Shown: piece by piece, positions 1 through 64,000 of the stretch | Numbering within the stretch: the stretch's first letter is position 1 | How the letters are laid out: every line of letters begins with the position of its first letter | From: Chlamydiae bacterium CG10_big_fil_rev_8_21_14_0_10_42_34 | Lineage (GTDB): Bacteria > Chlamydiota > Chlamydiia > Chlamydiales > SM23-39 | DNA: 64,000 nucleotides | Direction: 5' to 3' | Assembly: GCA_002773795.1 (NCBI GenBank) | Contig: PFAD01000018.1 | Location: forward strand, 26,023 to 90,022 | The notes under the pieces: generated by a model | Database searches by the model: none | Told to the model about the DNA's origin: nothing | Seen by the model: only the letters and a program-made list of their open reading frames with translations | Position numbers and translations under genes: made by a program

Positions 1-869
1 CCTCTTAAGGTTTTATGGGTCGTTGTCGTTACGATATGGGCAAATGGGATTGGATCAAAATTGCCTTTCATCACTTTCCCAGCAACAAGACCTGCAAAGT
101 GGGCCATATCAACCATGAGAACAGCCCCTACGCTATCTGCAATTTCTCTCATCTTAGCAAAATCGATCAACCGGGGATAAGCAGAGTAACCGGCGATCAA
201 AATAAGAGGCTTTTCCCTTTTCACTTGATCGCTTAATTTAACATAGTCGATGAGTCCTGTTTTCGGATCGACATCATAGCTGAGCGCCTCGAACATTTTG
301 GCCGAAATATTATGGCGATATCCGTGAGTTAAGTGCCCTCCTGAACCAAGAGACAGGCCCATGATTTTCTGACTCACAAGCAGCTGGCGAATGCGCTCGT
401 ACTCTTCTTTACTCAACTCATCAATACTTTTTTTACCCAACTTCTCTACTTCTTTAGATTGGACTTTGTGGACCAAAATAGACCAAAAAGCAACTAAGTT
501 AGCATCTGCGCCAGAGTGGGGCTGAACATAGGCATGGTCTGCATTAAAGATTTTTTTTGCCCAATCGACGGCAACGCCTTCGATCGAGTCGATATTTTCA
601 CACCCAGCATAAAATCGATGACCTACATAGCCTTCGCTATATTTATCTGTGAGTAAATTCCCCATTGCAAGCTGAACAGGAAGTGAAGAAAAATTTTCAG
701 ATGCGATTAATTTGAGATGAGATCTTTGATCTTTCAGCTCATGAACAATCGAATCTGTAATTTCTGGAGACTGAGCTCCAACAGCATCTAAGCTGGCCAT
801 AAAAGCGATGGCAGCTGAGGTACGCTTGTTTTCTGGCACTTTGGTAAAGTAGTTTTTTAAATATGACAT
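1..869 (-). CDS. glyA: Serine hydroxymethyltransferase (5' part; runs off window start)
   Basis: Manual translation of the minus strand from ATG 869 gives ...LIAGYSAYPRLIDFAKMREIADSVGAVLMVDMAHFAGLVAG...IVTTTTHKTLR, the SHMT PLP-binding motifs. Absent from the ORF track because no stop lies in the window. Confidence 0.95.
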   Translation of the reverse strand, partial: MSYLKNYFTKVPENKRTSAAIAFMASLDAVGAQSPEITDSIVHELKDQRSHLKLIASENFSSLPVQLAMGNLLTDKYSEGYVGHRFYAGCENIDSIEGVAVDWAKKIFNADHAYVQPHSGADANLVAFWSILVHKVQSKEVEKLGKKSIDELSKEEYERIRQLLVSQKIMGLSLGSGGHLTHGYRHNISAKMFEALSYDVDPKTGLIDYVKLSDQVKREKPLILIAGYSAYPRLIDFAKMREIADSVGAVLMVDMAHFAGLVAGKVMKGNFDPIPFAHIVTTTTHKTLR

Positions 870-995
870 TTTTTCACTCTTTATAGGGAAATCTTCTAGT
901 TGCATGGGCCACTCCTGAGGATTTACTTGCGAGATTTAGCTCATAAACATTATAGTATCCCCAACAATCCTATTATTTTCCAGAGGTTCCAAAAC

Positions 996-1763
996 ATGTT
1001 GCAAAACCTGAAAGTCATTTTAGATATTCAAGAACTCGATATGAAGATGATCCGCCTTATGCGTCTGAAGAAGGAGCGGCTTAAAGAGATCGAGCATATC
1101 GATTCGCTGCGCCAAGAGCTTCAGAAGCAGCAGGTTGAAAAACAAGACGAGATCGCTGAGCTCAGCCGCACTATCTCCAATCAAGAAGATAAGATAACTG
1201 AGATCAAAGAAAGACTCAAAAAGTTAGAAACAAAACAAAATTCAGTCAAAAAAGTTGATGAATTTAACGCATTGACTCATGAGATGACGACATCTGAGCG
1301 CGAAAGAATCGCAACAGAGCAGATCACCTCAGATCTCATCGACAAGCGCAACTTAGAAGAAGAGATCCTCGGCAAAATCAAAGAATCGCTTGAACAGTCA
1401 GAAGAGAGCAGCCGTAACCTCGAAAACGAGATCAAAGAGAGCATCCGCCTTATCAATTTAGAGGGAAGCGATCTAAAAGTGTCTCGCGACGAGATGGCAA
1501 AGACTGCTGAACCTGAAGTTCTTCGCATCTATCAGCGCCTTTTGAATAACAAGAAAGACCGCGTAGTAGTACCTATCGAAAACCGCACATGTTCTGGATG
1601 CCATATTGCTCTTACAGCACAACACGAAAACGTTGTCCGTAAAGGCGAAAGACTCACTTTCTGTGAACATTGCTCTCGCATCCACTACTGGCAAGAGAGT
1701 GCAGCGATCGAAGGAACTGCAGTTGCAACAAAACGACGCAGACGCAAAGCTGCCGGCGTATAA
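996..1763 (+). CDS. cdsZ: Coiled-coil/C4 zinc-ribbon protein (DUF164; chlamydial CT398/CdsZ-like)
   Basis: Long coiled coil followed by CSGC...CEHC zinc ribbon; ATG 996 (MLQNLKVILDIQELD). Confidence 0.85.
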   Translation: MLQNLKVILDIQELDMKMIRLMRLKKERLKEIEHIDSLRQELQKQQVEKQDEIAELSRTISNQEDKITEIKERLKKLETKQNSVKKVDEFNALTHEMTTSERERIATEQITSDLIDKRNLEEEILGKIKESLEQSEESSRNLENEIKESIRLINLEGSDLKVSRDEMAKTAEPEVLRIYQRLLNNKKDRVVVPIENRTCSGCHIALTAQHENVVRKGERLTFCEHCSRIHYWQESAAIEGTAVATKRRRRKAAGV

Positions 1764-1768
1764 TTTTT

Positions 1769-2089
1769 TCGGGAAGGCAGGCCATCGCACCTATACAACT
1801 AGGTGAGGAAAGTCTGGACTTCACAGGAAAGGATACCAGTTAACGGCTGGGCATCGCAAGATGACGGAAAGTGCAACAGAGACTATACCATTAGGTTGAA
1901 AAGTTCGAGTTGTAGACTCGATCGCACTCCGGGCAACCGGGGGCGTTGTAAACCCTATCCGAAGCAAGGTCAAATATGGGGAGCGTATTTCCGCGCGATG
2001 ACCCCTAAGCTGATCGCTTGAGGGACTTGGTAACAAGTCCCCTAGAGGAATGATGGCTCACGACAGAATCCGGCTTATCGCCTTCCCGA
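1769..2089 (+). ncRNA. rnpB: RNase P RNA (bacterial type A)
   Basis: Conserved elements GAGGAAAGTCTGG, GAAAGTGCAACAG, GTAAACCC...GAAGCAAG and ACAGAATCCGGCTTAT; the 5' end (TCGGGAAGGC) and 3' end (GCCTTCCCGA) pair as P1. Confidence 0.93.
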
Positions 2090-2147
2090 TTTTTCTTTAA
2101 AACGGCCACAAAATGGGACCCGTTTTATCAAACCTTCTCACTTTTCT

Positions 2148-3524
2148 CTAAAACTTATTCAACCATGTTTTCTTTTTGTACAGACAGAGGAAAAAGGCAG
2201 GAGAGATTAGAACGATATTGCCGCAAGCAATGAGCAAAGCATATCTGACTGTAGAGCCCGCATTGATACTGTCTGGCGGGAAATATCCCACAATGATCGT
2301 AACGATACACCCAACCAGACCCATTGCGCACGCAAGCCGTCTTGTCCCTCGAGGAATCCGATAAGAAAAAGCCTCCGTAGGGCGACCTATTTTAAGAGCT
2401 GAAGCAAATAGCAGGACATACATAATCATATAAAGCTCTGTACTAAGAGCTGTTAAAAACCAATAAAACGCATTGATCGAAGGCATTAAAGTGAAAACCA
2501 AGCAAAAAAGACTCACCAAAATCCCCTGAATAAAAAGAAGTCTCACAGGGACATCATGACGGTTTTTCTTACAGAAAAAGGGAGGCAAAAATCCGTGCTC
2601 TGCCGCCTGAAGCAGCCCCTTTGCAGGAGAAAGGAGCCAGTTGATCATTCCACCAATGCTTCCTGTAATAATAAGGAGAGTCAAAATTGGGACAAACCAT
2701 GGGATATTAAATGCGGTAAAAAACTGACTAAAGGTTTGCATAATCCCATCAACAAGGCGAATCTCGTTTTCAGGGATGACTACTGCAATAGAAAGGGCGC
2801 CAAAGAGCATTGTTGCAAGTAAAATAATGACCGACAGACCCATTGCTTTGGGGAAATTCTTTTGGGGATTGGAGATATCTCCGACGTGAACACCAGCGAG
2901 CTCCATCCCTAAAAATGAGGCCATGATAGCAACAAGCGAGACCCAATTTTCAGAGCCAGCTAAAGTAGGGAGCATATTTTGAACGTCAAATTCAATTTGG
3001 ACCGGCTTTCCCAAAAAGATCCAGATGAGTCCCAACAAAATCAAAAAGCACATCGGAATCAATAGTCCAACGATGCCGCAAACTGAATTAATTCGGGCCG
3101 AAACATGGATCCCCCTTAAGTTCAAAAAAGTGAGCCCCCAAAATACAGTGAGGATCACCGAGACTAAAAAGACCTTGTTTTGCGCAAGAGCAGGATCAAA
3201 AAGGTACGCTGCAGTGCCTGCGATAAAAGAAAGAATGGTCGGATACCAGACCATCGTATTGATCCATTGGAGCCAAATGGCAACCAAAGCCGTTTTTTCC
3301 CCAAAAGCGCTCCTCACCCAATGAAAGACTCCCCCTTTTTCCGAAAAACGGGAGGTAAACTCTGCAGCAATGAGTGAAATAGGGATTAAAAAAATCACTG
3401 CTGACAAGAGAAAAAAAAAGATCAATGAGCTTCCGAAAATTGCCGTTGCGGGTAAATTCCGGATGCTATCGATCGCAGCTACGATGAGTAGGACTAAAGA
3501 AAATAGGCTGATCTTTTTATTCAT
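2148..3524 (-). CDS. APC-family amino acid permease/antiporter (GadC/AaxC-like)
   Basis: About 12 TM helices; GGVFHWVRSAFG and FLGMELAG motifs. Confidence 0.85.
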   Translation of the reverse strand: MNKKISLFSLVLLIVAAIDSIRNLPATAIFGSSLIFFFLLSAVIFLIPISLIAAEFTSRFSEKGGVFHWVRSAFGEKTALVAIWLQWINTMVWYPTILSFIAGTAAYLFDPALAQNKVFLVSVILTVFWGLTFLNLRGIHVSARINSVCGIVGLLIPMCFLILLGLIWIFLGKPVQIEFDVQNMLPTLAGSENWVSLVAIMASFLGMELAGVHVGDISNPQKNFPKAMGLSVIILLATMLFGALSIAVVIPENEIRLVDGIMQTFSQFFTAFNIPWFVPILTLLIITGSIGGMINWLLSPAKGLLQAAEHGFLPPFFCKKNRHDVPVRLLFIQGILVSLFCLVFTLMPSINAFYWFLTALSTELYMIMYVLLFASALKIGRPTEAFSYRIPRGTRRLACAMGLVGCIVTIIVGYFPPDSINAGSTVRYALLIACGNIVLISPAFFLCLYKKKTWLNKF

Positions 3525-3571
3525 AGAAGCATTTTATAAGATCATCCCAAAATTTTACATACAAATGAATT

Positions 3572-4702
3572 TTAGAAATCGAGCTCGAAATTAATGGTTA
3601 TCCCTTCCATCGTTAATGGCTGATTGCCTACCGTAGGCAGAGGAGTAATCAGCGTGCTTGTAGCTTGAAGTTGCAAGGGCAAGTTAAATTGATTCCACCA
3701 GTGGTTGGTCTCCCACAAAACAGACATTTTATAGAACATTTTTTCACACCACATACAAGTTTGCCACTGAAGTCCAAGAGCTAATTGAAGGGTGGGAACA
3801 AGCTGATAGTAGTTATTCTCACAGCTGCTATTTGTTGTCTCTACAGATGTTTGAGCAACTACATGTTTCGATACGCTTAGCGCTTTATTTTCACCATAAA
3901 GAAGCGCCCCAGACACTTTGCTGAGAAAGCCAAACCCTTGACTAAAGTTTAACTGGGCATCAAGACCCACTCTTGGCCCTAACCCCCAATAGTTATTCTT
4001 ACCGTTAAATCTCACCTCAGAATTTACTGGTAAAGGGACCGATCTTAAATTGTTGTAGAAGTGATTTTTAAAGGTTTGATACAACGTTCCTCCTCTCACC
4101 CCCCAGCAGGGACGAACAGAGATTGTTCTTGTAATCTGGATCAATCTTCCGATTTCAAGATCACACATATTTAAGTGAAACAGCGTGCTTAACGATGCTG
4201 TTGCGAAGCGATCATTTAGATCTTGAAGCCATACAGGAAAAAAGCCTGTCGTGCTGGCAATTTTTTCTTTTGCATGGTTGTTGTAGCATGTGTAGTTTAA
4301 AAGTACGTCCCAAAAATCATATCTACAATTTCTCCCGATCCCAAAACGAAAGCCTCTATCCCATTCGGGATCAATCCGAATAATTGATCCAAAGTTTTGA
4401 TTGTCTCCCACCGTTCCTGCCGGAGTAATGACAGTTGAAATCTCGTAAGCAGAGCTAAACCCGTTATTCTCAGCTCTCCAATAGATAAAATCAGAGGTGA
4501 TATAAAAGCTGCCGCAATTCATATTCGAGCACCCTTTCGGATTGCACGGATTGAATTCCCAACAACATTTTGGCGGCGGGACGCAGCACTCTTTCGGTTT
4601 AGCTGGAGCGCAACTTGACTCTTCATTTACATAATCATCGTCAGCTCTTGCCGACACAACAAAGAGGAGAAGAGTTAGGATTGAAAAAAACTTTCGGGAC
4701 AT
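3572..4702 (-). CDS. MOMP-like outer-membrane porin (Lpg1974-like family) with Cys-rich N-terminus
   Basis: Signal peptide, DFIYWRA...WDRGFRFGIG beta-strand pattern, C-terminal Phe (FELDF); paralog of the next gene. Confidence 0.75.
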   Translation of the reverse strand: MSRKFFSILTLLLFVVSARADDDYVNEESSCAPAKPKECCVPPPKCCWEFNPCNPKGCSNMNCGSFYITSDFIYWRAENNGFSSAYEISTVITPAGTVGDNQNFGSIIRIDPEWDRGFRFGIGRNCRYDFWDVLLNYTCYNNHAKEKIASTTGFFPVWLQDLNDRFATASLSTLFHLNMCDLEIGRLIQITRTISVRPCWGVRGGTLYQTFKNHFYNNLRSVPLPVNSEVRFNGKNNYWGLGPRVGLDAQLNFSQGFGFLSKVSGALLYGENKALSVSKHVVAQTSVETTNSSCENNYYQLVPTLQLALGLQWQTCMWCEKMFYKMSVLWETNHWWNQFNLPLQLQATSTLITPLPTVGNQPLTMEGITINFELDF

Positions 4703-4763
4703 GTGCAGCCATAATAAAAAGGTTTAAAAAACATTCTATAGAAAGCTGCAAAATTTTTGAACG

Positions 4764-4797
4764 CAAAAAAAAACCCCGTTTTTTCAAACGGGGTTTT
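4764..4797. terminator. Intrinsic terminator between the two porin genes
   Basis: A-run then CCCCGTTT-TTTC-AAACGGGG hairpin and TTTT; the A-run gives a U-tail on the minus strand. Confidence 0.7.
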
Positions 4798-4824
4798 CCT
4801 TTTACTTGAGGCTTTTCATTCCTC

Positions 4825-5976
4825 TTAGAAATCTAACTCAAAATTCAGAGTTAAACCTTCCATTGTCAATGGCTGGTTTCCAACTGTTGGAATTGGAGGA
4901 ATTGCTGTAATTTGTCCAACAGGTAAGTTGAACTGATTCCACCAATAGTTACCTTCCCAAGAAGCGCTCATTTTGTAGAACAACTTCTCGCACCAAAAGC
5001 AAGTTTGCCACTGCAAACCTAAGCTAAGCTGTAGGTTCGGAACTAACTGATCAAAGTTATCTGTAAAATTACTTTGCGTTGTTAAATTAGCGCTTGCAGG
5101 ATCTGCTGTTGAAAGGATATGAGAACTAGTGCTATTTGCTCTTGTTTTACCATACAGCAAAGCTCCAGCAAGTTTACCCAGCACGCTAAATCCATAACAA
5201 ACATCCATTTGTCCATCGACACCTGCGCGAGGTCCAACACCCCAATATTTATTTTTTCCATTAAAATGGATTTCTAAAGGAGTCCCGCTTTCAGCCCCAG
5301 TAATTAATAACTCACTTAAGTGACTACGGAAGCTTTGATTGATGCTTCCCCCTCTTACACCCCAATATGGACGGATAGCAACAGTCTTTGTTAAATAAGT
5401 CATGCGACCTACTTCCAAATCTCCCATATTCATGACGAAGTGGACGTTCCCTTTGATCGTACCAAAACGACCTTCTGGTGTTATTGGCGCCCAAACGTTC
5501 ATAAACCCAGTCGTACTTGTATTTGTGTTTTTTGTGTGGTTTGCGTACCAAGTATAATTTAAGAAAAGATCCCAAAAATCATGCTTTGTATTCCAGCCAA
5601 GACCTACTCTAAAGCCAGGATCCCAATCCGGTTTTACCCGAACCACTTTTCCAACATTTTGATCATCCGCAGGTGAAGCAACATCTGCCGCAAGAGCAGT
5701 TGTTAGTTCATAACCATAGCTAAATCCATGGTTTTCTGCTCTCCAATAAAGGAAATCGGCAGTCCCATAAAAGCCACCGCAGTTCATATCTGCACATCCC
5801 TTAGGATTGCATGGATTAAAGTTCCAGCAGCACTTAGCTGGCGGATTGCAGCAAGGTTTCGGCTTGCAAACAGGTTCACACTTTGGAGCGCAGTGCGTAT
5901 TCGCACTTAACGCTCCAATACTTCCTGAAACTGCAACAAAGGCAATTGCCAGGATCGGAAAAATTCTTCTTAACAT
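4825..5976 (-). CDS. MOMP-like outer-membrane porin (Lpg1974-like family) with Cys-rich N-terminus
   Basis: Signal peptide, DFLYWRAE...WDPGFRVGLG, C-terminal FELDF; ATG 5976 follows a GAGG SD. Confidence 0.75.
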   Translation of the reverse strand: MLRRIFPILAIAFVAVSGSIGALSANTHCAPKCEPVCKPKPCCNPPAKCCWNFNPCNPKGCADMNCGGFYGTADFLYWRAENHGFSYGYELTTALAADVASPADDQNVGKVVRVKPDWDPGFRVGLGWNTKHDFWDLFLNYTWYANHTKNTNTSTTGFMNVWAPITPEGRFGTIKGNVHFVMNMGDLEVGRMTYLTKTVAIRPYWGVRGGSINQSFRSHLSELLITGAESGTPLEIHFNGKNKYWGVGPRAGVDGQMDVCYGFSVLGKLAGALLYGKTRANSTSSHILSTADPASANLTTQSNFTDNFDQLVPNLQLSLGLQWQTCFWCEKLFYKMSASWEGNYWWNQFNLPVGQITAIPPIPTVGNQPLTMEGLTLNFELDF

Positions 5977-6043
5977 AACCAACCTCAATAAAAGGATTAC
6001 ATAATTCCACGCATAGTAGAATTACATAATTATGTAAACTTTT

Positions 6044-6910
6044 TTATGCTCGAGGGTGCGTCTTGTCGTAGACCGCCCTCTTTAGTTTTGGCGAAACGTG
6101 GGTGTAAATCGTTGTGGTTGCAAGAGATGTGTGACCTAAAATCATCTGAATTGTTTTTAAGTCCATCCCATTTTCCAGCCAGTGGGTGGCAATAGTATGA
6201 CGAATTGTGTGAGGGGTCACCCTCTCGGAAAGTCCACTTAACTTTAAATAATTGGCAAAGTTCCGATCAACTGAGCGGGGAGTCAAGCGGGTCCCCCTTT
6301 TGTTTAGAAAAATAGCTTGGGAATCTAACTCATCTCTTTCGGGATGATTGAGATATCGAACCAGCCAATCGGCCGCCGTCTGCGTAATCGGCGCCTGTCT
6401 TTGCTTTTTCCCTTTCCCAAAAATATTTAAAACCAGCCCCTTAGCATCAAAATCGCGTCGATTTAGACCAGTCACCTCGCTCAATCTAAGACCTGAGCTG
6501 TAAAACAATTCCATAATTGCTCGATCCCTAAAGCCGAGGTAACTCGATAGATCTGGCTGACTAAAGAGGTGCTGGATCTGATCATAGTTAATAGAGACAG
6601 GGAGTCTTTTCTCCTTTTTAGGGCTATCGATCTCCTCTAGGGGATTTTCGCTAACCCACTTTTCTCGGATCGCATGGCGGTAGAAACTTCTTAAAGAAGA
6701 TAGACGACGTAAGACAGTCCGAGTACTCATCTTATTTTCATAAAGATGGGCAAGATAGCGCCTTATCGACCGTTTTGTAACAGACTCCCCATCTAAGAAG
6801 TTCAAAAAAGAGGTTAAATCGAGCCGATACCCTCTGATTGTATGAGTAGATGCACCTTTTGCAAGATGCAAGTGCGATAAAAATTGCTCGACAGCCTTGA
6901 AAAGGTCCAT
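6044..6910 (-). CDS. xerC: Tyrosine recombinase XerC
   Basis: LFYSSGLRLSE, GKGKKQR, TPHTIRHTIATH and LGH...TTIYT catalytic motifs; housekeeping context next to an ABC-F. Confidence 0.85.
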   Translation of the reverse strand: MDLFKAVEQFLSHLHLAKGASTHTIRGYRLDLTSFLNFLDGESVTKRSIRRYLAHLYENKMSTRTVLRRLSSLRSFYRHAIREKWVSENPLEEIDSPKKEKRLPVSINYDQIQHLFSQPDLSSYLGFRDRAIMELFYSSGLRLSEVTGLNRRDFDAKGLVLNIFGKGKKQRQAPITQTAADWLVRYLNHPERDELDSQAIFLNKRGTRLTPRSVDRNFANYLKLSGLSERVTPHTIRHTIATHWLENGMDLKTIQMILGHTSLATTTIYTHVSPKLKRAVYDKTHPRA

Positions 6911-6934
6911 AGGTTTATGGTATCATTTTTCTTT

Positions 6935-8527
6935 ATGATTACATTAGAAAATATTTCAAAGAAAATTGGAAGTCGCACTCTTTTTGAAGATGTGGCCTTC
7001 ACCTTTAATGATGGATGCCGATACGGGTTAACCGGCCCAAATGGCTGTGGAAAATCGACCTTGCTCAAGATTATCATGGGCGTCGAGCCGCAAACAACAG
7101 GGATCGTCTCTTTACCTAAAAAAGTGGGTTTCCTCAAGCAACGTATCGAAGATTTTAGAGATCACACCGTATTAAATACAGTGATCATGGGCAATAGCCG
7201 CCTATGGGCTGCGCTAGCTGAACGAGATCGCCTCTATGAAGAAGAGATGACTGATGCAATTGGAATGCGACTTGGTGAGCTTGAAGAAGTCATTGCAGAT
7301 GAAGATGGCTACTCAGCGGAATCAGAGGCAGAAATCGTCCTTATTGGAATGGGGATCCCAGAAGAGCTCCACCAAAAAAAAATGCATGAAATCCCGACCG
7401 ACCGGCAATTTCGAGCGCTCCTATGCCAAGCTCTTTTCGGCCACCCCGAAGCGCTCCTACTCGACGAACCGACAAACCACCTTGACCTTGAATCAATCTC
7501 TTGGCTTGAAGGGTTTCTCCACAATTATAACGGAACGCTTGTCGTAGTCAGTCACGACCGCCATTTTCTCAACTCGATTTGTACGCACATTGCCGATATC
7601 GATTATGAAACAATCATCACATATCCGGGAAATTACGATGCGATGTATGAAACAAAGACAGCGATGCGATCAAGAGCAGAAGATGAAAACAAATCCAAAG
7701 AGAAAAAAATCTCACAATTGAAAGATTTCGTTGCAAAGTTCGGCGCAGGAACAAGGGCCAGCCAAGTGCAGTCCCGCGTTCGTGAAATCGACCGACTTCA
7801 ACCTACTGAGTTGAAAAAGTCAAACATCCAACGCCCCTACATACGCTTTCCCGTTCCTGAAAAGCAATCTGGCCAAGTAGTTCTTAAGGGACAAAACCTC
7901 ACCAAAGGCTACGGCAACGGCCCAGTCATTAAAGATTTTTCTTTTGAGATCCATAGAGGCGATAAAATCGCAGTGATCGGAAATAACGGAAGAGGAAAAA
8001 CAACTCTACTCAAGATGCTAGCAGGACTTCTAACGCCAGATAGCGGCACGCTCACAATTGGCCACGGCGTAAACGCAGGCTATTTCCCGCAAAATCACGG
8101 CGAAGTCCTCAATAAACATAGCAAAGAGACAGCTTTTGATTGGTTAAAGAGCCGTAAAGAGATCGTTTTCGATCAAGACGTGCGAGGGATTTTAGGAAAA
8201 ATGCTCTTTGGGGGTGACGATGCATTTAAGCCGCTGCCCAATCTTTCTGGAGGAGAGGCTGCTCGCCTAATCATCGGAGGACTGATCCTTACCACTCCAA
8301 ATACACTCATCTTTGACGAGCCAAACGGACACTTGGATCTTGAAGCTGTATCTGCACTTGCTTGGGGAATCGACGATTTTAAAGGAACTGCCATCGTCGC
8401 AACGCACGATAGGGATTTGATCAACGGTTTTGCAAAAAAAATCATTGCGCTTGAAAGCGACGGCATTCATTTCCATGCAGGGCCTTTAGAAGAATACTTA
8501 GAAAAGAAAAAAGCGCTCTCAAAATGA
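6935..8527 (+). CDS. ABC-F family ATPase (YbiT-like)
   Basis: Two ABC domains (GPNGCGKST, GNNGRGKTT; LLLDEPTNHLD) and no TM segments. Confidence 0.9.
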   Translation: MITLENISKKIGSRTLFEDVAFTFNDGCRYGLTGPNGCGKSTLLKIIMGVEPQTTGIVSLPKKVGFLKQRIEDFRDHTVLNTVIMGNSRLWAALAERDRLYEEEMTDAIGMRLGELEEVIADEDGYSAESEAEIVLIGMGIPEELHQKKMHEIPTDRQFRALLCQALFGHPEALLLDEPTNHLDLESISWLEGFLHNYNGTLVVVSHDRHFLNSICTHIADIDYETIITYPGNYDAMYETKTAMRSRAEDENKSKEKKISQLKDFVAKFGAGTRASQVQSRVREIDRLQPTELKKSNIQRPYIRFPVPEKQSGQVVLKGQNLTKGYGNGPVIKDFSFEIHRGDKIAVIGNNGRGKTTLLKMLAGLLTPDSGTLTIGHGVNAGYFPQNHGEVLNKHSKETAFDWLKSRKEIVFDQDVRGILGKMLFGGDDAFKPLPNLSGGEAARLIIGGLILTTPNTLIFDEPNGHLDLEAVSALAWGIDDFKGTAIVATHDRDLINGFAKKIIALESDGIHFHAGPLEEYLEKKKALSK

Positions 8528-8907
8528 CCGAACTGATCTATTTAGCCTGCCCTTTTCGTCACACAGACCCTACTGTACAGCGGAAGCGTTGCGCCGCAGT
8601 CCATTACACGGCGGCACAACTGTCTTTGAAGGGACACCACGTGTTTTCTCCCCTTACGCATAACGAAACTCTAATTGACATTCTCAACGACAGTCTTCCC
8701 GGCGAACATTGGATGCAATTTGATCTTGCCATATTGGCGGCATGCAAACATCTTTACGTTTTAAAGATGCAAGACTGGCAATTATCGAAGGGAGTCCAAA
8801 GAGAAATTGCCTTTGCGAAAGAAAGAGGGATCACCGTCCATGAAATTGATCCCCCAGAAGAAAGCGAATATATTTCCCTCGTAAAAACAGACCCTATTTC
8901 TCAATAA
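8524..8907 (+). CDS. DUF1937 / nucleoside 2-deoxyribosyltransferase-like protein
   Basis: IYLACPF...VFSPLTH...W..FD..IL..C...SKGVQREI..A pattern; ATGA overlap with the ABC-F gene. Confidence 0.7.
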   Translation: MTELIYLACPFRHTDPTVQRKRCAAVHYTAAQLSLKGHHVFSPLTHNETLIDILNDSLPGEHWMQFDLAILAACKHLYVLKMQDWQLSKGVQREIAFAKERGITVHEIDPPEESEYISLVKTDPISQ

Positions 8908-9737
8908 ACGTGACAAGAAACGTAGTCATACCCTTTCTTTTTGTAGTCTTTCACCTGATCTAAAGACTCAATATTTTTCCACTTTAATTTTCTTAAATGA
9001 GCTTGGTCTGTCCGCATAAATACAAAGTTAAAATAGATCTCGTATTCAGACAAACACGATCTTTTTACCTCCTTGTAGTCGATACACCGAGCGATTGCTT
9101 TCCAAGGTTTTATCCCATGAACCCTAGAGATCTGATCGAATAGATCTTCGAGAATCGGTCTTTGAAATAGCATGTGGTGACAAATTCCAGAATGCTTTGG
9201 AAACACCTTTCGAAAACCTGGGAGTAACCTTTGTGCATGATCGAAATACGGCGGATAATACTCTTTGCCCGGATTAAAAAAGGGCTCTCCACTAGAGGAC
9301 AAAAAAGCGGTTGGCTTTAGAAATATCGTATCCGCATCAAGGATCAGTATATTCGATGAAATGTTCGGGATCACTGAAAAAGCATAGAGCTTGAGAAACT
9401 GTTGATAAATCCAGCCAATGCGGCAAAGCCCTCGATGCATCTTCTCCTCTTTCCCACGATAGATCTCTCGAAGAAGATCATCTTTGCTAAACGGGAAGTT
9501 ATTTTCATCAAACCACTCTGCGTTCATCGTTAATGGTTCAGAAGAGACAACAATCACCCTCCCGATGTTGAGACCATACTTCCGGATCGCCTTCACACAC
9601 CTTTCTAGTGACCCACAATCTTTCTTGTGGCACGGAATGACCACATCGATCGGCTCTAAAGAGAGTGGATAGACAGTCTTTGAAAAATCGGCAAACAAGC
9701 TTGCAGCCACTAAACTTAAAAATAGGATGAATCTCAC
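8901..9737 (-). CDS. GT-A fold glycosyltransferase-like protein (DUF6492-like)
   Basis: Signal peptide; IDVVIPCHKKD, GWIYQQFLKL, LDADTIFLKP (DxD), SEYEIYFNF. Confidence 0.65.
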   Translation of the reverse strand: MRFILFLSLVAASLFADFSKTVYPLSLEPIDVVIPCHKKDCGSLERCVKAIRKYGLNIGRVIVVSSEPLTMNAEWFDENNFPFSKDDLLREIYRGKEEKMHRGLCRIGWIYQQFLKLYAFSVIPNISSNILILDADTIFLKPTAFLSSSGEPFFNPGKEYYPPYFDHAQRLLPGFRKVFPKHSGICHHMLFQRPILEDLFDQISRVHGIKPWKAIARCIDYKEVKRSCLSEYEIYFNFVFMRTDQAHLRKLKWKNIESLDQVKDYKKKGYDYVSCHVY

Positions 9738-9891
9738 CTAAAACCCCCTTAAAAAGGGGTAAACTTATATCTTTAAAATAGATTCTAAGTCAACTAGTGC
9801 AAAAAGATTCAAAAACGCAAGTGAAAAATAGGAGCAGGAAAATCTCATGTTAAGGTATTCTCTCAGCATTTTTCAACCTTTCAAAAGGCTT

Positions 9892-10605
9892 ATGTTTATA
9901 AACAGATTTTCATCATTGTTATTCCAGTTTGCATCACAAAATCTTGAAGCAGTTGATAAAACAAACCCCTTTTATAGTCCTACAAAATTTCCCTTTGAAT
10001 CGTATGTCGAAAGATTTTCTCATTATTCAGAACTTGAAGAACAGGCTTTTAAGAACATTTGCATAATCACAGCGATTTACATAGACAGAGCCTATGCTTC
10101 AGGCAAAATAATTAATCACCCCAATACCATCCATCAATTATTTGGAACCGCTTTTGTGATTTCTCAAAAAATGATCCTTGATAATCACTATGCATTCGAC
10201 TATTACGCAAAAATCCTTGGCATCTCTCCCCAAAAGCTCTTTGAATTAGAGCTTATCTTTTTTGAAGCTCTTAAATGGAACGCACATATAGATCAAAGTA
10301 CTTATAAAAAATATGTGAATAAGTGGAATGAAAATCTATCAGACAATGAACGAATTGATTTTAAGGAGCCCATTGATTTTAAGGAGCCCACCGAGTCTTC
10401 GATAATGACAACTAAGAAAAATAAACCAGCAGCCCCCCCCGAAAAGAAGAAAATTCCAAGCACTCCTAAAGAATATGTACTAAAGAAAATTCCAACCACT
10501 CCAAAAACAGAAATAGTAAATGCACAATCATACACTCCAAGAAATCCGAGACGCTTTTCAGGTCAACAAGTTATCAGCAGCGGTCCTTCTTGCCCGATTG
10601 TGTAA
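9892..10605 (+). CDS. Eukaryote-like Pho80/PCL-type cyclin-domain protein with C-terminal CaaX (CPIV)
   Basis: SYVERF...IITAIYIDRA...NTIHQLFGTAFVISQKMILDNHY...YAKILGI...LFELELIFFEALKW follows the Pho80-like cyclin pattern; ATG 9892 chosen by alignment with the paralog at 17748. Confidence 0.75.
   Translation: MFINRFSSLLFQFASQNLEAVDKTNPFYSPTKFPFESYVERFSHYSELEEQAFKNICIITAIYIDRAYASGKIINHPNTIHQLFGTAFVISQKMILDNHYAFDYYAKILGISPQKLFELELIFFEALKWNAHIDQSTYKKYVNKWNENLSDNERIDFKEPIDFKEPTESSIMTTKKNKPAAPPEKKKIPSTPKEYVLKKIPTTPKTEIVNAQSYTPRNPRRFSGQQVISSGPSCPIV
10354..10389 (+). repeat. Exact 18-bp tandem duplication (ATTGATTTTAAGGAGCCC x2 = IDFKEP x2)
   Basis: Directly visible; in frame within the cyclin gene. 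Confidence 0.95.
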
Positions 10606-10637
10606 GTAAGCCCCGCTAGTTTTTACCTGACGTTTTT

Positions 10638-11918
10638 CTATTCTTCAGCAAGTGGCACCTGACGCAGCCCAAAATAGCTGTAAAAGAACCGATTGAACCA
10701 CATTGGGAGCCATCCTTGCATTGGTTTGCGATACCCGGTTGCTTCAGCCACCTTCTCTTTGCCCGCTTGGTTTATATAAACTTGGCTAATCACAACCTCA
10801 TCTTCATCGATAGTGAAACCCGAGGGGAAAATATCGAGCTCTGTCTCTGAGGCTGCAGTAATTGGGCCCGACAAGTTAGAATCAGCTCGGATCATGCACT
10901 TAAAGCGGTGCATATTGCCCGCATCAAATCTTAAAGTTGCCTCTTCTCTAGGCGCAAAGGAAAAAGCCAAATCAACACCTTCTGCATTTACTTGGCCCCT
11001 TATCTGATCAAGAACACTTTCAGGATCGATTGCATCGGTAAAAATGTGAATGAAGAAGTTATATTCTCCCTCATTTTTTTTCATTTCAATGACCCTATTT
11101 AATTCGCCGATATAAAAATTCAAAGAGGGCAGCTTTAGTGGGTGAAGCGTTTTTGTGTTATTATCGTCGTAATCTCCTCCATCGCGAATATGAAGAGCGA
11201 TCGGATAAGCATCTTCTGGCAACTCGAGCTGCTCACTTTCTATAGTAAGTAACTGACTCAAACGCACTTTATGCTGAGTCCAATCGGGATGGTACTTTGG
11301 CATAGAGCAGGCATCTCCTTCCTTTTCTATTTCTCTATAAAAAGATGCAAACGGCAGTAGATAAAGCACTGATTGCGTTTTGTCTGCACCTTTTAGAGCT
11401 TCAACTTGCTCTTGTGTATTTAAATAGACAACTTCACGGAAGTATTTAGGCCCTCTATTTTGCTCCATTTGGTCGAAGAAAAAAATTTCAGACCCCTTAA
11501 ACGGCTTATAATAGAGCGGCATGTCCACCTCATCCGCTGCAACCCTCGCCCTTAAATAAGTGACAGTGCGATCCCCGGTTCTACTAAACTGTTTTAAAAT
11601 TAAGGGAATGTAGTCGCTTATTTCAGACTGAGATACTTTTTCGTCAAATTTTGCATATAAGTCCACAAGCTTTGAAGCTGCCCCCATACCCGCTAATCCA
11701 ATCGATGGTGCAACAGCCAAGGTTGCTACGAAAAAAGCGGCGGAACGCTTAAAAACTTCGAATACCCGCTGACAGCCCTCCTGCTTACCATCCATAGCCG
11801 ATATTGAGTATCCATAAGCCTCAACGCACTTTCTGATCGGCTCCATGAGGGTATCTCCCATCAAATCTTCATCTCCCATCGCAGTGGTTGCATTGTGTAA
11901 AAGGGCATCAACACTCAT
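10638..11918 (-). CDS. Hypothetical protein with N-terminal hydrophobic segment and C-terminal GT11/NodZ-like (fucosyltransferase-like) motifs
   Basis: IALHIRDGGDY resembles HxRRGDY; LNFY...FFIHIFTD resembles motif II. Confidence 0.5.
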   Translation of the reverse strand: MSVDALLHNATTAMGDEDLMGDTLMEPIRKCVEAYGYSISAMDGKQEGCQRVFEVFKRSAAFFVATLAVAPSIGLAGMGAASKLVDLYAKFDEKVSQSEISDYIPLILKQFSRTGDRTVTYLRARVAADEVDMPLYYKPFKGSEIFFFDQMEQNRGPKYFREVVYLNTQEQVEALKGADKTQSVLYLLPFASFYREIEKEGDACSMPKYHPDWTQHKVRLSQLLTIESEQLELPEDAYPIALHIRDGGDYDDNNTKTLHPLKLPSLNFYIGELNRVIEMKKNEGEYNFFIHIFTDAIDPESVLDQIRGQVNAEGVDLAFSFAPREEATLRFDAGNMHRFKCMIRADSNLSGPITAASETELDIFPSGFTIDEDEVVISQVYINQAGKEKVAEATGYRKPMQGWLPMWFNRFFYSYFGLRQVPLAEE

Positions 11919-12026
11919 AAATCCTCACATTTTTTTGGCGGACAGTTTACAGAATCCACAAAATACTTTCAATCATTTTTCACAATCGATAGACTCTTTC
12001 ACCGACCCCTTCAGAAGGAGAAAAAC

Positions 12027-13034
12027 ATGAAAGTCAACTCGCCACTACCCCCTACCCATCCACTGATCAATCCTACCAACCAATCTCCAAGCTGCCTAAC
12101 CAAGCTCTTTAAATGCACTATTGAGCCCTTCGTCGGATCGATTATAAAAATTTCCCTTTACCGCTCGGCCTACCTTAGAGAGGGATTCTCCAAATGGATC
12201 GTTTTGCCCATAGTAAGAAAAATTGGCAACTGCTGGCTTGAGGCCGAAAACCTTCCCGCGATGTTCACCTCTTTCGACAAAAAAAGGCTCGACGATACGG
12301 AAGCAAGCCTTTTACAAATTGGCGAAAAAACGATCCTAAAAGTGGATGAAGAGAGATCGATCCCTTTTGTCCATTTTCAAAAAGACAAAAACAACCGGTC
12401 CACTTGCGTCCTTTACCTCAATGGATTTGGCCTCCCCTATCAGACAGCAAAAAACTTTATCCATAAGCATCTCGATGAAGACTTTGATTTTGCCGTCTTT
12501 GAGTGGGGAAATAAGGTCTCAATGCAAGGTTTTGTCGAAGACGCAGAGGCTGCCTATCAAGCTCTCATTGAAAAAGGATACCAACCCAATCAAATCAAGG
12601 TTTTGGGCTATTGCGGAACAACTTACGTTGCAACTTACTTAAAAGCAAAACACCACCAAGAAGGGCTCGATGCCATCTTGGTTGATCCCCACACCTCTTT
12701 TCGAGAAGTGGTAGATCAAGCAAATCCGATTGGGAAATATGGGGTAGGCGCGATCGCAACCGAAGAGTACGATCTCGACAACATCAATACGCTCAGCCAT
12801 TTGAAACACACAGGTGCATCTACATGTCTTGTCATCGATCCTGAAAACTTAATCACCCCACCAGACACTGTTGAGCGCTTACAAAATGCACTTGCGCAAA
12901 GTGGAGTTACAACAATCCGAACTCAAGGGAAGATGAATAAGCAATTTAATACCCCTGAAATCTGGAACCAGTACATTCAGTTTCTACGTCGCGACCAATT
13001 GCAACAAGAAGAGATGAAAGAACAAGACCTTTAG
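12027..13034 (+). CDS. Alpha/beta-hydrolase-fold protein (ABHD12/13/17-like core, atypical nucleophile), putative effector
   Basis: VLYLNGFG; DAEAAYQALIEKGYQPNQIKVLGYCGT; Pro/Ser/Thr-rich N-terminus; GGAG SD. Confidence 0.6.
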   Translation: MKVNSPLPPTHPLINPTNQSPSCLTKLFKCTIEPFVGSIIKISLYRSAYLREGFSKWIVLPIVRKIGNCWLEAENLPAMFTSFDKKRLDDTEASLLQIGEKTILKVDEERSIPFVHFQKDKNNRSTCVLYLNGFGLPYQTAKNFIHKHLDEDFDFAVFEWGNKVSMQGFVEDAEAAYQALIEKGYQPNQIKVLGYCGTTYVATYLKAKHHQEGLDAILVDPHTSFREVVDQANPIGKYGVGAIATEEYDLDNINTLSHLKHTGASTCLVIDPENLITPPDTVERLQNALAQSGVTTIRTQGKMNKQFNTPEIWNQYIQFLRRDQLQQEEMKEQDL

Positions 13035-13216
13035 AAAGATTGAGCTGGGTAAAAAAGGGTTGTAACAAAGCACATCCCCAAGCGCTCCATCTCTTCGATC
13101 GAAGAGATATTGAGCTTAGGCGTACAGGCAAAGATATTCGATAGCCTACAAGTAGTAAACCCATATGCTGCAAGGGCATGAGCAGCCTCTGTTGCATATC
13201 CATTCTTCCGATGAGG
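13031..13216 (-). pseudogene. C-terminal remnant of a RimJ/RimL-type GNAT acetyltransferase
   Basis: A frame not in the ORF track reads HRKNGYATEAAHALAAYGFTTCRLSNIFACTPKLNISSIEEMERLGMCF...stop at 13031; the N-terminal half is missing. Confidence 0.75.
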
Positions 13217-13260
13217 GGGGTATGAAAAATACGGCAGGAAGAAGAGATGAAAGAGGAATC

Positions 13261-13617
13261 TTAAGGACGTTCAGTTAAAGAGAGCTTATCAAGCCATTCT
13301 TGTCTTATAGGGCTAAATATTTCTAATACCTCGCTGTCTTCAATCACTTCACAACTATGTACAATTTTTGAGGGAATTAGAATAGCATTCCCTGCATCTA
13401 TAATGTACGTTTGATCATGAATTGTAAACTTAAGCTTTCCTCGTAAAACAAGTGTTAACTGCTCATTTTCATGAGCATCATTCATTGCAACATGTCCTTG
13501 CTTGATTCTGTGCTCTACAAGCATCAGTTTTTCTCCTGCAATAAAGCGAGAGGAAACCTTTGGCAATAGAGGGTGGAAAGGCGCCTTTGAAAATTCAATA
13601 ATTTGAGCGGACTTCAT
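13261..13617 (-). CDS. Cupin domain protein
   Basis: AHENEQLTLVLRGKLKF...AGNAILIPSKIVHS...EIFSPIR. Confidence 0.85.
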   Translation of the reverse strand: MKSAQIIEFSKAPFHPLLPKVSSRFIAGEKLMLVEHRIKQGHVAMNDAHENEQLTLVLRGKLKFTIHDQTYIIDAGNAILIPSKIVHSCEVIEDSEVLEIFSPIRQEWLDKLSLTERP

Positions 13618-13719
13618 ATTTTTAAATAAAATTTTTCAGAATTTCTCAAAAGAGACCTTTCTTAGAGAACAGCTCTCATATAATTGAAATTTTCTGATTG
13701 TTTAAAAGTACCTGACTTT

Positions 13720-13910
13720 TTTTCCTCATAGGTCATTTTGCCCATAGTAAAAATAATTGGCAATCTCTGGCTTCACTCTGAAGGCCATCCCTCGATGTTT
13801 ACCTCTTTCGACAAGGAAAGACTGGACAATACGGAGACAACCCTTTTAAAAATCTGCCATAAAACAATCCTAAAAGCGTCTGAAGAGAGATCGATTCCTT
13901 TTACTTATTT
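13720..13910 (+). pseudogene. Degenerate partial copy of the 12027 hydrolase gene
   Basis: FSS*VILPIVKIIGNLWLHSEGHPSMFTSFDKERLDNTE...EERSIPF aligns with FSKWIVLPIVRKIGNCWLEAENLPAMFTSFDKKRLDDTE...EERSIPF (about 12186-12376). Confidence 0.85.
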
Positions 13911-13973
13911 TTTTTGTGTATAGAAAACTTGTTCTTGATAGACTGCCGAAAACGTTACTTTTAAGATCGATGA

Positions 13974-15319
13974 ATGAACATTTTGATTCTCCTCCCAGCA
14001 CTACTGGTATGTATCTATGTCCTGTTAGCCTATAAATCCTTTTTTCAATCAATGACCTACTCCCAAAATTTACTGCAACAATATCAAAATGACTCTCAGA
14101 AAACCAGAAAGACAGACATTCATTTGTACGTAGTTATTCCAGCATATCAAGAGCAAAATATAATACAAAAAACCCTTGATTATTTTTGTAAGATCCTTTT
14201 TTCACAAAATATTTCCAATACAACTCTTATAGTTGCATTGGATGGTAAAGAAAAAAAAATCACAAAGGAATAACGACAAAGCAAATCATCGAAGTTTATC
14301 GCAAAAACCATCCGCAGCTTATGGATCTCCTTCGACTTGTTGAATATTGTGGAACGGGTCGAAGCCGAGCTAAACAACTCAATGAAGTATTGCACTGGAT
14401 CGACCAATCAACGAAAGACCAAATGCTCGATCCAAACCAAGTATGGGTTGCTGTCTACGACGCAGATTCAAGGCCGCATCCTAAAACTTTTGATTATTTT
14501 TTATGGAAAATACAAAAGAATAAAGAATTGAAAGCCTTTCAGCAAACAATCGATTATCGACTCAATGAAAAATCACTCATCAAAAATCCCACTCTTTGGG
14601 CAAACAGTATTCATCATACTGCCCGATGCTACCTATCTGAAATACCTTTATTCCTCAACTCAAATGCGCGCATTCAAAAGGGGAAAAAATCGAATTATCC
14701 CCCTTACTATATGGGCCATGGGGAGTTTATTCGTCTAGATCTCCTAAAACAAGTTGGTGGATTTCCAAATGAGGGCTTCTGTGACGGAATTCAATTAGGA
14801 TTTGTGGTTACTCTATGCGATCAAGCAACTGAAATCATCCCCTATCCTGATTTTTGTGAGTCACCAGCTTCCCTAAGCTCCATGATTGAACAACATAGTA
14901 TGTGGTTTACAGGTCTTCTTTCGGTTTTTTCTCATATTCTTCGTAATAAAAAAGGGTCTCTTCTCGCTTTAAGGCAGTGCCTTTTTTATCTAGGGCAATC
15001 GACTATTTGGTTTATATGCCCTTTATTCTTTTTCACTCTTTTTCTGGCTTGTTTCCATCAATTCCTTGGCAATCCGTTTGCAATCATCTCATTCATTTTA
15101 ATTTCTGGATCTATCCTAGCCTATATTCGATTGATCGGGCGGGTTTCTTTAGAGCTAGACAAAACTTTCTCTCGTGAAGGAGTTGGTGCTATAAAATCTT
15201 GGGGGTGGGTGATTCTATCAATTTCAGCAAGATCAATTGGCCCTTGGGTATCAATTTTTCGCTTGCTTAAGCGCAAAGTGTTTAATCACCCGTTAAACTT
15301 TCGAAAAATGCCTAGGTAA
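13974..15319 (+). pseudogene. GT2 glycosyltransferase split by a frameshift at an A9 tract (14251-14259)
   Basis: ORF 13974-14273 has VVIPAYQEQ...ALDG; the -1 frame continues KNHKGITTKQII...YDADSRP...QHSMW and TM helices; one extra A joins them. Confidence 0.8.
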
Positions 15320-15322
15320 GCA

Positions 15323-16615
15323 ATGCCCCAGTCAATAGACTTCAAGAATAAATTCAAACATTTACGCGATACTCTTGTGGTAATCGCAATGCTTTTCGCC
15401 GGTTTTTGCGTGAGTTATTTACTCAATATTTACATCTCTCAATGGATCGGAGTAGAAAAATATGGTGACTTTTCTATCGTTCGATCGATAGTCAATATTC
15501 TAACTCCTATTATTCTAATGGGAGGAATAGAATCAGTCTTTAAGTTTATCCCCTATTATCGAGTTCATCATCCTGAACTTTTAAAAGGTTATCTCTATTT
15601 TTTTCTTCTTATAGGAACTCTATTTCTCGTTCTATTTGGAATCCTAAGCCTCTTTTTTTTAGTTTTTTCTTCTATGAACGATACACTTTTGAATATGATT
15701 TTGGTCTTTTTATGGCTCATCCCAGCAAGCGCCATATTAGTTTTATTGGGAAGAACTTTACAAAGCTATGACAAACCGATTTTTACTTCCTTTATGTATT
15801 CAATTTGTCTGCCTGGCCTTACTCTTTTTTTTGGTTTTTGGATTTATTCTATACAAAATCAGATCAATCTTTGGGAAATTCTTACAATCTATGGCTTGGC
15901 GATGCTTGCGATTAGTATCGTATTTGCTTGGTTAATATACAAATACCTTTTACATGATTTTAATAGAGTAACCCCTAACTACAGAAAGAAAGCTTGGATC
16001 CAAACCTCATTACAGCTTGCATCATATGTCATTCCACTTGAAATTCTCAATCAGACAAATTTAATTCTATTAGGGATTTTTGATCCTAACAAACGGACTG
16101 TTGGAATCTTCGCTGCTATTCTTGTAATATCAACCCTCCAGTGGAAAATTTATCAAGCAGTTAAAATCGTATTCAGCCCTATAATTAATCCCGCAGTTCA
16201 CAGCAATGATCATTCTTTATTAAGAACTTTATTCCGAAGAAGTACCTTGAATTTGATTTCGATAGTCATTCCAACAACAGTGTTACTGGTTCTCTTTTCC
16301 AGACCTCTTTTACAGTTATTTGGAGAAGCGTACACAGAAGCCACACTGCCGTTTACAATTCTTATCATTAGTAAAGGAATTTCGATTTGCTTTGGGATGT
16401 CTTCAGTATTTTTACAATACAGTCATTATCATCGATCGACAATCTTGCCATCAACTACCCTTTTATTGGTCAATATTGTGCTTTGCTTGTTCCTCATTCC
16501 CCCATATGGAATTTTGGGAGCTACAATCGCTCTTGCAGTCACTCGTCTCGCACTCGAAATATGGTATACAATTTTGATGGTTCACAAAAAAATGTTAAAG
16601 GTAAAGTCATGCTGA
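15323..16615 (+). CDS. Wzx/MOP-family oligosaccharide flippase
   Basis: 12+ TM helices; GVEKYGDFS near the N-terminus and LIPPYGILGATIA near the C-terminus. Confidence 0.85.
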   Translation: MPQSIDFKNKFKHLRDTLVVIAMLFAGFCVSYLLNIYISQWIGVEKYGDFSIVRSIVNILTPIILMGGIESVFKFIPYYRVHHPELLKGYLYFFLLIGTLFLVLFGILSLFFLVFSSMNDTLLNMILVFLWLIPASAILVLLGRTLQSYDKPIFTSFMYSICLPGLTLFFGFWIYSIQNQINLWEILTIYGLAMLAISIVFAWLIYKYLLHDFNRVTPNYRKKAWIQTSLQLASYVIPLEILNQTNLILLGIFDPNKRTVGIFAAILVISTLQWKIYQAVKIVFSPIINPAVHSNDHSLLRTLFRRSTLNLISIVIPTTVLLVLFSRPLLQLFGEAYTEATLPFTILIISKGISICFGMSSVFLQYSHYHRSTILPSTTLLLVNIVLCLFLIPPYGILGATIALAVTRLALEIWYTILMVHKKMLKVKSC

Positions 16616-17280
16616 ATGAAAACGATTCCCTCCAAACAATCTGCGAATTTATCAAAAAAGAACACTCCTGCAAAGCAATCATTTTATACGGTTCTCGTGC
16701 AAAAAAAACCGCTTCTCCTAAGAGCGATTACGACTTAGCAATTGTGCGTGATTCTAACTCTAAAGAACTTCTCTATAGGCAACTTATTAATCCATTCAAC
16801 TTAGAACTCGATTGCGTTTTTATTCCCCTTAAACGCGTTCATGCATTTTTAGAGCAAAAACATGCAAAATATGATGAGCCCTTCAGGTACTTTTACAAGG
16901 GGAAAAACATCGATCAGACAACTTCGATTGGAAAACAGCTAATCGATAAAATCGAATATTTCATTAAATCAGGTCCTAAACCCATTTCTGAAGGAGATAA
17001 ACAAGAACGAGTCAGATGGCTTAATAAAATGCTGAACAGATCTTATATCCACACTCCAGTTTATCAGTTCCGCAAATATGAATTTTTTACCCATCTTCTA
17101 TACAATTATTTTTATCTCCGAGATCGATGGTACCTCGGGGCAAAAGAAAGTTTCTTGCAACTTGAAGAACAGGATCCAAAAACCTATGATGCCTTCTTAC
17201 AAATCATGAATGGCAATTTCAAAGATGAAGACTTAATTAACCTTTTAACAAAAATCCAAAATTATCAATCAAATATATAG
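16609..17280 (+). CDS. Pol-beta-like nucleotidyltransferase
   Basis: IILYGSRAK...SDYDLAI (GS...DxD); overlaps the flippase stop. Confidence 0.8.
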   Translation: MLNENDSLQTICEFIKKEHSCKAIILYGSRAKKTASPKSDYDLAIVRDSNSKELLYRQLINPFNLELDCVFIPLKRVHAFLEQKHAKYDEPFRYFYKGKNIDQTTSIGKQLIDKIEYFIKSGPKPISEGDKQERVRWLNKMLNRSYIHTPVYQFRKYEFFTHLLYNYFYLRDRWYLGAKESFLQLEEQDPKTYDAFLQIMNGNFKDEDLINLLTKIQNYQSNI

Positions 17281-17427
17281 ATTTTAAAAGCACACGAACC
17301 TATCCCAATAGGGTGTGCACTTTTTCACCTGCCAATTTTTTTGCGAGACGTCCTAAATCTTCAAGTCTATTTCGTATTGGTCATTCAAGCAAAAAAAATT
17401 GAGAAAGATGGGCTTAAGCAAAGAATC

Positions 17428-17589
17428 CGGGACGCAAGCATCGATCAAAAGATCTATAAGAAGTATGCAAACAAGTAGAATGAACAAATCGATTTCAACA
17501 ACCCTATCGAAACCGTAAGAGAGGGCCGCTCACCGGATAGAAAGGCTGCCCTAATCACTAAAAAGTCACCTTCTTGCACGCTTCTCTAG
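17428..17589 (+). pseudogene. C-terminal remnant of a third cyclin-CaaX paralog
   Basis: Reads RDASIDQKIYKKYANK*NEQIDFNNPIE...KKSPSCTLL*; TAG at 17476 where both paralogs have TGG. Confidence 0.85.
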
Positions 17590-17747
17590 CATCCAACACA
17601 GCCATCTGAATAAGAACTTAAGGGGATGTTTTTTTCAAAAATTTCGAACACCTAAAAGAACCAAAAAATTGTCCTTCAAATTTAAGAAAAACAAAGGAAT
17701 AATACCTTACGCAATAAAATTAACATACCAGCAAAAAACATAATTAA

Positions 17748-18395
17748 ATGTTCATAAAAAACTTTTCCGATTTCCTTGAGCAAGTATCGAATAAGCCCTA
17801 TCCCGATGCAGAAAACCCTTTGATTGTAGATCCCTTTCGAATCGAAACTCCAGTACCTCTAAAGACCTACGTTCAAAGACTTTCTGACTTAGGAGGCCTT
17901 GAAGAACAAGCTTTCAAGCGCATTTGTATAACAACACAGATTTACATAGACAAAATCGCCCCTTCTTCAAAGATACTCCTGTCCCCTGACACGATTCATT
18001 TAATCTTTGGGACCGCATTTGCCATTTCGCAAAAAATGATTTTTGATGAACCTTGGGACAACTCTTTTTGCTCAAAGCTGCTGGGCATTCCCCTTAAAAG
18101 GCTCAATCACATTGAACTGGCTTTCTTTAAAGCTCTTCAATGGGATGCGAGTATCGGTCAAACCACCTATAAGAAATATGTGACCGCTTGGAATGAACTC
18201 TTTCCTGAAGATGAGCAAATTGCTCCAGAAGAACCGGTTCATACGCTTGTCGTTAACACATCTAGAGAAGGTCAAATACAATTGAGAATGTTTTCCCTAC
18301 TCGAAGACCATCTCAACCCAAACAAAGCACCGCCACCTGAAAAAAAAGCTTCAGGAAGTATCGAAAAGTGCTCCCCTTCTTGCATCCTTCTCTAA
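17748..18395 (+). CDS. Eukaryote-like Pho80/PCL-type cyclin-domain protein with C-terminal CaaX (CILL)
   Basis: TYVQRL...ITTQIYIDKI...DTIHLIFGTAFAISQKMIFDEPWDNSFCSKLLGIPLKRLNHIELAFFKALQW; paralog of 9892. Confidence 0.78.
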   Translation: MFIKNFSDFLEQVSNKPYPDAENPLIVDPFRIETPVPLKTYVQRLSDLGGLEEQAFKRICITTQIYIDKIAPSSKILLSPDTIHLIFGTAFAISQKMIFDEPWDNSFCSKLLGIPLKRLNHIELAFFKALQWDASIGQTTYKKYVTAWNELFPEDEQIAPEEPVHTLVVNTSREGQIQLRMFSLLEDHLNPNKAPPPEKKASGSIEKCSPSCILL

Positions 18396-18606
18396 CATCC
18401 ACCTCAATAGGGTCAGTGATTTGAAGAACTCCGTCCTTAAAAACAAAGGTTTCTTCGCCCAGGTATCGGCGACAAATTTGAGGTCGCAGTTGGATTGACA
18501 GCTCGCTTGGTAACCACGCGAGGAAAGACGAAGATCAATGCCCAGCAGCTCCCGCCCCAAAAACGAGGCGTTTTCGGGGGCCTCGGGAAGGCTTTTCTTT
18601 CCGGCC

Positions 18607-18632
18607 AAAAAAAAAGACCCAAATTGGGTCTT
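18607..18632 (-). terminator. Intrinsic terminator downstream of tRNA-Phe
   Basis: AAGACCCA-AAT-TGGGTCTT hairpin; the A9 run gives a U-tail on the minus strand. Confidence 0.6.
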
Positions 18633-18747
18633 AGGTGGGGAATTTCTGAGGGGAAAGTGGGGCAGTTTGGATTATCTTGATGAGGGCAGTATGAATAATA
18701 CGGCCGAAGAAAGAGAATTCGAAATGCACCGCTTTTCACCAGAAATT

Positions 18748-18820
<73 letters not shown>

Positions 18821-38825: not shown

Positions 38826-41354
38826 ATGGACATCAATGATCAGGCTGACTCTTTAGTTCAAAAAATCAAGCATCTAATCATCACTTCAAGCGGCCACACT
38901 TCTTCGGTGGCTACGATGGAAGAGTTTTATAACTCTTTTTGCTTGGCCCTTCGCGAAGAGATCATGATCAATACAAGTGCAACCATTGATACGATCCAAT
39001 TTAAAAAACCCCGCATGATTAACTTCATATCGATGGAGTATTTGCCAGGAAGATTGCTCTTTAACAACGTTTGTAACGTCCGCGCCCAAGAACTCGTACT
39101 TGCAGTTTTAAAGAAAATGGATCGCAATCTAAGCGATCTTGTTGCATGCGAAAGCGATCCTGGTTTGGGAAATGGTGGTTTAGGGCGCCTCTCTTCTTGC
39201 TTTTTAGATTCTTTGGCCACGCTCAATTATCCTGCCCGCGGATATGGTCTTCGTTATCAGTATGGAATTTTTGAACAAGAAATTTGGAATGGAGTTCAAG
39301 TAGAGCGTCCCGATTGCTGGCTCTTAAATGAAGATCCTTGGGAATCGAGAAGAGATATTTTTTCTGTTGGAGTCCATTTTCGAGGCAAGCCTGTTCATGC
39401 GACAAATAAGCACGGCGAAGACGTATATCTGTTGGAAGATTTTGAAGAGGTCAGAGCTCTTCCCTATGACGTTCCCATCATTGGGTATTCTGAAAAAAAC
39501 AACTACAGCTCTCTAATCTTACGTCTTTGGTCGACAAAAGACTCTCCGAGAAACTTCCTTTTACAAAAATATAACGCAGGATTTCTCGATCAAGCATCGG
39601 AAAACACCTCCTTAACAGACGTTCTTTACCCAAACGACAACAACGAACTGGGAAAAAGAGTTCGTCTTAAGCAAGAATTCTTGCTCGTTTCAGCATCCCT
39701 TCAAGATATTATCCGTCGCCATCTAAATGTATATGGAGATCTATCCAATTTTGGAGATAAAGTACGCATTCAAATCAACGACACACATCCCGCACTCATC
39801 ATCGCTGAGATCATGCGAATGTTCACTAAAAGCTACAACTTTTCTTGGCAAAATGCTTGGGACATCTGTCAAACATGCTGCAGCTATACCAACCACACAA
39901 TTCTCAAAGAGGCTCTAGAAGAGTGGAACGAAGCCCGAGTAAGCGAGCTCCTCCCGAGACAATATCAAGTGATCCAAAAACTCAATTTAGAACTTTGTAA
40001 ACAGATTCGGGCAAAATATCCAAATGACGAAGATCGAGTGAGGCGCTCTTCTATCATTGAAAATGGACAAATTAAAATGGCCCACTTGGCCATTTATGGC
40101 TCTCATAAAATAAATGGAGTAGCAAAACTCCACTCTGAAATCTTAAAACAGAGCGTTTTCAAAGATTTCTACGAGCTTTATCCAGATAAATTTACCAATG
40201 TTACTAACGGAATCACACAAAGACGCTGGGTTCTGAACTCAAATCCCCTCCTTGCTGAATTCATCACAAAACGAATTGGAAATGGTTGGATCACTGATTT
40301 CACACAAATTTCTAAGTTATCTGAATTTGCGTCTGATCCTGAATCGCAAAAAGCCTTCCTTGAAATTAAGAAGAGAAATAAAGAAAACTTAATCCAATTC
40401 TTAAGCCAAGAAAACTTCACAAGAGATGCTGAAGGTAAAGTGATCGCCCACTCTCATGTTCTCGATGCAAACTCTCTTTTCGATGTACAAATCAAGCGAT
40501 TTCACGAGTATAAAAGGCAACTTTTAAACGCTCTTCATCTCATTATGCTCTATCAAGAACCTCAAAAAAGAGAGGTTCACAGATTATCTATTTTTGGAGG
40601 CAAAGCCGCTCCTGGATATGAAAGAGCAAAACAGATCATGCAGCTCATTTACGCCATTGCAAGAAAATTTCATGTTGATCCAAATGCAAAAGAACGCCTT
40701 TGCGTAGCTTTTGTTGAAAACTACAACGTATCGAGAGCTGAAATCATCATTCCAGCTGCTGATTTATCAGAACAGATTTCTACTGCTGGTTGGGAAGCAT
40801 CGGGAACGGGGAACATGAAACTTGCGATCAATGGAGCGCTGACGATTGGCACTGAAGATGGGGCAAATGTTGAAATGCACCAAGCAGTTACTGACAAATG
40901 GTGGCCCTTTAGTTTTGGCTCTTCATCCGTTGAGAATAAAACGGCCTATAAGTCTTGGGATCTTTACAATCAAGACGAACAAATCAAAAAAGCTGTCGAC
41001 GCGCTCAAAGATGGAACATTTGCCGAAAGTCCCGAAGAAGATTATGCTTTCAAACAAATTTACTCCAGTCTAACAGAACAAGATACATTTCGCATTTTAA
41101 AAGACTTGCGCCCCTATTACGAGACCCAAAAAAAGGCAGAAGAGCTCTTCTTGAAACCTAATTTATGGGCTGAAACAGCCATTCAAAATATTGCAGCCAT
41201 GGGCCCTTTTTCAGCAGATGAAGCGATCCATAATTACGCCAAAGATATTTGGGGAATCGTCCCCTGCCCACCCGATCTCGAAATCCTTGCAAAAGTGCGC
41301 GACGAATATTCGGAGCACGATCGTTGCAAAATCAGTCGTAACAACGGCTCTTAG
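38826..41354 (+). CDS. glgP: Glycogen phosphorylase
   Basis: LGNGGLGRL, INDTHP, QIKRFHEYKRQ, EASGTGNMK. Confidence 0.96.
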   Translation: MDINDQADSLVQKIKHLIITSSGHTSSVATMEEFYNSFCLALREEIMINTSATIDTIQFKKPRMINFISMEYLPGRLLFNNVCNVRAQELVLAVLKKMDRNLSDLVACESDPGLGNGGLGRLSSCFLDSLATLNYPARGYGLRYQYGIFEQEIWNGVQVERPDCWLLNEDPWESRRDIFSVGVHFRGKPVHATNKHGEDVYLLEDFEEVRALPYDVPIIGYSEKNNYSSLILRLWSTKDSPRNFLLQKYNAGFLDQASENTSLTDVLYPNDNNELGKRVRLKQEFLLVSASLQDIIRRHLNVYGDLSNFGDKVRIQINDTHPALIIAEIMRMFTKSYNFSWQNAWDICQTCCSYTNHTILKEALEEWNEARVSELLPRQYQVIQKLNLELCKQIRAKYPNDEDRVRRSSIIENGQIKMAHLAIYGSHKINGVAKLHSEILKQSVFKDFYELYPDKFTNVTNGITQRRWVLNSNPLLAEFITKRIGNGWITDFTQISKLSEFASDPESQKAFLEIKKRNKENLIQFLSQENFTRDAEGKVIAHSHVLDANSLFDVQIKRFHEYKRQLLNALHLIMLYQEPQKREVHRLSIFGGKAAPGYERAKQIMQLIYAIARKFHVDPNAKERLCVAFVENYNVSRAEIIIPAADLSEQISTAGWEASGTGNMKLAINGALTIGTEDGANVEMHQAVTDKWWPFSFGSSSVENKTAYKSWDLYNQDEQIKKAVDALKDGTFAESPEEDYAFKQIYSSLTEQDTFRILKDLRPYYETQKKAEELFLKPNLWAETAIQNIAAMGPFSADEAIHNYAKDIWGIVPCPPDLEILAKVRDEYSEHDRCKISRNNGS

Positions 41355-41415
41355 TTCCCATATAAAATATTATTTAAGCTAATTGCCGTTTTGAGCTAGT
41401 CTTCTCATAATAGCC

Positions 41416-44400
41416 ATGATGAAAAACTATACCCGAATTCTTTTCCTATTTGCAGCGACAAGTTTGCCCCTCTTTAGCAAGCCTACGGGGATGAACTTAA
41501 TTCATGGTCAAGCAGGACCTGTTCAATCTGACACTGAAAATAGTTGGATTATTGAAACGGGAAAAAAAACCATATTGGAATGGGATCAGTTTTCCATTGG
41601 GGCAAATGAAACATTCACCTTCCTGCAAAAAGATCTCGATTCATCGGTTTTAAATCGGATTGTAGGTCAAAATTCAACTGAACTCTTAGGCGCTTTGCTT
41701 TCAAACGGAAATGTCTTTGTCCTTAATCCAAATGGCGTCTTAATCGGACCGAATGCGAAAATTGAGTGCGCAAGCTTTATCGCATCTACTTTAGATGTTC
41801 TCAATGCTGACTTTCTCAACTCAACAAGCATGCTTTTTTCTGGAAAAAGTAAAAGCTCTATTCAGAATTTAGGAACAATACAGTGCCCATCAGGTAAGAT
41901 TGCATTACTAGCAAGATCTGTTAAAAATCAGGGCACCTTAAGCGCAAAACAGGTGGGAATTGCCGCATCCTCTGAGATTTTACTCAAACTCGATGAAGGC
42001 TCTGGGATGATTTGTCTTCCGATTCACTTAAGCGCTGAAGAAAGTGATGAGCCTTCCATTGTAAATGAAGGAGAAATTCACGCTTTAATCACAGAGCTAA
42101 AAAGCACAGAAAATCCTTACAGCATTGCCATTCAACAAAGTGGTTTGATCGATGTAAATTTCGATGAAGAAACAGGCTTTGCTCAATTGATCGCTGAAAA
42201 TGGGTGTGTAGAAGTATCTGGAACCATTCAAGCCTCATCTAAAGATGCAGCGGGCGGAAAAGTCCACGTACTTGGAGAAACCGTAGTTTTAAAAGATCGG
42301 GCGCTTATTGACGCATCGGGCAAGACCAAGGGAGGTGAAGTTCTTATTGGAGGCGATTTTCAAGGGAAAAACCCTGAAATCAAAAATGCAAGCTTTGTAT
42401 GGGCAGGCCCCGATACGCAGATTCGCGCAGACGCTCTTCATAAAGGCGATGGAGGTAGGGTCATTTTTTGGAGTGACGATGCAATGACAGCTTACGGAAC
42501 CATCAGTATTCAAGGGGGATCTTTGGGTGGTGATGGTGGGCTTGCAGAAGTTTCTGGGAAAAGACTCACCTACTTAGGCTTTACGGATGCAAAAGCACCT
42601 TTTGGAAGTTATGGAACATTGCTTTTAGATCCAAATGACATCGTGATTGGCGGCGCTGCCACAACTGGGTCATTCAGCTCTTGTCCCAATTCAAACTATG
42701 TGATTGATTCTAGTACTGCGACGAACCAGATTTTAAACACAGCGCTCAATGGACAATTGGGAAGTTGTAACGTAACCATTTCAACGGTAGGCTCCACAGG
42801 CTCAGTCCCTAATGGAGGATCCATTACAGTCAGTAGCGCACTTTCTTGGAGCGCGCAAACAACCCTTACCCTCGATGCCAATTCTTACATCTCCATCACA
42901 GCAGCAATCACAAATACAGCTGCGGCGGGAAGCTTTGACGCAATGAATTTTAGATCAAGAGGTGCAACGACCGGAGCATATCACGGCATTAGTATTACCG
43001 CAGCCCTAAAAGCTACCAATGGAAATATCATTCTAGAAGGATATGCCACACAAGACAACACAGCATTACAAGGCTATAGCGGTGTCTATGTGACAAATGC
43101 GATCACCTCAACTGCCGGGACAGTCAAATTTCAAAACTGTTTAGGTGCGTATGTCAATAATGGGGTTTTCAACGAGGGGAGATTTGAAAATCACGGCGTT
43201 TATATAACAGGAGCATCTGGCTCCGTTATCGGGGCTTATATTACCGCAACAGATGTGGTTGGTGGAACTGGGTACGGTGGAGCCAATTTCGGATTTGAGG
43301 TCTACGACGGGGCATCATTAGGCTCAGATGGAACATTAGGAACGCCCGATCCGATTATTACAATCGATGCAACTGGTGGCACTGCGAGCACAGCATTTGG
43401 AGCCAACTTCGGCTGTCAAATCAACAATGCAAGCCTTACTGTCGGAGATACTGGATCGATTACAATTATAGGGACAGGTGGTGAGGGCTTTAGACAAAAC
43501 TATGGGATCAATTTTTTCAACGCAACAGTAACCATAGGAACAGGTGCGAGTGCTGCAGCGACTGTATCTTTAACCGGAAATGGTGGATCTGGATTAGGCG
43601 GATCGCAAAAAGGGGTTTTCATAGAAAGTACAACAGACCTACTTCTAAGAGGAAATTCAACATTAACGATCACTGGAACTGGCGGAACTTCTTTTGGTGG
43701 TGCAGCAGACAATCAACAGAACCACGGCATTCACATTGCAGATTCAACGGTAGTGATTGGAACAAATGGTTCTAGCACAGCAAATATTACCTACACAGGA
43801 GTTGCTGGTACCGGAACACTTGGGCCTTATCCAGGCTTCAACATAGGTGTAAACTATACGGATAATACAACCACTTTCAATGGTACCGGTTTCGTCAAAT
43901 TTTTAAATTGTTATGGGGGAAGTGGCGGCGATGCAAACTATGGAGTAACATTTACAAGTAATATTATTACAACGACTGGATCTATTTTATTTGATACAGT
44001 TGTTGGAGGAAGCACTGAATCAGATAACTATGGGGTTTATTTGAGTAGCTCAGGGGTAACTCTCACAGCACCTACCATCACAGCAACTGGAATTTCAGGG
44101 GGGGCTGGAATAGACAACAATTATGGTTTTTTTGTAGCTGGAACCTCGCTTTTAGGAGTACTTTCTAACTTCGTTTTAAATGACATTACAATAGATGCAA
44201 CAAGTTTAGGGACTGGAATCAATAACCATGGAATATACATTGAGACAACGACTGGAGGAATCGAAACAGGCAACATAGGTGTGATCACACTAACAGGTGT
44301 AGGTAGTCAAGTTGGAACTGCATACAACAGTGGTGTTGCTCTTGGAAACTTCAACGCATACGTTGAAGTTCGCGGTGGAGATCTAACTGTCAATGGAACC

Positions 44401-46008
44401 TCAGGGGCAGGGCCCAACTCATACGGCGTCTATATGGTTGAAGGATCATTTTATGCAAGTTCAGGCATCATGTACTTAACTGCAGATCGCTTTGGATTCG
44501 ATTACGCCTATATGGCTTCTAATGCAGATATCAATGTTTACGGCCCTATTACACTTTTACCTGGACTTGCGACTCTTATAGAATCGAACACTGATGTTAA
44601 TTTTTATGGTACAATTGATGGAGCCGCCCCCTTCGAAGCTGCTTGTACGGATACCTTAACCTTTTTCCAAGACATTGGATCATCTGTTCCTTTAACAAGC
44701 TTAAGTACGACGTTTGCGACAGATTATCATCTTGGGGGAAATATTACACTTTCCAATGCTGCCATCTCAATGAATGGCTTTGTGACACTTCTTGGCGGCG
44801 TCATCATCACAACAAATGGAGGGGCAGTTAGTTTCCCAAGTACAATCAATGGCGCTCATTCATTGACAATTGCATCCGGAGGAGGGGCGATAACCTTAGG
44901 AGCTGCAATCGGAGGGACAACTCCCCTTACAGGGCTCATTGTCGGTGGAGGAACAACAACGTTTGGAACAAATATTACAGTTGCTGATGGTCCTATCACT
45001 TTTTCAAGTGCAACAGTACTCAATGGCTCGCCAACCCTTAATGCAGGAACGGGGACAATCACGTTTTCTGGCACGCTCAATGCAACTGCTGCCGAAGGAC
45101 TCACGATCAGCTCAACGGGAGGAACCGCTATTTTTAGCGGCGTAACAGGGGGAAGCACGGCGCTTGGAACCGTATCCATTTCATCCATCAAAGATCTTAC
45201 GATTTCTGGAGCATTTACATCAGGGGCAATTACGATCAGTAACTCATCGACCTTTACCCTGGAATCCACACTCACATCAAGTGGAGCTTTTTCGCAAAAT
45301 ACAGGCGTTGGAAATACGGTTTCATCGGGATCTATCGTCACTGCAGGAAGCAACATTAGTTTTGCAGGCGCCTATGCATCATCGACAAGCTCTTCAATCA
45401 CAACTGGGGGAACGGTTGCGGGAACCATCTCTTTTGCTAAAACTGTGAATGGAACAGGCGCTCTAACTTTAACAGCAAATAGCATTCAATTCGGTTCGAC
45501 CGTTGGAAATATTGCTCCCCTTCAATCTCTTAGCGCAACTGCTGCTGGCATTTCAGTCGCTGCTGATTTTACATCTGAAGGAGCAGTTACCTTTACAGGT
45601 CCAGTAACTACATCTGCCCCATTAACGTTCTTAAATAAAGGAACAGGGGGAATTACGTTTTCTACCACACTGACAGCGGTTGGAGATATTCTAGTGTTAG
45701 CGCCCAATACGTTTCTAACCTTTAGTGGAAACATTGTTGCAACCGGAGCTACAGGATATAATGTAACCATTGAGGGGTTAGGTGTCCTTACATTTGGAGG
45801 AAGCATCGATGCAACTGGTGGAGGAAATATCTCGATTACCTCTAGCGGAGAAAGCATTACTCTTGGTGATATTACGACAAGCGGAGCGGGCAATATTTTA
45901 GTCGCCGCTACAATTTCAGATATTACTTTTGCAGATACGAAAACCATCACAAGCGGAACTGGCACTGTAGACATATCCGCTGGAGGACAAGTGTTCATTG
46001 GGAACTAA
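41416..46008 (+). CDS. Filamentous haemagglutinin-like (TpsA) exoprotein
   Basis: Signal peptide; TPS domain (WDQFSIG...VLNRI...NGNVFVLNPNGVLIG); GTLLLDP; Gly/Thr/Ser-rich beta-helix repeats. Confidence 0.85.
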   Translation: MMKNYTRILFLFAATSLPLFSKPTGMNLIHGQAGPVQSDTENSWIIETGKKTILEWDQFSIGANETFTFLQKDLDSSVLNRIVGQNSTELLGALLSNGNVFVLNPNGVLIGPNAKIECASFIASTLDVLNADFLNSTSMLFSGKSKSSIQNLGTIQCPSGKIALLARSVKNQGTLSAKQVGIAASSEILLKLDEGSGMICLPIHLSAEESDEPSIVNEGEIHALITELKSTENPYSIAIQQSGLIDVNFDEETGFAQLIAENGCVEVSGTIQASSKDAAGGKVHVLGETVVLKDRALIDASGKTKGGEVLIGGDFQGKNPEIKNASFVWAGPDTQIRADALHKGDGGRVIFWSDDAMTAYGTISIQGGSLGGDGGLAEVSGKRLTYLGFTDAKAPFGSYGTLLLDPNDIVIGGAATTGSFSSCPNSNYVIDSSTATNQILNTALNGQLGSCNVTISTVGSTGSVPNGGSITVSSALSWSAQTTLTLDANSYISITAAITNTAAAGSFDAMNFRSRGATTGAYHGISITAALKATNGNIILEGYATQDNTALQGYSGVYVTNAITSTAGTVKFQNCLGAYVNNGVFNEGRFENHGVYITGASGSVIGAYITATDVVGGTGYGGANFGFEVYDGASLGSDGTLGTPDPIITIDATGGTASTAFGANFGCQINNASLTVGDTGSITIIGTGGEGFRQNYGINFFNATVTIGTGASAAATVSLTGNGGSGLGGSQKGVFIESTTDLLLRGNSTLTITGTGGTSFGGAADNQQNHGIHIADSTVVIGTNGSSTANITYTGVAGTGTLGPYPGFNIGVNYTDNTTTFNGTGFVKFLNCYGGSGGDANYGVTFTSNIITTTGSILFDTVVGGSTESDNYGVYLSSSGVTLTAPTITATGISGGAGIDNNYGFFVAGTSLLGVLSNFVLNDITIDATSLGTGINNHGIYIETTTGGIETGNIGVITLTGVGSQVGTAYNSGVALGNFNAYVEVRGGDLTVNGTSGAGPNSYGVYMVEGSFYASSGIMYLTADRFGFDYAYMASNADINVYGPITLLPGLATLIESNTDVNFYGTIDGAAPFEAACTDTLTFFQDIGSSVPLTSLSTTFATDYHLGGNITLSNAAISMNGFVTLLGGVIITTNGGAVSFPSTINGAHSLTIASGGGAITLGAAIGGTTPLTGLIVGGGTTTFGTNITVADGPITFSSATVLNGSPTLNAGTGTITFSGTLNATAAEGLTISSTGGTAIFSGVTGGSTALGTVSISSIKDLTISGAFTSGAITISNSSTFTLESTLTSSGAFSQNTGVGNTVSSGSIVTAGSNISFAGAYASSTSSSITTGGTVAGTISFAKTVNGTGALTLTANSIQFGSTVGNIAPLQSLSATAAGISVAADFTSEGAVTFTGPVTTSAPLTFLNKGTGGITFSTTLTAVGDILVLAPNTFLTFSGNIVATGATGYNVTIEGLGVLTFGGSIDATGGGNISITSSGESITLGDITTSGAGNILVAATISDITFADTKTITSGTGTVDISAGGQVFIGN

Positions 46009-48172
46009 ATCATCCTTAATTTTTTGTGTTTGCTGTATTTTCTCTTTATCTCATGCAGAAATTCCATATGCCATCATCGGAGGCCAAAACGGCAGTGGTG
46101 ATTATGCAGCACTGATCCCCTATCTCGATCCTCTTTTATCCATTTCGTCTCTTCCTACATCGGGGCAAATCAATAGCGTTTCGATCAATCCTGTCGGAAA
46201 CTCCATCATCGGAGGGACAGACTCTACCGGTGCATATGCTGCATTAGTCTCATCAACGGGGACAATCACAGCCCTTTCTTCTCTTCCAGATCCAGGACAA
46301 ATTCGAAGCGTCGCAATAGGAGCTACAGGGATCTCTTTTATTGGTGGGACTAATAACGCCTCAGGGTATGGAGCTTATATCTCTCCAATCGGAGTTGTGA
46401 CAACGGCATCGGTGTCTCCCCTATACGCTGTAGATATCAATCAAAACAATACTGTGACCGTTGGAGGACAAAATGGAGCCGGTGCATACTCAGTATTGGT
46501 TTCAATCCCGAATACCATCACCAACATTTCATCCCCCACATTACCCGCAGCAGGAATCATCCGTTCAGTTGCGATCAATGCTCGGGGCGATGTAATTATC
46601 GGGGGGCAAAACTCGACAGCAGCGTATGCTGCATTTATCAATACAACAGGAAATATCACAGCATCATCGATCCCAACGACTGGCAATATTTATAGCGTCG
46701 ACATCAACTCAGGTGGTGTTGCCATCATTGCGGGGCAAGGTGGGTCAGCTGGCACTGCAGCCTATGCTGCCATCTCAGTCATCCCAGGATATACCGATGA
46801 AATTTTGGGCCTCCCCACCACCGGTGTCATCTATGGCGCCGCAATTAATCAGAATAGAGCAGCTGTTATCGGGGGACAAAAAGATGGAACCACACCTTAC
46901 GCGGCACTTGTCTCAGCGTACAGAGAAGTGACGCCGATTCAAGGGCTTCCTTCATCTGGATCAATACGAAGTGTCGACATAGACTCATTGGGGGTTGCCC
47001 TCATCGTAGGTCAAGACGGAAGCTCTCCCTACGCTGCCCTCGTCTCCCCATCAGGAATCGCAAATATCTTACCCAATCTCCCTTCATCAGGAATTTTATA
47101 TAGCGTTGACATTGGAGGGACTTTTCCTACGCCAACAATTGGCCCGTTTATCAGTGGAATGGCAAATCTGAACGCACTTCTTGCAAGCTCGTTTGCACTC
47201 AATAACCACGTGATGATTCAACATAAGCAATCTTGGCTTAAAAAGACGGTGAGAGATGAAAACGTCTCTCTTTTAGTCGCCGACAAGTTTGGAGAAAACT
47301 ACATTGGGCAAACGGAGCCTCAAGCAAAAAAGACCCGCTTTTCCTTTTGGGTAGAGCCTTTTTATGACGCCACGCACCAAAAAACCTACAAAACAACTCC
47401 CTCGTCGAGCAATCAAATTTTCGGAACAATCGCTGGCTTAGACTATAAACAATCAGAAGGGATTGTTTTAGGTGCAGCTGCTGCCTATACGTATAACATG
47501 ACCAAAATATCTGATGGCGTAGGCGACGGAAACATCAACCAAGAAATGGCTACATTTTACTCCTCATTTCAAGGGGAAAAGCTGTTTTTTAACATGTCTT
47601 TTTGGGGAGGGCTATACCAAACCGAATACACGCGCTATAACTACAACATCATCCATACAACCTCGAAAGCAAAAACTGATGGATGGGTATTTTCTCCCCA
47701 CTTTGAATTGAGCACACCATATCGAGTGAATCATAAAATCTTCTTTGAACAGTTTTTTATGGTCGATTGGGTCAACAATTTACAAAAGCACTTTACAGAA
47801 ACAAGCCCGTCTGGATTTTCTCTTATTTTAAGAGATCGCTACTGCTCTTTGCTCCGATCTGAACTTGGCTTTCGTTGTTATCAAATTATGGAGTACGGTT
47901 GGGGTCAGTTCTTTATTGAAGAAAAAATCAGCTACGTTAACCAGGCCCCTTTTTACTTCGATCCAATCCAGACCTATTTTGTGGGCCCATCGTCCAGTTT
48001 TTCCATCTCTACAACAAACTCTTCGGTTCAAAATTTAGCAGGACTAGAGTTGCACTTTTCATTCGTCCCTTGGAACGCAAAAATCCCCTACGGATCGATC
48101 GACTTTCAAGGGGAATTCGGATCGACTTTTCAGTCGTACTTTGCTCTTTTAGAAATTGGACAAAGATTTTAA
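45998..48172 (+). CDS. Autotransporter with 8 tandem ~44-aa repeats
   Basis: Signal peptide, repeats IIGGQ..YAAL.S..G....LP..G.I.SV.I, C-terminal barrel ending GQRF. Confidence 0.8.
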   Translation: MGTKSSLIFCVCCIFSLSHAEIPYAIIGGQNGSGDYAALIPYLDPLLSISSLPTSGQINSVSINPVGNSIIGGTDSTGAYAALVSSTGTITALSSLPDPGQIRSVAIGATGISFIGGTNNASGYGAYISPIGVVTTASVSPLYAVDINQNNTVTVGGQNGAGAYSVLVSIPNTITNISSPTLPAAGIIRSVAINARGDVIIGGQNSTAAYAAFINTTGNITASSIPTTGNIYSVDINSGGVAIIAGQGGSAGTAAYAAISVIPGYTDEILGLPTTGVIYGAAINQNRAAVIGGQKDGTTPYAALVSAYREVTPIQGLPSSGSIRSVDIDSLGVALIVGQDGSSPYAALVSPSGIANILPNLPSSGILYSVDIGGTFPTPTIGPFISGMANLNALLASSFALNNHVMIQHKQSWLKKTVRDENVSLLVADKFGENYIGQTEPQAKKTRFSFWVEPFYDATHQKTYKTTPSSSNQIFGTIAGLDYKQSEGIVLGAAAAYTYNMTKISDGVGDGNINQEMATFYSSFQGEKLFFNMSFWGGLYQTEYTRYNYNIIHTTSKAKTDGWVFSPHFELSTPYRVNHKIFFEQFFMVDWVNNLQKHFTETSPSGFSLILRDRYCSLLRSELGFRCYQIMEYGWGQFFIEEKISYVNQAPFYFDPIQTYFVGPSSSFSISTTNSSVQNLAGLELHFSFVPWNAKIPYGSIDFQGEFGSTFQSYFALLEIGQRF

Positions 48173-48173
48173 A

Positions 48174-48905
48174 TCAGAGGGCAAGATCCCACTTCTTTTG
48201 AAGCTCTTCTAGCGTCTTTTTTCTGCTAAAAGTTCGAAGTGTTTTGTTAAAGATACGAAGATTTGCGCCCTTAAGAGCGACTAAATGTAAACCTGCATCC
48301 GTCAAGGGTGCGCCTACAATTTTAAGCTTTCCCGCATAGAGATCTCCCACATAATTAACCGCAGGGATCTTTGCCAAAAGAGCTCCTTGAATATCTCCCA
48401 TTACAACTGCATTCAAAAGTGCTGTAATACTATTATAGGTACGCACAATCAAAGTTGGGTGTTTTTCTAACACAAGCACAGTGGAATCATTCACAATTAC
48501 GCCAATTGTTCCCTTTTCCATTGCGCTTAGCTCATTGACATTTGAACCCGATGAAACAATGAGAACAGGGCCTATATCGAGAAAGTTTTCGGAAAATTCA
48601 TACTTAGCCGTGTTGTATTCATAAGGAGGCATAGATGTTAAAATGGCCTCATATTTTTTTTTGTTCAAACCATCTACAAGTGTATCCCAGTTGGCCTGAA
48701 TCAATTCGAAGTCCATCCCACTATAGCGCGACATCTCTAAAAGCATCTCTTCCGTGTAGCCATTGACATACGCGTTTTGAGCGCCGAAATCTAACGGGTA
48801 CCAATATGGATCTACCCCAACTTTCATCTTGCCGCCAAAGCTAGAGCTTCCACAACTGCACCCACACGCAAAAAGAGCTAAAATAAACAGACGTATTAAA
48901 TACAT
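48174..48905 (-). CDS. Amino-acid ABC substrate-binding lipoprotein (SBP_bac_3, FliY-like)
   Basis: Lipobox LFAC; KVGVDPYWYPL...WDTLVDGLNKKKYEAI. Confidence 0.8.
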   Translation of the reverse strand: MYLIRLFILALFACGCSCGSSSFGGKMKVGVDPYWYPLDFGAQNAYVNGYTEEMLLEMSRYSGMDFELIQANWDTLVDGLNKKKYEAILTSMPPYEYNTAKYEFSENFLDIGPVLIVSSGSNVNELSAMEKGTIGVIVNDSTVLVLEKHPTLIVRTYNSITALLNAVVMGDIQGALLAKIPAVNYVGDLYAGKLKIVGAPLTDAGLHLVALKGANLRIFNKTLRTFSRKKTLEELQKKWDLAL

Positions 48906-48960
48906 AATGTATAGCCATCATATCCAAGAAAAGATTAAAATGAATTCAAATATTGGGAAT

Positions 48961-49920
48961 ATGTCAAACACCTATCCTATTTTGCTTGTCAACTTTGGGG
49001 GGCCACGAAACCTTGATGAAGTTGCCCCATTTTTAAAAGAGCTGCTCTGCGATCGCGATGTGATCAGAACTCGCTTTCCCAAGTTCTTTCACAACTGGCT
49101 TTTTAGTCGCATCGCTCGTAAAAGAGCGACAAAGGTCAAAGAGGACTATGAGCTCATTGGAGGCGCCTCTCCTATCTACTTCGATACAGAAAATTTAGCA
49201 AAAGCTCTTTCGGAAAAGCTCCAAGTAGAGGTCCTCACATTTCATCGCTATTTGCCCGCAACACATGCTGCGTCTATTGAAAAAATGAAGAAAGCCAAAG
49301 AGCTCAAAGTCCTTCCCCTATTTCCCCAATATTGTAGCGCAACGACCGGAAGCATCGCCCGATTTCTCTCGCATTTGCCTCCCAACAAACTCAAATGGAT
49401 TAAATCTTACGCAAAACACCCTGCTTTCATCAAAGCATACCAAAAACGGATCGCCAACTTTTTAACTGAAAAAGGGCTTAAAGAAGAAGACACAGTCCTC
49501 TTTTTTTCAGCGCATGGGGTTCCGAAAAGTTTTATTCAAGAGGGCGACATCTATGAGTCGGAATGCATCGATTCATTTAATGAAGTGATGAAAGCCTTTC
49601 CGAAAACACTTGGCAGGCTTTGCTATCAGTCTAAATTTGGTAGAGGCGAATGGCTTCGACCCTACACCAATGAGGCATGTGATGAGATCTGCAATTGGAA
49701 TGAAGGGAGAAAACAGATCGTCTTTATCCCAATAAGCTTTACCTCAGATCATATTGAAACACTTTTTGAAATTGAAAAACTCTACTTGCCGATCATCGAG
49801 TCAAAAGGACTCAACGCGTATCGATGTCCGGCGCTAAATTTAGAATCTTATTGGGTTGATGCTCTTTTAGAAATTGCGCAAGGACCCGCTGTTTTGAGCA
49901 GCAAATCACTGATTCGTTAA
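48961..49920 (+). CDS. hemH: Ferrochelatase
   Basis: LLVNFGGP, GGASP, LPLFPQY, FSAHGVP, SFTSDHIETLFEI. Confidence 0.93.
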   Translation: MSNTYPILLVNFGGPRNLDEVAPFLKELLCDRDVIRTRFPKFFHNWLFSRIARKRATKVKEDYELIGGASPIYFDTENLAKALSEKLQVEVLTFHRYLPATHAASIEKMKKAKELKVLPLFPQYCSATTGSIARFLSHLPPNKLKWIKSYAKHPAFIKAYQKRIANFLTEKGLKEEDTVLFFSAHGVPKSFIQEGDIYESECIDSFNEVMKAFPKTLGRLCYQSKFGRGEWLRPYTNEACDEICNWNEGRKQIVFIPISFTSDHIETLFEIEKLYLPIIESKGLNAYRCPALNLESYWVDALLEIAQGPAVLSSKSLIR

Positions 49921-50481
49921 TTTTTGATTGAGATTAGCAATTTGGTTTATCTGACTTATTCGCAAGAGAGCTTCTTCTTCAGTTCCTTGATGAGCTACAA
50001 ACCGAATTCTCGATATTTTAGGGCAGATTAATCTAATAACATGTTTTAGCACTCCGAAATAGTTGTGTGAATTTGTCTCCCCTTTCCAAGTAATATCGTA
50101 GTGCTTTTGATCAGAATTTTTAAAAATTTGGACGGGCACATATAGGGATAAAAATACTAAATTTGGACACTTCTCCAAAATTTCAAATGTTAATGCATCT
50201 CCTTTACAATCAGTGTTAACGAGTTCAAGGTAGGTTTTTTTCAGACCTTCAAAATCGTCACAAGTAGCTAGCTTTAAATCCCTTAAAGTATCGGCAAAAT
50301 CAAGATGTCTATAAGCACGTTCAATTGCTCTAAGGGAAATCCCACTCAATTGGGGCTTATCTTGAAATTTTGGCAGTTTAGGCGAGGGTGACCTAGAAAT
50401 ACTTTTCTCTTCCTCCATCTCTGGAGTAGCCAAAACAGACTCACGGGTCGAAGAACTAAAAGAAACAGGAGAAATACTCAT
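49906..50481 (-). CDS. Hypothetical protein with Ser-rich N-terminus (T3SS effector-like)
   Basis: Starts MSISPVSFSSST; AAGG SD upstream. Confidence 0.55.
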   Translation of the reverse strand: MSISPVSFSSSTRESVLATPEMEEEKSISRSPSPKLPKFQDKPQLSGISLRAIERAYRHLDFADTLRDLKLATCDDFEGLKKTYLELVNTDCKGDALTFEILEKCPNLVFLSLYVPVQIFKNSDQKHYDITWKGETNSHNYFGVLKHVIRLICPKISRIRFVAHQGTEEEALLRISQINQIANLNQKLTNQ

Positions 50482-50605
50482 TAATTACCTTTTTTTTAAA
50501 TAAATTATAATACTTTTTAACAAAAAAGTCACCATAATTATACATAATCAACGCGCAACATCCCATTAACACATAATCGCCGTTCTAGATAGAGTCGGAA
50601 TCGGT

Positions 50606-51691
50606 ATGGATCAAAAACGGCAAGTTCAAGTACACTTGCCCGAAATGATGATTCCTTCAAAACTGGTTCTAGAATCGGGCGAGTGCATCGAAGGCCTTTC
50701 TCCCAAGTGGCAATCTGATACCTATTTTGGAGAAGTTGTTTTCTCAACCGGCATGACCGGTTATGTAGAGTCTCTCACTGACCCCTCTTATGCAGGTCAA
50801 ATCCTCACCTTTACGTATCCCTTAATTGGCAATTATGGAGTTCCGTCAAGCAGCACGTGGGAGTCTGAAAAAGTGCAAGCGGCAGGAGTTGTTGTTGGAT
50901 GGGCGAATCCAATCCCTAGCCATTGGGATTCTGAGTGCCCTTTTTTACAGTGGCTTGAAGAGCAAAAAGTTCCATTGATAACCCACGTCGATACACGAAG
51001 TCTCACTAAGCTCCTTCGAAAAAAAGGGGTAGTGCTTGGCGCTATTTGCAAAGAAAAACGGCCCCGTAAGTTTTTTGATCCAAACGAGACTCACCTGATC
51101 AAAAAGGTGAGCATTCCAGGGAAACAGGCCTATGGCGCGGGGAAGAAAAAAATCATCGCTGTCGATTGTGGAATGAAAGAAAACATCTTGCGCTGTCTTA
51201 TGAAATTTCCCGTACAAATCATACGCGTCCCCTTTGATTACGATTATTCTAACGATGATTACGATGCCCTTTTTATCTCTAATGGCCCTGGCAATCCAAC
51301 CATGGCCAAAGAGACGATTGCCATCCTCAAGAAGAACTTAAAAAAAGGCAAGCCGATCATGGGGATTTGCTTAGGAGCTCAGCTGCTTGCCCTTGCCATT
51401 GGCGCAAAAACTTACAAGCTTAAATATGGGCATCGAGGACAAAACCACCCTTGCATGGATTTGGAGAAAAAAACCTGTATCCTCACTTCACAAAATCACG
51501 GCTATGCGATTGATGAAAAAAGTTTGCCGCGCGATTGGAAAGTTTTACTGCGCAGTGTAAATGATGACTCTGTTGAGGGGATCATCCATAAAAAGCTCCC
51601 CTACTTTGCAGTACAATTCCATCCGGAAAGCCACCCTGGGCCCACAGATGCGTTTTACCTATTTGAAAAGTTCTACGAGATGATCAAATGA
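50606..51691 (+). CDS. carA: Carbamoyl-phosphate synthase small subunit
   Basis: GEVVFSTGMTGY...DPSY, SNGPG, GICLG, QNHGYA, QFHPE; true start may be about 50645. Confidence 0.96.
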   Translation: MDQKRQVQVHLPEMMIPSKLVLESGECIEGLSPKWQSDTYFGEVVFSTGMTGYVESLTDPSYAGQILTFTYPLIGNYGVPSSSTWESEKVQAAGVVVGWANPIPSHWDSECPFLQWLEEQKVPLITHVDTRSLTKLLRKKGVVLGAICKEKRPRKFFDPNETHLIKKVSIPGKQAYGAGKKKIIAVDCGMKENILRCLMKFPVQIIRVPFDYDYSNDDYDALFISNGPGNPTMAKETIAILKKNLKKGKPIMGICLGAQLLALAIGAKTYKLKYGHRGQNHPCMDLEKKTCILTSQNHGYAIDEKSLPRDWKVLLRSVNDDSVEGIIHKKLPYFAVQFHPESHPGPTDAFYLFEKFYEMIK

Positions 51692-54600
51692 AAAGCGTAT
51701 TGATTTTAGGCTCCGGCGGTCTTCGAATTGGACAAGCAGGCGAATTTGACTATTCTGGCACTCAAGCGATCAAGGCCCTTAAAGAAGAGGGTCTAAAAAC
51801 CATCCTAGTCAATCCAAATATCGCAACAGTGCAAACAGATCCATCTATGGCAGATGTTGTGTATTTACAACCTTTAGATGTCACAACGGTTGAAAAAATC
51901 ATCGAAAAGGAGCGCCCTTCCGCTATTTTACTCAGCTTTGGGGGGCAAACTGCGCTGAATTTGGGTCTTTCCCTCGAAGAGAAGGGGATTTTAAAAAAAT
52001 ACAAAGTGAAAGTACTAGGCACTCCCGTTGAAACAATCAGACTCACTGAGGATCGTGATCTATTTAAGCAAAACTTAAACTCAATTGGAGTCTTAAGTCC
52101 CCAAAGTATTGCCGCTGAAACTGTCGACGAAGCAGTGCACGCTGCGCGCAAAATTGGGTATCCGGTCATGATGCGCTCTGGATTTTCTTTAGGAGGGCTC
52201 GGTTCAGGAAAAGTTGTTGATGAAGCTGAATTGAAAGGGAAGGCAAGACAAGCTCTTCAAGGGGCCCCACAAGTTCTGATCGAAGAGTATCTTCTCGGGT
52301 GGAAAGAACTTGAATATGAAGTTGTGAGAGATTGCCACGATCAAGCGCTTGTGATCTGCAATATGGAAAACCTTGATCCTATGGGCATCCACACAGGAGA
52401 AAGCATCGTCGTTGCCCCCTCTCAGACGCTGAACAACGATGAATACCATACTTTACGCGAAATTTCTTTAAAATGTGCGCGTCACTTCCAAATTCAAGGA
52501 GAGTGTAACGTCCAATTCGCCCTCGATCCAAAAACGGGCCAATATCGAGTGATAGAGATGAATGCGCGTCTATCAAGATCAAGCGCCTTGGCCTCTAAAG
52601 CAACAGGCTATCCCCTCGCCTTTGTCGCTGCAAAATTAGCCCTTGGATTTAGACTCGATGAAGTGCCAAATGCGATCACAAAAAAGACGACAGCTTTTTT
52701 TGAGCCAGCTCTTGATTATATCGTTGTGAAATGTCCGCGCTGGGACACACAAAAACTCAAAAGTGCAGATAGAACCATTGGCACCGAGATGAAAAGCGTC
52801 GGCGAGGTGATGGCCATTGGGAGAAACTTTCCTGAAGCGATGCAAAAAGCAGTCCGTATGCTCAACATCGGATCAAGCGGGATCGACCAACCTCCAGAAG
52901 AGATGCAAAGTTTAATAAATGAAATCAAAAAGCCAACCGATCTTCGCCTTTTTGCCCTCTATCAATTCTTTCAAAAAGGGGGATCTGTTCTCGATGCTCA
53001 AGATCTTTCCCTCATCGACCCGTGGTTTTTAAACCAGTTAAAAGAGCTCTCTGATTTCCAACAAACCCTTGAAGGCAGAAAAACAACTCCCGCACAAATT
53101 CGAAAAGCAAAAGAGCTTGGATTTTCAGATAAATCGATTGCAAAAATTAAAAAAATGCAAGAAAGCGCGATTCGAAAATATCGGCACAAACACAAGATTA
53201 CTCCATTTATCAAGCAGATCGATACGATGGCAGGTGAGTTCGATGCCGAAACAAACTACCTCTACACAACCTACTCAGCCACATGTCACGACGTTACCCC
53301 CTCAAAGAAAAAACCAATCGTCGTTTTAGGATCAGGCCCCTACTGCATTGGCTCTTCGGTAGAATTTGATTGGTGCGCAGTCAATATGGCGCGCACATTA
53401 CGGGAGTTAGGAGCCGAAGTCGTGATGATCAACTCAAATCCTGAAACAGTTTCGACCGATTTCGATGAATCAGACAGGCTCTATTTTGAAGAACTCACCT
53501 TGGAAAGAGTGCAAGATATTGCCGACTTTGAATCTCCCAAGGGGATCGTTGTCTCAGTAGGTGGTCAAATTGCAAATAATTTAGCCATGCCGCTTCACAA
53601 AGAAAAATATCCGATCTTGGGAACAAGCGCTCCCTACATAGATATGGCTGAAAATCGAGACACCTTTTCCTCTCTACTTCACCAACTAAACATCGATCAG
53701 CCTCCATGGGAAAAAGTCACAAGTCTTAAAAAAGCAAAGGATTTTGCCGAACAACATGGATATCCAGTCCTCATTCGCCCCTCATACGTCTTGTCAGGCG
53801 CCGCCATGAATGTGGTGGCAAATGAAGAGGAGATGGAAAAATATCTCTTAGAAGCTGCCATTTTATCTCCGGACCATCCAACAGTTATTTCAAAATTCAT
53901 CGAACATGCAAAAGAGCTTGAAATCGACGGCGTCGCAAAACACGGTGAGGTGATTGTCTCTGCCATTTCCGAACACGTTGAAAATGCGGGAGTTCACTCT
54001 GGGGACGCAACGATTGTTTTGCCCCCACAAAGGCTTTATCTTGAGACGATCCGTAGATCAAAAAAAATCACCCGTGAAATTGTTAAGGCGCTTAAAATTA
54101 CAGGCCCTTTTAACATCCAGTTCATCGCAAAAGGCAACGCGATTCAGGTGATTGAGTGCAATGTACGCGCATCGAGATCATTCCCCTTTGTCTCAAAAGT
54201 AACCGGCCATAATTTTATCGAAATCATTGCAGAGATCCTCTTGGGCAAATACAAACCACGCAATTATGAAACTCTTGAGCTCGATTATGTCGGCGTAAAA
54301 ACGCCCCAATTTTCCTATAAACGGCTCAAAGGAGCAGACCCCGTTGCCAATGTCGAAATGGCATCAACCGGAGAAGTTGCCCACATTGGAGATAACTACC
54401 TCGAAGCTTTTTTTGCTTCATGGCTCTCCACTGAGCAAAAAATTCTCGGTAAAAAAGTGCTCATCAGCGCTCCTGCAGACTATCGAATTAAACTCCTCGA
54501 ATCGCTCCGCGAACTTGAATCGCAAGGATGGGATCTATATGCAACAGAAGGGACTCACGATTTTCTCTCTAAACACGGTGTCGGCTCCGTTTCTTTGTAT

Positions 54601-54852
54601 AAAGTGGGGGAAAAATATGAGCCGAATATTGCCACAATGCTTGCAAATCGCAATATCGATCTGATCATTAATATTCCACGCAGCGGCGTCGAGAAAAATT
54701 CAGCTGGCTTTAAAATTAGAAGACTAGCAATTGACCATCACATCCCACTGATCACAAATCTTCAGCTCGCCCAAATCTTCCTACAGTGCTTAGCTGAGCT
54801 AGAACTAGAAAATCTCCCCGTCCGATCACTTCAAGAAATGACTAAAATATGA
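51688..54852 (+). CDS. carB: Carbamoyl-phosphate synthase large subunit
   Basis: IGQAGEFDYSG, two ATP-grasp domains, MGS domain. Confidence 0.97.
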   Translation: MKSVLILGSGGLRIGQAGEFDYSGTQAIKALKEEGLKTILVNPNIATVQTDPSMADVVYLQPLDVTTVEKIIEKERPSAILLSFGGQTALNLGLSLEEKGILKKYKVKVLGTPVETIRLTEDRDLFKQNLNSIGVLSPQSIAAETVDEAVHAARKIGYPVMMRSGFSLGGLGSGKVVDEAELKGKARQALQGAPQVLIEEYLLGWKELEYEVVRDCHDQALVICNMENLDPMGIHTGESIVVAPSQTLNNDEYHTLREISLKCARHFQIQGECNVQFALDPKTGQYRVIEMNARLSRSSALASKATGYPLAFVAAKLALGFRLDEVPNAITKKTTAFFEPALDYIVVKCPRWDTQKLKSADRTIGTEMKSVGEVMAIGRNFPEAMQKAVRMLNIGSSGIDQPPEEMQSLINEIKKPTDLRLFALYQFFQKGGSVLDAQDLSLIDPWFLNQLKELSDFQQTLEGRKTTPAQIRKAKELGFSDKSIAKIKKMQESAIRKYRHKHKITPFIKQIDTMAGEFDAETNYLYTTYSATCHDVTPSKKKPIVVLGSGPYCIGSSVEFDWCAVNMARTLRELGAEVVMINSNPETVSTDFDESDRLYFEELTLERVQDIADFESPKGIVVSVGGQIANNLAMPLHKEKYPILGTSAPYIDMAENRDTFSSLLHQLNIDQPPWEKVTSLKKAKDFAEQHGYPVLIRPSYVLSGAAMNVVANEEEMEKYLLEAAILSPDHPTVISKFIEHAKELEIDGVAKHGEVIVSAISEHVENAGVHSGDATIVLPPQRLYLETIRRSKKITREIVKALKITGPFNIQFIAKGNAIQVIECNVRASRSFPFVSKVTGHNFIEIIAEILLGKYKPRNYETLELDYVGVKTPQFSYKRLKGADPVANVEMASTGEVAHIGDNYLEAFFASWLSTEQKILGKKVLISAPADYRIKLLESLRELESQGWDLYATEGTHDFLSKHGVGSVSLYKVGEKYEPNIATMLANRNIDLIINIPRSGVEKNSAGFKIRRLAIDHHIPLITNLQLAQIFLQCLAELELENLPVRSLQEMTKI

Positions 54853-55868
54853 AAAATAGACTCCTTCAATGGGCCACTCGTCTCATCCGCCCTTTTCTTA
54901 AAACCCATCCACAAAAAAATCGGATCCTCATCGTCTCGACAACAGCCCTTGGTGATACTCTTTGGGCTACCCCCGCCATTGAAAATATCCGAAATACATT
55001 TCCAAAAGCCTACATTGCGGTTCTTACAAGCCCCATCGGAATGCAAGTCCTAAAGCACAACCCCTATATCGACCAACTTTACTTGCTCAAAAAACCATTT
55101 TCTCTTTGGAAAAGACTTTACGCCGAACAATTCGACACAATCCTCCTGTTGCACGCCTCGCAAAGATTTACACTCCCCCTAATATCTATTCTCGGGGCCA
55201 CCCGTATCATAGGCACAAAAGGGATCAATAAAGGGCTCGATTCGCTTTTAACCCATCCCCTTTGCAATCACCACCTACATGAAATTGTCCGAAGGCTAGA
55301 AATTGCAGAAACAATAGGGGCAAAAACAACTTCGCAAACGCTCTCTTTTTTCCTAAAGCCCAATGAAATCTCCCCTCTTGAAAAAAAGCGTCCCTTAATT
55401 GCGCTACACCCCGGATCAAAAGATCCCTTTAAGCGCTGGCCAAAGGAAAAGTTCATCGAACTCGGCTGTAATCTCAAAGCAAAACTCTCTTGCGACATTG
55501 TCATCACGGGAACCAAAGATGAACTTAAGCTGATGAAAGAGATCCAAGAGCAAATCCCCGACGCATCCCTTTATCCCCCAAATTGCTCTTTAAGACAGTT
55601 TGCGTCTTATTTGACTCAAGTGGATCTTTTGATCTCAAATGATACAGGCCCTGTCCATTTAGCCTCCGCTCTCAATAGACCCACAATTGCCCTCTACGCT
55701 TCAACCAATCCCGCCCAATGCGGACCTCACCACGCACCAAACACATCTGCAATCTTTAAACCTCCAACATGTACCCCATGCGCTAAAAGAAAATGCCTGC
55801 AGCCCTTCTGCTTTTTGCAAATTAGTAGCAACGAAGTCTTCGAAAAAGCCATGCAAAAAATAAATTAA
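54849..55868 (+). CDS. GT9 (heptosyltransferase-like) glycosyltransferase
   Basis: ALGDTLWATP, LHPGS...KRWP, ISNDTGPVHLA, C..C....C....C tail. Confidence 0.85.
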   Translation: MKNRLLQWATRLIRPFLKTHPQKNRILIVSTTALGDTLWATPAIENIRNTFPKAYIAVLTSPIGMQVLKHNPYIDQLYLLKKPFSLWKRLYAEQFDTILLLHASQRFTLPLISILGATRIIGTKGINKGLDSLLTHPLCNHHLHEIVRRLEIAETIGAKTTSQTLSFFLKPNEISPLEKKRPLIALHPGSKDPFKRWPKEKFIELGCNLKAKLSCDIVITGTKDELKLMKEIQEQIPDASLYPPNCSLRQFASYLTQVDLLISNDTGPVHLASALNRPTIALYASTNPAQCGPHHAPNTSAIFKPPTCTPCAKRKCLQPFCFLQISSNEVFEKAMQKIN

Positions 55869-55950
55869 GATCTCATCGCACAATTACTAATTGTAAAAAA
55901 GTCAAATTTAGTTCAAAATTTTGCTCAAAAATCTCACACAAGGCATTTTC

Positions 55951-57495
55951 ATGGCGCTCTCAATACAAACAACCCCTCCTGCACAAGACTTAGCTTCGCG
56001 CATGCATGAATTTGGTGCAAAAGCGTTCCCCAACGAGCCAGCCCTTTCACAAGAGCAGAAGCTAAAAGCAACCGTTTTAAATCAATCTCTGATTTTTTCT
56101 TCTGATTGTGCCCCATCTATTCATGAGCTTTCCACAGTAGTGAGTCAAGTCTCTAATGAAATCCTTCAACATCTAAACCAAACCACCGACAATGACCTCC
56201 TACGCTTTGATGCAGCCACAAAAGGACTGAGAATCTTAAACAATTACAGCAAGACGGTAAAAGGCTTAAAAAAGGAACTTCTTAAAGAAAAACAGATAAC
56301 CTGCATAAATAAAAAAATAGAAGAAACCTTTGCAGCCATTCACGAACATCTACTCGAACTTCATTCTCCTGAAAAAGCCAAGCCAACGAACCCGATAGGC
56401 CTTAGATCGTTTTATGATGGAAGCCAGTTACGTTTCATGACTAATTTTAGCTTAAAAGACAAAGAAAATCTTCCTGGTTTTTTAAATAATACAAATCCAG
56501 AGAAATTGGAAGAATACGTGCTTATGCAACTTCCCCTTTTTGCTGACCGCATTTCTTTATATAATTTATTGCTTACAGATCATGCTTCTCAACATTTCTC
56601 AGCCTCGCAAATTCCTTTTAATACAAGGATCAACGAAGCGGCCAACGAGGAGAAAAAAGCTGAAATAGCAGCAGAATATATTGAACTCTTATTTAACAAT
56701 GCTCAAACAGAATTTACACTGACAGAAAAACTATATGGAATGAGTCCGACCCACCCACACCCAGTTCCTGATGATTCTGAATGGGTTCAGGTAGAAAGCC
56801 TTAAGACAAGCGATGACCTAGGACTTACTCAAGAAGATGTTGAACCAAAGATTAAAGCATCTGTCAATCAGATCCTAAGTGAACTAACAGAGAATGCAAA
56901 CATCCCAAACCCAAAAATAGATGAGCTACACACTCATTTACATATAATCAACGCCTTAGATGAAAACAATGAAGGCTTACGAATAACTGAAGCGATTACC
57001 GCTAATGACTGGCAAAAAATTTGCAGCAAAGCTCTTGACTACCCAGACTATAATGCATTTATTATGGAAGTTTCGAAATATTCAGGAGTTGCGCTAGAAA
57101 CTTTGCCAAAGGCCAAAAAACAACCTACCGAAAATGCGCGCATACTCAGTGAAACGGTTAAAAGCAATGACCCTGAACAAGTAAATGACCTTATTCTGAT
57201 TTTGAGCCTTTCTTCAGAAGATTTTGAAATCGCTATTCAAACATCGATTGAAAAAACTTTAGAGTCTTGTACTCGAAATAAGCTTGAAATTTTGCATACC
57301 CTCCTAAGACACATCAATACTCTCAAAGAAAAAAACTCATGCTCTCCATTAGTTGCTGAGCAGTTGAAGCAAGTTTATCAGCTTTCTAAAGAATACGAAG
57401 TGCATCAAAAATTAGAACAAGCCATCCAAACATACTCAGGACACTTAAGCTCTCAATTAAATACCTCTACAACGGAAGAGGAAAAAAAAGCCTAA
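55951..57495 (+). CDS. Hypothetical helical protein, paralog of 57630
   Basis: Shared blocks with the next ORF (KGLRIL/KGVRVL; AEYIELLFN/VEYIEYLFN; SKYSG/SIYSG). Confidence 0.7.
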   Translation: MALSIQTTPPAQDLASRMHEFGAKAFPNEPALSQEQKLKATVLNQSLIFSSDCAPSIHELSTVVSQVSNEILQHLNQTTDNDLLRFDAATKGLRILNNYSKTVKGLKKELLKEKQITCINKKIEETFAAIHEHLLELHSPEKAKPTNPIGLRSFYDGSQLRFMTNFSLKDKENLPGFLNNTNPEKLEEYVLMQLPLFADRISLYNLLLTDHASQHFSASQIPFNTRINEAANEEKKAEIAAEYIELLFNNAQTEFTLTEKLYGMSPTHPHPVPDDSEWVQVESLKTSDDLGLTQEDVEPKIKASVNQILSELTENANIPNPKIDELHTHLHIINALDENNEGLRITEAITANDWQKICSKALDYPDYNAFIMEVSKYSGVALETLPKAKKQPTENARILSETVKSNDPEQVNDLILILSLSSEDFEIAIQTSIEKTLESCTRNKLEILHTLLRHINTLKEKNSCSPLVAEQLKQVYQLSKEYEVHQKLEQAIQTYSGHLSSQLNTSTTEEEKKA

Positions 57496-57503
57496 AATCC
57501 CCC

Positions 57504-57533
57504 ACCTAAGCCCAAGATAACTTGGGTTTAGGT
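57504..57533 (+). terminator. Hairpin after the 55951 gene
   Basis: ACCTAAGCCCAAG-ATAA-CTTGGGTTTAGGT; no U-run follows. Confidence 0.5.
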
Positions 57534-57629
57534 AACTGCATAAAAATATAAATTAACATCACATTACTAATTGCAATATATTCAACTTCACATCACAATC
57601 ATGGCCAAAAAAAACTTTGAGGTTTTTTC

Positions 57630-58898
57630 ATGGCAAACTTAGTACTGCTCAGCGGCGCCCCACTTCCCTTACTTCCAAAAGAACTACAAACTCCAAAACA
57701 CCAAGAGCTGATAGATCGTATCAACGAATTTGCCATAAAACACTTTGCTGTAGAGCATGATCTTCCGAAATACTTAACCGCTGATTATGTAATTAAAATA
57801 CACAAAGAAGCAGAAGACACAAAAAAAGTGACGGTTCTTAAGGAACATCCAATCTATACCTTAACATTACAACAATGGATTTTAGAAAACTCTGATTCTG
57901 ATCCTGATTTAAACCCAAACGCAGCAGCTCCTATCATCCCACAAGTCATATTGAGTTCTTTAGAAGCAAACAAAGATAATGAGTACGTTCTACTCAATAC
58001 AGTCGTAAAGGGGGTGAGGGTTTTACAGAAAAGCAGAACCGCTGTGAATTGGTCACATCTCCCGTGGAAAGCTGATGATGCCTACGCAAAAGCCTTTGAT
58101 GCCATTTTGGACACTCTTAATTCTTATATCGAACGAGAAGGGGAGAAAACTCTTTTTGAAACAATCACACCAGAAGAACGTATAAACTACACATCCCTCC
58201 TCCCCTTTCTATTAAGTAACAATAACATTGAATTAACAGACTATTTAATTAGCTGTTTGCCCATCTTCACAAACAAGCTTTCTATGTATAAATTATTTCT
58301 TAGGATGCATAAAGGTCAAAATCCGAACGAAATTAAGAGGTTTGGAGAAGATCTTTCTAAGGAGCCCAATATAGAATCTAAAGTCAAAATTGCTGTGGAG
58401 TATATCGAGTATTTGTTTAACAAGTTAGATGAAAGCCACAAAAAAGCTGAAGAAAGTTGGAGTGTTTGGAGTGCAACAAGAAGTTTTTTTGGCTATCTTT
58501 TTGGGATGTCTCATATACAAAAGCCTACACAACCAACTAATGAACAAAAAGCTCCTGTAACAAAGGCGTCTTCATTTGATAAATTAGAGAATCAACTTGA
58601 GGCTTTAATTAAAAAGATCTTTCAAAATGACGCAGAACTTAAAGAAGAGATCCCTACTGACATATTAGACAGTATATGCAACACCCTAAAAAAAATTAAC
58701 AAATCAGATGAACAAGCAACCGTTTTGCGCGTCACAAAAGCCATTACCGATCTACAGTGGCAATTCATTTGCCAAACCTCCAAAGGGTATAAAAACTACA
58801 ACGAGTTAGTTCAAAACATTTCGATCTATTCAGGATTTACAGCGGAGGAGCTAGGTGTTGGTAAGTTCCTCGAAGAGGAGAAAAAGTCGCATAATTAA
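57630..58898 (+). CDS. Hypothetical helical protein, paralog of 55951
   Basis: See paralog; GAGG SD upstream. Confidence 0.7.
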   Translation: MANLVLLSGAPLPLLPKELQTPKHQELIDRINEFAIKHFAVEHDLPKYLTADYVIKIHKEAEDTKKVTVLKEHPIYTLTLQQWILENSDSDPDLNPNAAAPIIPQVILSSLEANKDNEYVLLNTVVKGVRVLQKSRTAVNWSHLPWKADDAYAKAFDAILDTLNSYIEREGEKTLFETITPEERINYTSLLPFLLSNNNIELTDYLISCLPIFTNKLSMYKLFLRMHKGQNPNEIKRFGEDLSKEPNIESKVKIAVEYIEYLFNKLDESHKKAEESWSVWSATRSFFGYLFGMSHIQKPTQPTNEQKAPVTKASSFDKLENQLEALIKKIFQNDAELKEEIPTDILDSICNTLKKINKSDEQATVLRVTKAITDLQWQFICQTSKGYKNYNELVQNISIYSGFTAEELGVGKFLEEEKKSHN

Positions 58899-58924
58899 GA
58901 CTGCGTAAAACCTGAAGTACAAAG

Positions 58925-59076
58925 AGACTATCCCACAAATATTTTTCGTCCCCGTTTTTTTCTTTAGCCAATTTTTAAGGTTCTTTTGACAGGAGTAATA
59001 TCAACTTCGATATAATTCCTTGGAAAAAACCTTAAAAATTGGCTAAAGTAACCGAAAAATATTTGTGGGATAGTCT
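58925..59076. repeat. 152-bp nested palindromic element (MITE/REP-like)
   Basis: Perfect 24-bp outer inverted repeat and perfect 20-bp inner inverted repeat. Confidence 0.8.
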
Positions 59077-59112
59077 ATAGTATGAAATGATTGAATCGAC
59101 TTAGGGCTCATT

Positions 59113-60027
59113 ATGAAAAGAATGCTTCAAGGCCGGGATCTGGTTTCAATTCACGATCTGAGTAAAAATGAGATCGAATTGATTCTCACGACTGCTCGCA
59201 AGATGCAGACAAATCCTAGGCCCGATCTATTAAAAGGGTGCATCTTAGCAAGCTGCTTTTTTGAGCCCTCAACGCGCACAAGACTCTCGTTTGAAGCTGC
59301 CATGCACAGGTTAGGCGGCTCAGTGATTGGATTTGCCGAAGGGGGGATTACTTCTGCGAAAAAAGGGGAGGCCCTTTTCGATGCGATGAAAATCGTTGGC
59401 AGTTATGTTGACATCGGTGTCATTCGCCATCCACAAGAAGGATCCGCAAGACTTGCTGCAGATGCAAGTGCAACGCCAATCATTAATGCCGGAGATGGGG
59501 CAAATCAGCACCCAACACAAACACTTTTAGATCTCTACACAATTCAGCAGCACTTGGGCAAAATCGATGATCTTCATATAGCTCTGTCCGGCGATCTTAA
59601 GCACGGAAGAACGGTTCACTCACTTTGCTTAGCCCTTGCTCACTATGACGTTCGCCTCTACTTTGTCTCGCCAGAAAACTTAACAATCCCTGAGGCAATT
59701 ACCCACGAGCTGAAAAAGAAAGGGGTTAAGTTCTCTTTTCATGCCACAATTGACGAAGTGATTCCCAAAGTAGATGTCCTTTACATGTCGCGCATCCAAA
59801 AAGAGCGCTTCTCAGATTCAAATACTGAGACTCCAAGTGGATGTCTTCTCAAGAAAAAACATTTGGAAAGGGCAAAAAAAACACTGCGCATTTTGCATGC
59901 TTTACCCCGGTTGGATGAAATAGAAAAAAGCATCGACACGACCCCTTTTGCCTCATATTTTGAGCAAGCTGCAAATGCAGTGCCGGTTCGGATGGCGCTT
60001 TTAGCACTGATTTTAGGCAAATTATGA
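59113..60027 (+). CDS. pyrB: Aspartate carbamoyltransferase catalytic subunit
   Basis: FFEPSTRTRLSF, INAGDG..QHPTQ, GDLKHGRT, HALPR. Confidence 0.97.
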   Translation: MKRMLQGRDLVSIHDLSKNEIELILTTARKMQTNPRPDLLKGCILASCFFEPSTRTRLSFEAAMHRLGGSVIGFAEGGITSAKKGEALFDAMKIVGSYVDIGVIRHPQEGSARLAADASATPIINAGDGANQHPTQTLLDLYTIQQHLGKIDDLHIALSGDLKHGRTVHSLCLALAHYDVRLYFVSPENLTIPEAITHELKKKGVKFSFHATIDEVIPKVDVLYMSRIQKERFSDSNTETPSGCLLKKKHLERAKKTLRILHALPRLDEIEKSIDTTPFASYFEQAANAVPVRMALLALILGKL

Positions 60028-60491
60028 TAGAAAAAACACTTTGCGTCTCAGCGATCTGCCATGGGACGGTGATCGATCACATCAAAGCGGGCGAGGCTCT
60101 AAAAATCATCCGCGTTCTTCAGCTCAATGCAGATGGAAATACTGTGACTGTGGGATTGAATCTAAAGAGCCAATCTTTAGGGATCAAAGATCTCATCAAA
60201 GTGGAAAATGTCTTTTTATCCAAATCGCAAGCGGACCATATCGCCATATTTTCCCCCACCGCAACAATCAATGTAATTCAAAACTATAAGCTTACAAAGA
60301 AGTTTGGCGTAGAGATGCCCGAAATTGTCGATGGGATTCTCGCATGCCCAAATCCTAGATGCATCGCAAATTTAGAGCAGATCCCCACCTCTTTTTCAAT
60401 TGATGGCATTGATGAAGATCTCTATTTATGCTGTAAATACTGCGAAAAAATGTTTACGCGCGATCAAATCCACGAAAGGATCTATTTTTGA
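60024..60491 (+). CDS. pyrI: Aspartate carbamoyltransferase regulatory subunit
   Basis: GTVIDHI, KDLIKVE, CPNPRC...CKYCE. Confidence 0.95.
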   Translation: MIEKTLCVSAICHGTVIDHIKAGEALKIIRVLQLNADGNTVTVGLNLKSQSLGIKDLIKVENVFLSKSQADHIAIFSPTATINVIQNYKLTKKFGVEMPEIVDGILACPNPRCIANLEQIPTSFSIDGIDEDLYLCCKYCEKMFTRDQIHERIYF

Positions 60492-61702
60492 TCAAAATCA
60501 AAAATGTAACAACCCATTTGGGACAAAAAATTAACCATCAGATCGATGGGGAAGATCGGGTCATTGAAGCAGAAGGGCTTGTCATGCTCCCCGCTTTAAT
60601 CGATCCACACGTCCATTTCCGCGTGCCCGGTGCAGAATACAAAGAAGATTGGGAAAGTGGCGCACTTGCTGCCATTTGTGGGGGCGTGACAACAGTATTC
60701 GACATGCCCAACAATACACCGTCTTGCATTTCAAAAAAAAGGCTCGCTGAGAAAAAAGCAATTATTGAAAAGCAGCTAAAAATCCCTTTGCGCTATGGAC
60801 TTTATCTCGGAGCCGATCAAAATCATCTCGACGAAATTGCAAAGACAAAAGATCAAATTGTGGGTCTCAAAATCTATATGGGATCTTCTACGGGAGATCT
60901 TTTAATGAACGATCCTAAAGCGCTCGAAAAGGCTTTTCGACTAGCAGCTGAAAATAGTGTCTTAGTTGCCGTCCACGCAGAAGATGAAGATTTAATCAAA
61001 AAAAGATCAGCCGAATGTAAAGCAGCTTTACAAACAGATCCAAAGAGCCATTCGATGATCCGCAGCCCAGAAGTTGCGCAAAAAGCTCTAGCCGTTGCCC
61101 TTGAACTTGCTGAAAAATATAAAACACGTCTTTACGTTGCCCATGTAAGCACAAAAGAGGAGTTAGATCTCATTCGCAAAGCAAAAATGAAAGGGGTTCA
61201 AGTGTTTGCTGAAGCGACGCCTCATCACCTTTTTTTAACAACTGCCCTTTATGAAAAATTGGGGACAAGGGCGCTCGTAAATCCACCTTTGCGCGATCAT
61301 GTAGACGCTCTTTGGCAGGCCATCAAAGATCAAACAATCGATACAATCGGCACGGACCATGCACCGCACCTTCTCGAGGAAAAAATGCGCCCCATGGGCT
61401 CGGCCCCTTCTGGATTTGCCTCCATCGAGCTTTATTTAGCGCTCCTTTTAAACGCGCATCACGAGAAAAAAATTTCACTCGAGCAAATTGTATCTCTGAC
61501 CTCCACGCAGCCTCGTGAAATTTTTCACTGGCCAGTTAATAGCGATGTCGTACTCGTCGATCTAAATCACGAGCAGGTTGTCAAAGACTCTCACCTAAAA
61601 ACAAAAGCTAAATGGTCTCCCTATGCTGGGATGAAACTTAAAGGCTGGCCCCGCTACACGATCTTGAAAGGAAAGGTTTATGATACCCAAATGGTTCCCT
61701 AA
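60488..61702 (+). CDS. pyrC: Dihydroorotase
   Basis: IDPHVHFRVPG, DMPN, VNPPLR, GTDHAPH. Confidence 0.95.
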   Translation: MIKIKNVTTHLGQKINHQIDGEDRVIEAEGLVMLPALIDPHVHFRVPGAEYKEDWESGALAAICGGVTTVFDMPNNTPSCISKKRLAEKKAIIEKQLKIPLRYGLYLGADQNHLDEIAKTKDQIVGLKIYMGSSTGDLLMNDPKALEKAFRLAAENSVLVAVHAEDEDLIKKRSAECKAALQTDPKSHSMIRSPEVAQKALAVALELAEKYKTRLYVAHVSTKEELDLIRKAKMKGVQVFAEATPHHLFLTTALYEKLGTRALVNPPLRDHVDALWQAIKDQTIDTIGTDHAPHLLEEKMRPMGSAPSGFASIELYLALLLNAHHEKKISLEQIVSLTSTQPREIFHWPVNSDVVLVDLNHEQVVKDSHLKTKAKWSPYAGMKLKGWPRYTILKGKVYDTQMVP

Positions 61703-62720
61703 ACACCCTCCCCTTTACGATATCAGCAAAACATATGCAGAAAACTGCTCAAAGGGCCCCTTTTTTTCTGGAGAAATTCCCCAAAGAGACCCTCCCAAAA
61801 ACAGGGTCGATTTTTTAGGCCATGAAGTCTCTTCTCTCATCGGCGTGCCAGCGGGGCCTCTTTTAAACTCTAAATGGATCGAACTCGCTGGAAAATTAGG
61901 CTTTGATATCCCCGTTTATAAAACAATCCGCAGCGAAGCGCATCCAGGCCACAGACTTCCAAACGTTCAGTTCATCGATGCATTGGGCAATCAAATAACA
62001 AATCCTAAAACAATCGACCAATTAAGTATTACCAATTCATTTGGGATGCCCTCACAATCTCCCGATTTTTTACTTCAAGACATAGAAAGGGCAAACCGGT
62101 CTTTGTCAGAGGGGCAAGTGATGATCGTCTCCGTCGTCGGAACGCCGAATAGAGGATTGAGTTTTGTAAGTGACTTTGTCAAAACGGCAAAACTTGCCCT
62201 CGAGGGGGGAGCTAAGATTATTGAAGCCAATTTTTCTTGTCCAAATGTTGAAAAAGCAGATGGGATCTTATATCAAAATCCACAAACCGTTCACGAATAC
62301 ACCCAAATCATCGCAAAAGCGATCCACCCGATCCCACTCATCTTAAAAGTGGGAAGATTTGAGAGCGCTCACCAAATGAAAAGCGTGTTTCTCGCAGCTG
62401 CAAGAGGGGGAGCCAAAGCGATCTGCGGAATTAACTCGGTGAGCATGCAAATTCACCCGCCTTTGGACGAACAAAGAAAAACAAGTGGCGTGTGTGGTGC
62501 AGCCATCCGCTCCTTTGCCCTCGAATTTGTTCGCGAGGGAAAAAAAATCGTCCAGGAAAATAAACTCGATTTAATTTTAATAGGCTGTGGTGGGATTATA
62601 AAGCCTAATCACTTTAATGATTTTTTTGACGCAGGAGCAGATGTCTCAATGAGTGCCGCTGGCATGATGTGGGACCCTTATCTTGCAATGAGGTACCATG
62701 ATTCGATCTCTCATCCATAA
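61680..62720 (+). CDS. pyrD: Class 1-type dihydroorotate dehydrogenase
   Basis: IGVPAGPL, YKTIR, NSFGMP, NFSCPN, GCGGI; operon position. Confidence 0.8.
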   Translation: MIPKWFPKHPPLYDISKTYAENCSKGPFFSGEIPQRDPPKNRVDFLGHEVSSLIGVPAGPLLNSKWIELAGKLGFDIPVYKTIRSEAHPGHRLPNVQFIDALGNQITNPKTIDQLSITNSFGMPSQSPDFLLQDIERANRSLSEGQVMIVSVVGTPNRGLSFVSDFVKTAKLALEGGAKIIEANFSCPNVEKADGILYQNPQTVHEYTQIIAKAIHPIPLILKVGRFESAHQMKSVFLAAARGGAKAICGINSVSMQIHPPLDEQRKTSGVCGAAIRSFALEFVREGKKIVQENKLDLILIGCGGIIKPNHFNDFFDAGADVSMSAAGMMWDPYLAMRYHDSISHP

Positions 62721-63294
62721 GCTGTTTGAAATTGGCGCTGTTAAATTTGGCGAATTCAAACTCAAAAGCGGGATCACTTCCCCTATTTATATCGATTTAC
62801 GCCTCACGATTTCAAATCCAAAGCTCATTGTAACAATCAGCGAGTTGATGCACGAAGCGATTCGGGGATGCAAAATGGACCTGATCTGTGGAGTTCCCTA
62901 CACAGCGCTCCCGTTTGCAACGGCCATTTCGATCCAACACACCATCCCTATGGTTTTGCGTCGCAAAGAGAAAAAAGAGTATGGCACTGGCAAACTCATT
63001 GAAGGGATCTATCAACCAGGTCAGCAATGTGTCATTATCGAAGATGTGATCACATCCGGACAAAGCATTTTTGAAACGATTGTCCCCCTCTCTAAAGAAG
63101 GGCTTGTCGTCGAAGATATTGTCGTTTTGGTCGATAGAGAGCAAGGGGGGAGAAAATATATCGAAAGCAAAGGATTTAAGGTCCATCCCATTTGCACCAT
63201 CACCATGATTGTCGATGAACTTTTAAAAGAAAAAAAGATCAATGAAGAGACTGCCCATTCGGTCCAAGATTTTATTAGGAAAAACCAAGTATGA
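62698..63294 (+). CDS. pyrE: Orotate phosphoribosyltransferase
   Basis: KFGEFKLKSGITSPIYIDLR, RRKEKKEYG, IIEDVITSG. Confidence 0.95.
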   Translation: MIRSLIHKLFEIGAVKFGEFKLKSGITSPIYIDLRLTISNPKLIVTISELMHEAIRGCKMDLICGVPYTALPFATAISIQHTIPMVLRRKEKKEYGTGKLIEGIYQPGQQCVIIEDVITSGQSIFETIVPLSKEGLVVEDIVVLVDREQGGRKYIESKGFKVHPICTITMIVDELLKEKKINEETAHSVQDFIRKNQV

Positions 63295-64000
63295 AACTCT
63301 CTTTTTTAAAAAGATCCTCTTTAACTTTGCATCCAACCGCCCAAAAGCTATTCAAGCTAATGTCGGAGAAAAAAACCAATCTCTGCATTGCCCTTGACGT
63401 TACAGAGCAAAATCAACTCCTAGAAATGGCAGACGAGCTGGGCCCAGAACTGTGCGTCTTAAAAACACACGTCGACATCCTAAAAGACTTCACTCCCGAC
63501 TTTGGAGATAAACTTAAACAAATTGCCAAAAAGCACCGTTTTTTTATTTTTGAAGATAGAAAATTTGCAGATATTGGACAAACCGTCTCGTTGCAATATC
63601 ACAAGGGCATTTACCAAATTGCCAAATGGGCAGACATTGTTAACGCGCACATTGTTCCAGGGCCAGGAATTATTGAAGGGCTAAAAGATGCATCTTTGCT
63701 CCTTCTTGCAGAAATGAGCTCAGCAGGAACCGTTGCAAAAGGGACCTACACCCGAAAAGCGGTCCTTCTGGCAGAAAAAAATCCAAAGACCGTGATGGGC
63801 TTTATCTGTTTAAAAAAAATCAGCCAAAAACCAGGCTTTATCCACTTTACTCCTGGCGTAAAATTAAAGCGGGGGAAAGATTCTTTAGGACAAAGATACC
63901 GCACAGTAGAAGAAGTCTTGATCAAAAATCAAAGCGACATCATCATAGTCGGCAGAGATATTACAACTGCGCAAAAACCATTAAAACAAGCGGCCCTTTA
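63291..64000 (+). CDS. pyrF: Orotidine-5'-phosphate decarboxylase (runs off window end)
   Basis: Manual translation: MKLSF...HPTAQKLFKLMSEKKTNLCIALDV...LKTHVD...FEDRKFADIG...LLAEMSS...TPGV. Confidence 0.95.
   Translation, partial: MKLSFLKRSSLTLHPTAQKLFKLMSEKKTNLCIALDVTEQNQLLEMADELGPELCVLKTHVDILKDFTPDFGDKLKQIAKKHRFFIFEDRKFADIGQTVSLQYHKGIYQIAKWADIVNAHIVPGPGIIEGLKDASLLLLAEMSSAGTVAKGTYTRKAVLLAEKNPKTVMGFICLKKISQKPGFIHFTPGVKLKRGKDSLGQRYRTVEEVLIKNQSDIIIVGRDITTAQKPLKQAAL

Follow-up and report, generated by a model that had tools for sequence, protein, structure and literature searches.

The window (the whole 64,000-nucleotide stretch of chlamydial DNA analysed here) carries two intact paralogous genes and the remnant of a third copy, at the positions proposed in the initial annotation (Table 1). 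The intact proteins are identical at 78 of 164 residues (48%; BLASTP E value, 7e-50), and the motifs that had been listed as common to the pair are present in their alignment. Paralog 1 has an alternative in-frame start, an upstream ATG at 9847, with GGAG located ∼15 nt 5' of it, which would extend the protein to 252 amino acids, and the ATG of paralog 2 (17748) is directly preceded by a stop codon. The remnant reads in a single frame as ...DASIDQKIYKKYANK*NEQIDF...KKSPSCTLL*, with an in-frame TAG at 17476 to 17478, where both intact paralogs have Trp. Three-frame translation showed that the entire cyclin domain is missing from it; its 3' end, from the last codons through the stop into the downstream bases, aligns to that of paralog 2 at 83% (repeat D5). 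Translation and a codon print-out confirmed that all three copies end in P-S-C-x-x-x-stop.

Table 1. Positions of the cyclin genes, their parts, and the edges of the surrounding island in the window
Feature	Position	Strand	Basis
127-aa gene, conserved far edge of island	8524..8907	+	tblastn
Cyclin-CaaX paralog 1	9892..10605	+	ORF list; 237 aa; ends GPSCPIV-stop
Predicted Pho80-type cyclin domain, paralog 1 (residues 24-129)	9961..10278	+	Pfam PF08613, 40.5 bits
Tail linker, paralog 1, Pro/Lys-rich	10339..10590	+	Translation
CaaX-like box CPIV and stop, paralog 1	10591..10605	+	Codon print-out
Third-copy remnant, last ~53 codons only	17428..17589	+	Three-frame translation; ends SPSCTLL-stop
Cyclin-CaaX paralog 2	17748..18395	+	ORF list; 215 aa; ends SPSCILL-stop
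Predicted Pho80-type cyclin domain, paralog 2 (residues 34-133)	17847..18146	+	Pfam PF08613, 40.3 bits
Predicted disordered tail linker, paralog 2 (residues 161-211)	18228..18380	+	AlphaFold mean pLDDT ~55
Putative CaaX box CILL and stop, paralog 2	18381..18395	+	Codon print-out
tRNA-Phe (GAA), conserved island edge	18747..18821	-	ARAGORN, Rfam

Family and predicted fold of the cyclin domain

The initial annotation had assigned the common core to the Pho80/PCL type and named PF08613 among the families to compare. Both intact proteins scored above the gathering cutoff of this family (21 bits), and a six-frame search of the genome with PF08613 gave 41.5 and 41.6 bits for the two copies. When paralog 2 alone was searched against the PDB sequences, cyclin Y was the only solved protein found (8.7e-5); a profile built from 133 family members, with paralog 2 as the first row, matched PHO80 (4.2e-31), cyclin Y (4.7e-24), and Pcl10 (3.7e-20) in the same collection. 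The AlphaFold model of paralog 2 has a pLDDT of 83.4 overall and >90 over residues 1 to 160, which are its confidently folded part. Foldseek comparison of this model with the PDB placed Pho80, Pcl10, and CCNY at ranks 1 to 8, with a probability of 1.00, and cyclins E, A, B, and D came next; the TM scores of the top matches (∼0.5) are full-length values that include the disordered tail and refer to a modelled rather than an experimentally solved structure. Seven columns of the 133-sequence set show conservation of 90% or more, and both paralogs keep all seven (Y38, R41, H81, K93, D97, G110, and E120 in paralog 1; Y41, R44, H84, K96, D100, G113, and E123 in paralog 2). Comparison of the two cores (dN, 0.43; dS, ∼2.0) shows purifying selection on the cyclin core. 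The Pfam scores, the PDB profile search, and the predicted fold bear out the proposed core and indicate that the intact copies are eukaryote-type cyclins of the Pho80/PCL/cyclin-U/cyclin-Y family (PF08613).

Searches of three large collections of protein or DNA sequences found no close relatives outside the source genome, and the copies were not found in 13 genomes of the same genus; the term “bacterial family” used in the initial annotation is therefore too strong. Pho80-type cyclin domains were detected in 6 of 401 sampled Chlamydiota genomes, including the source genome and G254, in which the match is broken and borderline, and PF08613 matched none of 14 control prokaryote genomes. By these searches, the chlamydial domains appear to be sporadic, fast-evolving singletons, which would fit effector-like evolution.

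Tails and CaaX-like endings

The tails carry net positive charge. That of paralog 1 contains two short internal tandem repeats (IDFKEP, present twice, and a 36-nt repeat at 10447 to 10518 [D6]), that of paralog 2 carries an additional Cys at −9, and that of the remnant contains KK at −8 and −7. The tails provide a flexible linker (mean pLDDT, ∼55 in paralog 2) and a candidate second membrane signal in the form of basic residues or a nearby Cys. As the initial annotation had noted, the tails diverge while their endings are kept: between paralogs 1 and 2, 12 of 62 aligned tail codons are identical (dN, 1.04; dS, 1.30), suggesting that the tails evolve almost freely, whereas the Cys at −4 is retained in all three copies (CPIV, CILL, and CTLL) and each copy uses the same P-S-C codons (CCT TCT TGC). 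Since the copies are of common ancestry, this Cys does not represent three independent events, and the case for a CaaX box comes from its retention in tails that otherwise barely align. We take CILL to be a textbook geranylgeranylation box and assume that both CILL and CTLL fit the classical CaaX rule; CPIV, in which a1 is Pro and X is Val, is presumably a non-canonical box that conforms to the rule only loosely.

The source genome encodes six TLC nucleotide-transporter matches and one SctV type III export gate, which shows an intracellular lifestyle. Searches of this 97.55%-complete genome for protein-prenyltransferase subunits gave no match to PF01239 (PPTA) or PF00432 (Prenyltrans), as had been expected of bacteria in general, and a CaaX box would therefore be useless inside the bacterium.

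It is conceivable that the proteins are host-directed but soluble cyclin mimics, in which the Cxxx ending is an ancestral leftover or a redox- or metal-binding Cys and not a prenylation signal. Cyclin-domain proteins of other Chlamydiae evidently manage without the box: the four other intact PF08613 proteins that could be read have neither a Cys at −4 nor a CaaX ending, and a Cys at −4 is absent from 142 of the 149 other best-scoring representatives of the family. The distant homolog P0013, which has its N terminus in common with the paralogs, ends in SIIL, with Ser at the position of the Cys. By chance, a Cys at −4 occurs in 46 of 1,933 ORFs of at least 100 amino acids in the source genome (2.4%), some of which are housekeeping enzymes, judged by reading their sequences. 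Together with the presumed non-canonical nature of CPIV, these points also weigh against a lipid anchor, and there is no ortholog outside the source genome in which conservation of the box could be judged. However, all three copies keep P-S-C at exactly 4 to 6 residues from the stop, although the tails are of very different lengths and largely dissimilar; CILL and CTLL are, by the classical rule, textbook boxes; and disordered basic linkers are of the kind found before prenyl anchors. We therefore consider the soluble alternative unlikely.

Genomic setting and kinase repertoire

The comparison of related genomes indicates that the cyclin genes sit next to tRNA-Phe in a variable island, the makeup of which changes from one species of the genus to another. 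This tRNA gene adjoins ctp in all six same-genus loci examined, and the 127-aa gene at the far edge was found by tblastn in G010 (74% identity, ∼1.5 kb from ctp) and in G013 (68% identity, ∼9.5 kb from ctp, with different cargo in between). Contigs from four further metagenome runs, which may belong to one campaign, contain the cyclin-gene sequence with 0 to 1 differences and span paralog 1 with both flanks (9800 to 11327), as well as the remnant through the start of paralog 2. One contig (depth, 4) has a G>T change at 18045 that would convert the near-invariant Asp100 of paralog 2 to Tyr. With one copy a pseudogene and this possible variant, the cyclin gene set appears to be in flux. The genes might thus be decaying, functionless passengers of a horizontally acquired island, for which the variable setting, the lack of the genes in the 13 same-genus genomes, the pseudogene, and the possible Asp100-to-Tyr change could all be cited. 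We regard this as improbable, since two copies have stayed intact despite their divergence, the core shows a dN well below its dS and keeps every near-invariant family residue, and the sequences recur almost unchanged in the further, possibly related runs.

The statement that bacteria have no CDKs needs nuance for this organism, as 11 Pkinase matches were found in its 1.68-Mb genome and the closest solved matches of the two kinases examined belong to the CMGC group, including CDK6 for both and PHO85 for one (P0155). The best solved matches of a 368-aa kinase (G000:C7:34920-36026) are MAPK13, CDK6, and PHO85 (E value, ∼1e-17), and those of a 510-aa kinase (C13:537074-538606) are the SR protein kinase Sky1, followed by CDK6 and CDK2. 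Such a CMGC-like kinase might itself be the partner of the cyclins in place of a host CDK, either inside the bacterium or as part of a co-delivered kinase-activator pair. Against this, no PSTAIRE-like motif was found by regex in ORFs of at least 300 amino acids at eight Pkinase loci, or, in the 368-aa kinase, by visual inspection of the predicted alpha-C region, the Pkinase genes are not near the cyclin genes, and a CaaX box would serve no purpose in a cell that lacks prenyltransferases, making this pairing very improbable. Misassembly of eukaryotic DNA into the contig can practically be dismissed: the domain is otherwise almost purely eukaryotic, as the control genomes illustrate, but the genes are intron-less and lie amid bacterial genes in a contig of 152,681 bases (C21), their G+C content resembles that of their surroundings, and the contigs of other runs cover paralog 1 together with its flanks, and the remnant through the start of paralog 2.

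Proposed mode of action and comparison with known systems

We conclude that the observation is real and that the proteins are probably host-lipidated cyclin mimics. According to this proposal, an obligate intracellular chlamydia would deliver eukaryote-derived cyclins of the Pho80/PCL/cyclin-Y family into the host cytosol, where the host's own prenyltransferase would attach a lipid to the Cys at position −4 of the flexible basic tail. The prenylated tail would tether the cyclin domain to a membrane of the host, that of the inclusion being a plausible candidate, and the tethered cyclin would bind a host kinase of the Pho85/CDK5/CDK14-18 type, which would be relocated or switched on at that membrane. 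Taken as a whole, this chain of host delivery, prenylation, and CDK recruitment has in our estimate slightly less than an even chance of being correct. Against the putative secretion, the paralog 2 protein has no N-terminal extension, as its predicted fold begins at residue 2 (helix 2 to 15; pLDDT, 96) and its ATG directly follows a stop codon; no separate secretion signal is visible. The flux of the gene set, with its pseudogene and the possible substitution in a single contig, likewise counts against the proposal.

In a more far-reaching form, which we advance tentatively, the proteins would be the first bacterial cyclin effectors, of the Pho80/cyclin-Y type, with a CaaX box in place of the N-terminal myristoyl group, and would hold an active host CDK on the pathogen vacuole, where it would rewire host phosphorylation. 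Moving the anchor to the C terminus would leave the N terminus free for type III export. In a bolder version, the cyclins and the bacterium's own CMGC-like kinases might form an imported kinase-activator module.

Literature searches found no bacterial cyclin effector and, in agreement with the initial annotation, no described cyclin-CaaX effector of bacteria. Host-lipidated effectors are already known from Legionella and Salmonella; as far as these searches reach, a bacterial cyclin, moreover a lipid-anchored one, would be new. If the proposal is true, CDK activation at membranes would join the host processes copied by intracellular bacteria, and the proteins (∼160 residues plus the tail) would offer a compact tool for bringing CDKs to membranes.

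Pathogen-encoded cyclins are known from herpesviruses. The v-cyclins, such as that of murine gammaherpesvirus, solved with CDK2 (PDB 1F5Q; Foldseek rank 21), engage a host CDK, but they are viral, soluble, D-type two-domain proteins without a lipid anchor and belong to a cyclin subfamily other than that of the chlamydial proteins. The nearest analogues of the proposed proteins are the CaaX effectors of Legionella and the N-myristoylated cyclin Y. Host-lipidated CaaX proteins of intracellular bacteria include AnkB and the Pel/CMP proteins of Legionella and GtgE of Salmonella, in which the Cys is needed for localization to the vacuole or a membrane (PMC13081727, PMC13423502); in the Legionella effectors, it is vacuole localization that depends on the Cys (PMC13081727). 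These carry other cargo domains, and no cyclin domain turned up in the available portions of the two sources (PMC13081727, PMC13423502). The Legionella effectors use type IV delivery, and prenylation is experimental for the Legionella and Salmonella effectors but putative for the chlamydial cyclins.

The Pho85 cyclins Pho80 and Pcl10 (PDB 2PK9/2PMI and 4KRC/4KRD) belong to the same PF08613 family and gave the best profile (PHO80) and fold matches. They have in common with the chlamydial proteins a single cyclin-box domain, an N-terminal helix, and the near-invariant residues, but identity in the structural alignments is merely 15 to 18%, and the chlamydial proteins are bacterial, lack an N-terminal extension, and end in a disordered basic tail with a putative CaaX box. 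Of the top fold matches, cyclin Y (CCNY; membrane-anchored activator of CDK14/CDK16; PDB 9R2I) superposed with the lowest rmsd (3.8 Å over 171 columns). It is described as a relative of Pcl1/Pcl2 that carries an N-terminal myristoyl group and brings Cdk14 to the plasma membrane, where it activates this kinase; the Cdk5 activators are likewise myristoylated (PMC4097832). Cyclin Y is thus anchored at its N terminus, and it is regulated by 14-3-3, whereas the putative chlamydial anchor is a C-terminal prenyl group; the latter would mimic the role of the N-terminal myristate in cyclin Y and the Cdk5 activators and, if the proposal is true, would represent a natural convergence on the cyclin Y/p35 design of a lipid-anchored CDK activator.

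Cyclin genes, a remnant, and the predicted fold

Two intact paralogs and one remnant, all ending in P-S-C-x-x-x-stop, had been described in the initial annotation; both open reading frames (ORFs) and the remnant frame were recovered, as were the motifs listed as common to the intact pair and the shared ending (3 of 3 copies). Copies 1 and 2 share 48% identity across 164 residues (E = 7e-50), and an in-frame ATG at 9847, with GGAG about 15 nt before it, provides an alternative start for copy 1 (252 amino acids [aa]). The remnant reads in one frame as ...DASIDQKIYKKYANK*NEQIDF...KKSPSCTLL*; the cyclin domain is absent from it, and a TAG at 17476-17478 stands at the position of a Trp in both paralogs. 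Its end, stop codon, and downstream bases align to their copy 2 counterparts (83%), which marks the remnant as a truncated tandem duplicate of copy 2. Promoter-like sites showed no excess (27 versus a shuffled expectation of 21.2 ± 4.9), and of the 7 sequencing runs listed as containing the stretch, none is an RNA run.

Features of the window and of the source genome (C7, C8, and C13 are contigs of that genome; other coordinates refer to the window)
Feature	Location	Strand	Description
Copy 1	9892-10605	+	237 aa, intact ORF, ends GPSCPIV
Copy 1 tail repeat	10377-10412		IDFKEP, twice in tandem
Copy 1 tail repeat	10447-10518		36-nt unit encoding KKIP(S/T)TPK..., twice in tandem
Third-copy remnant	17428-17589	+	Between copies 1 and 2, directly upstream of copy 2; last ~53 codons; ends SPSCTLL
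Copy 2	17748-18395	+	215 aa, intact ORF, ends SPSCILL
127-aa gene	8524-8907
Orphan ORF	12027-13034		335 aa
Orphan remnant	13720-13911		192 nt, 78% identical to 12186-12377 of the 335-aa ORF
Family-2 glycosyltransferase, N-terminal ORF	13974-14273		99 aa
Family-2 glycosyltransferase, second ORF	14321-15319		332 aa, different frame
Tail-specific protease gene and tRNA-Phe	18747-20891
CMGC-like kinase P0155	C7:34920-36026		368 aa
CMGC-like kinase	C13:534836-536134
CMGC-like kinase	C13:537074-538606		510 aa
Orphan L042	C8:98042-98800		Ends ...GCCCVVS
Orphan L043	C8:29238-30617		459 aa, ends ...PCVLM
Orphan L044	C8:169729-170430		Ends ...ACVLV

In the HMM check, the Pfam Pho80-type cyclin model PF08613 matched the two proteins with 40.5 and 40.3 bits (gathering score, 21); Cyclin_N fell below threshold. 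When 1.84 billion cluster representatives were searched exhaustively with HMMER, 2533 family members were retrieved at E ≤ 1e-3, and a family profile was built from 133 of the 150 best hits, copy 2 forming the first row. Against PDB sequences, this profile strongly matched PHO80 (4.2e-31), cyclin Y (4.7e-24), and Pcl10 (3.7e-20), with cyclin D1 as the next, weak match; for copy 2 alone, cyclin Y (8.7e-5) was the only match. AlphaFold modeling of copy 2 with the 133-sequence alignment gave a pLDDT of 83.4 and a pTM of 0.73, with residues 1-160 above 90 and the tail from residue 161 at ∼55. A single-sequence model of the same protein (pLDDT 38) was useless and was discarded. In a Foldseek search of the PDB, Pho80, Pcl10, and CCNY ranked at the top, with cyclins E, A, B, and D next and a herpesvirus cyclin and Spy1 after these. 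Both paralogs retain all 7 columns showing invariance or ≥90% conservation across the 133 sequences. Since the Pfam matches, profile, predicted fold, and conserved columns agree, membership of both proteins in the Pho80/PCL/cyclin-Y family is well supported, and the Pho80/PCL core proposed earlier is upheld.

Distribution among bacteria

Copies 1 and 2 are the sole PF08613 matches in the source genome. Searches of 13 same-genus genomes and of 23 further genera within the family found no match. Six of 401 sampled genomes of the phylum, including the source genome, contain a match. Among the others, four carry a gene for a single intact Pho80-type cyclin-domain protein, 184 to 216 aa long (L003 of G041, L004 of G301, L005 of G352, and L006 of G392); all four are distant, none ends in CaaX, and three outscore the window proteins against Pfam (64 to 81 bits).

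No close relative beyond the protein itself was found in 5.8 billion clustered proteins, and in the exhaustive search the next best hit scored 89 bits versus 416 for self. Scans with the two-paralog alignment yielded 105 pattern matches in 185,579 species genomes and 417 in JGI metagenome contigs, none of which was confirmed. Among the 149 other best-scoring representatives, 7 have a Cys at position −4; one of these, the metagenomic protein P0012 (236 aa), has a long tail with a good box (CSIS) and is a singleton without relatives in the species-genome contigs or the 5.8-billion protein set. P0013 (250 aa, from a 130-kb metagenome contig) shares the MFI..F N terminus of the window proteins, and its long repetitive tail ends in SIIL, with Ser at the position of the CaaX Cys. 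In a FastTree phylogeny built from 139 family rows, only 13 of 136 inner branches were supported; this star-like tree placed no group as sister to the window pair and pointed to no donor. With no close relative found in the protein and DNA sets searched and a star-like tree, the pair is genome-specific, amid scattered, fast-evolving bacterial cyclin-domain singletons, and the "bacterial family" of the initial annotation is not yet warranted. Bacterial proteins with a cyclin domain seem not to have been described. Among the matches listed for literature naming PF08613, none is bacterial by title.

Divergent tails with a common ending

Past the domain, the two proteins hardly align, with identity at 12 of 62 aligned codons (dN 1.04, dS 1.30; for comparison, dN 0.43 and dS about 2.0 in the core). 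Both intact tails, unequal in length, are Pro/Lys-rich and net positive, and only an A-P-P-E-K-K patch and the terminal P-S-C, encoded by identical CCT TCT TGC codons in all 3 copies, are common to them. An additional Cys occupies position −9 of copy 2, and positions −8 and −7 of the remnant are both Lys. The tandem repeats of the copy 1 tail contain several Thr-Pro sites.

A disordered basic linker followed by a Cys-aliphatic-aliphatic-X end is the anatomy of prenylated proteins. We take CILL (copy 2) and CTLL (remnant) to be classical geranylgeranyltransferase I (GGTase-I) boxes and CPIV (copy 1) to be marginal. Because 46 of 1933 long ORFs in the source genome carry a Cys at −4 by chance, some housekeeping enzymes (as judged from their sequences) among them, the motif alone proves nothing; the argument for CaaX is that P-S-C appears to have been kept while the tails drifted freely. 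That the Cxxx ending is non-functional, a reading favored by the chance level and opposed by the retained P-S-C, is in our estimate unlikely.

Genomic setting and a proposed mechanism

The tail-specific protease gene (ctp) and tRNA-Phe are conserved in 6 of 6 same-genus loci fetched. The 127-aa gene lies ∼1.5 kb from ctp in one relative (G010) and ∼9.5 kb from it, with unrelated cargo between, in another (G013); these conserved edges with differing spacing and cargo identify window positions ∼8.9 to 18.7 kb as a variable island beside tRNA-Phe. Alongside the cyclin genes, the island contains two orphan ORFs, one of which is also present as a remnant, and a low-G+C (36%) glycosyltransferase/flippase/nucleotidyltransferase cassette at 14 to 18 kb. 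The orphan genes were found in none of six same-genus relatives. Pfam gave no match to either ORF (426 and 335 aa) at E ≤ 1, and no PDB sequence matched them with an E value below 0.08; the 335-aa ORF had only sub-threshold NCBIfam matches (E ≥ 0.02). The seemingly split family-2 glycosyltransferase, which lies in this cassette, reflects a frameshift or sequencing error. The 192-nt orphan remnant indicates segmental duplication and decay in the island beyond the cyclin genes. The cyclin genes themselves might be decaying passengers, a reading that fits the variable island and the broken third copy and sits poorly with two intact ORFs retaining all conserved columns; we consider it improbable.

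In the 1.68-Mb source genome, six hits to TLC nucleotide transporters and a single type III export gate (SctV) were found. Neither of the two protein-prenyltransferase families searched had a match in it, in keeping with the earlier view that bacteria lack CaaX prenyltransferases. Three other orphans have good CaaX boxes (L042 to L044); L042 and L043 had no homologs in 70 same-family genomes. The protein ending in CVLM has an F-box-like start (E = 0.21) and an ankyrin-like stretch (E = 0.063), both below Pfam thresholds, a layout that recalls Legionella AnkB. There are 11 protein-kinase hits, at least 3 of them CMGC-like in appearance. The two kinases examined have CMGC kinases as their best solved relatives, namely MAPK13, CDK6, and PHO85 for P0155 and the SR protein kinase Sky1, then CDK6, for the 510-aa kinase. 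When 300 genomes of the phylum were searched, relatives of P0155 turned up only in two genomes of the same genus. Co-folding of copy 2 residues 1-165 (alignment A2) with P0155 residues 30-350 scored 0.00, which speaks neither for nor against binding. A bacterial kinase as the partner, for which P0155 would be a candidate, is very improbable.

Contigs of four further groundwater/aquifer metagenome runs, possibly one campaign and not independent, match the stretch with 0 or 1 difference, and misassembly is almost certainly not the explanation. One contig of run X5 (depth 4) has G>T at 18045, which would replace the near-invariant Asp100 of copy 2 with Tyr; this difference could reflect a variant within the population or an error of assembly.

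The likeliest reading, held tentatively, is a chain in which the cyclins would be exported into the host cytosol, prenylated there at the −4 Cys and so tethered to a membrane, and would at that membrane bind a host kinase of the Pho85/CDK5/CDK14-18 type. A C-terminal anchor would leave the N terminus free for type III export. Counting against the whole chain are a predicted fold that begins at residue 2 and leaves no leader to be seen ahead of it, the marginal CPIV box, a comparison of CaaX conservation confined to copies within the source genome, and a cyclin gene set with signs of turnover.

No bacterial cyclin-domain effector or chlamydial CaaX effector appears in the literature searched, as far as its accessible parts go and supplements aside. 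Host-lipidated eukaryote-like effectors are already known, and the new element would be a cyclin as cargo. The proposed chain would mirror cyclin Y and the Cdk5 activators, which, according to the accessible part of the source, are N-myristoylated and activate kinases at membranes (PMC4097832); both would be lipid-anchored kinase activation, although the anchor is N-myristoyl there and would be C-terminal here. It would likewise mirror the Legionella CaaX effectors, whose localization to the vacuole requires the Cys, as described in the accessible part of PMC13081727.
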